In this document: in pieces, positions 1-64,000 of the stretch
Position numbering within the stretch: the first letter of the stretch is position 1
Layout of the letters: each line of letters starts with the position of its first letter
NCBI GenBank assembly: GCA_964416635.1
Contig: CAYQEY010000001.1
Span: 12,871-76,870, forward strand
Direction of reading: 5' to 3'
Length of the DNA stretch: 64,000 nucleotides
DNA from: an uncultured Lachnospiraceae bacterium
Lineage (GTDB): Bacteria > Bacillota > Clostridia > Oscillospirales > CAG-272
Made by a program: the position numbers and the translations under genes
Notes under the pieces: generated by a model
What the model was told of the DNA's origin: nothing
The model's database searches: none
The model's input: the letters and a program-made list of their open reading frames with translations, nothing else

Positions 1-180
1 TTCGCGGCAGGTGCAGGTGCTGTCGGAAAGTTGGTCGACAATACCGGAAATTATTGCAATAAACGCGAGATAGAACGTCTATTCCATCAGAAATATCCGT
101 ATGAATATTTAAAAGAGGACAAAAACGAGGCGTTTGCGGAAGCGGCGATCCGTTTCTATACCGAGCGAGAAATGTTGTAA
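1..180 (+). CDS. C-terminal end of an unidentified protein (truncated by window edge)
   Basis: Frame +1 is open from base 1 to TAA at 178-180 (ends ...IRFYTEREML). No motif recognised. Confidence 0.3.
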   Translation, partial: FAAGAGAVGKLVDNTGNYCNKREIERLFHQKYPYEYLKEDKNEAFAEAAIRFYTEREML

Positions 181-183
181 CCC

Positions 184-1125
184 ATGTCCAAGATGCCTCA
201 GGTCCTCACGGAGGATATTATGGCGTACAATATTGAAGATAACAAATTAAAAAGAGATGCAGAGTGGATAAGGCTCTGCGAAGAACGGTTTTCCGAGCAA
301 TTTTTCGGGATAGCCGAGGATATATGCAAGAATAGGGGGCTCAGGATAGTAAGACTTTACGGGCCTACCTGCTCGGGAAAGACCACGGCGGCAAGACTGC
401 TTATTTCCATGTTTGAAACACTCGGAACGAGAGCACATCTCGTTTCAATCGACGACTTTTTCTATGATAGGACCGTTTTGCTTGAAAGGTCGAAAGCAAA
501 GGGGCTTAAGGAACTCGACTATGACTCGCCCGATACGATAGACAGCGCCGAGCTTCACCGCTTTGCCGAGGAGATATTTACGTCGAGTGAGGTGCATTGT
601 CCCGTGTTCGATTTCAAAATGGGATGCAGAAACGGATACAGAAAACTTTGTATCGACGAAGATGACATTTTTATCTTTGAAGGAATACAGGCGTGCTATC
701 CGACCGTTAAGGAAATGCTTTCGGAGCACGGCTCTGCAAGTATATTTATTGCCCCGATGAAGAACGTTACCGCAGGCGGAGTGGAGGTCATCCCTGACCG
801 CCTTCGGCTCATGCGCAGGCTCGTGCGTGATTTCCGTTTTCGAAACAGCTCGCCTGAGTTTACCTTCGGACTTTGGAAGAGCGTGCGTGATAACGAAAGA
901 AAAAATATTTTTCCGTACGCGGAGGAAAGCGACTATCGGGTAGATTCGGCTATGCCGTATGAGCTTGGAGTCCTCAAGCCATTCTTATATGACGTTCTCG
1001 GCGGAATAGATGCCGGAAGCGAGTATTTTGAAAAGTCAAAGCAGATACTTGAGTCGGTCAAAAATGTAGAATCTATTCCCGCGGAGCTGATACTCGACGG
1101 GTATCTTTATCGCGAATTTGTATAA
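184..1125 (+). CDS. Uridine kinase / phosphoribulokinase-family P-loop nucleoside kinase
   Basis: 313-aa ORF. Walker A YGPTCSGKTT is followed by VSIDDFFYD, as in uridine/cytidine kinases. Confidence 0.6.
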   Translation: MSKMPQVLTEDIMAYNIEDNKLKRDAEWIRLCEERFSEQFFGIAEDICKNRGLRIVRLYGPTCSGKTTAARLLISMFETLGTRAHLVSIDDFFYDRTVLLERSKAKGLKELDYDSPDTIDSAELHRFAEEIFTSSEVHCPVFDFKMGCRNGYRKLCIDEDDIFIFEGIQACYPTVKEMLSEHGSASIFIAPMKNVTAGGVEVIPDRLRLMRRLVRDFRFRNSSPEFTFGLWKSVRDNERKNIFPYAEESDYRVDSAMPYELGVLKPFLYDVLGGIDAGSEYFEKSKQILESVKNVESIPAELILDGYLYREFV

Positions 1126-1274
1126 AAATAATGCTGCCTCACCTCAAAGTGCAAGTATATGGTAATTCTGTTTGGAATAAACTATAAAAAATGCATTTGC
1201 ACTCTAAGGTGAAGGTGGTGTCTGACTTGAGAGTCAAAAATAAGATCGAGGACAGTAAAGGAGCGCACAGATTT

Positions 1275-2906
1275 ATGTCCGGCGTATTGCTTCTGTCCCT
1301 TTCAACCGTAATAGTGAAAATAATAGGACTTGCTTTCAAGATCCCCATGCTCTCGTTTTTGGGGGCGGAGGGAATGGGATATTTCAATTCGGCATATGAG
1401 ATATACGCTCTGCTTTGCGTTATTTCGACCGCGGGACTTCCCGTGGCTCTCTCTATGCTCATATCCACGGCGCGAGCAAATGACGATGCGAGGAGAGTCA
1501 GGAGAATATATCGCTCCGCAAGGCTTATTTTGGGCGTTTTCGGAGCCTGCGGAACAGCACTGATGATATTCTTTTCACATGAGCTCGCAGAGTTTATCGG
1601 AAACAGTGAGGCGTATCTTTCGATGATGGCGATAGCACCTGCGTTGCTTCTGGTCTGTCTTTCAAGCGCGATACGCGGATACTGTCAGGGCTTTGAATAT
1701 ATGGTGCCAACGGCGCTGTCTCAGCTGATAGAGGCACTCGGCAAGCTTGTATTCGGAATAATTTTTTCGGTCGTCGCTATCAGTAAGGGTCATCCGATCT
1801 GGGTCGTAGCCGCTTTCGCGGTGTTCGGTATCAGCGTGGGTTCTTTTGCGTCGCTCTTGTATCTTTGGGTGGCGAAGAATCTCAAAAGACCCGAAAGATC
1901 ACTTTCCACGCTTTTGCCATGCGGAGACGAGCGCGAAAGAAGCTTTATCGGTGAGCTGATAAGCATCGCGCTTCCGATAACGCTCGGATCGGCACTTCTC
2001 GGGCTTACGAGAATAATCGATATGGCGCTTATAATGCGCAAACTTCAGGAGCTCGGCGCTTCGGTTGCCGAGAGCAATACGGTATACGGCTCCTATACTA
2101 CGCTTGCGATACCGGTTTTCAGTCTTATTCCGGCGTTGATAACCCCCATATCCATGGCGCTTGTGCCGCAGCTTTCGGCGTTTGCGCATAAAGGGGATAT
2201 CGAGGGAGAGCAGACGGTAATTGATAACTCGGTCAGACTTACCGTGTTGCTTTCAATGCCAGCGTCATTCGGGCTTACGCTTTTTTCACGACCGATACTC
2301 GAATTACTTTTTGCGGGACAGACAGAGGCCATAGATATTTCAGCGCCGCTCCTGGCCATTCTCGGCTCGGCGGTCATATTTTCCTGTCTCGTAACCACTA
2401 CCAACGCAATTTTGCAATCCTACAGACACGTTTGTTTGCCTATAGTTTCTATGTCGATAGGAGTGCTTGTCAAGCTTGTAAGCACGTATTTTCTTTTGGG
2501 GATGGAGAACGTCGGAGTTTTGGGTGCTCCGATAGGAAGTCTTTTGTGCAACATTACTGTGGCGTTTATCAACCTTTGCTTTATGAGGGTTTATACAAAT
2601 GCATCCCTGAAGCCGTCAAACGTGCTGTTCAAACCGCTGATAGCCTCGTGTATATCGGTCGGCGGCGCGTTTGCACTTTATATCTGTCTTGAAAGATATA
2701 CCGATTCCCTTATACTGTCATTCTGTGCGGCACTGCTCTTCGCATTGTTGACGTATATATGGCTCTCGTTTATGACGGGAAGCCTTACTAAAAAGGATAT
2801 TATGCTTTTTCCGTTTGGTGAAAGGATAGTTTCATTTGCGGAAATTCGGAAAAATAAAGGATTTGCGGTCTCTGAGGAGATCAACGATGGAGGAGATAAA
2901 AAATGA
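1275..2906 (+). CDS. MOP-superfamily flippase (MurJ / SpoVB / YabM-like)
   Basis: Polytopic membrane protein with the family-typical N-terminus MSGVLLLSLSTVIVKIIGLAFKIPMLSFLGAEGMGYFNSAYEIY. Start moved to the ATG at 1275, preceded by AAAGGAG. It sits upstream of mazG as yabM does in Bacillus. Confidence 0.7.
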   Translation: MSGVLLLSLSTVIVKIIGLAFKIPMLSFLGAEGMGYFNSAYEIYALLCVISTAGLPVALSMLISTARANDDARRVRRIYRSARLILGVFGACGTALMIFFSHELAEFIGNSEAYLSMMAIAPALLLVCLSSAIRGYCQGFEYMVPTALSQLIEALGKLVFGIIFSVVAISKGHPIWVVAAFAVFGISVGSFASLLYLWVAKNLKRPERSLSTLLPCGDERERSFIGELISIALPITLGSALLGLTRIIDMALIMRKLQELGASVAESNTVYGSYTTLAIPVFSLIPALITPISMALVPQLSAFAHKGDIEGEQTVIDNSVRLTVLLSMPASFGLTLFSRPILELLFAGQTEAIDISAPLLAILGSAVIFSCLVTTTNAILQSYRHVCLPIVSMSIGVLVKLVSTYFLLGMENVGVLGAPIGSLLCNITVAFINLCFMRVYTNASLKPSNVLFKPLIASCISVGGAFALYICLERYTDSLILSFCAALLFALLTYIWLSFMTGSLTKKDIMLFPFGERIVSFAEIRKNKGFAVSEEINDGGDKK

Positions 2907-3715
2907 CTGTTGCCGAAAAGAAAAGGATGTTGCTCGATAAGGCGAGCGAAGGTTACGGATTTGAAGACCTTGTAAATGTGGTCGAGGTACTTCGCTCCGA
3001 TGAAGGCTGTCCGTGGGACAGAGAGCAGGATCACAAGAGCATACGAAAGGATTTTATCGAGGAGACCTATGAGGTTATCGAAGCAATAGATACAGAAAAC
3101 AATGAGCTTTTGCGCGAAGAGCTCGGCGACGTTCTTTTGCAGGTCGTGTTCCATTCTCAGATAGAGACTGAAAGAGGAGCTTTTACGGTAGAGGACGTCG
3201 CAAACGATATATGCGTAAAGCTTATACACCGCCATCCTCACGTTTTCGGAAACGTAAAGGCGGATACGTCAGAGAAGGTGCTTTCCAATTGGGAGAAGAT
3301 AAAGAGCGAGGAGAAGGAGCGAAAGACTGTTACCGATAAGCTTCGCGCCATACCGCCCATGCTTCCCGCGCTAATGAGGGCAGAAAAGGTGGGAAAGAAA
3401 GCAAGCTGCTTTGATTTTCCGGACGCTGACTCGGTTATGCAAAAGGTATACGAGGAGCTTGATGAGCTTAAGGAGGCAATGGCACATAACGATAAAGATG
3501 CTTCTTCCGAGGAGATGGGAGATCTTTTACTTACGCTGACATCGCTTTGCAGAAAACTCGGAATCGAATCCGAGCTTGCTTTGAGTCGAGCAACAGACAA
3601 GTTCATAGACCGCTTCGAGGGCGTTGAGTCTGCGGTCCTTTCACAGGGAAAGGATATATCGGAGTTTTCGCTTGAACAGCTTGACGAAATATGGAACAAA
3701 AATAAGAAAAAATAG
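2903..3715 (+). CDS. mazG: MazG nucleoside triphosphate pyrophosphohydrolase (YabN-like)
   Basis: Tandem MazG-type EExxE motifs (IEETYEVIEAI, EELGDVLLQV; second half EEMGDLLLTL). ATGA overlap with the upstream gene. Confidence 0.9.
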   Translation: MTVAEKKRMLLDKASEGYGFEDLVNVVEVLRSDEGCPWDREQDHKSIRKDFIEETYEVIEAIDTENNELLREELGDVLLQVVFHSQIETERGAFTVEDVANDICVKLIHRHPHVFGNVKADTSEKVLSNWEKIKSEEKERKTVTDKLRAIPPMLPALMRAEKVGKKASCFDFPDADSVMQKVYEELDELKEAMAHNDKDASSEEMGDLLLTLTSLCRKLGIESELALSRATDKFIDRFEGVESAVLSQGKDISEFSLEQLDEIWNKNKKK

Positions 3716-3758
3716 TGTAAAAATAATAAAAAACAGTCAAAAAAATTGAAAATTCCTA

Positions 3759-3787
3759 TTGAAATTGCGATAAAAATATGTTATAAT
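3759..3787 (+). promoter_or_regulatory. Sigma-A type promoter for hup
   Basis: TTGAAA (3759-3764), 17-nt spacer, TGtTATAAT extended -10 (TATAAT at 3782-3787). Confidence 0.6.
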
Positions 3788-3841
3788 CATATTGTAAACG
3801 AAGGGTGTACCCCGAGATTTAAAAATGAAAGGTAAATGATT

Positions 3842-4117
3842 ATGAACAAGACACAGCTTATTGATGTAGTAGCAACAAAGACAGGACTTACAAAGAAGGC
3901 AGCAGAGGCTGCGGTTAATGCGGCTAACGAGGCTATCACAGAGGCTCTCAAGGCAGGCGATAAGGTACAGATCATCGGCTTCGGTACCTATGAAGTCAAG
4001 GAAAGAGCTGCAAGAGAGGGTCGCAACCCCAAGACAGGCGAGACAATTACAATAGCAGCTTCCAAGTCTCCTGTATTTTCTGCAGGCAAGGCTCTCAAGG
4101 ATGCTGTGAACGAGTAA
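3842..4117 (+). CDS. hup: DNA-binding protein HU
   Basis: [11 protein letters not shown]...[44 protein letters not shown] is a canonical HU sequence. Confidence 0.95.
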
Positions 4118-4131
4118 TAGTTTCTTTTTAT

Positions 4132-4169
4132 GGTTGTTGCAAGCATAGTACGCTGCAACAACCTTTTTT
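4132..4169 (+). terminator. Rho-independent terminator after hup
   Basis: GGTTGTTGCA (4132-4141) pairs with TGCAACAACC (4154-4163), followed by TTTTTT. Confidence 0.8.
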
Positions 4170-4179
4170 AGGAGGAAAA

Positions 4180-4425
4180 ATGAGACTTGATAAATATTTG
4201 AAGGTTTCAAGAATAATCAAGCGCCGCACGGTTGCGAACGATGCATGTGACACCGAGCACGTATGTGTCAACGGACGGCGGGCTAAGGCTTCCTACGACG
4301 TAAAGGAGGGTGATATAATAGAGATCACCTTCGGGCAAAGAACGCTCAGGATCCGAGTCGTTACCGTAAAAGACAGCGTAGCAAAGGCGGATGCGGCAAG
4401 TATGTACGAAATAATCGAGGAATAA
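4180..4425 (+). CDS. yabO: S4-domain RNA-binding protein (YabO / Hsp15-like)
   Basis: MRLDKYLKVSRIIKRRTVA... S4 motif, 81 aa, in the conserved position before yabP. Confidence 0.85.
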   Translation: MRLDKYLKVSRIIKRRTVANDACDTEHVCVNGRRAKASYDVKEGDIIEITFGQRTLRIRVVTVKDSVAKADAASMYEIIEE

Positions 4426-4508
4426 CCTGTACGCATCGGGTAATAGAATAAAATATCTCCGCATAAGATTCAATGATAACTTTAAATTGAACGGTGCGGA
4501 GGTTTTTT

Positions 4509-4802
4509 ATGTCTGTTTATTCGGGAGCGGGAGATGGCATCAAAAGGGAACATGAGATACGGCTTGTGGGAAGAGAGGATATGAGCATCAGCGGAGTTGA
4601 TGAGGTGATGAGCTTTGATGACGAGAGCGTGCACTTGAGGTGCAGTGAAGGCGAGCTTTACGTGGAAGGTAAGGATATAAAGATAGGGACGCTCGACACG
4701 CAGAACGGCACCGTGTCGCTGACGGGACGCATCGGTGCCGTATATTACGCAAGCGAAAGCACAAACGAAAAAAAGGGTCTGTTTTCAAGGCTGATACGTT
4801 AA
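4509..4802 (+). CDS. yabP: Sporulation protein YabP
   Basis: ISGVDEVMSFDDESVHLRCSEGELYVEGKDIKI...GRIGAVYY is a typical YabP sequence. ATG at 4509 follows GGAGG. Confidence 0.85.
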   Translation: MSVYSGAGDGIKREHEIRLVGREDMSISGVDEVMSFDDESVHLRCSEGELYVEGKDIKIGTLDTQNGTVSLTGRIGAVYYASESTNEKKGLFSRLIR

Positions 4803-4803
4803 A

Positions 4804-5451
4804 ATGGAGATATCGCAAACTCTGCTCGCTCTGCTCCTTTTTAAGTCCTTTGTTTTCGGGGGAATATGCGGAGTATTTTACGATCTGAACAGAATAGTTC
4901 GCGTGCTGTTCGGGGTCAAATATTCAAAAAAAGCATACGATAAGCTGTATGCCGTAAAATTACCCATACGTCGCAAAAAAGTTTCAATGGGAGAAAAAAG
5001 CGGCGCTTTGCAGGCTATTGTCATAAATGTGGGAGACTTTTTGTGCGTGATCTTTGCGGCTGTCGGAATAATAATTCTCAATTATGCTTACAACAGCGGA
5101 CGTTTTCGCTTCTTTACCGTGATCGGTATGGGTGTAGGATTTATAATCTACAGATATACGGTCGGAAAATTGGTTATTGCTGTCGCAGAGCCCATAGCGT
5201 TTATATTTAAATACTTCCTTTTATCAATTATTTTGATTTTTAGCTGTCCCTTTGTAAAAGCCGGTTCACATATCGGAAAATTTGTTAAAAAAATCATTTA
5301 TTTGTATAGTTTTACTCTTGAAAAAAAGAAAAAAGAGTTGTATAATATAGATGAGAAGGTCTTTGCTACCGAGGAGGGTGAAACCGCCATGCCATCAAGC
5401 TCTTCCCAAAGACGCCTAAAGAGATCAAAAAGGAGAAGGTCGGGTGAATAA
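4804..5451 (+). CDS. yabQ: Spore cortex biosynthesis membrane protein YabQ
   Basis: Multi-TM protein 1 nt after yabP. Call rests on synteny with the Bacillus yabP-yabQ-divIC cluster. Confidence 0.65.
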   Translation: MEISQTLLALLLFKSFVFGGICGVFYDLNRIVRVLFGVKYSKKAYDKLYAVKLPIRRKKVSMGEKSGALQAIVINVGDFLCVIFAAVGIIILNYAYNSGRFRFFTVIGMGVGFIIYRYTVGKLVIAVAEPIAFIFKYFLLSIILIFSCPFVKAGSHIGKFVKKIIYLYSFTLEKKKKELYNIDEKVFATEEGETAMPSSSSQRRLKRSKRRRSGE

Positions 5452-5746
5452 AAATAAGTATTTCGCAGATAAAAGAAGCAAAGCGTATATTGTAGTCCGT
5501 GCTTTTTTGATATTCATTCTGGCGTTTTCCTTTATATACTTTCTTTGGAGCCTTATGCGTTATAATGAGGCAATGGAGAAAAAGAAAGAAAAGCAGGAGT
5601 ACGTTGAGCAGCTTAAGGATGATATACAGCAACTTGAATATCTTGTGGATGCTCCGCTCGATGATGAGTTTAAGATCCGTATTGCAAGGGAAAAGCTGGG
5701 GATGTGCTTTCCGGATGAGATAATCTTTTACGGAGAGTACGAATAG
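5444..5746 (+). CDS. divIC: Septum formation initiator (DivIC / FtsB family)
   Basis: GTG start after AGGAG. Single N-terminal TM helix, then a coiled coil (KKKEKQEYVEQLKDDIQQLE) and the IRIAREKLGM motif. Confidence 0.7.
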   Translation: MNKNKYFADKRSKAYIVVRAFLIFILAFSFIYFLWSLMRYNEAMEKKKEKQEYVEQLKDDIQQLEYLVDAPLDDEFKIRIAREKLGMCFPDEIIFYGEYE

Positions 5747-5773
5747 GCTATTCCGCTGTAAGAAAGACTGTAT

Positions 5774-7663
5774 ATGAGATCTAAAAAAGATTTGGCGGTA
5801 TGCCTGTTTCATGAGGGCATGAACTACAACGCGTACGACTACATGGGAGTTCACAAAGTCAGGAACGGATATGTGTTCAGGGTGTGGGCTCCGTGTGCCG
5901 ACAAAGTACTGCTGACGGGCGATTTCAATGATTGGGGAGAGAGCATACCGCTTCTTAAAACGACGGACGGCGGTATTTGGGAGACGGCTGTAAACGGTAG
6001 AACAGTGTCGCCGGGAGATAAGTACAAGTATAAGATCTACCGAGGCGATAAGATCTACTATAAAGCGGATCCTTATGCGACCTGTACGGCACCTCCACCC
6101 GAGACTGCGTCTTTGATACCGGATTTTGAAAAATATGAGTGGCACGACTCGGGATGGATGAATTTCAGGAAAAAGACCGCCCGTGACTATTATTCTCTTC
6201 CTATGAATGTGTACGAGCTTCATCTCGGCTCGTGGAACAGGCACGACTATTCTACGCCTCTGAACTATACCGAGCTTGCCCGTGAGCTTGCGCCTTACGT
6301 TAAGCAGATGGGATACACGCATATAGAGATAATGCCGATCGCCGAGTATCCGAACGATGCTTCGTGGGGCTATCAGGCGTGCTCGTATTTTTCACCTACC
6401 GCAAGATACGGAAGTGCAAAACAATTCAAGTGCTTCGTCGATTCAATGCACGAGGCGGGAATAGGAGTTATTCTCGATTGGGTTCCCGCTCATTTTCCAA
6501 AGGACAGCCACGGACTTTACGAATTTGACGGCGCGCCTCTTTATGAATACGCGCAGGAGGACCGTCGTGAGCACAGGGTATGGGGAACGAGAATGTTTGA
6601 TCTCGGACGAAACGAGGTCGTAAGCTTTCTTATCTCAAACGCCGACTGGTGGATACGCGAATTTCATATAGATGCACTCAGGGTCGATGCCGTGTCGGCA
6701 ATGATATATCTTGATTTTGATAAACGCCTTGGCGAGTGGACACCTAATAAGCTTGGAGACAACAGATGCCTTGAAGGTATCGAGTTTCTCAAAAAACTCA
6801 ATTTACATGTCAAGCACGAATTTCCCGACGTGCTCATGATCGCAGAGGAGTCAAGCTCTTGGCAGCACGTTACGGGATTTCAAAATGGCGGACTTGGTTT
6901 TGATATGAAATGGAATATGGGGTGGATGAATGATACACTTTCATACGCGGCACTTGAACCGCGTATGCGTAAGTATGATCACACGAAGCTCAATTTTCCG
7001 ATGACCTATGCCTTTGATGAAAAATACATATTGCCGATCTCGCATGACGAGGTGGTTCACGGTAAACGCTCTTATCTTGACAAAATGCCGGGCGACTATT
7101 GGCAAAAATTTGCAGGCGCGAGAGCTTTTATGGGGTACATGATGACCTTGCCCGGCAAGAAGCTCAGCTTTATGGGCGCAGAGATAGGTCAATTCCGTGA
7201 ATGGGACTATAATGGCACGACAGAATGGTTTTTGCTTGATTATGAGACTCATGCAAAATTCCAGAGGTATGTGGCGGAACTCAATCATTTTTATCTTTCA
7301 CAGCCGGCGCTGTGGCAGATAGATGATTCGTGGGAGGGCTTTGAATGGATAGAGCCCGACGATGCCGCACAGAGCATAATATCTTACAGGCGCAGGGCAA
7401 GAAACGGCGAAGAGCTGCTCATTATTATAAACTTTACGACATCTGCTTATAATGGTTTTTTGCTCGGAACCGATAAAGACGGAGAGTACGAGGAGATATT
7501 TAATTCGGACGATGTGAGATTCGGCGGCAGCGGAATGATAAATGCTTTTGTGTATAAGACGACCGATAAGCCTATCGGCAGATGTAAAAATTCAATAGAG
7601 ATAAAGGTGCCGCCACTCGGTATTGCGATTTTCAGAGCAAAACAAAACAACATAAAAAGTTAA
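5774..7663 (+). CDS. glgB: 1,4-alpha-glucan branching enzyme
   Basis: 629 aa. GH13 motifs DWVPAHF, ALRVDAV, IAEESS, plus branching-enzyme N-terminal sequence. Confidence 0.95.
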   Translation: MRSKKDLAVCLFHEGMNYNAYDYMGVHKVRNGYVFRVWAPCADKVLLTGDFNDWGESIPLLKTTDGGIWETAVNGRTVSPGDKYKYKIYRGDKIYYKADPYATCTAPPPETASLIPDFEKYEWHDSGWMNFRKKTARDYYSLPMNVYELHLGSWNRHDYSTPLNYTELARELAPYVKQMGYTHIEIMPIAEYPNDASWGYQACSYFSPTARYGSAKQFKCFVDSMHEAGIGVILDWVPAHFPKDSHGLYEFDGAPLYEYAQEDRREHRVWGTRMFDLGRNEVVSFLISNADWWIREFHIDALRVDAVSAMIYLDFDKRLGEWTPNKLGDNRCLEGIEFLKKLNLHVKHEFPDVLMIAEESSSWQHVTGFQNGGLGFDMKWNMGWMNDTLSYAALEPRMRKYDHTKLNFPMTYAFDEKYILPISHDEVVHGKRSYLDKMPGDYWQKFAGARAFMGYMMTLPGKKLSFMGAEIGQFREWDYNGTTEWFLLDYETHAKFQRYVAELNHFYLSQPALWQIDDSWEGFEWIEPDDAAQSIISYRRRARNGEELLIIINFTTSAYNGFLLGTDKDGEYEEIFNSDDVRFGGSGMINAFVYKTTDKPIGRCKNSIEIKVPPLGIAIFRAKQNNIKS

Positions 7664-7744
7664 AACGGAACAACAAAGCACCAGAGCAAAACAAATTCCA
7701 TATACGACAAAAATACGGTTTAGCCGAAAAGAATGGAGGATCTT

Positions 7745-8950
7745 ATGTTCAAGAAGAAAGAATGCGTTGCTATGCTCCTTGCAGGCGGACAGGGAAGCCG
7801 CCTATATGCGTTGACCGAAAAAACGGCAAAGCCTGCCGTATCCTTCGGCGGAAAATACAGAATAATCGATTTTCCGCTTTCGAACTGTATTAACTCGGGT
7901 GTTGATACGGTGGGTGTTCTCACACAGTATCAGCCGCTCGTGCTTAACGATTATGTCGGTAACGGACTTCCGTGGGACCTCGACAGAGCCATAGGCGGAG
8001 TTAAGATATTGCCACCTTATCAGGGCAAGAAGGGTGCGGACTGGTATAGAGGCACAGCAAATGCCATATATCAGAATATGCAGTTTATAGATATGTACAA
8101 CCCCGATTATGTTATTATTCTCTCGGGCGATCACATATATAAAATGGACTATAACAGGATGCTTAAGTACCATAAGCAGATGGGTGCGGATTGCACTATC
8201 GCGGTCATCGACGTTCCGATAGAGGAAGCAAGCCGCTTTGGTATAATGAGCGTTGACGATGAGGGAAGAATCTATAAATTCGCGGAAAAGCCAAAGAATC
8301 CCGACAGCACTAAGGCATCAATGGGCATTTATATATTCTCAAAGGACTGTCTCTTTAAGTATCTTAACGAGGATGCAAAGGACCCGAAGAGCTCAAACGA
8401 CTTCGGTAAGAACATAATTCCCGCAATGCTCGCAAACGGTGAAAAAATGTATGCGTATTCTTTCAGCGGATATTGGAAGGATGTCGGTACTATCAGGTCT
8501 CTTTGGGAAGCAAATATGGATCTTCTTGGGGACGAGCCCGCTCTTAACCTTAACGACGAGTCGTGGAGGATATACTCCAGACACTCGGCACACTCACCTC
8601 AGTATGTAGGAGAGAACGCAAAGATAGAAAACAGCAGTATTACAGAGGGCTGTGATATTTACGGAACCGTGCGCAACTCCGTGCTCGGTTCGGGTGTTGT
8701 GGTAAGACCGGGAGCCGAGGTCATAGACTCGGTAATTATGGATGATTGCATTATCGGTGAGGGCGCTCGCGTTTGCTACTCAATACTTGATTCTGATGTA
8801 AAAGTGGGAGACGGATGTGTCGTAGGTAAGGACAGAACCGACGCAAAGGGAATTGCAGTCATAGGTACGGGTATTAATATCCCGGACGGTACTGTAATTG
8901 ACGACGGCGCTATGATCAGTAATATTGCAGATCTCACAAAGGAGGCGTAA
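7745..8950 (+). CDS. glgC: Glucose-1-phosphate adenylyltransferase
   Basis: [45 protein letters not shown] at 7745 lies 5 nt after GGAGG. Confidence 0.95.
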
Positions 8951-8954
8951 AATA

Positions 8955-10088
8955 ATGTCAACAGCAGCAGGTTTGATATTTTCCAACATTCATAATTCTT
9001 CAATGCCCGAGCTTACAAGCGTTCGTACCATGGCTTCTGTGCCATTCGGATGCCGCTACCGCCTTGTGGATTTTCCGCTTTCCAATATGGTAAATTCGGG
9101 AATAACGAAGGTCGGTATTATTACCCACAATAATTATCAGTCGCTTATGGACCATATCGGCACCGGTAAGGACTGGGATCTTGCACGCCGTTCGGGCGGA
9201 ATAAGAATACTTCCGCCCTTTATTACAAGCTATAACAGCGCAAACGGAGGAAAGCTTTACTCCACAAGACTCGAGGCTCTTATGGGAGTTACGGGATTCA
9301 TTTCCAAATGCACTGAGGAGTATATCGTTCTTTCGGATTGCGATGGTATCTGCAGTATCGATCTCAATGAGGTAATCGAGGATCATATTAAGAAGAATGC
9401 TGATATCACAATCGTAACGAGGACGGTCAACTTTAAAAAGGAGATCCCCAGCGACGGTGCTACCGAGATAAAGTGCGATAAAGACGGCTTTGCCACCGAG
9501 GTTTCGGCGTATATCGATTATGATCGCTCGGCTGAGATCAGCACGAATATAATTGTTGCCAACCGTCTTTTCCTGCTCAACGTAATAAACGATGCAAGCG
9601 CGCACGGTTATATGCATTTCTACAGAGATATAATAGCTCGCAGAGTTAAAAATGCGAGAATAAATTGCTACCACTATGAAGGTATTTATCTGCAGATCAC
9701 TTCGCTTGAAAGCTATTTCCGTTGCTCGATGCAGCTTCTCGATCCCGAGGTTCGCAACGGGCTTTTCCTCAAAGAAAGTCCCATATATACAAAGCTGCGT
9801 AACTCCGCTCCTACCGTTTATGCAGAGGGTTCTAAGGTAAACAATTCTTATGTTGCCGACGGATGCGTTATAGAAGGAACCGTAGAAAATTCAATCATAT
9901 TCAGGGGAGTTCACATCGGGAAGGGCACTGTTGTAAAGAATTCGGTCTTGCTTCAGGATACCTTTACGGGAACTAATGTGTCGCTCAACTGCGTGATAAC
10001 CGATAAGAACGTCGTTATCAGAAATAACAGAGTTCTTTCGGGACATGAAAGCATGCCGTTCTTTATTTCCAAGGGAGCTATGGTTTGA
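8955..10088 (+). CDS. glgD: Glucose-1-phosphate adenylyltransferase subunit GlgD
   Basis: GlgC paralogue lacking the GGxGxR loop (VPFGCRYRLVDFPLSNMVNSG). Position after glgC. Confidence 0.9.
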   Translation: MSTAAGLIFSNIHNSSMPELTSVRTMASVPFGCRYRLVDFPLSNMVNSGITKVGIITHNNYQSLMDHIGTGKDWDLARRSGGIRILPPFITSYNSANGGKLYSTRLEALMGVTGFISKCTEEYIVLSDCDGICSIDLNEVIEDHIKKNADITIVTRTVNFKKEIPSDGATEIKCDKDGFATEVSAYIDYDRSAEISTNIIVANRLFLLNVINDASAHGYMHFYRDIIARRVKNARINCYHYEGIYLQITSLESYFRCSMQLLDPEVRNGLFLKESPIYTKLRNSAPTVYAEGSKVNNSYVADGCVIEGTVENSIIFRGVHIGKGTVVKNSVLLQDTFTGTNVSLNCVITDKNVVIRNNRVLSGHESMPFFISKGAMV

Positions 10089-10111
10089 TAAAAACAAAGG
10101 AAGGAATAAAT

Positions 10112-11557
10112 ATGAAAAAATTGCTGTTTGTCGGCGCAGAGGCAATGCCATTTGCGGCAACGGGGGGGCTTGGCGACGTCCTCGGCTCGCTTCCGTCTTC
10201 AATAATTGAAGCAAGTAAGGGAGAGGTCGACGTAAGAGTCGTGCTTCCGCTTTACCGAGCAGTTTCACAGTCCTATCGTGATCAGATGACGAAGGTCTTT
10301 GAGGGTGAAGTGTCTCTTGCTTGGAGAAGACAGTACTGCGGCATATACTCCTTGCTCAAGGACGGAGTTACTTATTATTTCGTCGACAATAAATATTATT
10401 TCGACAGAGATACCCTGTACGGATTTATGGACGAGGGAGAGAGATTTGCATATTTTTGCAAGGTAGCTGCAGAGCTTCCGCGCCTTGTCGGATATTACCC
10501 CGATATCGTTCACGCGCACGATTGGTCGAGTGCGCTTACGCTTGTGTATATCAATGAAAAATTCAGAACGGTAGAGGGATATGAGAACATAAAGACGGTA
10601 TTTACGATCCATAATATTGAATATCAGGGTAAGTACGATTTTGCCATACTCGGAGACGTTTTTGAGCTTGATCAGTCATCCCGGCATATAGTTGAATACG
10701 ACGGATGTATCAATCTCATGAAGGGCGCTATAGTTTGTGCGGATGTAGTTACCACGGTCAGCCCAAGATATGCCGATGAGATATGCTCTCCCGAATACGC
10801 ACACGGACTCGACAGGATACTGCGCGACTCAAAGGAAAAGCTCTCGGGAATTCTCAACGGTATCGACTATAACTACTATGACCCTGCAAAGGATACAGTG
10901 ATCGAAAAGAACTACACGTGGCGTTCGCAAGATAAGAAATATGAAAACAAAACAGCCCTTCAACGCGAGCTCGGTCTTCCCGAAAGAAAAGATGTTCCGA
11001 TGATCTCGCTTATCTCCAGACTTGCTTCGCATAAGGGGCTGGATCTTGTTACAAGCATGATATATAAGCTTGTAGGTGAACGCGACGTTCAGCTTGTGGT
11101 CCTCGGCAAGGGCGAGGCGGAATATGAGAGGTTCTTCCGCGGTCTTGAAAACAACTACAAAGATAAGGTCAGAGCTCTTATAACCTACGACCGCGACCTT
11201 TCAAAGCGTATATACGCGGCGAGTGATATCTTTATGATGCCATCGAAGAGCGAGCCTTGCGGACTTTCACAAATGATAGCATCGCGTTACGGAGCCATAC
11301 CCGTAGTAAGAGAAACGGGCGGTCTTTACGACTCGATAAAGGGATTCTGGTTGGACGGAGGAAATATCAAGGGTAACGGCTTTACGTTTGCAAATTACAG
11401 CTCCTATGAGCTTGAAGAACGCACGTGCGCCGCAATAGATCTGTGGCATGACGAGGATCTGAGACGCAAATTCGTAGGCAAGATAATGAGAATAGATTTC
11501 TCATGGAAAAATTCTGCACAGAGTTATCTTGATATGTATGCTCCACTCTGGAAGTAA
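10112..11557 (+). CDS. glgA: Glycogen synthase (ADP-glucose type)
   Basis: MKKLLFVGAEAMPFAATGGLGDVLGSLP N-terminus and SKSEPCGLSQM motif. Confidence 0.95.
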   Translation: MKKLLFVGAEAMPFAATGGLGDVLGSLPSSIIEASKGEVDVRVVLPLYRAVSQSYRDQMTKVFEGEVSLAWRRQYCGIYSLLKDGVTYYFVDNKYYFDRDTLYGFMDEGERFAYFCKVAAELPRLVGYYPDIVHAHDWSSALTLVYINEKFRTVEGYENIKTVFTIHNIEYQGKYDFAILGDVFELDQSSRHIVEYDGCINLMKGAIVCADVVTTVSPRYADEICSPEYAHGLDRILRDSKEKLSGILNGIDYNYYDPAKDTVIEKNYTWRSQDKKYENKTALQRELGLPERKDVPMISLISRLASHKGLDLVTSMIYKLVGERDVQLVVLGKGEAEYERFFRGLENNYKDKVRALITYDRDLSKRIYAASDIFMMPSKSEPCGLSQMIASRYGAIPVVRETGGLYDSIKGFWLDGGNIKGNGFTFANYSSYELEERTCAAIDLWHDEDLRRKFVGKIMRIDFSWKNSAQSYLDMYAPLWK

Positions 11558-11585
11558 TACTGAAATTAAAATGCAATGACATATA

Positions 11586-11625
11586 AGACACCCGAACTTT
11601 TTGCTCGGGTGTCTTGGATGTTGTT
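11586..11625 (+). terminator. Hairpin (possible partial terminator) between glgA and glgP
   Basis: AGACACCCGA (11586-11595) pairs with TCGGGTGTCT (11605-11614), followed by a T-containing tail TGGATGTTGTT. Confidence 0.45.
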
Positions 11626-11649
11626 ATCGGAAAGGAAACACACAAATAA

Positions 11650-14082
11650 ATGGAAAACACAGCACTTACCAAAATGCAGGTAAAAGACAATATAGAAACA
11701 AAGCTTTCGAGATATTTCGGTTGCACACCGACAGAGGCATCTAAGGATCAGATGTACAAGGCAGTGGCAATGACTATAAGAGATATGCTCACTTCAAAGA
11801 GAAACGATTTTAAGCACGAGGTAAACGATACTCATTCAAAGAGAGTTTACTATATGTGTATGGAATTTTTGCTCGGCCGCTCGCTTAAAACAAACCTCGG
11901 TAACCTCGGACTGACCGAGGAATACCGTGAGGCACTTCACGAGTACGGCGTAGAGCTTGACGACCTTTTTGAATGTGAACCCGATGCCGGACTCGGTAAC
12001 GGAGGTCTCGGACGTCTTGCCGCTTGCTTTATGGACTCGCTCGCTTCTCTCGATTATCCCGCGACCGGATTTTCGATCTGCTATGAATACGGCTTTTTCA
12101 AGCAGATGATAGTTGACGGTATTCAGGTAGAGCTTCCCGACGTATGGCTTCCCGGAGGTGAGGTATGGCTCGTTCCGCGAACCGACCGTGCATATCAGGT
12201 AAGGATGGGCGGACATGTCCGCGAGGAATGGCGCGAGGGTCATATGGAAGTCATTTACGAGGACTGCGAAACTATCGAGGCAGTTCCTTACGATATGATG
12301 ATATCGGGTGCCGACAGTAAGGCTGTAAGCAGACTTCGACTCTGGAAGGCGAGAGATATCAGAAACTTTAATATGAATCTCTTCACTCAGGGTCAGTATG
12401 CAAGAGCCGTAGAGGAGAGCACGAACGCCGAGACTATCTCCAAGGTGCTTTATCCCTCGGACAATCATCTGGAGGGTAAGCTGCTCAGACTTACTCAGCA
12501 GTATTTTATGGTATCGGCATCCTGTCAGAGCATTATTCGCGACCATATGGCTGTTTACGGTACTATCGACAATCTCGCTGATAAGGTAGCGATCCATATC
12601 AACGATACCCACCCCGCACTCTGTATTCCCGAGCTTATGAGAATACTTATAGACGAGTATTTTATCTCTTGGGACAGAGCATGGAATATGGTAGTTAAGA
12701 TATGCTCTTATACAAATCACACGGTCATGCCCGAGGCGCTTGAAAAGTGGAATGAAGACCTCTTTAAGCTCAAGCTCCCAAGAATTTATTCAATTATCAA
12801 GGAGATCAACGAGCGCTTCTGCCGTGAGGCATGGAACGTTTTCCCCGGTAACTGGAACAGGATATCCAAGATGAGCATAGTGGGTTACGGTCAGGTGCAT
12901 ATGGCGAACCTCTGTGTGGTGGGATCTCATTATATCAACGGCGTGTCAAAGCTTCATTCGGATATTCTCAAAAAGTCCATATTCAATGATTTTTACGCTA
13001 TGTATCCCGAAAGGTTCGGAAACGTAACCAACGGAATCGCACACCGCCGTTGGCTCTGCTATTCCAACCCTCAGCTTGCAGAGTTGCTTGAGGAAACCAT
13101 AGGAAACGGATATCGCCATAATCCCATTGAGCTTAATAATTTTGCACGTTTTGCCGACGATAAGGAAGTGCTTGACCGCGTAAGAGCCATCAAGCATCAT
13201 AATAAGATCGAATTCTCCAATCTGCTTTATCGCAAAACGGGTAAGCTTATCGACACGCACTCGATGTTCGACGTACAGATAAAGCGTCTGCACGAGTATA
13301 AGAGACAGCTTCTCAACGTGCTTAACATTATCGGTCTTTATCTTGACATCAAGGACAGACCCAACGAGGACTTCCAGCCCATAACCTTCATGTTTGGAGC
13401 GAAGGCTGCACCCGGATACTACCACGCAAAGAGGATAATCAATCTTATCTATTGCCTCGGAAAAGAAATAGAGAACGATCCCGTGGCAAACAAGAAACTT
13501 GCGGTCGTCTTCCTTGAGGATTACAACGTAAGTATGGCTGAGGCTCTCGTGCCTGCGGCTGAGATCAGCGAACAGATCTCGATGGCGGGTAAAGAGGCAA
13601 GCGGTACGGGATGTATGAAGCTCATGATGAACGGTGCCATGACCATAGGTACGCTTGACGGCGCTAACATCGAGATGCTTGCCGAGGCAGGAAAAGACAA
13701 TATGTATATCTTCGGTCTTACAAGTGCTGAGGTAGATGACCTTTGGCAGAGAGGATATAACAGTGCAGAATTTTACACCTGCAATCAGAAGATACAGCGC
13801 ATAATAAACGCGCTTACCATGGGATTTGCGGGAGAATCCTTTGCAGATATCGCAAATTATCTGACCAAAGGCCCCGGAGTTGCCGATCCTTATATGTGCC
13901 TTGCCGATTTCGAGTCTTACCGTATGACTCACGAAAAGGCTGTATCGGATTATGCAGACAAGGAAAAGTGGAATCGTATGTCGCTTATGAATATCGCAGC
14001 GTCCGGATTCTTTGCGGCTGATCGCTCTATCAACGAATACGCAGAAAATATCTGGGGAATAAAGCGCCTTACGGATAAATAA
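11650..14082 (+). CDS. glgP: Glycogen / maltodextrin phosphorylase
   Basis: 810 aa. LGNGGLGRLAACFMDS motif and the pyridoxal-phosphate site region EASGTGCMKLMMNGA. Confidence 0.95.
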   Translation: MENTALTKMQVKDNIETKLSRYFGCTPTEASKDQMYKAVAMTIRDMLTSKRNDFKHEVNDTHSKRVYYMCMEFLLGRSLKTNLGNLGLTEEYREALHEYGVELDDLFECEPDAGLGNGGLGRLAACFMDSLASLDYPATGFSICYEYGFFKQMIVDGIQVELPDVWLPGGEVWLVPRTDRAYQVRMGGHVREEWREGHMEVIYEDCETIEAVPYDMMISGADSKAVSRLRLWKARDIRNFNMNLFTQGQYARAVEESTNAETISKVLYPSDNHLEGKLLRLTQQYFMVSASCQSIIRDHMAVYGTIDNLADKVAIHINDTHPALCIPELMRILIDEYFISWDRAWNMVVKICSYTNHTVMPEALEKWNEDLFKLKLPRIYSIIKEINERFCREAWNVFPGNWNRISKMSIVGYGQVHMANLCVVGSHYINGVSKLHSDILKKSIFNDFYAMYPERFGNVTNGIAHRRWLCYSNPQLAELLEETIGNGYRHNPIELNNFARFADDKEVLDRVRAIKHHNKIEFSNLLYRKTGKLIDTHSMFDVQIKRLHEYKRQLLNVLNIIGLYLDIKDRPNEDFQPITFMFGAKAAPGYYHAKRIINLIYCLGKEIENDPVANKKLAVVFLEDYNVSMAEALVPAAEISEQISMAGKEASGTGCMKLMMNGAMTIGTLDGANIEMLAEAGKDNMYIFGLTSAEVDDLWQRGYNSAEFYTCNQKIQRIINALTMGFAGESFADIANYLTKGPGVADPYMCLADFESYRMTHEKAVSDYADKEKWNRMSLMNIAASGFFAADRSINEYAENIWGIKRLTDK

Positions 14083-14093
14083 AAAATTACAGG

Positions 14094-16013
14094 ATGGATA
14101 CCCGAGCAATGCTTATACGACTCTCGGATTGGGATATGTGTATGCCCATTATCAAAAAAAGAATAAACGGTACCGATATTTCTACAAGAGGAAGCTTTGC
14201 TTGTGGGGAGTGCCCCGAATTTACAGTCGAAGCACCAAGAAAACTTGGTGCTTCGGCAGTCGTCTTTCGCATACAAAAGGATGGGTGCGCAGACAGCGAT
14301 ATTCCGTTTTCCTTTACGTCAACTGACGGAGTGAGCGATATCTACACACTGTGCGTAGATACCGCGGCATTGTGTGACGGTGAGGAGGACGGGCTTTTCT
14401 TTTACGAGATACTTTTCTTGCGCGGAGGCGATACGCTTTTTACTTCCACGTCAAATAACGTCGATTTCGAGCTTCTTGACCATTCTCAAAGCAGATTTAC
14501 TCTTCTCGTATATAAAAAAGATTTTAGGACGCCGTCGTGGTTTCAAGGACGGACGATGTATCAGATATTTGTCGACCGATTTTACAAAGGCGAGGGCAGT
14601 GTCGGAGAGCGTCCGGACGTAATAATGAATGATGATTGGGAAAACGGTATACCGCAGTATGCAGAGATACAAGGGGAGGACGTCAAGAACAATATGTTCT
14701 TCGGCGGCAATCTTTGGGGCGTGGCTGAGAAGATCGACTATCTCAAAGCCATGGGCATCGGTGTGATATATCTCAACCCTATTTTCAAAGCGTATTCTAA
14801 CCACAAATACGATACGGGCGACTATTTCGAGGTCGATTCGATGTTCGGCGGAAAGGAAGCTCTTGAAAATCTTATTGAAAAGGCAAACGCTGTCGATATA
14901 AAGATAATTCTTGACGGAGTTTTTAACCACACGGGTGATAACAGCCGCTATTTTGACCGCTACGGTGAGTACGGCGGTGTGGGTGCTTACGGTAATGAGA
15001 ATTCGGATTATCGCGATTGGTACAAATTCGGCAACAGTTGCGACGACTTTGAATCATGGTGGGGCATAAAAATACTCCCGAGACTTAACCATGAATGTGA
15101 AAGCTGCCGCCGTTTTTTTACAGGTGAAAACGGAGTTGGGGCTTATTATATAAAAATGGGGATAGCCGGTTGGCGACTCGACGTTGCAGACGAGCTGTCT
15201 GATGAATTTCTCGATGAATTTACGGCAAGCGTGAAAAGCGCGAGCGGAGGCGATGCGCTAATCATCGGAGAGGTATGGGAGAACGCCGCAGTCAAGATCG
15301 CATATGAAAAACGCAGAAGATATCTACGCGGTGATCAGCTTGACAGCGTTATGAATTATCCTATTCGCAACGGAATAATAGAGTTCGTGATCAACCAAAA
15401 CGCAAAAGTACTTTCCGACGTGCTGAAATCGATCTATTCGACCTATCCGAAATCGGTATGTGACTCGTTGATGAATATTCTCGGGACACATGATACCGAG
15501 CGTATACTGACGGTCTTTGGCAAGCAGAGTGCTCAGGCTACGGTCGGAAGTGGAAGCGAGCTTGCAGGGATGAAGCTTGGTAAAGAGGAACGCAAAAAAG
15601 CTTTACAGAGCCTTAAAATTGCCGCGGCAATACAGTTTACCGTCTACGGTGTTCCGTCAATCTATTACGGCGATGAGGCAGGCGCAGAGGGCTATAGAGA
15701 TCCTTTCTGCCGCAGGACATATCCGTGGGGCAGGGAAGATGGCGAGCTTCTTGAATGGTATCGCACCCTCGGCAGGATAAGAAATGAAAACCGTGATGTA
15801 TTGGCTGACGGAGAATTCAGCGTAAGACACGCGGAAGGCGGGATTATCGTTTATACACGAAGCACGAATAGAGGCGAGCTTTGCGTGATCGCAAATAGCT
15901 CGGAGAGCGAATGTTCATACGAGCTTGATGGTGAATGGGACGAGCTTGTCGGCGGTAATGTATACGCCGGAAGAATTTTGGCACGGAGCGTTGCAATACT
16001 TCGCAGAAAATGA
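14094..16013 (+). CDS. GH13 alpha-amylase-family enzyme (neopullulanase / cyclomaltodextrinase-like)
   Basis: GH13 regions I-IV: ILDGVFNHTG, GWRLDVADE, IIGEVWE, NILGTHDTER. Confidence 0.85.
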   Translation: MDTRAMLIRLSDWDMCMPIIKKRINGTDISTRGSFACGECPEFTVEAPRKLGASAVVFRIQKDGCADSDIPFSFTSTDGVSDIYTLCVDTAALCDGEEDGLFFYEILFLRGGDTLFTSTSNNVDFELLDHSQSRFTLLVYKKDFRTPSWFQGRTMYQIFVDRFYKGEGSVGERPDVIMNDDWENGIPQYAEIQGEDVKNNMFFGGNLWGVAEKIDYLKAMGIGVIYLNPIFKAYSNHKYDTGDYFEVDSMFGGKEALENLIEKANAVDIKIILDGVFNHTGDNSRYFDRYGEYGGVGAYGNENSDYRDWYKFGNSCDDFESWWGIKILPRLNHECESCRRFFTGENGVGAYYIKMGIAGWRLDVADELSDEFLDEFTASVKSASGGDALIIGEVWENAAVKIAYEKRRRYLRGDQLDSVMNYPIRNGIIEFVINQNAKVLSDVLKSIYSTYPKSVCDSLMNILGTHDTERILTVFGKQSAQATVGSGSELAGMKLGKEERKKALQSLKIAAAIQFTVYGVPSIYYGDEAGAEGYRDPFCRRTYPWGREDGELLEWYRTLGRIRNENRDVLADGEFSVRHAEGGIIVYTRSTNRGELCVIANSSESECSYELDGEWDELVGGNVYAGRILARSVAILRRK

Positions 16014-16026
16014 TTTGGAGGAGAGT

Positions 16027-16359
16027 ATGGGGCTTTTCGGCAAGAAAAAAAGTGATCCCAACAGTAAGCGATTCCGTTGGGAGATGGCGCGTGCCGTTGA
16101 AGGACAGCATATAAAATACGTCACCGAAAAAAAGGACGGCGAGGTAGACGAGGTGATCGGGCGTAACGGCGGGCTTAACATTCGAGAGGATGAATTTATC
16201 GTTTATGCCTCGGCAAACGTACTTTTCAGGTGCAAGGTGGATGATTTGCAGATATGGGAGCTTCTCTCCAAGGATGGCGTAGTGCTCACGGGTCCCGACA
16301 TTGAGAGTGGAGGAAAGGTACGTACCGTAGTGGCATATTACGTTTATTACAGAAAGTAA
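16027..16359 (+). CDS. Hypothetical small protein (110 aa)
   Basis: ATG at 16027 after GGAGGAG. The longer ORF-track start would overlap the GH13 gene. No motif recognised. Confidence 0.45.
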   Translation: MGLFGKKKSDPNSKRFRWEMARAVEGQHIKYVTEKKDGEVDEVIGRNGGLNIREDEFIVYASANVLFRCKVDDLQIWELLSKDGVVLTGPDIESGGKVRTVVAYYVYYRK

Positions 16360-16363
16360 ATTT

Positions 16364-16819
16364 ATGAGCAGAGACATAGAAATGATGAAAAGAGCGCTTG
16401 AGCTTGCACGATGCGCGTCGGATATGGGTGAGATACCCGTGGGCGCACTCGTTGTTGACAGCAAGAGCGGAGAGATAATATCAGAGTCGCATAATCTGCG
16501 CGAGACAAACAAGATCGCTACCGCACACGCAGAGATATTGGCTATTGAGAACGCTTGCCGCGCACGAGGCGGCTGGCGGCTTTGCGGTTGCACTCTTTAT
16601 GTTACTCTTGAACCCTGTCCGATGTGCGCAGGAGCGCTTATCAATTCAAGGATCGACCGCGTGGTATATGGCACAGGGGATATGCTTGCAGGCTGCTGCG
16701 GCAGCGTGATAAATTTCAATTCTTATCCGTTTAATCATTCATTTGCCGTTACCGGCGGTGTATGCGAGAACGAATGCAGAGAACTGCTGACGGAATTTTT
16801 TGAAAAGAGAAGAAGATAA
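16364..16819 (+). CDS. tadA: tRNA adenosine(34) deaminase
   Basis: HAEILAIENA...TLEPCPMCAGAL CDA zinc motifs, 151 aa. Confidence 0.95.
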   Translation: MSRDIEMMKRALELARCASDMGEIPVGALVVDSKSGEIISESHNLRETNKIATAHAEILAIENACRARGGWRLCGCTLYVTLEPCPMCAGALINSRIDRVVYGTGDMLAGCCGSVINFNSYPFNHSFAVTGGVCENECRELLTEFFEKRRR

Positions 16820-16839
16820 GCCGAGTTTGTCGGCTTTTG
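16819..16839 (+). terminator. Terminator hairpin 1 after tadA
   Basis: AGCCGA (16819-16824) pairs with TCGGCT (16830-16835), followed by TTT. Confidence 0.5.
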
Positions 16840-16847
16840 AATATCAG

Positions 16848-16890
16848 AGGTTTTTCCGAATGTCGACAAGCCGGAAAAACCTTTTGTATT
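16848..16890 (+). terminator. Terminator hairpin 2 after tadA
   Basis: AGGTTTTTCCG (16848-16858) pairs with CGGAAAAACCT (16872-16882), followed by TTTGTATTT. Confidence 0.7.
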
Positions 16891-16910
16891 TGTCGGGCAC
16901 TCACCGTACA

Positions 16911-16955
16911 ATAAAATAGAAAGCTTTCCGGGAAATAAAGAATCCGGGAAAGCTT
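16911..16955 (-). terminator. Terminator of the DUF815 gene
   Basis: AAGCTTTCC (16921-16929) pairs with GGAAAGCTT (16947-16955). On the minus strand it is followed by TCTATTTTAT. Confidence 0.6.
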
Positions 16956-16990
16956 CATTGGAAAAATACTCGTAATAAACTTAATTATTG

Positions 16991-18304
16991 TCATTTTTGC
17001 ATACCGCAAAGATGGTTTATAAACTGTTGAGCGGTACGGCCGGAGATGCCGCCGTTTCTCATTTCCCATTTGTGTGCCTCGGCAATGATCTGCTCGGGGG
17101 CCATTTTTATTTGCGGATATCTTTCGGCGAGTTTAAGCACTATATCGTCAAACTCGCGATAAGACGGCTTAAAATATCCTATAGAAAGTCCGAAGCGGTT
17201 AACGAGCGAAAGTTTTTCTTCTATAGTCTCAGAGCGGTGTATATCTCCGTCCTGCGTTGAGTCGCTGCGGTCATTCCATGTTTCCTTAATAAGGTGGCGG
17301 CGATTGGAAGTTGCATATATGAGTACATTATCAGGTTTTGTCTCCACTCCGCCCTCAATTATTGCCTTGAGGTATTTGTATTCGATCTCCTGCTCCTCGA
17401 AGGAGAGGTCGTCCATGTATATTATAAAGCGGTAATTCCGATTCTTTATCTCGGAAATAACGCGCGAGAGGTTGCAGAATTGATGCTTATAGATCTCTAT
17501 CATTCTCAGACCTTTGTCGTAATACTGATTGACTATAGCCTTGATGCTGGTGGATTTTCCCGTACCACTGTCGCCGTAAAGCAGAATATTGTTTGCACCG
17601 CGTCCCTCGACGAAGGCTTCGGTATTTTCGGTCAATGCCTTCTTTTGCAGCTCGTAGCCGATAAGATCCGAAAGATGCACAGGCTCCATATTGGTGATCG
17701 GGCGAATTTTCATATTTTTTCCGTCGTCATCGCTCTCGATTCGGAAGGCTTTGTTGAGGCCGAACATTCCGACTCCGTAGTTGCGGTAAAACTCGGAAAC
17801 AGCCTCAAATATCTCCTTGCCGTCTTTTGCACGCTCGATCTCAGCGCTCAGAGCGCGTACCTTTTCGCTGACGTTTTTGTTGAATATTTGCTCTCGCTTG
17901 GCTATTGCACGGTAATTTGAAAGGGTAGTGAAGCAGTTAATATCAAGCTCATGCTCTATGCGTGAAAAATCAAAATCGAAGAGAGATTTGAAGACGCAGA
18001 AATCGTTGATTGCGAATCCGTTGACGGTACCATCCTGCTTTCCTGCCTTTTCATAGGTAAGGCTGAAGGGGTTTTCGTCGGTTATAATAAGAAAAGTAAG
18101 ATAGTTGTGCCAAAGGTTGTTGTCAAAGCCGTATTTCGTGGCGATCTCGAGCAGACGGCGCACCTCTGCATATATTCGCGTGCGAAGAGATTCGGGTGTA
18201 TCGGTACCGCCTTCAAAGTCCTTGAAGATCTTGCCGAGCATCGATAGAATATTGTTTTCGCTTGCGTCACGGTATATTATAAATTTTGATATTTCACGGT
18301 ACAT
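16991..18304 (-). CDS. AAA-type ATPase, DUF815 family
   Basis: Walker [17 protein letters not shown], Walker [14 protein letters not shown] at 18304 follows AAAGGA. Confidence 0.75.
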
Positions 18305-18378
18305 GATATGTGATCCTTTCATAGGTAGATTTAATAAACACAGGAATATTGTATCATATTTGCCCGATTTGTGCAACA

Positions 18379-18418
18379 AAAAAATAAAAATCAGCAGATA
18401 AAATTCCGCTGATTTTTA
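18379..18418. terminator. Bidirectional hairpin terminator (ends the pot operon)
   Basis: ATCAGC (18390-18395) pairs with GCTGAT (18408-18413), flanked by an A-run and a T-run. Confidence 0.65.
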
Positions 18419-18426
18419 TATAAACA

Positions 18427-19677
18427 TTATTTAGGTCGTTCCGTATAATATTTTGATCTCTTTCGCTTCTTGACAGTGTGAGCGACTGTCAGAACAATGA
18501 TGGCGAAAATTATAACGCCGCAACAGATATAGATTCCGTTTCCGATCGTATTCTCTACTTTAAGCTCCTCCCAAAGATCATTGAGCAGAACGAGTTTATC
18601 CGGGGCAAGATTGAGGTATGCTTGTGATGGAACCGAGTTAGACGCCTCTCCGTAGAGTATCTCAAGTGCGTCAGGGTGTACCTCGGACATTGTCTCGATA
18701 TACTCTTCGTTGCTTACCACGGTCGTGAGCGGCGAGGCGTAGTATGTATATTCCGCATTGGCTACAGCTATTTCTTCCTCGCACATAAAGTTTATGTACT
18801 CATGTGCCAGGTCGTAATTTTTCGAATCCTTCGGAATACACATAGCGTCTATATAAGAATTTGTGCCTTCCTTGGGATAGAAGAATGCAAGATCCTCGTT
18901 GTCTTCGTACATCGACATAAAATCGCCTGCATAATATGCCGCAATTGCCGCCGATCCGCTGGACATCTTGTTGAAGATCTCGTCCATAACGTAGCCTTGT
19001 ACCAAAGTTTTCTGCTCTATAAGGAGGTCGCGGGCTTCAATCCACTGTTCCTCGGTTGCGTCGTTTACGTCGTATCCCTTCCAATAGAGCGCCGTTCCGA
19101 ACGCATCGCGGCTGTTGTTGAACTGAAGGATATCGCGGGTATATTTTTCATCCCACATAAGGCTCCAGCTTTCAAGAGCGGCGTCCTCCTCGCTGACGAT
19201 AGAGGTATTGTAAATAATACCGACCATACCGTAGAAGTAGGGAACAGAGTATACTTTGTCGCTGTCGTCCTCATAGTATACATTGTCTCCCTTGAATTTT
19301 TCGTCAATGTACTGATAATTCGGGATCTTTGACAGATCAAGCGGAGCAAGCATATCTTCTTTGACCATACGCTGTATCATATAGTCTGACGGTATGATGA
19401 CATCATACGATGCCGAGCCGCTTTCTATCTTTGCGTACATGCTTTCGTTGCTTGAAAATGTCGAATAATTTACCTTTACCCGCTTTCCGGTCTTTTCGTA
19501 GTAATACTCTTCAAAGGCTTTGTTGGTGTCAAGCGTTTCCTCTGAGCCGTCGGAGATATACTCTCCCCAGTTGTAAACGTATAGTGTCGTAACATCCTCC
19601 GAGCCGCAGGAGACGAGCGAGAGGCAAATAGGCAGAGTCAATGCGGCTATAATTGCAAAAATGATAAGCTTTTTCAC
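18427..19677 (-). CDS. potD: Spermidine/putrescine ABC transporter substrate-binding lipoprotein with an extra C-terminal TM anchor
   Basis: Lipobox LSLVSC. PotD-like body (YVYNWGEYISD..., SVPYFYGMVGIIYN). C-terminal hydrophobic helix IYICCGVIIFAIIVLTVA followed by KKRKRSK. Confidence 0.85.
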   Translation of the reverse strand: MKKLIIFAIIAALTLPICLSLVSCGSEDVTTLYVYNWGEYISDGSEETLDTNKAFEEYYYEKTGKRVKVNYSTFSSNESMYAKIESGSASYDVIIPSDYMIQRMVKEDMLAPLDLSKIPNYQYIDEKFKGDNVYYEDDSDKVYSVPYFYGMVGIIYNTSIVSEEDAALESWSLMWDEKYTRDILQFNNSRDAFGTALYWKGYDVNDATEEQWIEARDLLIEQKTLVQGYVMDEIFNKMSSGSAAIAAYYAGDFMSMYEDNEDLAFFYPKEGTNSYIDAMCIPKDSKNYDLAHEYINFMCEEEIAVANAEYTYYASPLTTVVSNEEYIETMSEVHPDALEILYGEASNSVPSQAYLNLAPDKLVLLNDLWEELKVENTIGNGIYICCGVIIFAIIVLTVAHTVKKRKRSKYYTERPK

Positions 19678-20510
19678 TGCGCCACTCCCCCCTTCGCCGC
19701 TTTGCGGTGCTTACGGTGAGGCTTTTTGTCCTTCTTTGCACCGGCGATGTTTACTGCTATCAAAAGAACGAGTATGGTGAGTATTATCAGCGTACAGAGT
19801 GCGTACATACTGAACTTGACCTCGTGTGCCGTCTGATTGTAAATGTACAGCGGCAGGGTCTTGAAGTCGGGCGAGCTCACGAAATGGCTGATAACGAAGT
19901 CATCAAGCGAAAGCGTAAAGCTCATCATAAGTCCGGAAATGATACCGGGCATTATGGCGGGAACCTCTATTCTGAAGAAAGTCTTTGTCGGCGTACATCC
20001 GAGGTCGAGCGCCGCTTCGATAAGATTCTTGTCCATCTGCTTGAATTTGGGCAGTATGGAGAGAATAACGTATGGCAGGTTGAAGGTAGTGTGCGCGATA
20101 AGCATAGTCCAGAAGCCGAGCACGCTATTGAGGTTGAATATCAGCGCAAATCCGACGAAAAGAAGCATCATCGATACTCCGGTCACGATATCCGGGTTCA
20201 TCATGGGGATATTGGTAACGCTCTTCATTATCGACTGATAATATTTGTTTTTTGAATGAGCGATGCTGAAGGAGGCAAGCGTACCGATAACGGTTGCAAG
20301 TGCCGAGGAGCATAGAGCCAAAAGAAGCGAGTTTTTTAGTGCCTCGATTGCTTCTCCGCTTCTGAAAAGATCCTTATACCAATAAAGAGTAAAGCCCGAA
20401 AAGCTGCTCAGGTTTCCCGAAGCATTGAATGAGAAGAGGATAACCACTAAGATCGGGGCGTACAGGAGCGCGAAAATAATAAAAATATAGAATCTCGAGA
20501 GGAATTTCAT
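19674..20510 (-). CDS. potC: Spermidine/putrescine ABC transporter permease
   Basis: Binding-protein-dependent permease EAA loop IEAALDLGCTPTKTFFRIEVP. Overlaps both neighbours by 4 nt. Confidence 0.85.
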   Translation of the reverse strand: MKFLSRFYIFIIFALLYAPILVVILFSFNASGNLSSFSGFTLYWYKDLFRSGEAIEALKNSLLLALCSSALATVIGTLASFSIAHSKNKYYQSIMKSVTNIPMMNPDIVTGVSMMLLFVGFALIFNLNSVLGFWTMLIAHTTFNLPYVILSILPKFKQMDKNLIEAALDLGCTPTKTFFRIEVPAIMPGIISGLMMSFTLSLDDFVISHFVSSPDFKTLPLYIYNQTAHEVKFSMYALCTLIILTILVLLIAVNIAGAKKDKKPHRKHRKAAKGGVAQ

Positions 20511-21331
20511 ACTATGATCTCCTCCTCATTGTCCGAAAATTTATTCATTATCGCAAGGGATATGAGAATAAGTATCATCATTACAAGCGAGATCGCCGCT
20601 CCGGTGTGGTATGTGATCTGATTCTGAAACTGACGCTCGATAGTATCTCCGAGAAGGTCAAACGATCCGCCGCCGAGCTTCTGCGAGATGTAGAAGGTGC
20701 TGATCGAAGGAACGAATACCATAGTAACTCCCGAGACGATCCCGGGGGTCGTAAGTGGAAGTATGACCTTGAATATCGTTTGAATACTGTTGCATCCGAG
20801 ATCTGCCGAAGCCTCAAGATATCTGCGGTCGATCTTTATAAGCGCCGTATATATCGGAAGCACCATATACGGTAAAAAGTCGTAGATCATTCCCAGAATG
20901 ACCGCCGCGTCTGTTCCGATAAAGGTCAGCTTTGAGAAACCGAGGCTTGTCAGAAAGCTGCTTACAAGTCCGCCGTTGTCAAGGAGCGCCATAAGAGAGT
21001 AGGTACGTATAAGAAGGCTTATCCACATTGGGAGCATGAGCAGGACCATAAGGATATTGCGTGTTCTCGCGGATGTACGCGACATACAGTAAGCGAGAGG
21101 ATATCCGATAAGCAGGCATACGGTCGTCGCGATCAAAGAAAATCCGAGCGACATCACGAATGTTTCGGAGTAAGAAGAGAGCGAGAGGATATTGTTAAAG
21201 GTGAAACCTCCTTCTCTGTCGGTAAAGGCGAAGTATGCCACAAAAAGCAGGGGAGCGATGATAAATATTGCCGACCATATAATGTACGGCGATGATGCCG
21301 CGCGCTCAAACCACGAACGTTTATTCTTCAT
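20507..21331 (-). CDS. potB: Spermidine/putrescine ABC transporter permease
   Basis: EAA loop LEASADLGCNSIQTIFKVILP. Start taken at MKNKRSW (21331), a 1-nt TAATG overlap with the potA stop. Confidence 0.85.
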   Translation of the reverse strand: MKNKRSWFERAASSPYIIWSAIFIIAPLLFVAYFAFTDREGGFTFNNILSLSSYSETFVMSLGFSLIATTVCLLIGYPLAYCMSRTSARTRNILMVLLMLPMWISLLIRTYSLMALLDNGGLVSSFLTSLGFSKLTFIGTDAAVILGMIYDFLPYMVLPIYTALIKIDRRYLEASADLGCNSIQTIFKVILPLTTPGIVSGVTMVFVPSISTFYISQKLGGGSFDLLGDTIERQFQNQITYHTGAAISLVMMILILISLAIMNKFSDNEEEIIV

Positions 21332-22452
21332 TATTCTTCCTCCTCGGGAACGATATCCGAAAGATGATCCATCTCGTCGGAGAAGGTCGAATAATCTCCA
21401 AACATATCGGAGTATTCGGATTTTTTCATTATATGTATGGCATCGGGCTCTATATAAACACCGATAAGTGCCTCGGGAGCTACGTAGTCGGTGGACTGTA
21501 TCATCCACTTAAAGCCTTTGATGTCCACGATTATCTCATAGTGAACGCCCTTGAATGTTACGGAGGTAACCTTTCCTGTGAGCATACCTGCTTCAACCGG
21601 TACAACGTCCACGTCCTCGGGACGTACTACAACGTCGACCTGCTCGTTTGGCGCAAATCCGCCGTCAAGACATTCAAAGGTGTGACCCGCAAATTTTACG
21701 GAATAGTCCTTGAGCATAACGCCGTCGAGTATATTGGATTCTCCGATAAAGTCTGCAACGAAGGCGTTGACGGGCTCGTTATATATATCTGTAGGCGTAC
21801 CGATCTGCTGGATCTTACCGTCAGCCATAACGACCACGACATCGGACATTGAGAGCGCTTCCTCTTGATCGTGCGTTACGTATATGAACGTGATACCGGT
21901 TTTCGCCTGAATGTTTTTCAACTCGACCTGCATATCTTTGCGAAGCTTGAGGTCAAGTGCGCCGAGAGGCTCGTCCAAAAGAAGCACCTTCGGCTTGTTT
22001 ATCAGCGCGCGTGCAATAGCGACTCGCTGTTGTTGTCCGCCCGAGAGAAGAGAAACGTTACGCTTTTCAAAGCCTCGAAGATTTACGAGTGCAAGCATTT
22101 CCGACACTCTTTCGCGTATTTCATCCTCTTTTACCTTTGCTATACGCAAACCGAACGCGATGTTGTCGTAAACGTTGAGGTGAGGAAAGAGAGCGTATTT
22201 TTGGAATACGGTGTTGACGTTGCGCTTGTGAGGAGGGACGTCGTTGATCCTGACGCCGTCAAAACAAACGTCGCCCGTGTCAGGCGTTTCAAATCCGCCG
22301 ATGATACGGAGCGTAGTGGTTTTTCCGCAGCCCGAAGGGCCGAGCAGGGTGATAAACTCCTTGTCGCGAATGTAAAGGCTCACGTCAGAGAGGACGGTTT
22401 CACCGTCAAAAGACTTCGAAATGTTTTTTAATTCTACCAGTTTCGTGCTCAT
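21331..22452 (-). CDS. potA: Spermidine/putrescine ABC transporter ATPase
   Basis: [32 protein letters not shown]-terminal TOBE-like domain. Confidence 0.9.
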
Positions 22453-22547
22453 TCCACATAAAAACTCCTTGAAAAATATTTGTGTGGAGGGGGGTTAAGG
22501 CTCGTCCAAAAACATAAAAAATCCGCGCCCCGAATCCATATGCGAAT

Positions 22548-22576
22548 ATTGTAACAGATATTACTGTAAAATGCAA
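22548..22576 (-). promoter_or_regulatory. Promoter of potABCD
   Basis: On the minus strand: TTGCAT (22576-22571), 17-nt spacer, cTGtTACAAT (TACAAT at 22553-22548). Confidence 0.55.
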
Positions 22577-22584
22577 TAGATTTT

Positions 22585-22647
22585 CCAAAAAAAATTCAAA
22601 AAATCGTGATTATTTTTGAATAATCGGCAAAAACAGTGAAATTTCAC
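22585..22647 (-). terminator. Two AT-rich hairpins with T-runs downstream of the M50 gene
   Basis: GTGAAATTTCAC (22636-22647) is followed on the minus strand by TGTTTTTG. GATTATT (22608-22614) pairs with AATAATC (22619-22625) and is followed on the minus strand by ACGATTTTTTGAATTTTTTTT. Confidence 0.4.
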
Positions 22648-22719
22648 GAAAAATTTCTAAAAATCTTCGGTTTCCTTGTAGATTCTCCGATATTCTTTGA
22701 TATCCTCTTAGATATCCTC

Positions 22720-23319
22720 TTAAATTTTGCCGTCGCTTTTGAGAAATATTTTGCAGAAAACCGATGCTGAAAAAACGAAAAGCGAAAGCGACGCTCCGAG
22801 ACGTAAAATGAGGTATACCGAGAGCGTCCAAAGTGCAAAAACGAAAACAAACGAACTGACTCTAAGCGTGAGCTCTGCCGTTTTGAGCGAACCCTTTGCG
22901 GCAATCAGACAGAAGAGTATCCTTCCTCCGTCAAAATCCGATATCGGCAAAAGATTCAGTATTCCGAGAAAGAGCGAGCTTGCAAAGAACATAGAGCCAA
23001 ACTCGGAAAGGTCGGAAAGCCGCGGCAGAAAAGCCGAAACGCACATAAAGTTTACGGCAGGACCTGCGGCGGCGATGAACAACTCTTTTTTATATGAGGA
23101 TATTTGAGTGCGCGTGGATAACGATGCACCGAATATACCGAAATTCAGATCTGTAAGTGGGGTATTGCATATGCGTGCAGCACCTATATGCCCGAGTTCG
23201 TGAAGTGCCGCTGCAAGAAGCGCCGCAAGCGACAGATAAGAATGATCGAGCGTAAGCGCGACGAGCATAAGCAGGGCGAAAAAGGATACTCTGACTTTGT
23301 TTTTTTGCATTTTTCTCAT
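22720..23319 (-). CDS. M50 site-2 metalloprotease (SpoIVFB-like, no CBS domain)
   Basis: HELGH zinc motif in a TM helix and the NLLPISDFDGGRIL second motif. 199 aa. Confidence 0.75.
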   Translation of the reverse strand: MRKMQKNKVRVSFFALLMLVALTLDHSYLSLAALLAAALHELGHIGAARICNTPLTDLNFGIFGASLSTRTQISSYKKELFIAAAGPAVNFMCVSAFLPRLSDLSEFGSMFFASSLFLGILNLLPISDFDGGRILFCLIAAKGSLKTAELTLRVSSFVFVFALWTLSVYLILRLGASLSLFVFSASVFCKIFLKSDGKI

Positions 23320-23413
23320 AAGCGCCTCCGAACTTCAGGTCATAAATCATATGCTTCAAAGCTCGTAAAAATAACATCTTGGAATCATTTTTCTACCACT
23401 TGATCCAAAAGTA

Positions 23414-23442
23414 TTTACAAATCCTATCAAAGATGTTAAAAT
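23414..23442 (+). promoter_or_regulatory. Putative promoter of the LytTR operon
   Basis: TTTACA (23414-23419), 17-nt spacer, TAAAAT (23437-23442). Confidence 0.4.
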
Positions 23443-23453
23443 AATTACGTCAG

Positions 23454-23933
23454 ATGAAGGGAGATGAGCTCGTGAAGATACGGATTGAAATATCCGATTG
23501 CGAAGAGGAAGAGATAGTGATCCGGTGCTCTGAAAAAACTGCATATATCGACGGCATAGAAGCGCAGATAAAAAAGCTTGTCGGGACGTCGGACGGGCGC
23601 GAAATGGTGCTCTATTCCTCGGGAGCGGAGTATTACATTCCGTTTGGAGAGATACTTTACTTTGAAAGCAGTGACGGCAAGGTCTATGCTCACACGAGGA
23701 GGTCTATATATACCGCAGACCAAAAGCTATTTGAGCTTGAGCAGTCACTTCCGCCAAATTTCATTCGCGTCGCAAAATCAACTATTGCGAATATCGACCT
23801 TATCGTTTCTTTGCGCCGCGAGGTGGTAGGAAATGGGGAGATATATTTCAAGAGCAGTGAGAAAAAAACATATTTTTCACGTAGCTATTACAAAAGTTTA
23901 AGGGAAAAAATTCAGGAAATGAGGTTAGGATAA
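23454..23933 (+). CDS. LytTR-domain DNA-binding regulator (no receiver domain)
   Basis: C-terminal LytTR-like region YYIPFGEILYFESSDGKVYAHT...FIRVAKSTIANIDLI. The start could instead be GTG at 23472, after GGGAG. Confidence 0.75.
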   Translation: MKGDELVKIRIEISDCEEEEIVIRCSEKTAYIDGIEAQIKKLVGTSDGREMVLYSSGAEYYIPFGEILYFESSDGKVYAHTRRSIYTADQKLFELEQSLPPNFIRVAKSTIANIDLIVSLRREVVGNGEIYFKSSEKKTYFSRSYYKSLREKIQEMRLG

Positions 23934-24631
23934 TGAAAACTTGGAAGATATTTTGGGGACTCGGACTTATATTGGTTGCAGTTCTGCTTTTACTTAATTC
24001 GTTTGGTGTGGTTACTCCCATGCTTGAAGTCGTAGGCGGTATTTCAATAATGCAAATGGTGTGCGGACTTTTCCTGCTCGCATTTATCATATCAAGAGTC
24101 ATAAAGCTTAAATTTACCTATATATTGCTTCCGATCTCACTGTTGTTTATGGTGTTTGAGAGAAATATTGCCGTGCTCTTGAAAAGCGAGAGCGAAAATC
24201 TTATAAACAACTGGTTGCTTTTCGGTTGTGCACTTCTTATCTCAATAGGTATCGCAATAATCTTCCCAAAGGGAAAAAAGTTTCATGCAAATAAAAAAAT
24301 AAGCGGCGAAAAGGTCAATGGCAACAATATAGGCTCAGGAGTGCTCTATATAGATTGCCGGGATTTTGTGGAAAGAAAAGTTTGGAATCGTATGGGCGAA
24401 TTCACCGTTCACTTTGAAAATACAGATCAGTTCACGAGCGGTGCAATTCTTAGCCTCCACAATAAGCTCGGCGAGATAACCGTCTATGTCCCCTCAAATT
24501 GGAATGTCAGAGAAGATATAGATAACAATTTGGGTGCCGTTTCTTATTCGGGTAACGGAGACGTAAACGGTCCTACACTCGTAATTACGGGCGATAACGC
24601 TCTTGGAGAGATATCCATAAAGTATGTATAA
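23933..24631 (+). CDS. Membrane protein with a LiaF/DUF2154-like C-terminal domain
   Basis: Four or five N-terminal TM helices, then a beta-rich C-terminus (LGEITVYVPSNWNVREDIDNNLGAVSYSG...LGEISIKYV). TAATG 1-nt overlap with the LytTR gene. Confidence 0.5.
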   Translation: MKTWKIFWGLGLILVAVLLLLNSFGVVTPMLEVVGGISIMQMVCGLFLLAFIISRVIKLKFTYILLPISLLFMVFERNIAVLLKSESENLINNWLLFGCALLISIGIAIIFPKGKKFHANKKISGEKVNGNNIGSGVLYIDCRDFVERKVWNRMGEFTVHFENTDQFTSGAILSLHNKLGEITVYVPSNWNVREDIDNNLGAVSYSGNGDVNGPTLVITGDNALGEISIKYV

Positions 24632-24816
24632 ATCAGTTTGTTTTTGATCTTTCGTTGACTTTCTTTCGGAGAGCAACTCTGCTTCGCTCTGTCTCGGGTT
24701 TTTAAGGCGAGACAGAAAAAGTGATAGTTCCCAATAACGTGATGTGAAGAATTTTTATGACATCAGGGTTGCTTTAATCGTATAAAGTCTGAAAATCAGT
24801 GTTTTTATAATGAAGA

Positions 24817-24850
24817 GGCTGTCTCAAGTCTGAGGCAGCCCCATTTTTAT
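24817..24850. terminator. Hairpin terminator in the convergent spacer
   Basis: GGCTGTCTC (24817-24825) pairs with GAGGCAGCC (24832-24840) with one G-U pair, followed by CCATTTTTATATTT. Confidence 0.6.
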
Positions 24851-24852
24851 AT

Positions 24853-26508
24853 TTATTTTAAGTTTTTCTCGATCTCTGAGATCATCTTGGCGCGAAGGTC
24901 CTCAAGGAAACAGTTACCGTCCGGATAATCGTCAAAGCGAAGCTCTCTGCCTGCCGCCTCGTCGATCATGGCGACGACAGCTTCGCGTCCTATAAACGAC
25001 TCGAGGGCACGGCAGATATTTATATCCTGAATGGCCTCGTAGGTTATCTCACCGCGAATTGAAGGATAAGCGGTCTCTTTTCCGGGGTATACGATAAATC
25101 CGTCGCCCGAGGGGAAGGCTCCGTCTGATGAGGTAGTTACGTAAGGATTGATGTTATACAGGGATATTTGCGAGTTATAAAAATTGAATCCCCAATGCAA
25201 AAAACCCTTGATATCGTACTTATATATCTGAAATCCGAGGATTTGCGTTCTGCAGGAGGGCATTGCGATAAAGGAATTGGTGAAGGTTCTTTCGGGACCG
25301 CAGCAATAGTATACCCACTGCTCCTTGATGTCGTGCTTGAGAAATTCATGAATGTGTGCCACCGATGTAACGGGACATTCAACAAGCCCTTGCTCGCAGA
25401 ACTCGTAATGTGAAAGGGCGTCGAAGGTCTTGGCGTTTCCTATAAGAGGCTTTATAATGTCTCTTGCGATCCTGTATTTATCGATGTTATCCATATTTGG
25501 CTCGTCCGAAACGTGGAAATAAGCGTTGTCTGCAATTCCTTCGCGCGTCATTTCTTCGAATATTGCCTTGATGTACTGCTTAAGGAATGATCTGTATTCC
25601 TCGGAATCAGCCGCAACGTGCCAACCGAACATATACTCGGTCTTTCCGTTTTCGGATACCATTATGTTGGGAGCAAATTTGGAGCCCCACTGAGAGAAGA
25701 GGTGAGCTATCTCGTAATATTTAACGCCGTGCTTCTTACAAATATTGATAAATCTTTCAAATTTATCGAAATTGAATTCGTAGGTGTCGCCCTTCTTTTC
25801 GACATCAACAAGCTGAACGCACGGGCGCGTAGTTCCGACAGCCGTGTCCAGCGGAGGAGTGTGCGTGGGCACAAGGATCATATTTATTCCGACATCGGTT
25901 GCCGCCTTGATGTATTCATCTATGAGCTTCCAATGGCGTTCTGAGAATATCTCTGCACCGTGAATGTCTGCTATGCAGTCCGCGTAGAACCATCTCGTGT
26001 AGATAAGTTTCTGTTCGGGCATAAGAAACGGGAGGACCTTAACTTCCATCACGGAAGTCTCGTAAGGTGCCGCTCCTTCCTCAAAGCCGGTCTCAATATT
26101 GATCTTAATGCTGTAATTTGCCGGAGTAAGGTTTGCGGGAACATCAAGCTTTACCCATATTACAACATTACCGCCCTGAAGCGATACGTAATTATTTTGT
26201 TTTTCGATGGGAACGAGAATATCGGGAAGCAGTCCGGGCTCTGTGAGAAGATAATTTTCGTCTGCTACCGACTCTCTTGACGGCAGGTCTACTACCACAT
26301 CTCTTACCTGATAAAGTCTGATAAAGTCCGACAGCTCGCTCTCTACCCAAACTCTTTTCTGCGTCCGGATATCTTTCGTATTTATCGCTACCTGATACGA
26401 AAGGCGCTGTCCCTGCAGGACTGTACAGCTTTTGACATCTTTGCAATGCAGTTCTTCGTGTGTGCGAACCTTTTCAAGTGCAGATATCTGTTTGATTTGA
26501 AGTGACAT
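24853..26508 (-). CDS. DUF4091-type putative glycoside hydrolase
   Basis: 551-aa soluble protein whose overall sequence resembles DUF4091/GH123-like proteins (recalled, not searched). Confidence 0.5.
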   Translation of the reverse strand: MSLQIKQISALEKVRTHEELHCKDVKSCTVLQGQRLSYQVAINTKDIRTQKRVWVESELSDFIRLYQVRDVVVDLPSRESVADENYLLTEPGLLPDILVPIEKQNNYVSLQGGNVVIWVKLDVPANLTPANYSIKINIETGFEEGAAPYETSVMEVKVLPFLMPEQKLIYTRWFYADCIADIHGAEIFSERHWKLIDEYIKAATDVGINMILVPTHTPPLDTAVGTTRPCVQLVDVEKKGDTYEFNFDKFERFINICKKHGVKYYEIAHLFSQWGSKFAPNIMVSENGKTEYMFGWHVAADSEEYRSFLKQYIKAIFEEMTREGIADNAYFHVSDEPNMDNIDKYRIARDIIKPLIGNAKTFDALSHYEFCEQGLVECPVTSVAHIHEFLKHDIKEQWVYYCCGPERTFTNSFIAMPSCRTQILGFQIYKYDIKGFLHWGFNFYNSQISLYNINPYVTTSSDGAFPSGDGFIVYPGKETAYPSIRGEITYEAIQDINICRALESFIGREAVVAMIDEAAGRELRFDDYPDGNCFLEDLRAKMISEIEKNLK

Positions 26509-26639
26509 ACTCTTTCTCCTTGTTATTTATTTTGTAATTTAGACACCGCACTCTGTGTGCGATGCCGACTTAAACGTTGTTTATTTGGGAATTTCTGCAG
26601 GAACGGAGGTCCTTTAGAAGACAAAACGTGGGAAATATA

Positions 26640-27182
26640 TCAGTATACTTTTTTGATGAATATTGTGGGATTCGCCTGCCTGAGCATTGCGAGTGAGCGC
26701 TCGTCAGCCTCAAAGAACACAAGGTTTCTCGGCTCGTCCTTACCGCCAGTAACGAGTATCCATAGGTTTTCCGCATTTTTTGAGGATACCGCGTAATAGG
26801 TGTTTTTAGGTTCAAAATGCTTTGCCTTGTTTACATATTCTTCGGTAGCGGGTGCGATAAGTAAAAATTCCTTTATATCGGCACTCAGCAGATTTTTTCT
26901 TTTTTTCTTTGCATATATCTTTGCAAGTTCGAAGTTTCCGTACCATATTGAGTACTCGTACTCAACGTCGAAATATTTCCAGCTTATCAGTATGAGGATT
27001 ATGGTGCAAAGTATTCCGGCGACTGTTACGGGGACGAAAATGTCTCTGTTTTTCATGGCGAATATCAGCCACACGGAAAAAAACAGAGCATAACCTATAA
27101 CGGCGAGAACTCTTTTCAGGCGAACGATGCCCTCGTCGGACACCTTAACTATCTTATCGTATGTTTGTGTATTACCGTTCAT
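26640..27182 (-). CDS. Hypothetical two-TM membrane protein
   Basis: 180 aa with two adjacent hydrophobic helices (VLAVIGYALFFSVWLIFA, VTVAGILCTIILILISW). No motif recognised. Confidence 0.45.
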   Translation of the reverse strand: MNGNTQTYDKIVKVSDEGIVRLKRVLAVIGYALFFSVWLIFAMKNRDIFVPVTVAGILCTIILILISWKYFDVEYEYSIWYGNFELAKIYAKKKRKNLLSADIKEFLLIAPATEEYVNKAKHFEPKNTYYAVSSKNAENLWILVTGGKDEPRNLVFFEADERSLAMLRQANPTIFIKKVY

Positions 27183-27299
27183 AATTACCTCATGAAAAAT
27201 ACGGTCATAAGACCCGAGAATCCGGAATTATTATATCATATCAAATCTATTTTCGCAAGAGATTTTAAAATTATTTGTGCAAAATCTTAAAAATAGCTC

Positions 27300-27328
27300 T
27301 TGACATATTTTTGAATATGGTGTATCAT
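27300..27328 (+). promoter_or_regulatory. Promoter of the DUF1836 gene
   Basis: TTGACA (27300-27305), 17-nt spacer, TATCAT (27323-27328) preceded by TG. Confidence 0.55.
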
Positions 27329-27365
27329 AGTATCGTGAACAAAATTTTGCAAAACGGAGCTTTAT

Positions 27366-28049
27366 ATGGACAACAAAGAACTTTTTGATATAGTGCAGGA
27401 TGCTCTTAACGATTCGGAGCTTAAAAGCGGAGATATCCCGAATATCGACCTCTACGTGGACCAGATAATAAACCTCATTGCCGAAAAGTTGGCAGAGGGG
27501 TCAGAGAGATACCGTGAAAGACATCTCACAAAAACCATGATAAACAACTATTCCAAGGATGGAATTATAACCCCCGTCAAAGGAAAGAAATACAATAAAG
27601 AACAGATTTTGCAGATGCTCACTGTCTACACTCTCAAGGGAACGCTGTCGATAGGAGAAATAAAGCGTCTTTTACAGGGTGCGTATTCGGTTGAAGGATT
27701 TGACGGAGAGGCGTTGAAGGAGCTTTACGACAAGCATCTCGATATAAAGGACGTGAACAGAGAGTACGCCGTAAATGCACTCGACGGAATAGTCGAGCGC
27801 AACGGTTTTGACATAAATAACGACGTCGATTATATCAGCACTGTCTGCGCACTTGTTTCACTCAGTGCACAGCTCAGAAACATAGCGCAAGCCATGATAG
27901 ATGCAAAATTCCCGGAGCCGGAGGAGCCCGAGGAAGAGGATAAGGACGGCGAAAAGGCGGAACGCAAAGAAGAAAAGAAGGCAGAGAAGGCAGAGCGCAG
28001 GGAAGAAAAGAAGCAGAGAAAAGACGAAAGGAAGTCTAAAGAAGAATAA
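27366..28049 (+). CDS. DUF1836-family protein with a K/E-rich tail
   Basis: DLYVDQIINLI...HLTKTMINNYSKDGIITPVKGKKYNKEQILQML resembles DUF1836. The last ~45 aa are low-complexity E/K. Confidence 0.6.
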   Translation: MDNKELFDIVQDALNDSELKSGDIPNIDLYVDQIINLIAEKLAEGSERYRERHLTKTMINNYSKDGIITPVKGKKYNKEQILQMLTVYTLKGTLSIGEIKRLLQGAYSVEGFDGEALKELYDKHLDIKDVNREYAVNALDGIVERNGFDINNDVDYISTVCALVSLSAQLRNIAQAMIDAKFPEPEEPEEEDKDGEKAERKEEKKAEKAERREEKKQRKDERKSKEE

Positions 28050-28095
28050 AAAAATGATACGGTTTACGCTCCTTCTCATAAGAAAGTTATAATCC

Positions 28096-28120
28096 CGTAG
28101 GGCGGGGCTTACTCCCGCCG
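28096..28120 (+). repeat. REP-like hairpin element, copy A
   Basis: CGTAGGGCGGGGCTTACTCCCGCCG. Differs from copy B by one missing G and one G-to-A change. Internal GGCGGG/CCCGCC stem. Confidence 0.8.
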
Positions 28121-28131
28121 CCATACAAATT

Positions 28132-28167
28132 TCGGCAGAGATATTGTTTTCTCTGCCGATTTGTGTT
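28132..28167 (+). terminator. Terminator after the DUF1836 gene
   Basis: TCGGCAGAGA (28132-28141) pairs with TCTCTGCCGA (28150-28159), followed by TTTGTGTT. Confidence 0.75.
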
Positions 28168-28313
28168 ATAATGGGGTGGGTGATGAAAATGGATGAGAAA
28201 AACAAATTACCGAAACGAAAACATCCTCGTCTTGACAATTATGATTACAGCTCCGCAGGCGCATATTTTGTAACGATTTGCACACAAAACAGACGGTGTG
28301 TGCTATCTCGCAT

Positions 28314-28339
28314 CGTAGGGCGGGGGCTTGCTCCCGCCG
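28314..28339 (+). repeat. REP-like hairpin element, copy B (inside the RAYT coding sequence)
   Basis: CGTAGGGCGGGGGCTTGCTCCCGCCG. Encodes VGRGLAPA. Confidence 0.85.
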
Positions 28340-28486
28340 AAACAACAGGGGTAAAATACACCTCATTCTGAGAGATTGCAGAGAAACAATTATTCTTGCT
28401 GGAAGACCGATATCCCTATCTTGCGGTTGATCGATACGTAATCATGCCAAACCATATACACGCAATTGTAATTTTGAACGGAGAGG

Positions 28487-28512
28487 CGGCGGGAGCAAGC
28501 CCCCGCCCTACG
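28487..28512 (-). repeat. REP-like hairpin element, copy C (inverted, inside the RAYT coding sequence)
   Basis: CGGCGGGAGCAAGCCCCCGCCCTACG is the exact reverse complement of copy B (26/26), 147 bp away. Encodes AGASPRPT. Confidence 0.85.
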
Positions 28513-28783
28513 GTCACGGATATCGTTTGCACATATAAATCGTTAACAACAAGAGAATGTAAAAAGAACGGATTTGACGGAAAATTGTTTCAGACCTCAT
28601 TTTATGAGCATATAATTCGAGGTCGAGAAGATTACGAGGAAATCGCAAAATATATTTACGAAAACCCTATCCGTTGGTACTACGACGAATTATACACCGA
28701 AGAATAGGGGTATGGGCTTTGCCCGATGCCTTTTGTAATACAAAGGCGAAACTTGCGATAAAATAGAAATATGAGGTGTAGAG

Positions 28784-29014
28784 ATGAAGATGTGGAAAGA
28801 AAAAACGTGGCAATATGAAATTACAGGTGTAGATGGGAATACATCATTGTTTGGAGTAAATATCTTTGATTATCATTGGAATTTTATAAAGAGTGAGGCA
28901 ATAAAAGAACAAATCATCGATATTTATTCGGCTGTAATTAATGACATTGAGCATGTTTTCGGAGTGCGTGAAGTAAGCAACTGCGTATGGGAATTCTATC
29001 TATTTAAATACTAA
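28784..29014 (+). CDS. Hypothetical small protein in an AT-rich segment
   Basis: 76-aa ORF after GAGGTG, followed by a strong terminator. No motif recognised. Confidence 0.4.
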   Translation: MKMWKEKTWQYEITGVDGNTSLFGVNIFDYHWNFIKSEAIKEQIIDIYSAVINDIEHVFGVREVSNCVWEFYLFKY

Positions 29015-29020
29015 ACGAAA

Positions 29021-29050
29021 CCCCGACAGACATTTTTCAATCTGTCGGGG
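29021..29050. terminator. Bidirectional terminator
   Basis: CCCCGACAGA (29021-29030) pairs with TCTGTCGGGG (29041-29050), with T-rich tails on both strands. Confidence 0.8.
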
Positions 29051-29163
29051 TTACTCTTTATTTTCTGCGTGGCAGATTTTGCCTTTACGTGTCGCCGGGG
29101 ACGTCGACTCGCACAAGAAATATCCAACTTCCTTATGAGAAGCAGCCCTTTCCGTATCATTTT

Positions 29164-29331
29164 TTATTCCACTATAGTGTATTCAAGCATCTCATAGTGC
29201 AAATGCGTACCAACGTCCACACCGGGCGGTAAAAGCGCCATGGCGATAAAAAGCTCGTTGCCGCTTTGCGTGTCCTTGAGCAGAGCGTACTCCCCATCTA
29301 TTCTGCTTACTGCGTAATCCTTTGGTTCCAT
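29164..29331 (-). CDS. Small DUF3006-like protein
   Basis: MEPKDYAVSRIDGEYALLKD... resembles DUF3006. ATG at 29331 follows GGGAG. Confidence 0.4.
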   Translation of the reverse strand: MEPKDYAVSRIDGEYALLKDTQSGNELFIAMALLPPGVDVGTHLHYEMLEYTIVE

Positions 29332-29398
29332 ACTGTCATCTCCCTTATTTGATAGCTGTATTTTATCATAAATGCGGAGGGATTGCAATAGCTTTAAC

Positions 29399-29995
29399 TC
29401 AATTTACGGCTTTTTCGATGCTCTCGAGCAACTTAAATCGTATTTTGTATTTTGGCTCGTCTGTTTCGGTAATGATGTTGTATTGCTCCCCCGTAAATCC
29501 GACCTCCGCAAATGCCTCAGAGCTGCTCGCCGCGCCAAGGCACATAGGTGGGAAGAGAACGCACCACCAGTTTTCTCCATCGGCATCTCCTATCATGACT
29601 CTCAACGATAGATATTCCCCCGACGGAAAACAAGCACTCTCATAATTTTTGGTCGGATATTCTTCCTCGCCGAGCAGGATGCTCACGGGGTAGTCGTATC
29701 CTTTTTCGGATATTGCTTTCTCGGCGGTGCTCTGTATCAGCACCATATTTTCAATAACCATTTGCTCTGCCTCGGCTCGACTCTGACAGTCGACGAACAG
29801 CTCACCCGTAACGTTCAATATTTCATCGCGCACGTATAACTTCAGCTCCTGATCTTCTTCGCTGTCAGAGTTTGCGAGTACGTGAAGACGTAATACGTTT
29901 TTATACACCCCGGTCTCGCCGTGTATGGGCAACAGGGTGAGTACAGCGCACAGACAGATAATTGTGAATGTAACGATAAGTAGACGTTTATACAT
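29399..29995 (-). CDS. spoIIR: Stage II sporulation protein R
   Basis: LRLHVLANSDSEEDQELKLYVRDEIL and GENWWCVLFPPMC are SpoIIR hallmarks. ATG at 29995 follows AAAGGAG. Confidence 0.85.
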   Translation of the reverse strand: MYKRLLIVTFTIICLCAVLTLLPIHGETGVYKNVLRLHVLANSDSEEDQELKLYVRDEILNVTGELFVDCQSRAEAEQMVIENMVLIQSTAEKAISEKGYDYPVSILLGEEEYPTKNYESACFPSGEYLSLRVMIGDADGENWWCVLFPPMCLGAASSSEAFAEVGFTGEQYNIITETDEPKYKIRFKLLESIEKAVN

Positions 29996-30076
29996 AAAAA
30001 GCTCCTTTAAACAAAATGATCTTGCAAAAGAATCATTTGGCAAAAAGGAGTTTTTTATTCAGATAAAGCTTAAATT

Positions 30077-31060
30077 TCAAAACAAATAAAAAATCGACGC
30101 GACGACGTAAAGTATGGCGCAGGCGATGGTTGACGGCTCTTTGATGACCGAAAGATACGCGGCGCGTTTTTGTTCGGGGGTCTTGAGCAACGGTTTTCTG
30201 TAGCTTGACGATACGCCGTCATAGAGATATTTTTTATAGAGTCTTGCCGCCTCACGGCAGAATACGGCTCCGGAGAGCAGAAAACAAAACGTAATTATGA
30301 AAATGAAGAATGAGGAGCTTCCCGTGATCCTGTAGAGCGTGTTCATATAAGGTTGACCGAAAAGCCCGAAAATATTGTAAATAAAATGTGCCAGCATAGT
30401 GCCGATAAGAGATCGGCTTGCATAGAGTATCAGTGCGAGTATTATTCCCGAGAACAAATACGTCAGGATGTTTATGGGGTTGAAGTGCAGAAATGCAAAA
30501 AAAACCGAGGAAAAGACTACGGCGCGGAGAACTCCGCCGTTTTCGTATTCGTAGCACAATATTCCACGGAAAACAAATTCCTCGCATATCGCGGGAAGTA
30601 TCGCATAGGCTACGAATAAGTACATATTTGAAGCTATACTTCCGTCCGTTTTTGATATAAAGGTGTCGTAGAGCGAGAAATTTTTTGAAAGCGATTCGAG
30701 ACCGTCGAACACGGTGCTCAGCAGAAGACCGCCGGATACCATAAGTACAGCACCGCTGAAGATAAGCAGAAGCGAGTTCGGCTTCGGCAAACGCAGGCGC
30801 AATCCCTTGATGTAATTCCCACCGCTCCATTTGCACCAGATGGCACCGGGGAGCATGAAGATCATCAGTTGCAGGATCACAACACCGTAATATTCATTTT
30901 CACGGGTGATAAATGCGACATCGAGAAATTTTGTCAGAAGCAGAAGAACGTATGTAGCGAGCACGAGAGTACTCGGTGTTAAGACGACGTTTTTCTTTTC
31001 TTGTCTCGTTTTTTTTACGAGGGTATCCTCTCGATCGCTTTTTTTGAAGCGAAATTTCAT
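30077..31060 (-). CDS. CPBP-family intramembrane glutamic endopeptidase (CAAX protease-like)
   Basis: Motifs EEFVFRG and FAFLHF in a polytopic membrane protein. Confidence 0.75.
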   Translation of the reverse strand: MKFRFKKSDREDTLVKKTRQEKKNVVLTPSTLVLATYVLLLLTKFLDVAFITRENEYYGVVILQLMIFMLPGAIWCKWSGGNYIKGLRLRLPKPNSLLLIFSGAVLMVSGGLLLSTVFDGLESLSKNFSLYDTFISKTDGSIASNMYLFVAYAILPAICEEFVFRGILCYEYENGGVLRAVVFSSVFFAFLHFNPINILTYLFSGIILALILYASRSLIGTMLAHFIYNIFGLFGQPYMNTLYRITGSSSFFIFIITFCFLLSGAVFCREAARLYKKYLYDGVSSSYRKPLLKTPEQKRAAYLSVIKEPSTIACAILYVVASIFYLF

Positions 31061-31650
31061 TTTAGGCGTATAGCTCCTGTTTCGGTAATAATAATTTTAA
31101 CGGGTATGTCGGTGTCAAGACGCGGCAAGCGATCGCACAAAAGTTCGGAAAATATCGCGCAGACTGTAATGCCGTTGAATTTTTCCAAGAATCTGTCGTA
31201 ATATCCCTTGCCATATCCGAGACGGTAACCATCTCGGTCAAGCGCCAAGGCGGGGACAATACAGAGCGTTTTTTGTGTGAGTGCCGCCGTTTTTGCAGTA
31301 TTTGACGGCTCGGAAATTCCGTATGCTCCGGGCGACAATTCATCAAGGTCCGACACCTCGCAAAAAGTGAGTGTGCAGGTTTCGGTATTCGAGATCGGAA
31401 GGGCGACCTTTTTGCCGCCATTCAGTGCATGCTCGGCTACGTCACGAAGATCCGGCTCACTGCGGGTGGGAAAATAGAGCAGTACTGTATCGGAATTTTT
31501 ATATTCGTCGAGCATCTCTATCCCATGGCATAGTGCTTGACTGTATTCTTTATGCTTATCTGTCGGAATAGCCGCCCGCACGGAAGAAAAAAACGCTCTC
31601 GCACTGTTTTTGTCGGAAAAAGAAATATTTCGGTTCTTCATCAATGTCAA
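31057..31650 (-). CDS. 5-formyltetrahydrofolate cyclo-ligase
   Basis: C-terminal GYGKGYYDRFL motif, 197 aa. 4-nt overlaps with both neighbours. Confidence 0.8.
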   Translation of the reverse strand: MTLMKNRNISFSDKNSARAFFSSVRAAIPTDKHKEYSQALCHGIEMLDEYKNSDTVLLYFPTRSEPDLRDVAEHALNGGKKVALPISNTETCTLTFCEVSDLDELSPGAYGISEPSNTAKTAALTQKTLCIVPALALDRDGYRLGYGKGYYDRFLEKFNGITVCAIFSELLCDRLPRLDTDIPVKIIITETGAIRLK

Positions 31651-32198
31651 TCTGCTATAACGGCAGAACGAAGCACGGATGCCTTATCGGCACCACAGAA
31701 AAGTTTAACGATCTCAATACCCATATCGAGAGCTGCGCCCATTCCTGCGGCGGTCAGAATATTTCCGTCAAGTACCACGCGCTTCTCGGAAATGACAGCA
31801 CCCTTGAGATAGTTCTCAAATCCGGGGTAGCAGACAGCCTCCTTGCCGACGAGAAGTCCCATTTTTCCCGGTATTGACGGTGCGGCACAAATGGCGGCTA
31901 TATACTTTTTGTCCTCAGCGGCAGAGCGTATTGCATCGCATACTACCTCACTTGCTTCGAGATTGAGCGTTCCCGGCATTCCTCCCGGGAGAAAGATCAT
32001 TTCAGGAGAATTCGTTGCAGCGTGCGCAAGAAATTCTTTGTCGGTGATATCTGCGCGAATCGTTATCGAATGTGCACCGGTAATATATTCGCCGCCGATC
32101 CCGACCGTGGTAACATCAAGTCCCGCGCGGCGCATAAGGTCAAGTGGGCAGAGAGCCTCGATCTCCTCAAGACCCTCGGCAAGAAACATATATATCAT
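31647..32198 (-). CDS. DJ-1/PfpI-family protein
   Basis: Nucleophile elbow AAICAAPS and FLPGGMPG. Confidence 0.8.
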   Translation of the reverse strand: MIYMFLAEGLEEIEALCPLDLMRRAGLDVTTVGIGGEYITGAHSITIRADITDKEFLAHAATNSPEMIFLPGGMPGTLNLEASEVVCDAIRSAAEDKKYIAAICAAPSIPGKMGLLVGKEAVCYPGFENYLKGAVISEKRVVLDGNILTAAGMGAALDMGIEIVKLFCGADKASVLRSAVIAD

Positions 32199-32222
32199 AT
32201 ATATACTCCCGTGACTTTTGTA

Positions 32223-33521
32223 TCAATTGAAATACGAAGAGATCGACTCAAGTGCGACTTCTCTTTCTTCGCGACTCTCAAGATCCTTTATCTTGACAAT
32301 GCCGTTTTCAGCCTCGCTTGAGCCCATTATCAGAACGTGGCTGTAGTGTCCCTTTACGGCGTAATCTATCTGCTTGCCGAACTTCTTCGCGCCGACATAG
32401 ATGGAAGCGGAAATGCCGCTCGCACGCAGGGTGTCAACGACTGCAAGATATTTTTCATAGGGAACGTCATCGAATCGCGTTACGAGCACCTTTGTCTCGC
32501 CCTTGTTGAGGTCGGGCACGAGACCGTGAGAAAAGAGAAAGCTTTCGAGCGTAACGTCGCCCATTCCGTAGCCGACGCCCGAGATCTTTGCGTTCTTTGC
32601 GAACATACCTACGAGATTGTCATATCTTCCGCCGCCGAACATTGCTCGGTTGTTTTCCGGAGCCTCGTCAAAGACCTCGAATACCGTTCCCGTGTAGTAG
32701 TCAAGACCGCGTATTATACCGAAATCAAATATGCAGTACTTGTCAAGCCCGGTCTTTTCAAGCATATCGAAAAGCGATATGAGCTCCTGAGCTCCGAGTG
32801 ACTCGGGGCAGAGAGCGGTGGCGTCCTTTATGTTCATAGTGTAGAGCGAATCTATTTGAGCAATTTGGTCGCCGTTAAGACCGAGGTCATACAGATCCCT
32901 CTCGTAGGCGTCTCTTTCTACCTTGTCCTTGCGGTCGACGATCTTGGATACTTTGCGTGCACCCTCGGTATCCGAATTGCAGATGGCGGCGATAACGTCG
33001 TTGAAGAAACGGCGGTTGTTTATATGAACTTTGAACATGGTTTCATCGGCTCCGAACGCCAAAAGAAGCGAAACGGCACTCTCTATAACGTCAAGATCTG
33101 CTTCGTAGGTGTCGCAACCGAAAATATCTACGTTGAGCTGCCAGAATTCACGGAGACGTCCGTGTTGAGGACGCTCGTATCGGTACATATTCGGAATTGA
33201 GAACCACTTGAGCGGGTAGTTGAGCTCGCCTATCTTAGCGGCGACTATTCGTGCGACCGAGGGGGTCATTTCGGGGCGTATCGCCACCATTCTGCCGCCT
33301 CTGTCGGCAAAATTGTAAGTCTGTTTGTTTGCTATCTCCTCACCGCTCTTGGCGATGTATATGTCGAGAGATTCAAGCATGGGACCGTTATATTCTTCGT
33401 ATGCGGAAAGCTCGAGCGAACGTCTGATCTTGCCGAAAAACCAGTTGCGCAGGCGCATATCGTCGGGGTAAAAATCTCTTGTGCCTTTATAGGGCTGTGT
33501 TGAAAGAATCTGTGCGCACAT
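32223..33521 (-). CDS. hisS: Histidine--tRNA ligase
   Basis: KGTRDFYP, class II motif 2 (RYERPQHGRLREFWQ) and a C-terminal anticodon-binding domain. Confidence 0.9.
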   Translation of the reverse strand: MCAQILSTQPYKGTRDFYPDDMRLRNWFFGKIRRSLELSAYEEYNGPMLESLDIYIAKSGEEIANKQTYNFADRGGRMVAIRPEMTPSVARIVAAKIGELNYPLKWFSIPNMYRYERPQHGRLREFWQLNVDIFGCDTYEADLDVIESAVSLLLAFGADETMFKVHINNRRFFNDVIAAICNSDTEGARKVSKIVDRKDKVERDAYERDLYDLGLNGDQIAQIDSLYTMNIKDATALCPESLGAQELISLFDMLEKTGLDKYCIFDFGIIRGLDYYTGTVFEVFDEAPENNRAMFGGGRYDNLVGMFAKNAKISGVGYGMGDVTLESFLFSHGLVPDLNKGETKVLVTRFDDVPYEKYLAVVDTLRASGISASIYVGAKKFGKQIDYAVKGHYSHVLIMGSSEAENGIVKIKDLESREEREVALESISSYFN

Positions 33522-33567
33522 ACTATTGTGTCCTTTCGGGATAAATTAAAATAACTTATTGGTTTAT

Positions 33568-33596
33568 ATTATACCACAAGAGTACAGTCTTGTCAA
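33568..33596 (-). promoter_or_regulatory. Promoter of the hisS operon
   Basis: On the minus strand: TTGACA (33596-33591), 17-nt spacer, TGgTATAAT (TATAAT at 33573-33568). The leader is too short for a T-box. Confidence 0.7.
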
Positions 33597-33690
33597 TTGT
33601 AAAAGCGCTGTTTTGCGCGTGTTTTCGAAAAGATCGGATCATTTCGTCTGACGAATTTTTAAAATTTTTTTGAGCCTTTGGCTTAAACTA

Positions 33691-33719
33691 TTGACTTTGT
33701 TTTTTGGGGATGGTATAAT
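33691..33719 (+). promoter_or_regulatory. Promoter of the MATE gene
   Basis: TTGACT (33691-33696), 17-nt spacer, TGgTATAAT (TATAAT at 33714-33719). Confidence 0.7.
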
Positions 33720-33788
33720 TATTCTGTATGTTAATATCTTGCTCTGTGTAAGGTATCCGCTTTTGTTTGTTTTAGTGAGGGTTTAGAA

Positions 33789-35198
33789 TTGCAAAAAATC
33801 AAAAAAACGGTAGATATGACCGAAGGACCGTTTCTCAAAAAAATGATAATGTTCGCCGTCCCGCTGGTTATATCGGGACTCCTGCAAAGCCTCTACAACG
33901 CCGCAGACCTGATAATAGTGGGATATTTCAGAGGTGACACTGCTGTCGCCGCGGTCGGCAGCACGGGCTCGATAACCAACCTCACCATCGCCCTGTTTAT
34001 GGGTCTGTCGGTAGGCTCGGGTGTCGCCGTCGCGCATCACATCGGTGCAAAAGAACCCGAGGAGGTCAAAAAGGTCGCTCATACGTCGATACTTCTCTCT
34101 CTGGGACTCGGATTTGTGGTCTCTGCCGTGGGCTTTTTCTCAGCCGAGACATTGCTCGCATTTATGGATACGCCGTCCGAGGTGCTTCCTTATGCGGCTC
34201 TTTATATGCGCATAATTTTTCTCGGCGTTCCCGGATCTATGTTATATAACTATGCGTCGTCCATGATATGCTCCGCGGGAGATTCAAAGCGTCCGACTGT
34301 TTTTCTTGCGGTCTCGGGACTTGTGAACGTAATATTAAATGTCGTGCTGGTCACAGCTTTTGGAATGGGCGTTGACGGAGTTGCCATAGCCACGATCGCT
34401 TCGCAGTATCTGTCTGCATTGATGGCGATGATATATCTCTTTAAGACGAACGGTCCTCTCCGTATCTCGATAAGAGAGATGAGGTTAAGCATCTCAAAGG
34501 TGAAAAAGATACTCTACATAGGAATTCCCTCGGGAATACAGACGTCTCTCTTCTCTTTCTCCAACGTGATCATACAGTCTTCAATAAACAGCTTCGGCGA
34601 TAACGTGGTAGCGGGATCGGCGGCAACCTCAAACATAGAGAACTTCGTCTACATTGCCATGAACGCAATATATCGCGTAGCTCTGACCTTTATAGGGCAG
34701 AACGTAGGTGCGAGAAAGTTTAAAAACATACGAAGGCTTACAATCTACAGTGCCATCATCGTGTCCACAATAGGCATAGGCAGTGCATTGCTGCTTGTAA
34801 TATTCAGATATCCGCTTATACATCTGTACGTAAGCTCACCCGAGGCGGTCGATGCGGCAATAACACGATTTATGATTGTCATACCCACCTATTTTCTTTG
34901 CGGTCTTATGGATGTATTCTGCGGCGGATTGCGCGCGCTTGACAGGTCGGTAACCGCCATGATAATCTCTCTTCTCGGAGCGTGTGGTTTCAGGATACTC
35001 TGGATACAGACCGTGTTCAGATGGTATCCCACCCCCGTGACAGTATATATATCCTATCCCATATCGTGGATAATAACCGCCGGAGTTCAACTTGTATTTA
35101 TGATATTCACGGCGCGCAAGCTTATACGAGACGACAGAGAAAGACAGAAAAGCGTGATTGATACAGGAGGAACAAAAGATGAGCTTATTCGAAGTTAA
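33789..35198 (+). CDS. MATE-family multidrug efflux transporter
   Basis: 12-TM protein with N-terminus DMTEGPFLKKMIMFAVPLVISGLLQSLYNAADLIIVG. The start may be TTG at 33789 or ATG at 33816. Confidence 0.9.
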   Translation: MQKIKKTVDMTEGPFLKKMIMFAVPLVISGLLQSLYNAADLIIVGYFRGDTAVAAVGSTGSITNLTIALFMGLSVGSGVAVAHHIGAKEPEEVKKVAHTSILLSLGLGFVVSAVGFFSAETLLAFMDTPSEVLPYAALYMRIIFLGVPGSMLYNYASSMICSAGDSKRPTVFLAVSGLVNVILNVVLVTAFGMGVDGVAIATIASQYLSALMAMIYLFKTNGPLRISIREMRLSISKVKKILYIGIPSGIQTSLFSFSNVIIQSSINSFGDNVVAGSAATSNIENFVYIAMNAIYRVALTFIGQNVGARKFKNIRRLTIYSAIIVSTIGIGSALLLVIFRYPLIHLYVSSPEAVDAAITRFMIVIPTYFLCGLMDVFCGGLRALDRSVTAMIISLLGACGFRILWIQTVFRWYPTPVTVYISYPISWIITAGVQLVFMIFTARKLIRDDRERQKSVIDTGGTKDELIRS

Positions 35199-36147
35199 GG
35201 ATCTGTCAAAGTCCTGCTCCGAGTGTTTTGGAATAGACAAAATCTCATTTGAAATACAAGAAAAAGGTGTTTACGGCTTCTTTGGAAAGAGCGGGTCGGG
35301 AAAAACTCTGCTCTCAATGCTTCTCGTAGGTATTTGCGAAGCGGATTCAGGGGCAATAATCTATAAGGAAAAAGATCTGTGCGAAAGCGAGGCGAAGGCG
35401 GCGCAGATAAAGCGCAAGATCGGATATGTTCCGGCACAGTCGGTGTTTCCCAACGATATGAGCGTCGAAGAGGTGCTTGATTTCACGGGAATGACAAAAA
35501 AAATTTCGCCCGACAAGCGCGCAAGGCAAATAAAAGAAGCGCTTACACTGACGGGGCTTGAGAATAAAGCGGAATTACTCGTCGAGTGTCTGACACCGTC
35601 CGAGAAAAAAAGGATGGCGTACGCGAATGCTTTGATCGGAAATCCCGACATTCTTATAATCGACGAGCCGATCACTGCCATTGATTCTGCTCAGAGGGAC
35701 GAGATAAAAAAGCTTATCTCCATGCTCGGCAAAATGAAGGTTGTAATACTCTTTGCAAAGAATCCCACGGACATTGAGTCGCTTTGCAACTACGTAGGTA
35801 TACTCGGAAACGGCGCTTTGCTTGTTTACGATTCGCTTGATGCCATGCTTGCAAAGCTGAATAAGACCGTAATGGCTCTGCTTCGGGTTAAGAAAAAGGG
35901 TTCCGATGTAACAGATATAATGCAGGCTTTGCGCGGCATAGACGGAATATCGGGAGTCAAAGAGGGAAACGGCACGGGTCTTATAACCGATATGGTATTG
36001 GATTGCAGTACCCGTGACGGAGTGCCGTCGGCGGTCAATGCAAAAATGACGGAGCTTGGTGTCGATGTCGTCTCTTTCAAATTTACAACGCTCGGAATTT
36101 CGGACGTGATGGATGCGCTTTGCGTTGACGGCGCGAGGGAGGTATGA
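35179..36147 (+). CDS. ABC transporter ATP-binding protein (GldA-like) with a ~100-aa C-terminal extension
   Basis: Walker A GKSGSGKT, degenerate signature LTPSEKKRM, Walker B ILIIDEP. ATG at 35179 follows AGGAGG. Confidence 0.85.
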   Translation: MSLFEVKDLSKSCSECFGIDKISFEIQEKGVYGFFGKSGSGKTLLSMLLVGICEADSGAIIYKEKDLCESEAKAAQIKRKIGYVPAQSVFPNDMSVEEVLDFTGMTKKISPDKRARQIKEALTLTGLENKAELLVECLTPSEKKRMAYANALIGNPDILIIDEPITAIDSAQRDEIKKLISMLGKMKVVILFAKNPTDIESLCNYVGILGNGALLVYDSLDAMLAKLNKTVMALLRVKKKGSDVTDIMQALRGIDGISGVKEGNGTGLITDMVLDCSTRDGVPSAVNAKMTELGVDVVSFKFTTLGISDVMDALCVDGAREV

Positions 36148-36148
36148 T

Positions 36149-38356
36149 ATGGCGGCTGTATTTTTAAAAGAACTGAAAGCTCTTATCAGAAGTCTTCGCG
36201 GAATCATCAGCGTCACGGCGTTTGCCGTAGCGTCGGGAATCATCTTTACAGTCAACAATATCAGACTTGCCTATCCTAACATTGATGCGATAATAGCGCC
36301 CCTGTCTTTGTTCGCGGCATTGGCGATACCCGTCGTGTCCTGCTTTTCCGTGTGCGGAGAGCGAAAAAAAGGAACTGATATCTTTTTGGCTATGCTCCCG
36401 CTGACAAAAACGCAGATAATTTTGGGAAAGCTTGCGGCAAATGTCGTATTTTTCCTCATACCCACGGGAATAGTATGTCTCTATCCCATAATACTCGGAT
36501 TTTTCGGCGATGCGGTTTATGCATATTCCTACATAGCCTTGCTTTTCCTACTTGTCTTTGAGGTGTTCGTAATATCCCTGTGTATGATGCTCTCCTCACT
36601 CTTAAAAAAGAGCTGGCAGGCACTCACGGCGGCGTATGCGACCATGGTCGTGCTCTTTCTGCTTGGTTCGTTCGCAATTATTTTCCCCCAACCCATATCA
36701 CAGGCGTGCAGATTTATCTCTCCGTTCAGAAGATTTGATCCCATCGTTTACGGTAAACTTGACATATCGTCACTTGTTTTCTATTTGCTCTTTTCGGCAT
36801 TTTTCATCTTTGTGTGTATCAAATATTCCGATTTAAAAAAGAAGGTCGGCAGATCAAAATTCAAGTTCTCACTGTCCTGTTCCGCGCTTGGCGTTGCCGT
36901 ACTTGCAGTAAGCGTTGCTTCTGCCTTTCTGCCTTCGACTCTGCGCTGGGCAGATGTAAGCTCAAACAAGCTTTACGCAATAGACGCAAATACAAAGCAG
37001 TTCATGGATTCCTTGGATGAGGATGTTACACTTTATCTCATTGATACCGATTCGAGTGAGGAAAAGCTCGTCAGCTTTATTGAAAGATACTGCGACAGAT
37101 CCTCGCACCTGGCCCTTGAGCGTGTAGATACCTCGAAGGATACCGAATTCAGGGCAAAATACGGTTTTAACGAGAGCGTAGATCTCAGCTTCTGCATCGT
37201 GGTAGAGGGCGCGCACCGCAACCGTATAATAAGTGCAGATGAGCTTTTCGTTTGGTATAATCCAAATTATCCCGACTTCGGGTATATGTCTGCGAGCGAG
37301 CTGCAGTATAACATATCATATATCGGCAGTAAGCTTGATCAGTATTACGCATATTATTCCCAAATGTCAAGCTCGGATAAGGCGCAGTATAATGAGTACA
37401 TTAATATGTATCAATCGCTTTATTATATGTCTGCGAGATATCTTGACGCCGAGAACGCCTTCAACGCGGCAATAGATTACGTTACCGCCGACCTTATCCC
37501 CACTTTCTATTTTGTTTCGGGTCACGGAGAGAAGAATACCAATGCGGCACCTTTGGATATCACCAAGCTTGAAAAGATCCCGCCCGAGGCAGCAATGCTC
37601 TTCATCAATACGCCCGACAGCGATTACAGCGACACTGAGGTCGATATGCTTATTGATTATATGGACGGCGGAGGACGGTTGATAATATTTACCAACGAGG
37701 CGAATAACGGCATGCCCAATCTTTCAAGATTGCTTGCAAGTGTGGGACTTTCGGCAGACAGCACCGCGTTTGACGGAGAAGCCGGGGATATCGTTACGGC
37801 AACGGTAAATACGTCGTCAAGCGAGTTTTCGGCGCTTGCAACCAATGAAAGGCTTACGCTTGATATGATCGGTGCAAGTGCTATAGTTAAAGACACTTCA
37901 AACAGCTCACTCAAATACACCTCGCTTTTCAGCGTTGATATCGAGGAGGAGGTCGAGAGTGAGGACGGCGAGGGCGGAACGAATACCGAAACAAAGGTGG
38001 TCACAAAGGATATCGGAGTTTCGGTAACCGAAAATTCCGAGCCTATGCTCATCTGGGTAAGTGCCTCCGATACCTTCAACAGAAGCACGGATGACATGGA
38101 CGAGGACGAGCAGACGCAGTATTCAATAGCGGTAAGCTGTCTGAGATACATGGTAGCTTCCATGTCCAAGACATTCGTGAGTGCCGTTCCCGAGGTCGAA
38201 CCTGCAGAATACGACATTTCGACGTTATTGAGCGTAGACGAGAGTGACGTGAGCCTTGTGGGAACCGTGGTGATCGGAGTGATACCTTTCGTTCTGCTTG
38301 CCGCAGGTCTGTTCAATATCTATTTTAGAAAAAAGAAGGGAAGACAGATTGTCTGA
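36149..38356 (+). CDS. Fused ABC-2 permease (GldF-like) and GldG-like extracytoplasmic domain protein
   Basis: About 240 aa with 6 TM helices, then a ~450-aa soluble region (YFVSGHGE..., GGRLIIFTNE) and a final TM helix (VVIGVIPFVLLAAGLF). ATG at 36149 overlaps the ATPase gene stop. Confidence 0.6.
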   Translation: MAAVFLKELKALIRSLRGIISVTAFAVASGIIFTVNNIRLAYPNIDAIIAPLSLFAALAIPVVSCFSVCGERKKGTDIFLAMLPLTKTQIILGKLAANVVFFLIPTGIVCLYPIILGFFGDAVYAYSYIALLFLLVFEVFVISLCMMLSSLLKKSWQALTAAYATMVVLFLLGSFAIIFPQPISQACRFISPFRRFDPIVYGKLDISSLVFYLLFSAFFIFVCIKYSDLKKKVGRSKFKFSLSCSALGVAVLAVSVASAFLPSTLRWADVSSNKLYAIDANTKQFMDSLDEDVTLYLIDTDSSEEKLVSFIERYCDRSSHLALERVDTSKDTEFRAKYGFNESVDLSFCIVVEGAHRNRIISADELFVWYNPNYPDFGYMSASELQYNISYIGSKLDQYYAYYSQMSSSDKAQYNEYINMYQSLYYMSARYLDAENAFNAAIDYVTADLIPTFYFVSGHGEKNTNAAPLDITKLEKIPPEAAMLFINTPDSDYSDTEVDMLIDYMDGGGRLIIFTNEANNGMPNLSRLLASVGLSADSTAFDGEAGDIVTATVNTSSSEFSALATNERLTLDMIGASAIVKDTSNSSLKYTSLFSVDIEEEVESEDGEGGTNTETKVVTKDIGVSVTENSEPMLIWVSASDTFNRSTDDMDEDEQTQYSIAVSCLRYMVASMSKTFVSAVPEVEPAEYDISTLLSVDESDVSLVGTVVIGVIPFVLLAAGLFNIYFRKKKGRQIV

Positions 38357-38377
38357 CATTTTATGTTGAGGTGAAAT

Positions 38378-38962
38378 ATGACCAATAAGGAAAAATTTAT
38401 AGAGATATACAACGCATGCATAACGCGCGAGGGTGCGGATAAATTTCTTGAATATCTTTGCGAAAAGACCGATTTCTTTTCCGCCCCTGCAAGTACGCGC
38501 TTTCACGGCGCATACGAGGGTGGCTTGCTCGAGCACAGTCTGAACGTATACGAGTGCCTTTGCGATTACGTAAAACATTCAAGATTTTGCGAGAAGCACG
38601 GCTTTTCGTTCAGCGAGGAGTCCATGGCTATCGTGGCTTTGCTTCACGACGTCTGCAAGACGAATTTTTATAAGACCGAGATGCGCAACGTGAAAAAGAA
38701 CGGCGTATGGGAGAGCGTGCCATATTATACCATAGAGGACAATCTTCCTTACGGACACGGTGAAAAGTCTGTCTATATAATTTCGGGTTTTATGCGCCTG
38801 ACACGCGATGAGGCGTTCGCCATCCGATATCACATGGGATTTTCGGGCACCGAGGATGCTAATCAGGTCGGCAGAGCCCTTGAGATGTTCCCGCTTGCCT
38901 TTGCGCTTTGTATGGCAGATATGGAAGCATCTTTTTACATAGAGGGAAGTCCTCAAAAATAA
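38378..38962 (+). CDS. HD-domain phosphohydrolase
   Basis: FHGAYEGGLLEHS and ALLHDVCK (H...HD) motifs. Confidence 0.7.
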   Translation: MTNKEKFIEIYNACITREGADKFLEYLCEKTDFFSAPASTRFHGAYEGGLLEHSLNVYECLCDYVKHSRFCEKHGFSFSEESMAIVALLHDVCKTNFYKTEMRNVKKNGVWESVPYYTIEDNLPYGHGEKSVYIISGFMRLTRDEAFAIRYHMGFSGTEDANQVGRALEMFPLAFALCMADMEASFYIEGSPQK

Positions 38963-38981
38963 GATATCAAGGAGCAGATTT

Positions 38982-39710
38982 ATGAGCAAGATCTCTTATC
39001 CCACACCGCATATAGATTCTACCCCCGATAAGATAGCCAGGACCGTGCTTATGCCAGGAGACCCCAAGCGAGCCGAGTATACGGCAAATAAGTTTTTGGA
39101 GAATGCCGTACTGTTCAATGATGTGCGCGGAGTCCGCGGATATACGGGTATGTGGAAGGGCGTTCCGGTATCGGTAATGGCAAGCGGAATGGGTATGCCG
39201 TCGATCGGTATATACAGTTATGAGCTTTATAACGCATTCGGAGTTGAAAACATAATCAGAATAGGCTCGGCAGGCTCTATGTGCGAGGACGTAAAGGTTC
39301 GCGATATAGTTATTGGTATGGGTGCGTGTACAGACTCGTCATACGGTTGCCGATTCGGACTTGACGGTATCTTTGCTCCTATCTGCGATTATTCGCTTTT
39401 GGAAAAGACAGTGGAGATAAGTCGCCAAAAGAAGCTTAACATTCACGTTGGAAATCTTCTTTCTTCCGATTTCTTCTACGACGACGATCCCGAACGTAAG
39501 ACTGCTTGGAAAAAGATGGGTGTACTTGCGGTCGAGATGGAAGCGGCGGCTCTCTATATAAACGCGGCCAGGGCGGGCAAGCGAGCACTCGCCATTTGCA
39601 CGGTATCCGACTCGGACACTTATGGCGATATGCTTTCCGCAGAGGAGAGAGAAACCACCTTCGACGAGATGATAGAGCTTGCGCTTGATGTAGCTATCGC
39701 TTGTAACTGA
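38982..39710 (+). CDS. deoD: Purine nucleoside phosphorylase, DeoD type
   Basis: MPGDPKRAEY...SVMASGMGMPSIGIYSYEL...VEMEAAALY. Confidence 0.9.
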   Translation: MSKISYPTPHIDSTPDKIARTVLMPGDPKRAEYTANKFLENAVLFNDVRGVRGYTGMWKGVPVSVMASGMGMPSIGIYSYELYNAFGVENIIRIGSAGSMCEDVKVRDIVIGMGACTDSSYGCRFGLDGIFAPICDYSLLEKTVEISRQKKLNIHVGNLLSSDFFYDDDPERKTAWKKMGVLAVEMEAAALYINAARAGKRALAICTVSDSDTYGDMLSAEERETTFDEMIELALDVAIACN

Positions 39711-39715
39711 CGGCT

Positions 39716-40885
39716 ATGAGAGCAAAAAGAGTTTTTTTGACGGTGCTTGACAGCGTGGGCGCGGGAGCGATGCCCGACGCCGCCCACTTTGGCGATGACG
39801 GCTCAAATACGCTGAGAAGCGTTTGGCAAACCGGCAATCTTGATGTTGGAAATCTCAAACGCTTGGGCATTGGAAATATTGAAGGCCTTGATTTTCTCGG
39901 CAGGACCGATGCGCCCATGGCGGCAGTTGCGCGAATGTGTGAGAGATCGCTCGGCAAGGATACTACCGTGGGACATTGGGAGATAGCGGGAGTCATTTCA
40001 AATTCGCCTCTGCCTACGTTTCCCGATGGGTTCGGTGATGATATTCTTCAAACGGTGAAAAAAATATCGGGCAGAGAGCTGCTTTGCAACCGCCCGTATT
40101 CGGGAACTGCCGTTATAGAGGATTACGGTAGAGAGGCAAAAGAAAAAAATGCAATAATAATCTATACCTCTGCGGACAGCGTTCTTCAGCTTGCCGCACA
40201 GGTCAACGGTGTTATGGAGCTCGGTGAGCTTTACTGCGTCTGCGAAGAGCTTCGTGCCGAGCTCGCAGGAGAGCAAAACGGAGTAGGACGAATAATAGCG
40301 CGTCCGTATATCGAGGATGGGTGCGGCAGATTCAGACGAACCGCCGACAGGCGCGACTATTCGCTTGCGCCGCCGAGAACAGTGCTTCCCGAGGCTGTAA
40401 AGGCGGCGGGAAAGGACTCGATAGCCGTCGGTAAGATAAGTGATATTTTTGCAGGTGTCGGATTTACAGAGACGGCACGAACACACTCCAACCGAGAGGG
40501 TATGGAGCTGACAGAGGCATATATGTACAGGGATTTTGGGGGGCTGTGCTTTACGAATCTTGTGGATTTCGATATGCTTTGGGGGCATCGCCGCGATGCA
40601 GACGGATACGCGCGCGGACTTTCGGATTTTGATGAATGGCTTGGCAGAGTTTTGCCGAAACTTCGCGATGATGACGTCCTGATGATCACCGCAGATCACG
40701 GATGCGATCCATGCTATACAAGAACTACCGACCATACCAGAGAATACACCCCGCTCATCGTGTACGGCAAGCAGATAGCTCCGGTAAATTTCGGTACGCG
40801 CGACAGCTTTGCCGATATAGCGGCAACTGTTGCAAAGATGCTCGGAGTGAATTTTGACACACCGGGAAAGGCGCTTGAGCTTTAA
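39716..40885 (+). CDS. deoB: Phosphopentomutase
   Basis: LDSVGAGAMPDA...GHWEIAG...ITADHGCDP. Confidence 0.9.
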   Translation: MRAKRVFLTVLDSVGAGAMPDAAHFGDDGSNTLRSVWQTGNLDVGNLKRLGIGNIEGLDFLGRTDAPMAAVARMCERSLGKDTTVGHWEIAGVISNSPLPTFPDGFGDDILQTVKKISGRELLCNRPYSGTAVIEDYGREAKEKNAIIIYTSADSVLQLAAQVNGVMELGELYCVCEELRAELAGEQNGVGRIIARPYIEDGCGRFRRTADRRDYSLAPPRTVLPEAVKAAGKDSIAVGKISDIFAGVGFTETARTHSNREGMELTEAYMYRDFGGLCFTNLVDFDMLWGHRRDADGYARGLSDFDEWLGRVLPKLRDDDVLMITADHGCDPCYTRTTDHTREYTPLIVYGKQIAPVNFGTRDSFADIAATVAKMLGVNFDTPGKALEL

Positions 40886-40901
40886 AATTTTTGAGGTGCT
40901 T

Positions 40902-41336
40902 ATGAAAACAGATGTAAAAGAGCTTATGATGGCGGCGGAGATGGCAAGAAAGGCATCTTACTCTCCCTATTCCGAGTTTTCCGTCGGAGCGGCTTTGCTC
41001 TGCTCCGACGGAAAAATATACGAGGGGTGCAATATTGAAAACGCTTCTTTCACTCCCACCTGCTGTGCCGAGCGCGTGGCGGTCTTTAAGGCGGTGTCTG
41101 AAGGCAGACGCGATTTTGAGGCTTTGGCGATAGTGGGAGGTAAGAAAAACGCGAGCGAGCGCGGATTTTGCTATCCGTGCGGCGTTTGCAGGCAGGTACT
41201 CGCTGAGTTTTGCGACAGCGAGTTTCGCATATTTTCAGGTAACGGAAACAAAGAGGTGCTTGAGCTTACGCTCGGAGAGTTGCTTCCGTATACATTCAAT
41301 TTGAAAACGGATGGAGAAAATGAAGGATCAAACTAA
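40902..41336 (+). CDS. cdd: Cytidine deaminase
   Basis: CAERVAVFKAV and PCGVCRQVL zinc motifs. ATG at 40902. Confidence 0.9.
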   Translation: MKTDVKELMMAAEMARKASYSPYSEFSVGAALLCSDGKIYEGCNIENASFTPTCCAERVAVFKAVSEGRRDFEALAIVGGKKNASERGFCYPCGVCRQVLAEFCDSEFRIFSGNGNKEVLELTLGELLPYTFNLKTDGENEGSN

Positions 41337-42093
41337 AAAAAAGCTGATATATATTCGTTATATATTGCCGCCGATACTCATATTTCTTTTGGCGGTAATT
41401 GCTTTTATTCCGGCATACAGATATGCCGAATCGGGAGCGGCAAGAGAGCCGATATCCCTTGCGGCGCTTATCGCAAATTCATTTGATTACGGGCGTACCG
41501 TGCTTTTTGCTACGGCGAATCCAACCGTGGGCGAGACGGCATTCTCAAAAATTTTGCTGACTCTTGCTATAGTATTCATTTGTCTGTATCTGGTCGCACT
41601 TGTAGTCGCCATATGGTCATGCGCGGTCGCTCTTAAGCTCTTCATGTCCGACGATGAGGAGGGAGCGGAGCGCTCAAGAACTCTTTTCATAACCTTTTTT
41701 CAAAACAGAATCGTACTTACTGCGGCAGAAGCTCTGGTGCTTCCGCTGATGACCTTTGCGTATCTTATGCCGGCTGTGTATTCGCATACACTGGGGCTTA
41801 AGGTGAGCCTTGATCTCTCCGCACCCGACGGATTGATATTCGGTGTGATCTTTATGGTCACCACAGGTATTCTGTCGGCTGTAACGGCACATTACGAGCG
41901 CAGATTCGATGCGGATGTTTTCAAAAAGCGCCGACCGTTCGGCGTGAGTGATCGGCAGGAAGATGAGAGGGAAGAATATGAATCGCTCTTTGATACGAGC
42001 GAAGATGACGAGGTCAGCAGCGAGCTTCGCAAAGAGCAGGCAGAGCGTATACGCATACTCTTGAATAAGAAAGACGAAGAAAACGATAAGTAG
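41311..42093 (+). CDS. Hypothetical membrane protein with an acidic C-terminal tail
   Basis: Four or five TM helices, then an E/D-rich tail. No motif recognised. Confidence 0.45.
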   Translation: MEKMKDQTKKKLIYIRYILPPILIFLLAVIAFIPAYRYAESGAAREPISLAALIANSFDYGRTVLFATANPTVGETAFSKILLTLAIVFICLYLVALVVAIWSCAVALKLFMSDDEEGAERSRTLFITFFQNRIVLTAAEALVLPLMTFAYLMPAVYSHTLGLKVSLDLSAPDGLIFGVIFMVTTGILSAVTAHYERRFDADVFKKRRPFGVSDRQEDEREEYESLFDTSEDDEVSSELRKEQAERIRILLNKKDEENDK

Positions 42094-42115
42094 ATAATAA
42101 CAGAAGGAAATCATA

Positions 42116-44569
42116 ATGGCAGAAATTACACAATTAGGCGAGCGCTATCTTTGCGCAAAGCGCAGATTGTTTGATATTTATTATTCGGAGCTGAATCCGC
42201 CTCAGCGCGAGGCGGTATTTACCGCAAACGGCTCCTTGCTCGTGCTTGCGGGAGCGGGAAGCGGAAAAACCACGGTGCTTGTAAAGAGAATAGTTTTTCT
42301 TGTCAAATACGGAAATGCGTATTTTAGCGACTATATACCGCACAATCTTACCGAGGCACACGTATCCGAGTTAGAGCGTGCGGCGGGCGCCCCGCGAGAG
42401 ACCATAGAGGAGATACTGCCTGAGTTTATATCGGCACCATGTGCTCCGTGGCAGATGCTTGCCATTACCTTTACAAATAAGGCGGCAAATGAGATCAAGA
42501 ATCGGCTTTGCTCTGCTATGGGTGATGACGAAAGTGCAAAGAGCATATGGTCCGGTACATTTCACTCGGTATGTATGAGAATACTTCGAAGCTACGGAGA
42601 GCTGATGGGATATTCTCAGGGCTTTGCAATATATGATGCAAACGACACCAAGAGTGCAGTTGCCTCGGTGATGAAAAGTCTGAATATCGATGAAAAGGCC
42701 CTTCCGATAAAGTCGGTCATAAGCGAGATAAGCCGAGCAAAGGACAACCTTCTCACACCCGAGGATTACGAGCTTGAATATGAGGCGCACGATTTTCGCC
42801 GTAAGCAGATAGCAAAAGTTTACAGGGCTTACCAAGCGCATCTTAAAAATTCAAACGCGCTTGATTTTGACGATATCATAATGCAAACGGTATTCCTGCT
42901 TCGCGACCACAAGGACGTGCGCGAATATTATCAGAATAAATTCAGGTATGTATCTGTCGACGAGTTTCAGGATACCAACCACGCACAGTTTACCCTGACG
43001 GCACTCCTGTGCGGCGGGCATAAAAATATTATGGTAGTAGGTGATGATGACCAGAGTATTTACCGTTTCCGCGGAGCTGTGATAGACAACATACTCGGTT
43101 TCGACCGCAAATATAAAAATACGAGGGTAATAAAGCTTGAACAGAATTATCGCTCTACCTCTGTCATACTCGACGCTGCAAACGCAGTCATCGCAAAGAA
43201 TCAGGGGAGAAAGGGAAAAAATCTTTGGACCGACCGCAAGGACGGCTCAAAGATAAGTCTTAAGCTTTGTGATGAGCAAAATTCCGAGGCGAGATACATA
43301 ATTGAGAAGATATCCGCGCTTGTTGCGGCGAAAAAATACAGTTTTCGGGATTGTGCGATACTGTACAGGACCAACGCGCAGTCCAACATAATCGAGCGAA
43401 GCTTTGCCAAGAGCGGAATACCGTACAGAATGCTCGGAGGTCTGCGTTTTAACGACCGAAAAGAAATACGCGACATCGTGGCGTATCTGCAGTTTATCGT
43501 GAATCCTGCCGACAGCGAGCGAATGAAGCGAATAATCAATGAACCGAAGCGCGGAATAGGAAATACCACTGTTGAGGGAATATTGGCAATAGCGCGCGAG
43601 GAGGAGACAGGCGTATTTGAGGTCATGCAGAACGCCGACAACTACACAGCACTTTCGAGAAGTGCATCAAAGCTGAAGGTCTTTGCCGGTATTATATCCT
43701 CTTTGCGTGCACTTCTCGACACCGACATCTCTCTTGAAGCCTTCGTAAATCAGGTGCTCGACCGAAGCGGATACAGGCAGATGCTTATAGACGCAGGGGA
43801 AGAAGATAAGGAGAGACTTGAAAATATCGAAGAGTTCATTTCGGGCGTGATAGAATACGAAAAGGCTATGAAAAACGAGGAACAAGAGCCGACACTTATC
43901 GGATTTCTCGAGGAAAACGCGCTGGTTTCCGATGTCGACAGGTACGACGAAACGGCAGACGCCGTCGTCATGATGACCGTACACTCGGCAAAGGGACTTG
44001 AATTTCCCGTAGTATTCCTACCCGGTATGGAGGACGGACTTTTCCCGGGTATGCAGGCAGTGCTCGGCGACGCCTCCGAGCTTGAGGAAGAACGCAGACT
44101 CGCTTACGTTGCGTTGACGCGCGCCAAGGATATGATATTTATAACTCATACGAAAAACAGAATGCTTTACGGTCGCACGTCGTACAATCCAATATCACGA
44201 TTTGTTGAGGAGATACCTGCCGAGCTTATCGACGAAGAGCTCGCTTATACTCCGAGAAGCGATTTTTCAAGAGCGGGCGGTTATTATTCCGATTCACCGA
44301 GATCTTATATAACCGATTCGCGTATTACTATGTCAGATACCCGAGCGCACACGGCAAATGATTACTTCGGCTCTGACACCCGAAAGAGCGCACCAAAGCC
44401 CGCACTTGATTTCAAGGAGGGCGACAGAGTTTATCATATGACCTTCGGACCGGGAGAGATACTGTCGGCAAATCCGATGGGTGCGGACGTGCTTTATGAG
44501 GTAATATTCGATAAAGTCGGAACCAAGAAGCTGATGGGGACGTACGCAAGGCTGAAAAAGCTCTTATAA
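42116..44569 (+). CDS. pcrA: ATP-dependent DNA helicase PcrA/UvrD
   Basis: AGAGSGKTTVLVKR, VDEFQDTN, VMMTVHSAKGLEF, YVALTRAKD. Confidence 0.9.
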   Translation: MAEITQLGERYLCAKRRLFDIYYSELNPPQREAVFTANGSLLVLAGAGSGKTTVLVKRIVFLVKYGNAYFSDYIPHNLTEAHVSELERAAGAPRETIEEILPEFISAPCAPWQMLAITFTNKAANEIKNRLCSAMGDDESAKSIWSGTFHSVCMRILRSYGELMGYSQGFAIYDANDTKSAVASVMKSLNIDEKALPIKSVISEISRAKDNLLTPEDYELEYEAHDFRRKQIAKVYRAYQAHLKNSNALDFDDIIMQTVFLLRDHKDVREYYQNKFRYVSVDEFQDTNHAQFTLTALLCGGHKNIMVVGDDDQSIYRFRGAVIDNILGFDRKYKNTRVIKLEQNYRSTSVILDAANAVIAKNQGRKGKNLWTDRKDGSKISLKLCDEQNSEARYIIEKISALVAAKKYSFRDCAILYRTNAQSNIIERSFAKSGIPYRMLGGLRFNDRKEIRDIVAYLQFIVNPADSERMKRIINEPKRGIGNTTVEGILAIAREEETGVFEVMQNADNYTALSRSASKLKVFAGIISSLRALLDTDISLEAFVNQVLDRSGYRQMLIDAGEEDKERLENIEEFISGVIEYEKAMKNEEQEPTLIGFLEENALVSDVDRYDETADAVVMMTVHSAKGLEFPVVFLPGMEDGLFPGMQAVLGDASELEEERRLAYVALTRAKDMIFITHTKNRMLYGRTSYNPISRFVEEIPAELIDEELAYTPRSDFSRAGGYYSDSPRSYITDSRITMSDTRAHTANDYFGSDTRKSAPKPALDFKEGDRVYHMTFGPGEILSANPMGADVLYEVIFDKVGTKKLMGTYARLKKLL

Positions 44570-44666
44570 ATCGAGTGGGAGGCTCCCCATTAGTTGAGTA
44601 GCCGACCTCTCACACCGCCGTGCGTACAAAAGAGTTGACCGGAGGACAGCATCTGCATAATTTGCG

Positions 44667-44843
44667 GCGTATCTTTTAAAATACGCACTCACTCACCACT
44701 GTATACCGTGGTGTAACATCCGGCATATGGCAATAACAAATAGGTAAAGAAACAGACCACTGCAAATCCTATCTCTTGCTTGAGATGGACCTTGTCAGTG
44801 GTCTGAATGCTTTCTTTGCCGGAAAGCCTTGATTTTTATTTTG
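44667..44843 (+). ncRNA. Candidate small RNA (four hairpins, the last a terminator)
   Basis: Possible promoter TTGACC (44635-44640) with TGCATAAT (44654-44661). Hairpins GCGTAT/ATACGC (44667-44686), CACCAC/GTGGTG (44694-44713), CAGACCACTG/CAGTGGTCTG (44753-44805) and GCTTTC/GAAAGC (44809-44827), then CTTGATTTTTATTTTG. Confidence 0.25.
44740..44805 (-). terminator. Probable terminator of the ANTAR/GS/GOGAT operon
   Basis: The same 10-bp-ended hairpin (44753-44805), read on the minus strand, is followed by TTTCTTTACCTATTTG. Confidence 0.5.
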
Positions 44844-44894
44844 TCCTTTTCGCAGTTCCGGCATGATCACTTTGTAATGTAAAAATTCGTAATG

Positions 44895-45479
44895 TTACGA
44901 ATAGATCTTAATGATCTCTTCCGCCATTTCACGCTTGGAAATGCAACGGTCCATTGCTTGCTTTTCTATGTACCGGTGTGCATCCGTCTCGGTCATCTTG
45001 AGATGCTCTATAAGGATCCATTTCGCATGGTTGACGATACGGATCTCCTGCATCTTCTCTTCCGTAGACATAGTCTTTTTCTCGAATTTTTTTAGGCGCT
45101 CTCTTGTCGCGATCATCCAATCGATCGCCTGTGATATGATGGGCTTTGAAGTCGGCTTCGAGAGTACGTATACACCGTATTCGGCAACCTTGTTATACAT
45201 TGCGGAATAAAGGTCCGAGCGCACCATCAAAAGAGCCACCGAGGTCTTCAGACCCGAAAGGTCGATCGCAAATCTGGCGCCCGAATCGTCGGGAAGGGGA
45301 GAGTTGATAACGATAAAGTCATAGTCTCGTTCCGCCATGGCACGCCTCGCGGAATTTACGCTCGTTTCGATACGGATCGGGTCAAATTTATATTCGGGGA
45401 GTAATGGTATAAGTGCTGAATTGAAAGCGTCTGAGGCAGATACGACCAAAACGCTGTATGTTTGTTCCTCTATGTTCAC
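44895..45479 (-). CDS. ANTAR-domain RNA-binding antiterminator with a pseudo-receiver domain
   Basis: C-terminal ANTAR helices (IVNHAKWILIEHLKMTETDAHRYIEKQAMDRCISKREMAEEII). The N-terminal REC-like fold has N59 where the phospho-Asp should be (DFIVINSPLP) and SASD instead of the DD pocket. GTG start after AAGGAGGG. Confidence 0.85.
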   Translation of the reverse strand: MNIEEQTYSVLVVSASDAFNSALIPLLPEYKFDPIRIETSVNSARRAMAERDYDFIVINSPLPDDSGARFAIDLSGLKTSVALLMVRSDLYSAMYNKVAEYGVYVLSKPTSKPIISQAIDWMIATRERLKKFEKKTMSTEEKMQEIRIVNHAKWILIEHLKMTETDAHRYIEKQAMDRCISKREMAEEIIKIYS

Positions 45480-45516
45480 ACTACTCCCTCCTTTGCCTGA
45501 AATTGTTTATACGGTA

Positions 45517-46734
45517 TCAGCCGAGTTTTTGACTGTAAAGCTCTATGATCTGATTGGGCAGATATTTTTTAATGAAGTCGCTCTTCTTCATAACAGAGAT
45601 AGCTTCATCGAGAGAAGAGGGAAGCATCTTGAATTTAGCGAGAGTTTCCTTGTCCGACTTGAAAAAGTTGATATCAGCCGCAGGAGGTGGAGTCAGCTTA
45701 TTGAGAATACCGTACATTCCCGCATAGATCAGCAGAGCAAAGGCAAGATAGGGATTTGCCGTGGGGTCGGGAGAACGAAGCTCAACACGCTTTTGCTCGT
45801 AGACTGCGGCAGGTACGCGAAGAAGCTGAGAACGGTTTTCCTCAGACCAGGAAATATAAGACGGAGCTTTATTCGAGCCGAAACGCGCATATGACGCCTC
45901 GGTCGGATTGAAAAAGGCGGTCATCTCGGGAACGAAACGGAGAATACCTGCAATAATATAATGCAGGAGTTCCTCGTTTGTATCGCTGCGTGCCGAAATA
46001 TTTATATGGAATCCGTTTCCCGCTTTATTCTTGAGTGGCTTGGGCGAGAAATCCGCCCAAAGACCGTTTCTGCCGGAAACGGTCTTCACTACAGTCTCAA
46101 AAGTCTGAGTATTGTCGGCGGCTGAGAGTGCATCGGAGTAACGAAAGTCTATCTCGTTTTGTCCGGGTCCTTCCTCATGATGAGAACTTTCCGGACGTAT
46201 GCCCATCTGCTCAAGCGTCAGACAGATCTCTCGGCGAACATTCTCGCCCCTGTCCTCGGGAGCAATATCCATATATCTCGCCTCATCATAGGGAATAAGA
46301 GTTTTGTTTCCGACCTCATCCATTTTGAAAAGATAAAATTCAAGTTCCGGTCCGAAATCAAACGTAATACCCTCAGCTTTGGCATAGTTGATCGCTTTTA
46401 TCAGAATACTTCTTGTGTCGCCGTCAAACACACGTCCGTCGGGATGTGAGATCGTGCAGAACATACGCACGACACGTCCGTGCTCCGGGCGCCAGGGAAG
46501 AACCGTGAGTGTGGACGGATCGGGATGCAGTATCAAGTCGGAGTGAGTTTCGTCCCCAAAGCCTCGGATTGCGGATGCATCGAACGCGATACCATCCTTG
46601 AAGGCACGAGGAAGCTCACTCGGCATAATTGAGATATTTTTTTGTTTGCCGTAGATATCGCAAAACGCAAGACGGATAAACTTAACGTCTTCCTCCTTGA
46701 CATATTGCAGTACTTCCTCTGCTGAATACTTCAT
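45517..46734 (-). CDS. glnA: Compact glutamine synthetase-family ligase (type I-like, 405 aa)
   Basis: GPELEFYLF, HHEEGPGQNEIDF, NGFHINIS, NPTEASYARF, NRSQLLRVP, ELRSPDPTANPYLAF. Confidence 0.85.
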   Translation of the reverse strand: MKYSAEEVLQYVKEEDVKFIRLAFCDIYGKQKNISIMPSELPRAFKDGIAFDASAIRGFGDETHSDLILHPDPSTLTVLPWRPEHGRVVRMFCTISHPDGRVFDGDTRSILIKAINYAKAEGITFDFGPELEFYLFKMDEVGNKTLIPYDEARYMDIAPEDRGENVRREICLTLEQMGIRPESSHHEEGPGQNEIDFRYSDALSAADNTQTFETVVKTVSGRNGLWADFSPKPLKNKAGNGFHINISARSDTNEELLHYIIAGILRFVPEMTAFFNPTEASYARFGSNKAPSYISWSEENRSQLLRVPAAVYEQKRVELRSPDPTANPYLAFALLIYAGMYGILNKLTPPPAADINFFKSDKETLAKFKMLPSSLDEAISVMKKSDFIKKYLPNQIIELYSQKLG

Positions 46735-46753
46735 GATCCTACCTCTCTTTAAG

Positions 46754-47476
46754 TTAATTTGCTACGTACATTTGTTTATATGGATTTTTTGTATCGGGTG
46801 TTACCACCGTAAACTGTGAGCTTGAAATTTCACTTTCCCGACAACCGAACAGCGCACAGTATTCGGCGACGTATTCCTTGATCGCCTTCATATCTTCGGC
46901 GTCTGCCGGTCTTGTGCGGACCTGACTCGGAAAACGTATGTCCTTACAGTCGGAACGAAGTATCATTTTTCCGCCGTGCATTCCCGTGCAGGGGAAATTG
47001 CTGACGATTGGCTTGTCGTCGTCTGTAAGACCGAGCACGACGATAACGCCGCCTGCCTGATACTCTCCGAGGAAGCTGCCTGCCTTACCGCCGATGACGA
47101 TCACGGGGATCTTATCTTTATATTCCTTCATGTGAATACCTGCGCGGTACCCGGCATTTCCTTTTACGTAGATCCTGCCGCCTCTCATCGCGTATCCTGC
47201 GGCGTCGCCGATGTTTCCTTCAATTACGATTGAGCCCTCATTCATCGTATCTCCTACGGCGTCCTGCGCGTTTCCCTTGACGCAGATCTTTGCGCCGTTG
47301 AGATAAGCACCGAGCGCGTTTCCCGGAGTACCGCTGATAGTGATGCTTTTGTTCGACATACCGGCGGCAATGAAACGCTGACCGAGGCAATTTGTTATTT
47401 CGAATTCAGTTGCGTCTTTTCTGAGAGCCTCATTCAATGCAGCATAATCAAGCTCTTTTGCATCTATATGTACCAT
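46754..47476 (-). CDS. Glutamate synthase GXGXG-domain subunit (GltB domain 3-like)
   Basis: Repeated GxxGxxxG beta-helix motifs: GTPGNALGAYLNGAKICVKGNAQDAVGDTMNEGSIVIEGNIGDAAGYAMRGGRIYVKGNAGYRAG. Confidence 0.85.
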   Translation of the reverse strand: MVHIDAKELDYAALNEALRKDATEFEITNCLGQRFIAAGMSNKSITISGTPGNALGAYLNGAKICVKGNAQDAVGDTMNEGSIVIEGNIGDAAGYAMRGGRIYVKGNAGYRAGIHMKEYKDKIPVIVIGGKAGSFLGEYQAGGVIVVLGLTDDDKPIVSNFPCTGMHGGKMILRSDCKDIRFPSQVRTRPADAEDMKAIKEYVAEYCALFGCRESEISSSQFTVVTPDTKNPYKQMYVAN

Positions 47477-48723
47477 TATACCACACCTCCGAGAATTTTT
47501 CCACGTTTATTTTGTGAAAATGCAAATAATGTCGGATTTTTTTTCAAAATATCGAAGTTTATTGAGTCAAGCGGGATCTTTTCGCGAATGAGCGAGGTGT
47601 AAATACCCGCACGTTCGACCTGTCCGATAAGAATAAATCCCGTCAAAAGGTTATCCCTGGTAAAGAGACGTTTGAGATAACTGTCTCCTTTTTCCTCATA
47701 CATCTCACCGCCGTCGCTCTCTGTGAAATAGCTTCCGGCAGTGATCGTGTGCAGACCAAAGAAACCTATGGAGTTCATGGGAATGGCTTTGTCGAAAACT
47801 TCGTTTCCGCCGGCCATATTCACGCCTGCGGTGTGCCCCTGCATATAAGCATTGGGAAGGATCGCGAGTACACGGCGCTCACCGAAAGAAATATCCATGC
47901 CCTCGGTGCAGTCTCCGGCGGCATAAATGTCCGCGACAGATGTCTTCATCCTCTCATCAACAAGTATTCCGCGGTTGACCTCGCCGCCAAGCTCCTTAAC
48001 AAGAGCGGTGTTTGCGCGGACGCCGACAGCCATTACGAGAATATCGAAATCAACGGTCGCACCGCTCTTCATCGCGGCTCTGTTTCCGACAAACTCTGTT
48101 ACGGTATCCGCAAGCATAAACTTTATACCGTTTTCCTCAAGACATGTTTGCATCATTGTTGCACATTCGTCGTCGAGTATGCTGGAAAGTACTCTCGGAG
48201 CGAGGTCACAGACCGTGATGGATGCAACACGGTCGCGGATGCCTTCTGCACATTTAAGTCCTATAAGTCCCGCACCGACGATCAGTACGCGGCTTTGCTT
48301 TTCAAGAGCTTTTTCAAGTGCGAGAGTGTCGTCCAGAGTCATGAAGGAAAACTTATTCTCAACCGTTTCCAACCCTTTTATAGGTGGAACGAAGGGAGAA
48401 GAACCGGTTGCCACGCATACCGAGGTATATGGGAGAGACGTTTGATCGTCCAGAATTACTTTTTTTGATCTGCTGTCAATTTTCGTTGCTTTCTTTCCGT
48501 AAAGGACCTTGCATCCGTTCGCTTCATAAAAGCCTTGATCTCTGTACTCCATTTTACCGAGTGTCGTCTTGCCTTCAAGGTAATAAGAGATAAGAGGACG
48601 GCAGTAAACCGCATGATTCTCTTCCGAAATTACCGTGATCTGAGAAACTTTGTCAATGCTTCTTATACCTTCGATACATCCGACGGCGGCGACACCGTTA
48701 CCGATAACGACGTATTCAGCCAT
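47476..48723 (-). CDS. FAD/NAD(P)-dependent pyridine nucleotide-disulfide oxidoreductase-family protein
   Basis: Two Rossmann motifs (VVIGNGVAAVG, VLIVGAGLIGLKCAE). 1-nt overlaps with both neighbours. Confidence 0.8.
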   Translation of the reverse strand: MAEYVVIGNGVAAVGCIEGIRSIDKVSQITVISEENHAVYCRPLISYYLEGKTTLGKMEYRDQGFYEANGCKVLYGKKATKIDSRSKKVILDDQTSLPYTSVCVATGSSPFVPPIKGLETVENKFSFMTLDDTLALEKALEKQSRVLIVGAGLIGLKCAEGIRDRVASITVCDLAPRVLSSILDDECATMMQTCLEENGIKFMLADTVTEFVGNRAAMKSGATVDFDILVMAVGVRANTALVKELGGEVNRGILVDERMKTSVADIYAAGDCTEGMDISFGERRVLAILPNAYMQGHTAGVNMAGGNEVFDKAIPMNSIGFFGLHTITAGSYFTESDGGEMYEEKGDSYLKRLFTRDNLLTGFILIGQVERAGIYTSLIREKIPLDSINFDILKKNPTLFAFSQNKRGKILGGVV

Positions 48724-49160
48724 TACTCATCACCTCTTTCCTCATAGACGATGGCGTTATTGGGACAGCCCGCTACGCAGGCGGGGGTACCGCAGGAATT
48801 CTGCAGGCAAAGCTCGCACTTTTGCATAACGCCGCTCTCATTTGCCGCAAGCGAGCCATAGGGACAGACCAAAATGCAGGTGTAGCATCCGACGCATTTT
48901 GTTTTGTCGATGCGGATAACTCCGTCAACGTGGGAGATCGCTCCGGCAATACAGCTTTTAACGCAGATAGGATCCTCACAATGGCGGCAGGACACTGCGT
49001 ATGAGATCTTTTCGTCGCCTTCAATATGGATGCGAGGGAATATGGGCTTGCCCTTGAGAGCCTCTGCCATATTTTTTTTGCCCGAATTGGCAAATGCACA
49101 GTTATATTCACAAAGATGGCATCCGAGACACCATTTTTCATTTACATAAACACGTTTCAT
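48723..49160 (-). CDS. Poly-[4Fe-4S] ferredoxin
   Basis: Four Cys clusters: CLGCHLCEYNC, CRHCEDPICVKSC, CVGCYTCILVCP, CELC...CPNNA. Confidence 0.8.
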   Translation of the reverse strand: MKRVYVNEKWCLGCHLCEYNCAFANSGKKNMAEALKGKPIFPRIHIEGDEKISYAVSCRHCEDPICVKSCIAGAISHVDGVIRIDKTKCVGCYTCILVCPYGSLAANESGVMQKCELCLQNSCGTPACVAGCPNNAIVYEERGDE

Positions 49161-49175
49161 AAAATCACCTTCTTA

Positions 49176-50681
49176 TTACTCACCCGCATGGAAAATGCCG
49201 AGTATCTGAAGCTCTTTATCGGTAAGACCCACGCCCCTGAGCATCAAGCGGTTTCCGCGCAGTGCCTCGATGGAATTTATACCCATACCGCCCATCAGTT
49301 CCTTGATCTCATGCTGCCAAGCGCGCATAAGATTTACCAGGCGCTGATATCCGAGGTCGGGATTGAGGCGCTTTACAAGCTCGGGGCGTTGTGTTGCAAT
49401 ACCCCAGTTGCACTTGCCCGTCTGGCATGTACGGCACAGGTGACATCCGAGTGCGAGCAGTGCCGCCGTTGCAATGTAGCAGGCATCGGCACCGAGTGCG
49501 ACAGCTTTTACAACATCGGACGCCGAGCGTATGCTTCCGCCTACCACGAGGGATACGTTATTTCGGATTCCTTCGTCGCGCAGACGCTGGTCGACCGAGG
49601 CGAGCGCAAGCTCTATCGGTATACCGACGTTGTCGCGTATTCTCGTGGGTGCCGCACCCGTACCGCCTCGGAAGCCGTCGATGGCGATGATATCCGCACC
49701 GCTTCGTGCAATTCCGCTTGCAATTGCGGCAATGTTATGCACCGCCGCAACCTTGACTATGACGGGCTTTTTATATTCGGTCGCTTCCTTCAAAGAATAT
49801 ACGAGCTGTCTGAGGTCTTCGATAGAGTATATGTCGTGGTGCGGGGCAGGGGAGATGGCATCAGAGCCTTCGGGGATCATTCGGGTACGCGATACGTCAC
49901 CGACTATCTTAGTGCCCGGCAGATGTCCTCCGATACCGGGCTTTGCACCCTGTCCCATTTTGATCTCAACAGCCGCACCTGCTTTCAGGTACTCCGCGTG
50001 CACGCCGAAACGTCCCGAGGCGACCTGTACGACGGTGTTCTCACCGTAAACGTAGAAATCTTCGTGAAGTCCGCCTTCACCCGTGTTGTAGAGAATACCG
50101 AGCTCACGCGCCGCGCGTGCAAGACTCTCGTGAGCGTTGTAGCTGATGGAGCCGTAACTCATAGCCGAGAACATCATCGGCATTGAGAGCTCCAGCTGAG
50201 GAGGAAGCTTGCAGACAAGCTTTCCGTTCGCATCTCTTTCTATTCTATCCGGCTTTTTGCCGAGAAATACCTTGGTTTCCATCGGCTCGCGGAGCGGGTC
50301 GATCGGCGGGTTTGTAACCTGGGATGCATTGATCAGTATCTTATCCCAGTAAACCGGCAACGGCTTTGGATTGCCCATGGAAGAGAGAAGTACCGCGCCG
50401 CTTCCCGCTTGCTTGTATACTTCATTGATAGTGTCCTGTTGCCAGTTTGCGTTCTCGCGCAGTTGACAGTCGCTCTTTACTATCTTAAGAGCACGTGTGG
50501 GGCAGAGAGAAACGCAACGCTGGCAGTTTACGCACTTCGACTCGTCGCTGAGCATTATTTTGCGTTCCTTGCTATATGAATGTACTTCGTTTGCACATTG
50601 TCGCTCGCATACGCGGCAGGTTATACATCTGTTATCGTTTCTGATAACTTCAAATTCGGGGTATATAAAATTAACAGCCAT
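49176..50681 (-). CDS. Glutamate synthase FMN-binding subunit (GltB domain 2-like) with an N-terminal 2x[4Fe-4S] domain
   Basis: CITCRVCERQC and CVNCQRCVSLCP, then FSAMSYGSIS, GEGG, KPGIGGHLPG, GGTGAAP. Start at MAVNF (50681) gives a TGATG overlap with the upstream gene. Confidence 0.85.
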   Translation of the reverse strand: MAVNFIYPEFEVIRNDNRCITCRVCERQCANEVHSYSKERKIMLSDESKCVNCQRCVSLCPTRALKIVKSDCQLRENANWQQDTINEVYKQAGSGAVLLSSMGNPKPLPVYWDKILINASQVTNPPIDPLREPMETKVFLGKKPDRIERDANGKLVCKLPPQLELSMPMMFSAMSYGSISYNAHESLARAARELGILYNTGEGGLHEDFYVYGENTVVQVASGRFGVHAEYLKAGAAVEIKMGQGAKPGIGGHLPGTKIVGDVSRTRMIPEGSDAISPAPHHDIYSIEDLRQLVYSLKEATEYKKPVIVKVAAVHNIAAIASGIARSGADIIAIDGFRGGTGAAPTRIRDNVGIPIELALASVDQRLRDEGIRNNVSLVVGGSIRSASDVVKAVALGADACYIATAALLALGCHLCRTCQTGKCNWGIATQRPELVKRLNPDLGYQRLVNLMRAWQHEIKELMGGMGINSIEALRGNRLMLRGVGLTDKELQILGIFHAGE

Positions 50682-51775
50682 CAAAAGCAACCTTCCTTTA
50701 CATTTATAATAACGGGCTCACCGCCTGCGGGTGCCCAAATGTTTTCCGCGTTCGGCTCCATTACGCGAATGGCTGCCTCCTCACTCGCAATAAAGACCTT
50801 GTTGCCCTTTTCGCCAACCACCATTGAGCGGAGCTTGAGACGGTCGTTAAGAGCCATCAGACCTCCGTCGTATCCGAGAACGATTGAGAAGGGACCGGTG
50901 ACGAGCAGACTCGGGAAAAGCGTGCGCAGATAAATGTGTTTTTCCTTATCTTCAAGATCCGTCTTGTTTGCGATCGTGCTCCAGAATGGAGCGGCAACTA
51001 CGCTTGCCGCTTCGCCGAGTGTCAGTTTCTGAACGCGAACAAGGTAATCAAATATGTATGTAATTACCTCGGTATCGGTCTGGAGATTGCATTTATAGCC
51101 GAACATTTCGATGAATCTTCTGTTTGCATCGTAAGAGGATATCTCTCCGTTGTGGACGATGGAATAGTCGAGTAAAGTGAAGGGATGCGCACCGCCCCAC
51201 CATCCGGGCGTGTTTGTCGGGTATCTGCCGTGAGCTGTCCACGAATACCCTTCGTATTCATCCAATCTGTAAAACTCGCCGACGTCCTCGGGAAATCCGA
51301 CGGCTTTAAAGGTGCCCATGTTCTTTCCACTCGAGAATACGTATGCGCCGGGCATTTCGGTATTTATCTTCATTACGGTACGAACGACGAATTCTTTTTC
51401 ATCCAGCTGCATCGAGTCAAGAACAGATTTGAGAGGTGAGACGAAATATCTCCATATAATGGGCTCGTCAGTGATCGCGGGGATCTTGCGCGTGGGCATG
51501 ATCTCGGATTTCACTATTTCAAATCTTTCCTTTAAAAATACTTCGCAGTTTTTTCTCGTTGCGCGCTCATCAAAGAAGAAGTGAAGAGCGTACAGATCCT
51601 TGTATTCAGGATAGATACCGTATGCGGCAAATCCGCCGCCAAGACCGTTGGAGCGGTCGTGCATGGGCTTCATAGCTTCAATGATCGGCCTGCCTGACAT
51701 CCTCTCGCCGTCCTTGGCGATAACTGCTGCTATGGCGCACCCCGAGGGGATACGTACTTGACCTTCTTTTAACAT
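50681..51775 (-). CDS. Class-II glutamine amidotransferase subunit (GltB domain 1-like)
   Basis: N-terminal IPSGCAIAAV nucleophile region, HGRYPTN, VHNGEISS. Confidence 0.85.
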   Translation of the reverse strand: MLKEGQVRIPSGCAIAAVIAKDGERMSGRPIIEAMKPMHDRSNGLGGGFAAYGIYPEYKDLYALHFFFDERATRKNCEVFLKERFEIVKSEIMPTRKIPAITDEPIIWRYFVSPLKSVLDSMQLDEKEFVVRTVMKINTEMPGAYVFSSGKNMGTFKAVGFPEDVGEFYRLDEYEGYSWTAHGRYPTNTPGWWGGAHPFTLLDYSIVHNGEISSYDANRRFIEMFGYKCNLQTDTEVITYIFDYLVRVQKLTLGEAASVVAAPFWSTIANKTDLEDKEKHIYLRTLFPSLLVTGPFSIVLGYDGGLMALNDRLKLRSMVVGEKGNKVFIASEEAAIRVMEPNAENIWAPAGGEPVIINVKEGCF

Positions 51776-51798
51776 AGTATTTAACCAATGCCTTTCTT

Positions 51799-51859
51799 AA
51801 ACAAAAAACAAGGCGCTCACTGACATACGGCTCTTGCCGAAGTCTATGAACGCCTTTGC
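51799..51859 (-). terminator. Leader terminator (attenuator) of the split-GOGAT operon carrying the GCAAAGGCGT box
   Basis: On the minus-strand RNA, AAGGCG (51856-51851) pairs with CGCCTT (51815-51810). The stem is extended by TTCA/TGAG, GAC/GTC and CGGC/GCCG pairs and followed by GTTTTTTGTTT. It lies between the promoter and the start codon. Confidence 0.65.
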
Positions 51860-51871
51860 TCATCTGCAAGT

Positions 51872-51900
51872 ATTATAACACGAAACTTGCATATTGTCAA
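51872..51900 (-). promoter_or_regulatory. Promoter of the split-GOGAT / GS / ANTAR operon
   Basis: On the minus strand: TTGACA (51900-51895), 17-nt spacer, TATAAT (51877-51872). Confidence 0.7.
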
Positions 51901-51961
51901 GGCATTTTCGGGAAAAATTTCGAATTTTGCAAGATTTTTAAAAAAATTTTTCAAAAACCTC

Positions 51962-51990
51962 TTGACAAATGGTTTTGCATGGTGTATAAT
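51962..51990 (+). promoter_or_regulatory. Promoter of gdhA
   Basis: TTGACA (51962-51967), 17-nt spacer, TGtATAAT-type extended -10 (TATAAT at 51985-51990). Confidence 0.7.
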
Positions 51991-52002
51991 GTGTCGTGTC
52001 AA

Positions 52003-52063
52003 GGGCAAAGGCGTCTTTGAAGGGTAATACCTGTCAGATTTGTCTTTGCCTTTTATGTTTTTT
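52003..52063 (+). terminator. Leader terminator (attenuator) of gdhA carrying the GCAAAGGCGT box
   Basis: GGCAAAG (52004-52010) pairs with CTTTGCC (52044-52050), followed by TTTTATGTTTTTT. It lies between the -10 and the gdhA RBS. Confidence 0.65.
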
Positions 52064-52080
52064 AACATTGAGGAGGGTAA

Positions 52081-53421
<1,341 letters not shown>

Positions 53422-53450
53422 GCTGAATAATAAAGAGTGAATAAGTAAAA

Positions 53451-53501
53451 GGCAAAGGCGTCTTTCTTGTGTAAAAGCAGGGGAGACGCCTATAATATTT
53501 T
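53451..53501 (+). terminator. Hairpin between gdhA and glnN carrying the third GCAAAGGCGT box
   Basis: GGCGTCT (53457-53463) pairs with AGACGCC (53484-53490), followed by TATAATATTTT. The 15 nt GGCAAAGGCGTCTTT (53451-53465) are identical to 52004-52018. Confidence 0.55.
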
Positions 53502-53530
53502 AAGGACACTTTATAAAGGAGAAATATATT

Positions 53531-55627
53531 ATGGCAACTGTAAAAGAACAATTCGGAAGTCTGGTTTTTGATGACAGAGTTATGAAGGCAAGCCTTGATT
53601 CTAAGGTTTATGCTTCGCTCAAAAAGACCATTGATGAAGGAAAGGAGCTTGATCTTACAGTAGCGAACGCAGTCGCCGCTGCTATGAAGGATTGGGCGGT
53701 TGCACAAGGCGCTACCCACTATACACACTGGTTCCAACCTCTTACGGGCGTAACTGCGGAAAAGCACGATAGCTTTATCACCCCCGCTCCTGACGGCGGC
53801 GTGATCATGGAATTCTCGGGCAAGGAGCTCATAAAGGGCGAACCCGATGCATCCTCTTTCCCCTCGGGCGGACTCAGAGCCACCTTTGAAGCGAGAGGAT
53901 ATACCGCATGGGATCCTACATCCTATGCATTTATAAAGGGCAAAACACTTTGTATTCCCACCGCATTCTGTTCTTATGGCGGTGAGGCGCTTGACAAAAA
54001 GACCCCGTTGCTCCGTTCCATGGAGGCACTCAACGTACAAGCTCTTCGTATTCTTCGCCTCTTCGGTAACGACTCGGTAAAGCGTGTCACCAGCAGTGTA
54101 GGTCCCGAGCAGGAATATTTCTTGGTTGACAGAGAAATGTACAACAAGAGAAAAGATCTCGTATATACGGGACGTACCCTTTTCGGTGCAAAGCCTCCTA
54201 AAGGTCAGGAGATGGACGATCACTATTTCGGAGTTATAAAGCCTCGCGTTGCCGCTTATATGGATGACCTAAACCAAGAGCTTTGGAAGCTCGGTATACT
54301 TGCCAAAACCGAGCATAACGAGGTTGCTCCCGCACAGCACGAGCTGGCACCTATTTATACCACAACAAATATCGCTACCGACCACAACCAGCTTACAATG
54401 GAGATCATGCAAAAGGTCGCATCCAGGCATGGACTTGTTTGTCTGCTTCACGAAAAACCTTTCGCGGGAGTTAACGGTTCGGGCAAGCACAACAACTGGT
54501 CTATAGCGACCGACGCTGGACAAAATCTTCTCTCTCCCGGAGAAACACCCTACGAGAACGCACAATTTCTTCTGTTCCTTTGTGCGGTGATCAAGGCGGT
54601 AGACGATTATCAGGATCTTCTCAGGATTTCGGTTGCCACCGCAGGCAACGATCACCGTCTCGGTGCAAATGAAGCACCTCCCGCTGTAGTTTCCATCTTC
54701 CTTGGCGATGAGCTGAATGCAGTTCTTGAAGCAATCGAGAACGATACACCTTATCAAGGCGCGGCTAAGACCACGATGAAGCTCGGAAGCGACGTTCTTC
54801 CAAAGTTCAACAGAGATACTACAGACCGTAACCGTACATCTCCGTTTGCTTTTACCGGCAACAAGTTCGAGTTCCGTATGCTCGGTTCCTCCAACAGCAT
54901 CGCTTGCGCAAACATTATGCTTAATGCAGCAGTTGCAGAGTCGCTGAAGATATACGCAGACCGTCTTGAGGGTGCAGAGGATTTCGAGAATACACTTCAT
55001 GATATGATCAAGAAGACCATCAAGGATCATAAGAGAATTATCTTTAACGGCAACGGATACGACGATTCCTGGATCAAGGAAGCGACCGAAAAGAGAGGAC
55101 TTTGCAACTATCGGACTACTGCAGATGCTGTACCTCATCTGCTGGACAAGAAAAACATGGATATGCTTACTTCTCACAAGGTATTTACCGAGGCAGAGTT
55201 GAAGTCCCGTTATGAGATCACACTTGAGAACTATTGCAAGACGGTTATCATCGAAGCAAACACTATGGTGGATATGGCGAAGAAGCAGATTCTTCCCGCA
55301 GTAAGCAGCTATTCAAGTGACCTTGCCGAGACGATAAGCAAAAAGCTTGCTCTCGGAAATGACATTCCCTGCAGCTACGAAAAGGGAACCGTAAAGAAGC
55401 TTTCGCTCCTTTGCGATAAGATCGCCGAGGCAACGGAGATCCTTGAAGGAGTACTTGTAAAAGTTAAATCTGCAGAATCGATCGGAGAGGAATCGGTATC
55501 GGTTCGCGATATGCTTCTTCCCGCAATGAGCGAACTTCGTGTCGCTTGCGACGAAGCTGAAACAGCAACTTCGGAGAAGTATTGGCCCTTCCCGACATAT
55601 GGAGACCTGCTTTTCGGAGTAAGATAA
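53531..55627 (+). CDS. glnN: Glutamine synthetase type III
   Basis: 698 aa. GSIII N-terminus (...[23 protein letters not shown]), [24 protein letters not shown]. Confidence 0.9.
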
Positions 55628-55658
55628 ATTAAGTTTGCATTTTAAGGAGGCAATTGAT

Positions 55659-57413
55659 ATGGATGCAACAAGTTTAATGGAATTAGTAACGGAAACCGTG
55701 ACTTCCGAAGTGTTTGGGGTCTGGTTTTTGATCGGCGCCGCTCTGGTGTTCTTTATGCAGGCAGGCTTTGCAATGGTTGAGACCGGCTTTACAAGAGCAA
55801 AAAACGCCGGTAACATCATCATGAAGAACCTCATGGACTTCTGTATCGGAACTGTCGTGTTCGTTCTGCTCGGCTTCAGCCTTATGATGGCAGAAGATTA
55901 TGTCTTCGGCATTATCGGTATTCCCAATATTGATATTTTCAAGAATTTCGGTGAATTTATTACCGAGAACGCATCCAGCTTCGTATTCAACCTTGTGTTC
56001 TGCGCTACCGCGGCAACCATCGTTTCGGGTGCTATGGCTGAGAGAACTAAGTTCTCTACATATTGTATCTATTCCGCAGTTATTTCGCTTGTAATATATC
56101 CTATAGAGGCTGGCTGGGTCTGGAACTCTCAGGGATGGCTTGCTCAGTGGGGCTTCCACGATTTCGCGGGCTCTGCAGCGATCCACTCGGTCGGCGGCAT
56201 TACCGCTCTGATCGGTGCTATCATGCTTGGTCCGAGACTTGGCAAGTACGTCAAGGATAAGACCACCGGTAAGGTAAAGAAAGTTAATGCGATCCCCGGC
56301 CACTCAATCACTCTCGGTGCACTCGGATGCTTTATCCTTTGGTTCGGTTGGTACGGATTCAACGGTGCCGCTGCATGGGACGGAACATCTCTCGCATCCA
56401 TCTTCCTTACGACGACCATAGCTCCCGCTGTGGCAACCGTCACAACTCTGATCTTTACTTGGATAAAGAACGGCAAGCCCGACGTTTCCATGTGTCTTAA
56501 CGCATCTTTGGCAGGTCTTGTGGGTATTACCGCAGGCTGTGATGCACTTGATGCAATCGGCTCGATCGTCGTCGGTGTCGTTTCCGGTATCCTCGTTGTA
56601 GTAGCTGTTGAGTTCCTTGACCTCAAGCTGCATATTGATGACCCTGTCGGCGCCGTTGGCGTTCACCTGTGCAACGGTGTCTGGGGTACACTCGCAGTGG
56701 GACTTCTGGCAAATCCGGAGGCTCCCGCAGGTCTTGAAGGACTGTTTTATACAGGAAGCGCAGTGCTTCTCGCTAAGCAGGCAGTAGGTACTATTGCCAT
56801 TCTTGCATGGACCGCCGTCACGATGACTATTACCTTCCTCATCCTCAAAAAGACGATCGGACTCCGTGTAAGTGCCGAGGAGGAGATCAAGGGACTTGAC
56901 AGTACCGAGCACGGCTTACCCAGCGCATATGCTGATTTTCTTCCCGCGGTTGAGAGCCTTGATTACGGTTTTGAAGATGCAGTTGCAGTTGCGGGCGAAA
57001 TTCCCGTTGCTGAGGCAGTTCCCGTAAAGAAGGTACCTTCTTTTGAAGAAGGAGCAGTTAAGTTTACCAAGGTCGAGATAATCTGCAAAGAGTCGAGACT
57101 TGAATCTTTGAAGAATGCCATGATGGAGATAGGTATCACGGGTATGACCGTATCTCACGTACTTGGTTGCGGTGCTCAGAAGGGCAAGCCCGAGTACTAC
57201 CGTGGCGTTCAGGTCGAGGCAAATCTGTTGCCTAAGGTACAGGTAGATATCGTCGTAAGCAAGGTTCCGGTACGTGATGTGATCGAAACCGCAAAGAAGG
57301 TTCTTTACACGGGACACATCGGAGACGGCAAGATCTTTGTTTACGATGTAGAAAACGTCGTTAAAGTCCGCACGGGCGAGGAAGGCTACGACGCACTTCA
57401 GGATGTAGAATAA
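55659..57413 (+). CDS. Ammonium transporter fused to a C-terminal P-II (GlnK-like) domain
   Basis: Amt core (FAMVETGFTRAKN, DFAGSAAIHSVGG, GVHLCNGVWG), a ~55-aa linker, then P-II from about 57060 (KVEIICK...GITGMTVSHVLGCGAQKGKPEYYRGVQVEANLLPKVQVDIVV...GDGKIFVYDVE). ATG at 55659 follows AAGGAGG. Confidence 0.9.
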   Translation: MDATSLMELVTETVTSEVFGVWFLIGAALVFFMQAGFAMVETGFTRAKNAGNIIMKNLMDFCIGTVVFVLLGFSLMMAEDYVFGIIGIPNIDIFKNFGEFITENASSFVFNLVFCATAATIVSGAMAERTKFSTYCIYSAVISLVIYPIEAGWVWNSQGWLAQWGFHDFAGSAAIHSVGGITALIGAIMLGPRLGKYVKDKTTGKVKKVNAIPGHSITLGALGCFILWFGWYGFNGAAAWDGTSLASIFLTTTIAPAVATVTTLIFTWIKNGKPDVSMCLNASLAGLVGITAGCDALDAIGSIVVGVVSGILVVVAVEFLDLKLHIDDPVGAVGVHLCNGVWGTLAVGLLANPEAPAGLEGLFYTGSAVLLAKQAVGTIAILAWTAVTMTITFLILKKTIGLRVSAEEEIKGLDSTEHGLPSAYADFLPAVESLDYGFEDAVAVAGEIPVAEAVPVKKVPSFEEGAVKFTKVEIICKESRLESLKNAMMEIGITGMTVSHVLGCGAQKGKPEYYRGVQVEANLLPKVQVDIVVSKVPVRDVIETAKKVLYTGHIGDGKIFVYDVENVVKVRTGEEGYDALQDVE

Positions 57414-57434
57414 ACTAAGAAAAGAGGAAAAGAA

Positions 57435-57704
57435 ATGAAATACAAGATCGAATTGACGACCGTTCAAGATGTTCAAGAGTTTTCAAAGATCGCCCAAGGC
57501 ATTGCCGCAGACGTTCGTTTGAGCGGGAAGGACGAGAACGGAGATAAGTGGGAGCTTTCCGCAAAGTCAATGCTTTGCACCTTGCTCCTCGGAGGACATA
57601 TCCAACGCCGCCATCACGCAGAGCAGGATATAGATTGGAACACGATCTATTGCGAATGTGAAAAGGATATATATCCTTTGATACATAAGTTTGTGAAGGA
57701 TTAA
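57435..57704 (+). CDS. Small HPr-fold-like protein lacking the His15 site (tentative)
   Basis: 89 aa. ELSAKSMLCTLLL resembles the HPr (V/I)xAKSIMG(V/L)MSL segment, but there is no GLHARPA region. Recalled similarity only. Confidence 0.35.
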   Translation: MKYKIELTTVQDVQEFSKIAQGIAADVRLSGKDENGDKWELSAKSMLCTLLLGGHIQRRHHAEQDIDWNTIYCECEKDIYPLIHKFVKD

Positions 57705-57756
57705 CGGCAGAAACACATAAAAGCTCCGGCGGCGCATCGCGCGGTCGGACACATAA

Positions 57757-57991
57757 AGCGTTTGAGAAAAGAGAAGTAATACGGATACTCGCCTATAGCG
57801 AGCACGGGACGGTGGAAGCCGTGCGGCGGGCCCGTATGAATAACACTTTTCAAGCTGCAATCTGAAAAAGCATTTGCTTTAGTAGGTGCGCCGTTTGGTC
57901 GTGCGTTAACCGACACAGCCCTGACAGAGGCGAAAATGAAGAAAAAATATAGGTGGCACCGCGAGTACAGCACTTGCCCTATAAAATGCTG
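57757..57991 (+). promoter_or_regulatory. T-box riboswitch leader, Asn specifier (AAC), upstream of asnB
   Basis: Stem I base TTGAgAAAAG (57762-57771) pairs with CTTTTCAA (57846-57853). AGAGAAGTAAT 5' specifier-loop side, distal GGTGGAAGCC. Specifier AAC (57842-57844) plus purine A. T-box AGGTGGCACCGCG (57951-57963). Antiterminator A1 AGG/CCT (57951-53 / 57978-80), 7-nt bulge TGGCACC, A2 GCGAGT/ACTTGC (57961-66 / 57972-77). Confidence 0.8.
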
Positions 57992-58020
57992 AATTTACAT
58001 TGTAAATTGAGGTATACACT

Positions 58021-59604
58021 ATGTGTTCGATTATGGGTTATTGTGGAAGCGGCGTCACCCTTGCGTCGTTTTCAGAGTCATTTGACAAAACCGTGTCCAG
58101 AGGACCTGATGACACGAAAATTATTGATACGGGAAAGGGCTTGATGGGATTTCACCGCTTGGCTATAATGGGTCTTACGCCTTCGGGAATGCAACCCTTT
58201 GAGCTTGACGGAAGCTATGTGGTTTGTAACGGAGAGATATACGGATTTGAAAAGATCCGCGATGACCTCATCCAAAAAGGCTATACTTTCGAAAGCGACA
58301 GCGACTGCGAGACCTTGCTTCCCATGTATAAAGAGTACGGAACCGATATGTTCGCGATGCTCGATGCCGAATATGCCCTGATTATTTATGACGGAGAAAA
58401 GCAAGAATATATTGCCGCAAGAGATCCCATAGGTATCAGACCCCTTTATTACGGTTACGATAAAGACGGTGTGATTATCTTTGCGAGCGAAGCGAAAAAC
58501 CTTATAAAGCTTACAGATAAGATCATGCCATTCCCACCCGGACACTATTACAAGGATGGGAAATTTGTGCGCTATTCGGATATTGCGGCTGTAGACGAAT
58601 ATTCGAGGGACGATCTCGAGACAGTTTGCAGGAAAATTCACGACAAATTGGTCTGCGGAGTCGAAAAAAGACTGGTTGCAGATGCCAAGGTCGGATTTCT
58701 TCTTTCGGGCGGACTTGATTCTTCGCTGGTTTGTGCGATCGCGCAAAAAAAGAGCAAGACTCCCATCAGAACTTTTGCAATCGGTATGAGTGAGGATGCC
58801 ATTGACCTCAAGTACGCAAAGCAGGTCGCCGATTATATAGGCAGCGTTCACACCGAGATCTACATGACGCCCGACGAAGTTATTTCTTCGCTTGAAGGGG
58901 TGATAGAAATGCTCGGTACGTTTGATATCACCACGATACGTGCAAGTATGGGAATGTATCTTATCTGCAAGGCAATTCACGAGCAGACAGATATCCGTGT
59001 GCTTTTGACGGGTGAGATATCCGACGAGCTGTTCGGTTATAAATATACCGATTTTGCTCCGAGTGCCGAAGAATTTCAAAAAGAATCTCAAAAGAGGATA
59101 CGCGAGCTTCATATGTACGACGTGCTTCGCGCCGACCGCTGTATTTCGGTAAACTCTCTTGAGGCAAGAGTTCCGTTCGGAGATCTTGATTTTGTCAAAT
59201 ACGTAATGAGCATAGATCCCGAGCTTAAGATTAATAAATACGGAAAAGGAAAGTATCTGTTGCGTCACGCTTTTGAAGAGGGTGATTATCTTCCCGAATC
59301 TATTTTGTGGCGTGAAAAGGCTGCTTTCTCGGACGCCGTCGGACACTCTATGGTAGACTATTTGAAGGAATACGCCGAAACTGAATACACCGATGCTGAT
59401 TTTGAAGAAAAATGTAAAAAATATACCCACGCAACGCCTTTTACAAAGGAATCTCTGCTTTATCGCGAGATATTCGAAAAATACTATCCCGGTCAGTCCG
59501 AGATGATAGTTGATTTCTGGATGCCCAACAAGGAATGGGACGGTTGTAATGTAAATGATCCGTCTGCTCGTGTGCTTTCAAACTACGGAGCAAGCGGTCA
59601 ATAA
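58021..59604 (+). CDS. asnB: Asparagine synthetase (glutamine-hydrolysing)
   Basis: N-terminal MCSIMGY (Cys2 nucleophile) and the SGGLDSS PP-loop. Confidence 0.95.
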   Translation: MCSIMGYCGSGVTLASFSESFDKTVSRGPDDTKIIDTGKGLMGFHRLAIMGLTPSGMQPFELDGSYVVCNGEIYGFEKIRDDLIQKGYTFESDSDCETLLPMYKEYGTDMFAMLDAEYALIIYDGEKQEYIAARDPIGIRPLYYGYDKDGVIIFASEAKNLIKLTDKIMPFPPGHYYKDGKFVRYSDIAAVDEYSRDDLETVCRKIHDKLVCGVEKRLVADAKVGFLLSGGLDSSLVCAIAQKKSKTPIRTFAIGMSEDAIDLKYAKQVADYIGSVHTEIYMTPDEVISSLEGVIEMLGTFDITTIRASMGMYLICKAIHEQTDIRVLLTGEISDELFGYKYTDFAPSAEEFQKESQKRIRELHMYDVLRADRCISVNSLEARVPFGDLDFVKYVMSIDPELKINKYGKGKYLLRHAFEEGDYLPESILWREKAAFSDAVGHSMVDYLKEYAETEYTDADFEEKCKKYTHATPFTKESLLYREIFEKYYPGQSEMIVDFWMPNKEWDGCNVNDPSARVLSNYGASGQ

Positions 59605-59628
59605 TATAATAAAATAGAGGTATAAAAT

Positions 59629-60342
59629 ATGGAAAAAAGAGCGCAACTTTATGAAGGGAAGGCAAAAAAGGTCTATTTGACCGATGACCCCGAGCTTCTG
59701 ATCGTATCCTACAAGGACGATGCAACTGCTTTCAACGGTCTTAAAAAGGGAACTATCTCAGGCAAGGGCGTTATCAACAACAGGATGAGCAATCTGCTTA
59801 TGCAGAAGCTTGAAAAATCCGGCGTTCCCACGCATTTCGTGAAGGAGCTGGGTGAGAGAGATACACTCGTAAAGAGGGTTTCCATCGTACCGCTTGAGGT
59901 AATTATCAGAAACATCGCAGCAGGCTCATTCTCAAAGAGATACGGTGTAGAGGAGGGTGTCGTATTCGATTCTCCCACGATTGAGTTCTCATATAAGAAT
60001 GACGATCTGGGAGACCCGCTTTTGAACGATTATCACGCTCTTGCACTTCGTCTTGCGACACACGAGGAGATAGAGCTTATCAAAAAGTACTCATTTGCGG
60101 TAAACGATTATTTAAAGAAATTCTGGAGCGAGTGCGGAGTAACTCTCGTTGATTTCAAACTTGAATTCGGAAGACTCTCGGACGGAACCATCGTATTGGC
60201 GGATGAGATCAGTCCCGATACCTGCCGCCTTTGGGACAGCAAATCAGGTGAAAAGCTAGATAAGGACCGTTTCCGCCGCGATATGGGCGGAGTAGAGGAA
60301 GCCTACGCCGAAATAATGAAGCGTTTGAGCGACCATATATAA
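59629..60342 (+). CDS. purC: SAICAR synthetase
   Basis: [10 protein letters not shown]...[11 protein letters not shown]...[14 protein letters not shown]. Confidence 0.95.
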
Positions 60343-60368
60343 ATAACATTTTGGGAAGGTAAAATTAT

Positions 60369-61646
60369 ATGTCAAACTGTGCAATTGTCGGAATTAACTG
60401 GGGTGATGAAGGAAAGGGAAGAATGGTAGATCTTCTCACCTCGAATTATGACGTGGTCGTTCGCTTTCAGGGCGGCGGCAACGCAGGTCACACCGTTATC
60501 AACGAATACGGAAAGTTCGCACTGCATCTGCTTCCCTCGGGAATATTCAGAAGCGGTGTTGTAAACATACTCGGAAACGGCGTGGCGCTCGATCCCGAAA
60601 ACCTTTGGATTGAAATGAACGATGTCATGGCAAAAGGCGTGACGCTCACACCCGATAATCTTAAGATCAGCGACCGTGCGTCTCTCTTGCTTCCTTGGCA
60701 CCGAGATCTCGATTCTTTGGAAGAGGCAAGGCTTGCTGACAAGAAATACGGTTCCACTAAGCAGGGAATTGCCCCATTCTATTCGGATAAGTACCAGAAG
60801 AAAACAGTTCTCGCGGGAGAGCTTTTCTATCCGGATGAAATAAGAGCACATCTTGCCGATCTGCTTGAGTGGAAAAATCTCACCTTGACCAAGGTCTACG
60901 GCGCAGAGCCGTACACCATGGAAATGCTCGAAGAGTGGCTTAACGATGCCTGCGAAAAGATAAAGCCTTATGTTTGCGATACCGGTGCATTTTTGAAGGA
61001 TGCACAGGCATCGGGCAAGAATATTCTTTTTGAGACACAGCTTGGATCTTTGCGCGATCTTGATTACGGAATTTATCCGTATACCACTTCTTCAAATACA
61101 ATGGCGGCATACGCTCCCATCGGCTCCGGTCTGCCCTCTGCAAAGATAGAGGACGTTATAGGAGTTGTAAAGGCGTATTCTACGTGTGTTGGAGAAGGAC
61201 CCTTTGTTTGTGAAATGTTCGGAACCGAGGCAGAGGAGCTCCGCAAAGCCGGATTTGAATACGGTGCAAAGACCGGAAGACCTCGCCGCGTAGGTCCTAT
61301 AGATATAGTTGCCACCCGATACGGTGTAGAAGTACAGGCGGCAACCTCGATCGCCCTTACAAAGCTTGACGTTCTCTCTTATATGGACAAGATCCCGGTA
61401 TGTACAAAGTACATAGTGGACGGTAAAGAGACCGACAGCTTTCCGTTTCCGCTTTTGCTCAATAAGGCACAGCCTAAGATAGAGTATTTCGAGGGTTGGA
61501 AATGCGACATCAGCGGAGTTCGCACCTGGGACGAGCTTCCCAAGGCGGCACAGGATTATGTTCTTTTTATAGAAAAAGCAATCGGATGTCCGATAGATTA
61601 CGTTTCGGTCGGACCGGAAAGAGACAGCTTGATCTTCAGAAAATGA
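60369..61646 (+). CDS. purA: Adenylosuccinate synthetase
   Basis: GINWGDEGKGRMVD, GGGNAGHTV, GSTKQGIAP, GAKTGRPRR. Confidence 0.95.
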   Translation: MSNCAIVGINWGDEGKGRMVDLLTSNYDVVVRFQGGGNAGHTVINEYGKFALHLLPSGIFRSGVVNILGNGVALDPENLWIEMNDVMAKGVTLTPDNLKISDRASLLLPWHRDLDSLEEARLADKKYGSTKQGIAPFYSDKYQKKTVLAGELFYPDEIRAHLADLLEWKNLTLTKVYGAEPYTMEMLEEWLNDACEKIKPYVCDTGAFLKDAQASGKNILFETQLGSLRDLDYGIYPYTTSSNTMAAYAPIGSGLPSAKIEDVIGVVKAYSTCVGEGPFVCEMFGTEAEELRKAGFEYGAKTGRPRRVGPIDIVATRYGVEVQAATSIALTKLDVLSYMDKIPVCTKYIVDGKETDSFPFPLLLNKAQPKIEYFEGWKCDISGVRTWDELPKAAQDYVLFIEKAIGCPIDYVSVGPERDSLIFRK

Positions 61647-61662
61647 TGTAAGGAGAATTGAT

Positions 61663-63078
61663 ATGACTAATAAATACGAATCCCCATTATCGTCACGCTA
61701 TGCGTCCGAATATATGCTTGATCTCTTCTCAAGTGATATGCGCTACAGCACTTGGCGCCGTCTTTGGGTATCCCTTGCAAAGGCTGAGCATGCCCTCGGT
61801 CTCCCCATTACAAAAGAGCAGATAGCAGAGCTTGAGGCGCATATTAACGATATTGACTACAATTGCGTTGCCGAGCGTGAGAAGCAGGTGAGACACGACG
61901 TTATGGCACACGTATACGCTTACGGCGTCGTTGCCCCCTCTGCGGCAGGTATCATACATCTCGGTGCCACGAGCTGCTACGTTACGGACAATGCAGATAT
62001 AATAATTTACAGGGACGCTCTGCACTATTTACGTGGAGAGCTGTTGTTGGTTTTAAAAAACCTTTCGGAATTTGCCGAAAAATACAAGGACTTGCCCACT
62101 CTCGGCTACACTCACTATCAGCCTGCTCAACTCGTAACGGTGGGCAAGAGAGCGACGTTGTGGATACAGGATTTTCTTTCTGATCTGAATGAGATAGATT
62201 TTGCCATTGAGAATATCAAGTTTCTCGGTTGTCGCGGCACGACCGGTACCGAGGCAAGCTTCGTTGAGCTGTTCGACGGCGACACATCAAAGATCGACGA
62301 GATGAACGCTTTGATATGCAAGGATTTCGGATTTGACGAGTGTTTCGATGTTGCGGGACAGACATATCCGAGAAAAACAGACTCGAGAATTTTGAATGCC
62401 TTGTCTTCTATAGGACAGAGTGCGTACAAGATGGCAAATGATATCCGTTTGCTTCAACATGACAGGCAGATAGAAGAGCCTTTTGAAAAAAATCAGATCG
62501 GTTCTTCGGCTATGGCGTACAAGCGCAACCCCATGAGAAGCGAGCGCATCTGCTCACTTTCACGTTACCTTATGGCAGATGCACTCAATGCGGCGATGAC
62601 GGCATCCACACAGTGGCTTGAAAGGACGCTTGACGACTCCGCAAACCGCCGTATCTCTCTCCCCGAAGCTTTCCTTTGCGCCGATGCGGTTCTGCGCCTT
62701 TGCCAAAACGTGACGTCGGGACTTCATGTAAACGAGAAAATCATAGAAAAGACTGTCAAGGAATATCTGCCCTTCATCGCAACCGAAAATCTTATGATGG
62801 AGGCTGTAAAGCGAGGCGGTAACAGACAGGAGATACATGAAATAATCCGTAAGTGCTCCATGGAAGCGACCGCGCAAATGAAGAACGGAGGAACGTGCGA
62901 CCTCACCTCGCGTCTTGCATCCGAAAGCACATTCGGCATGACAGAGGATGAAATAGACGCACTTCTCGAACCGTCAAAGTATATAGGCAGATGTCCCGAG
63001 CAGGTCGAGAGATTCCTTGCCAAGATTGCTCCTTTGATACGCGATGTCAGCGGAGACAGCGCCGACATCAACTTATAA
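61663..63078 (+). CDS. purB: Adenylosuccinate lyase
   Basis: SPLSSRYAS..., [15 protein letters not shown] signature. Confidence 0.95.
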
Positions 63079-63088
63079 GGAGGCTTTA

Positions 63089-64000
63089 ATGGAAAAGATA
63101 CTTGTTTTGGATTTCGGCGGACAGTATAACCAATTGATAGCCCGTCGCGTGCGTGAACATCATGTTTATGCTGAGATCAAGCCTTACAATAAGATTACCG
63201 TTGAAGAGATCAAATCGTCAGGATATAAAGGAGTTATCTTCACCGGAGGCCCCAACAGCGTTTATGATGAGAAGTCTCCTCACTACGATCCCGCGATACT
63301 GAATATCGGTATTCCGATACTCGGTATCTGCTACGGAGATCAGCTGATGGCTTATATGGAGAGCGGCGTTATAACCTCTGCGGACAACAGCAGTGAGTAT
63401 GGAAAAACTCTCGTGCATACAAAGGAAAGCAAGCTTTTCTCGGGAGTACCCGAAGACAGCATCGTATGGATGAGCCATACCGATTTCATCAAAGAAGTGC
63501 CGAAAGGGTTTAAGATAATCGCTTTCACCGACAAATGTCCTTGCGCTGCCATGTGTGACGAGGAAAGACGTCTGTACGGCGTACAGTTTCATCCCGAGGT
63601 AACCCACAGCGAGTACGGAAGTCAGATGCTTTATAATTTTCTGTTCGACGTTTGCTGCTGCTCGGGAGATTGGACCATGGATGACTTCGTCAGTCGTTCG
63701 GTTGAAAAGTACAAGACCGAATTGGCAGGTAAAAAGGTGTTGCTTGCACTTTCGGGCGGTGTGGATTCTTCGGTCGTAGCGGTGCTTTTGCATAAGGCGA
63801 TCGGCAACGATCTGACCTGTGTGTTCGTCGACCACGGACTTTTGCGCAAGAATGAGGGAGATTTCGTTGAGCAGACCTTCAGGGGAATGTTCGGAATGAA
63901 CCTGATACGCGCCAATGTTGAAGACCGCTTTCTCTCAAAGCTTGAAGGAGTTACCGAGCCCGAGAAAAAGCGTAAGATCATCGGCGAGGAGTTTATCCGA
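63089..64000 (+). CDS. guaA: GMP synthase (glutamine-hydrolysing), N-terminal 304 codons, truncated by the window edge
   Basis: ATG at 63089 after [46 protein letters not shown]. Absent from the ORF track because no stop lies within the window. Confidence 0.9.

Follow-up and report, generated by a model that had tools for sequence, protein, structure and literature searches.

The stretch of DNA that was analysed, 64 kb in total and referred to as the window, contains a locus which we regard, with a probability of roughly three in four, as a REPtron, in which one chromosomal RAYT gene is accompanied by cognate REP copies, affiliated with TnpA_Y1 subclass 2.4 or a neighbouring group, and either recently turned into a pseudogene or affected by a sequencing error. 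Three clear REP copies and a degenerate one were found at the locus, of which one is located upstream, one overlaps the stop codon and two reside within the open reading frame. The two internal REPs lie on opposite strands and so form a perfect inverted repeat that brackets the segment with the HUH motif. REPs within the RAYT gene are a published peculiarity of subclass 2.4, to which the locus adds a Clostridia example.

The RAYT gene and its REP units

Two open reading frames (28144-28371 and 28396-28707) share a single frame and are split only by an in-frame TGA. The features of the resulting coding sequence and its surroundings are compiled in Table 1. In most homologues, translation starts at the position of the second ATG (28189). 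The upstream REP copy is situated about 65 nt 5' of the start codon, and a terminator-like hairpin separates the upstream gene from the RAYT promoter region. The element TGTTATAAT probably acts as an extended -10 promoter element; a consensus scan upstream of the RAYT gene revealed no full sigma-70 promoter, and no -35 match was present beside TGTTATAAT. The degenerate hairpin at the end of the gene is also terminator-like in character, and at two other loci (L133 and L162) the respective RAYT gene has one of its own REPs beginning right at the stop codon. The neighbouring open reading frames encode 227 and 76 aa, and a gene of TnpB size was not among them. Between 27900 and 28900 no Rfam family was detected; the sole match, Acido-1 (E = 0.75), reached 18 bits where the gathering score is 50.

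Table 1 Features of the RAYT locus (positions in the window)
Feature	Position	Strand	Remarks
Upstream REP copy	28096..28120	+	GTAG foot at 28097, hairpin GGCGGG/CCCGCC; orientation as arm 1
Bidirectional terminator-like hairpin	28125..28166	.	17-bp inverted repeat, core 28132-28159
Probable extended -10 promoter element TGTTATAAT	28164..28172	+	Read by eye
Predicted RAYT (TnpA_REP-like HUH/Y1) coding sequence	28183..28707	+	174 codons, interrupted by one TGA
Arm 1, sense-strand REP unit	28314..28339	+	In frame, encodes VGRGLAPA
In-frame TGA	28369..28371	+	In place of a near-invariant Gly codon
HUH motif (His-Ile-His)	28453..28461	+	Within the 147-nt inter-arm segment
Arm 2, antisense-strand REP unit	28487..28512	-	In frame, encodes AGASPRPT
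FQTSFYEHIIR	28588..28620	+	Counterpart, by alignment, of the E. coli TnpA_REP stretch that contacts the GTAG foot
Y motif YIYENP (class 2 signature Y---NP)	28651..28668	+	Catalytic Tyr codon 28651-28653
Degenerate REP-like hairpin	28704..28730	+	ATAGGGG foot overlaps the TAG stop; stem GGGC/GCCC

The two arms are 26 nt long, 100% complementary and spaced by 147 nt. This 26/26 inverted repeat had been described in an earlier note on this DNA, and the description held in its further particulars: the near-identical third copy upstream differs from arm 1 by two changes, a deleted G and a G>A substitution; a small GC hairpin of the form GGCGGG...CCCGCC occurs in all three copies; both arms are translated in frame into the two peptides named there; the joined protein retains the HUH motif and the C-terminal Tyr region; and the TGA is in place. 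For the upstream copy, the local hairpin in single-stranded DNA was calculated at -7.3 kcal/mol. The conserved unit comprises 25 nt, GTAGGGCGGGGGCTTGCTCCCGCCG (28315-28339), since the C at 28314, which lengthens the palindrome to 26 nt, is unconserved among homologues. With its GTAG foot and short GC hairpin, the repeated unit has the anatomy of a true REP.

In 100 dinucleotide-preserving shuffles of the window, zero matches to the 26-mer were obtained at up to three mismatches. There are exactly three occurrences of GGCGGG-N4-14-CCCGCC in the 64 kb, all of them at the RAYT gene, where 0.01 would be expected, and a general scan of the window for further GTAG-foot hairpins added none that was convincing. 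A chance palindrome is excluded by the shuffle controls, the hairpin count in the window and the matches in other genomes. At least 119 genome stretches from Oscillospirales and other Clostridia contain the 24-nt REP core, which is dispersed and mostly extragenic in many of these genomes; the unit is a real REP, as the earlier note had supposed. Among the matches listed, 145 of 155 copies were located outside any RAYT homologue and had unrelated flanks, several Clostridia genomes carried matches on multiple contigs, and copies were depleted in long open frames (43% versus 89% for random positions). An inverted partner within 110 nt accompanied 35 of these 145 copies. The spacers of such dispersed doublets are mutually unrelated; a REPIN master copy was rejected as their source on these grounds. 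Around most homologues, 10 kb of flank on either side rarely contained further copies of the arm that the gene itself carries.

From profile, fold and motifs, the gene is confidently predicted to encode a RAYT (TnpA_REP), an HUH/Y1 endonuclease-ligase acting on single-stranded DNA. The family profile matched E. coli TnpA_REP (4ER8) with E = 4e-14, compared to about 1e-3 for IS200/IS605 transposases (2XM3, 2F4F and 2EC2 at 6.5e-4 or worse with the same profile). An AlphaFold2 model of the protein (pLDDT 91.6) had its best Foldseek match in 4ER8 with a TM of 0.61-0.64. The motif NHIH is encoded at 28450-28461, and the HUH motif is complemented by a single catalytic Tyr in the Y---NP motif of class 2. 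The profile match, the top rank of 4ER8 and this motif support the RAYT-like identity proposed before. With the stop codon entered as X in the query, NCBIfam model NF047646 (REP_Tyr_transpos) scored 62.5 bits, below its cut-off of 80, and Pfam model PF01797 (Y1_Tnp) scored 18 bits, below its cut-off of 23; these models were probably trained on other subclasses. The GTAG foot is contacted in E. coli TnpA_REP by W94, Q95, W99, E100, H101 and R104 (PMC6006769). In the alignment of FQTSFYEHIIR to WQPRFWEHAIR four of these six contact residues are conserved (Q, E, H and R), with W94 replaced by F and W99 by Y.

Over 80 aligned loci, the family shares the motifs NH[IV]H, WQ (in 71 of 80) and YIxxNP; the window's own clade has FQ where most relatives show WQ. 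Subclass 2.4, which equals Bertels group 4 (PMC6006769), is characterised by the signature NH[IFV]H / WQ / YIxNNP, with a core enlarged to about 146 aa (PMC6006769, Table 1). The core of the window protein, from β1 to the Tyr helix, extends over residues 26-167 of the model. A published REP of this subclass, GTAGGGACAGACTTTATGTCTGTCC, has a GT[AG]G foot and a G-C stem base (PMC6006769), and this canonical form recurs in all 30-odd arm types of the family. Placed by motifs and REP anatomy, the locus appears to belong to subclass 2.4 or to adjoin it.

Conservation of the internal REP pair

A GTAGGG-foot inverted repeat around the HUH motif was found in 39 of the 83 loci analysed, with a spacing of about 127-220 nt and most commonly 140-150 nt. 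Position, orientation and frame of both arms were constant across dozens of REP sequence types. In the AlphaFold2 model, arm 1 corresponds to the tip of a β-hairpin between β1 and the first long helix, and arm 2 to the loop that joins the HUH strand (β3) to helix αC. The earlier note had asked whether homologues share the inverted repeat and whether the two peptides co-vary. The same inverted pair is present in homologues, and the peptides change together exactly as reverse-complement coding predicts: at the codon level, reverse-complement peptides were encoded by 42 of 106 representatives and by none of 1,060 shuffled controls, and more than 25 compensated variants were observed. At conserved residues, 15-16 of 16 wobble positions were identical in the arms, versus 40-53% (0.40-0.53) elsewhere in the gene, which indicates conservation of the arms at the DNA level. 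Identical arms even occurred in genes whose proteins share only 43-58% identity. As peptides, VGRGLAPA and AGASPRPT are a by-product of the REP DNA.

The clade with the REP pair takes up roughly half of the family as sampled; repeat-less loci group in a clade of their own, and the REP type follows the protein clades. Judged from this distribution, the internal pair is an ancient and fixed trait that originated a single time, at the root of a large clade within the family, and co-diverged with the protein. Co-divergence of cognate REPs and RAYTs has been reported, and the same pattern is seen in this clade. Alternatively, the exact identity of the 24-mer across deeply diverged genes could result, instead of from purifying selection, from repeated replacement out of a shared or horizontally spreading REP pool. 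The two loops have nearly the same length with and without REPs (31 versus 29 aa and 28 versus 27 aa), and a simple insertion of REPs is disfavoured by this near-equality.

In three homologues (L142, L176 and L177), the differences between the arms are compensated in each arm's own stem. As a correction to the earlier note, this points to two individually kept REP hairpins rather than an obligate base-pairing pair. An orthologous locus (L005) retains both REPs while all three coding segments are gone; its doublet is a deletion derivative of the intragenic REP pair. The persistence of both REPs after gene loss, together with the compensation within hairpins, identifies the single REP hairpins as the retained units. 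The terminator-like hairpin upstream of the gene is 100% identical in L005, TGTTATAAT lies in a block that is 100% conserved there, and the degenerate REP-like hairpin is kept as well. At the site of the upstream REP, L005 has a REP doublet of a different type.

According to the earlier note, REPs normally flank the RAYT gene rather than lie within it. An internal location is, however, not without precedent, as in-frame REPs within the RAYT gene have already been described for subclass 2.4 (PMC6006769; Quentin et al. 2018, BMC Genomics 19:475). The same subclass is known for a variable β3-αC loop with short tandem repeats (PMC6006769); in six of our sequences (P0001-P0003, P0007, P0008 and L109), this loop holds tandem 26-aa (78-nt) units that contain REPs. 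RAYT-internal REPs were not found in Di Nocera 2013 or Bertels 2017, and a search for literature on this RAYT family in Oscillospiraceae returned nothing relevant. Beyond the published text, the present comparison shows that the internal REPs occupy fixed loops around the HUH motif on opposite strands, belong to a single clade, co-diverge with the protein, and show frozen wobble positions and compensation within hairpins.

Origin of the internal pair and of the TGA

Under the main reading of the locus as a REPtron, the internal REPs would be genuine binding and cleavage sites of the RAYT enzyme. With one REP per strand, one of them would always be exposed on the lagging-strand template, and their location inside the open reading frame would keep enzyme and substrate genetically inseparable. 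As possible functions, the earlier note had offered self-recognition, autoregulation or use as a recombination substrate. Going further, the intragenic pair may not be a tolerated insertion but an ancient, obligatory cis-element of this RAYT clade, with one copy of the enzyme's substrate on each side of the HUH segment, that co-evolves with the enzyme and from which the dispersed REPs and doublets were seeded, as at L005 with its collapse of the gene to a doublet; we put this proposal forward tentatively and with the odds still against it. If it is true, this mobile-element system would have the template of its repeat within the reading frame of the very enzyme that mobilises it.

It is less likely that the internal REPs are passengers which repeatedly inserted into, or gene-converted, two permissive loops, have no role for the gene and were refreshed from the dispersed pool. 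'Insertions' is the wording used by Quentin et al. (PMC6006769), and REPs within unrelated genes are on record (PMC3733652). The arms are base-for-base equal to dispersed copies and to those of genes with strongly diverged proteins, the number of intragenic REPs varies in the six sequences with tandem units, and the REP type at the upstream site of L005 is a different one, all of which would fit such refreshment. However, both arms are fixed in position, orientation and frame over dozens of REP types, and the loops of REP-less relatives are of almost equal length, so that there is no empty site. Their presence in one clade and a REP type that tracks the protein tree point to inheritance over repeated capture, and within 10 kb of most homologues, the arm type of the gene recurs seldom or not at all.

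A still more doubtful explanation is that the arms jointly form a long-range stem of about 26 bp around the HUH segment, in the mRNA or in single-stranded DNA, which would throttle expression or serve as one large REPIN-like hairpin substrate. Low expression is common among transposases. Perfect complementarity of the arms is seen in the window gene and in many homologues, and the 226-nt segment folds at -49.4 kcal/mol (z = -6.45), compared to -7.3 to -8.4 kcal/mol for the local hairpins. Complementarity is, however, the automatic result of two opposite-strand copies of one REP. The changes in L142, L176 and L177 keep each arm's own hairpin and break the pairing between the arms, and members with arm 2 only exist (P0123, P0136, P0170 and P0254). 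Selection for RNA pairing would moreover predict an excess of G:T among the inter-arm mismatches, whereas 12 G:T and 15 A:C were counted. Throttling by such a stem could take the form, for example, of RNase III cleavage or a translation block. Two mismatches in 26 leave the long stem standing, so the effect on this explanation is one of weakening.

The position of the TGA is occupied by Gly in the 19 aligned close homologues and in the other sequences examined, with the codons GGA, GGT and GGG; the closest homologue has GGA, and a stop at this position was absent from all other sequences examined. We read the TGA as a GGA>TGA nonsense mutation in a very recent pseudogene or as a base-call error, and not as recoding. 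Of the two possibilities named in the earlier note, fresh inactivation is upheld by the Gly codons of the homologues, and a need for read-through is not supported. There is only a very small chance that the TGA is decoded, by read-through, as selenocysteine or under an alternative code, and that the gene works as it is. Its alignment with Gly would agree with this, as genetic code 25 reads TGA as Gly. Recoding and an alternative genetic code were nevertheless rejected in view of the many long open reading frames of the window under the standard code and by the GGN codons of the homologues, none of which has TGA. Furthermore, no retrieved sequence starts or ends at the TGA position in a manner that would point to a recurrent stop, and the Rfam scan of 27900-28900 revealed no element such as SECIS.

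Least probable of all is a DNA inversion switch with the arms as crossover sites, in which a flip of the 147-bp HUH segment would toggle the transposase off and on, since the perfect 26-bp inverted repeats and the divisibility of the 147-nt spacer by three are opposed by an inverted frame that stops about 23 codons past arm 1 (minus-strand ORF 28416-28532) and yields a truncated product, and by the lack of an adjacent invertase gene. Inverted variants of the inter-arm segment were not seen in a search that favoured intact genes and is a weak test.

Relation to known REP systems

Few bacterial repeats are as abundant as REPs, and the long-term matching of RAYTs and REPs is still debated. The closest published counterparts are the RAYTs of subclass 2.4, which are alike in the HUH motif, the W motif WQ, a YIxNNP-like Y motif and the enlarged core domain; the window's sub-clade departs from them with FQ instead of WQ. 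Their REPs correspond to those of the present family in the GTAG foot, the GG-initiated stem and the occurrence both in flanking position and in frame within the gene, there in the β3-αC loop. Both are also low in copy number, evolve slowly, are inherited vertically and show only a modest abundance of repeats. Cyanobacteria and Bacteroidetes make up most of the published hosts, whereas the present clade is found in gut and rumen Clostridia. The account of Quentin et al. lacks the fixed opposite-strand copy before the HUH motif, the covariation and the conservation of wobble positions. The comparison sharpens the peculiarity of this subclass to REPs at fixed sites, one per strand, which are inherited, have frozen synonymous sites and survive the loss of the gene. 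With more than 30 co-varying enzyme/REP pairs, the family offers a natural data set for decoding REP specificity. It also explains the recurrent peptides VG...P and G...PT in these proteins, and in annotation such genes call for caution, since they are hot spots at which small duplications and deletions as well as mis-assembly occur.

E. coli TnpA_REP (subclass 2.2; 4ER8) was the best match in both profile and fold. It shares the HUH motif, the single Tyr in a Y---NP helix and the Q, E, H and R residues touching the GTAG foot. In the E. coli REPtron and its BIMEs, GTAG-foot REPs are inverted at the gene as they are here. All E. coli REPs are extragenic and longer and have bulged stems, unlike the intragenic units of the present family. 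In the profile alignment, the β3-αC loop of the E. coli protein is 6 residues shorter, and the β-hairpin after β1 remained unaligned.

As in REPINs (Bertels and Rainey 2011), in which RAYTs move two inverted REPs together as one unit, the intragenic pair consists of two REPs in inverted orientation, and dispersed short-spacer doublets of the present REP exist. The intragenic pair differs in that its spacer consists of 147 nt of essential coding sequence and compensation takes place within the arms; the spacers of the dispersed doublets are unrelated.

The TnpA proteins of IS200/IS605 elements (subclass 1.1) recognise hairpins in single-stranded DNA and have the HUH/Y1 fold in common with the window protein. 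They carry a Y---Q motif, and their end hairpins both lie on the top strand, in contrast to YIYENP, REPs on opposite strands and the absence of tnpB at the present locus. Unlike a hopping element of this kind, the present gene has an orthologous chromosomal locus in another species.

REP copies within and around the RAYT gene

The RAYT protein fell short of the cut-off for two family models, with 18 bits against Pfam Y1_Tnp (23 needed) and 62.5 bits against NCBIfam REP_Tyr_transpos (80 needed). Its relatives numbered 6,931 at E ≤ 1e-5 and formed 21,335 clusters (50% identity) at E ≤ 1e-3. A profile of 76 diverse family members matched E. coli TnpA_REP (structure 4ER8) with E = 4e-14 and IS200/IS605 transposases more weakly (~1e-3). 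The best Foldseek match of the AlphaFold2 model (mean pLDDT 91.6) was also 4ER8, and both searches thus bear out the RAYT-like identity proposed in the earlier note. The E. coli enzyme touches the GTAG foot through six residues, of which four are conserved here. The diagnostic motifs among 80 aligned loci were NH[IV]H, WQ (71/80) and YIxxNP, a signature listed for TnpA_Y1 subclass 2.4, which corresponds to Bertels group 4 (Quentin et al. 2018, PMC6006769). In the window's own sub-clade, FQ stands where others have WQ.

The gene carries GTAG-foot REP copies upstream, at its stop codon and, in frame on opposite strands, at two internal sites, arm 1 and arm 2. The complementary arms, the third copy upstream and the pair of ORFs in a common frame were all recovered as first described, and HIH and YIYENP both occur in the joined product. 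In a window search with the 26-mer at up to three mismatches the two arm sites were the only matches, and none of 100 shuffled windows contained one. Three instances of the hairpin GGCGGG-N4-14-CCCGCC were counted in the 64 kb window (0.01 expected), every one of them at the RAYT gene, and a general scan for GTAG-foot hairpins revealed no further convincing example in the window. The original observation is confirmed and its interpretation supported. At two other loci (L133, L162) a copy of each gene's own REP type starts exactly at the stop codon; a REP foot overlapping or supplying the stop codon may be common in the RAYT family.

Features of the RAYT region in the window and at compared loci (L-numbers)
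Feature	Position	Remarks
Upstream ORF	27366-28049	227 aa
Direct repeat in upstream ORF	27934-27999	33 nt, 73% identical; in Lys/Glu-rich C-terminal tail
Upstream REP	28096-28120	versus arm 1, one G deleted and one transition; orientation of arm 1
Inverted repeat block	28125-28172	17-bp inverted repeat (core 28132-28159; terminator-like both ways) and, directly after it within the block, TGTTATAAT
First ORF	28144-28371	
Arm 1	28314-28339	sense; 26 nt; VGRGLAPA
In-frame TGA	28369-28371	sole separator of the two ORFs
Second ORF	28396-28707	
Arm 2	28487-28512	antisense; 26 nt; perfectly complementary to arm 1, spacer 147 nt; AGASPRPT
Degenerate hairpin downstream of gene	28704-28730	foot-like ATAGGGG contains the gene's TAG stop
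L005, orthologous locus	2440-2800 (minus)	matched to window 28040-28765
L133, REP at stop codon	8412	
L162, REP at stop codon	977	
L109, tandem units	5741-5842	
L104, tandem REP copies	5256-5447	5 copies, period 42 nt
L108, split homologue	1259-1880	REPs at 1259 (+) and 1857 (-)
L006, N run	5276-5293	

Dispersal of the REP and conservation of the arms

The pattern GTAGGGCGGGG(N0-1)CTTRCTCCCGCC, scanned in one genome per species, matched at least 119 stretches across Clostridia genomes; the 26-mer, whose copy number the earlier note had proposed to check, represents a dispersed unit. Hosts among the matches listed were Oscillospiraceae, Acutalibacteraceae, Ruminococcus, Faecousia and other Clostridia. 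Among these matches 10 of 155 exact copies lie inside a detectable RAYT homologue; the other 145 share no sequence past the unit itself, are rarer in long open frames than random positions (43% vs 89%) and in 35 cases lie no more than 110 nt from an inverted partner. The unit consists of a GTAG foot and a short GC hairpin, the anatomy that defines REPs, and published subclass 2.4 REPs such as GTAGGGACAGACTTTATGTCTGTCC are built alike. Other GTAGGG-hairpin types were found nearby in genomes carrying this REP. Exact copies also occurred in assemblies labelled Alphaproteobacteria (L015, JAWXUC010000004.1) and Bifidobacteriaceae (L055, CAVIFY010000006.1), which could result from binning contamination or horizontal transfer. 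In L006 a run of N separates two REP copies that are identical along with their flanks, a sign that the assembly has a gap in a REP array.

Within the family, changes in the two arm peptides track each other exactly as expected from reverse-complement coding. In the corresponding test, the first and second codon positions of one arm face the second and first of the other, and wobble faces wobble; 42 of 106 full-length representatives scored at least 6, whereas none of the 1,060 controls with shuffled residues did. The family contains over 25 different compensated peptide pairs, for example VGEGLAPP/GGASPSPT, VGAGLCSAR/RAEQSPAPT, VGVGALDDP/GSSRAPTPT and VGEDIILP/GKMISSPT. At the DNA level an inverted repeat straddles the HUH motif in 39 of the 83 loci analysed, where arm 1 is invariably GTAGGG plus hairpin on the sense strand, stems differ by lineage and spacers span 127-220 nt, mostly 140-150 nt. 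The arms are identical base for base in the window, L082, L087, L116 and L109, whose proteins share just 43-58% identity outside the arms. Wobble positions at conserved residues are identical in 15-16 of 16 cases in the arms vs 40-53% elsewhere, and it is as DNA that the arms are conserved, not via the protein.

Mapped on the AlphaFold2 model, the arm 1 peptide forms the tip of a beta-hairpin that lies between beta1 and the first long helix, and the arm 2 peptide falls in the loop joining the HUH strand to alphaC. Median loop lengths without and with the repeat were 29 vs 31 aa and 27 vs 28 aa, so that REPs take the place of loop residues instead of lengthening the loops. A neighbour-joining tree computed after masking of the arm regions placed repeat-less loci in a separate large clade and repeat-bearing loci in another, which shows scattered losses; close relatives have REP types in common. 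This fits an inherited pair that was acquired once, long ago, then diverged along with the protein and sometimes decayed. Passenger REPs, inserted or converted from the REP pool, would account for the exact identity with dispersed copies and for the tandem units in some homologues, but are rather unlikely in view of the fixed arm positions, equal loop lengths and clade structure.

Differences between the arms are compensated inside each arm's hairpin (L142 G:C to C:G, L176 A:T to T:A, L177 A:T to C:G), and among inter-arm mismatches G:T was not in excess over A:C (12 vs 15). The selected unit seems to be each REP hairpin, not the pairing between arms. Both observations, together with family members that have arm 2 alone, make a long-range stem for autoregulation distinctly improbable. 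The long-range stem that can form between the arms (-49.4 kcal/mol, z = -6.45) may still lower expression, yet the observed covariation is explained without such an effect.

These comparisons show the internal REPs to be conserved as DNA hairpins and inherited with the protein. They would act like the flanking REPs of classical REPtrons (a RAYT gene with its cognate REPs), as cognate sites for single-strand binding and cleavage. With one REP per strand, one would always be exposed on the lagging-strand template, and the location within the ORF would tie the substrate inseparably to its enzyme. The peptides that the arms encode would be by-products.

REPs in frame inside the RAYT gene have already been published for TnpA_Y1 subclass 2.4, the REP-bearing loop being modelled as a peripheral extension (Quentin et al. 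2018, PMC6006769). The REP-within-RAYT architecture suggested in the earlier note is real and, for this subclass, already known: the window locus is another case of it, here with a nonsense mutation. The low REP density in our analysis agrees with group 4, which evolves slowly, is vertically inherited and has only modestly abundant flanking repeats (Bertels et al. 2017). No account of the family-wide anatomy (covariation, fixed arms, wobble freezing, gene-loss locus) was found in the RAYT/REP literature text examined; with this anatomy, possible action of a RAYT on sites within its own gene can be tested directly.

The in-frame stop codon

The TGA aligned with the near-invariant glycine of FG[EK]IAE in 19 close homologues, drawn from 120 retrieved and mostly intact (172-174 aa). 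The codon is GGA in the closest homologue with DNA compared and GGT or GGG in others, and nothing in the database sequences points to a stop recurring there. Since the rest of the window also reads normally in the standard code, the TGA is a single G>T nonsense change: the gene has become a pseudogene very recently, or the base was called wrongly. Fresh inactivation, one of the two options in the earlier note, is thus retained alongside a base-call error, whereas read-through by recoding has nothing in its favour and, given the glycine codons and the standard-code window, is very improbable.

Gene loss and rearrangement at the REPs

At L005, in a Eubacteriales MAG of another species, all three RAYT coding segments are deleted and the remainder reads REP - 25 nt - inverted REP. 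Despite this gene loss, the upstream block of hairpin and probable promoter, made up of the inverted repeat plus TGTTATAAT, is 100% identical to the window, and the downstream flank is homologous. Here the REPs have persisted after loss of the gene. The site of the window's upstream REP is occupied in L005 by a REP doublet of another type (GTAGGGGCGATCATTGATCGCCCG ... GGGCGACCAATGGTCGCCCCTAC).

Two to four in-frame tandem units of 26 aa (78 nt), beginning at the arm 2 REP (NEAAGASPRPTIMDIVCAHKSLTTRE), were seen in the close homologues P0001-P0003, P0007, P0008, P0016, P0020 and P0113 and at L109; the arm 1 unit is duplicated in P0005 and P0022. Either REPs are hot spots of tandem duplication or these units are assembly artefacts at repeats. 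Further rearranged variants are hairpin-anchored: a deletion that begins at arm 1, ends shortly past arm 2 and takes out the HUH motif (P0163), loss of arm 1's 22-nt hairpin with a resulting frameshift (P0173), tandem duplication of a 218-nt unit from upstream REP to arm 1 (P0130) and a deletion reaching into arm 2 in a different frame (P0269). An inversion switch with the arms as crossover sites is scarcely credible, as the inverted frame of the HUH segment terminates early and no inverted variants were seen in a homologue search that favoured intact genes.

The tandem REP copies at L104 lie a short way downstream of a 55%-identical homologue with a decayed arm 2 and a variant arm 1 (GTAGGGCGGGGGTTTACTCCCGCC); the sequence upstream codes for the arm 1 peptide once more. 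At L108 a 45%-identical homologue, likely a pseudogene, is split over two frames; the REP type of the window lies on either side of it in inverted orientation, the arrangement of a classical REPtron, instead of inside it.
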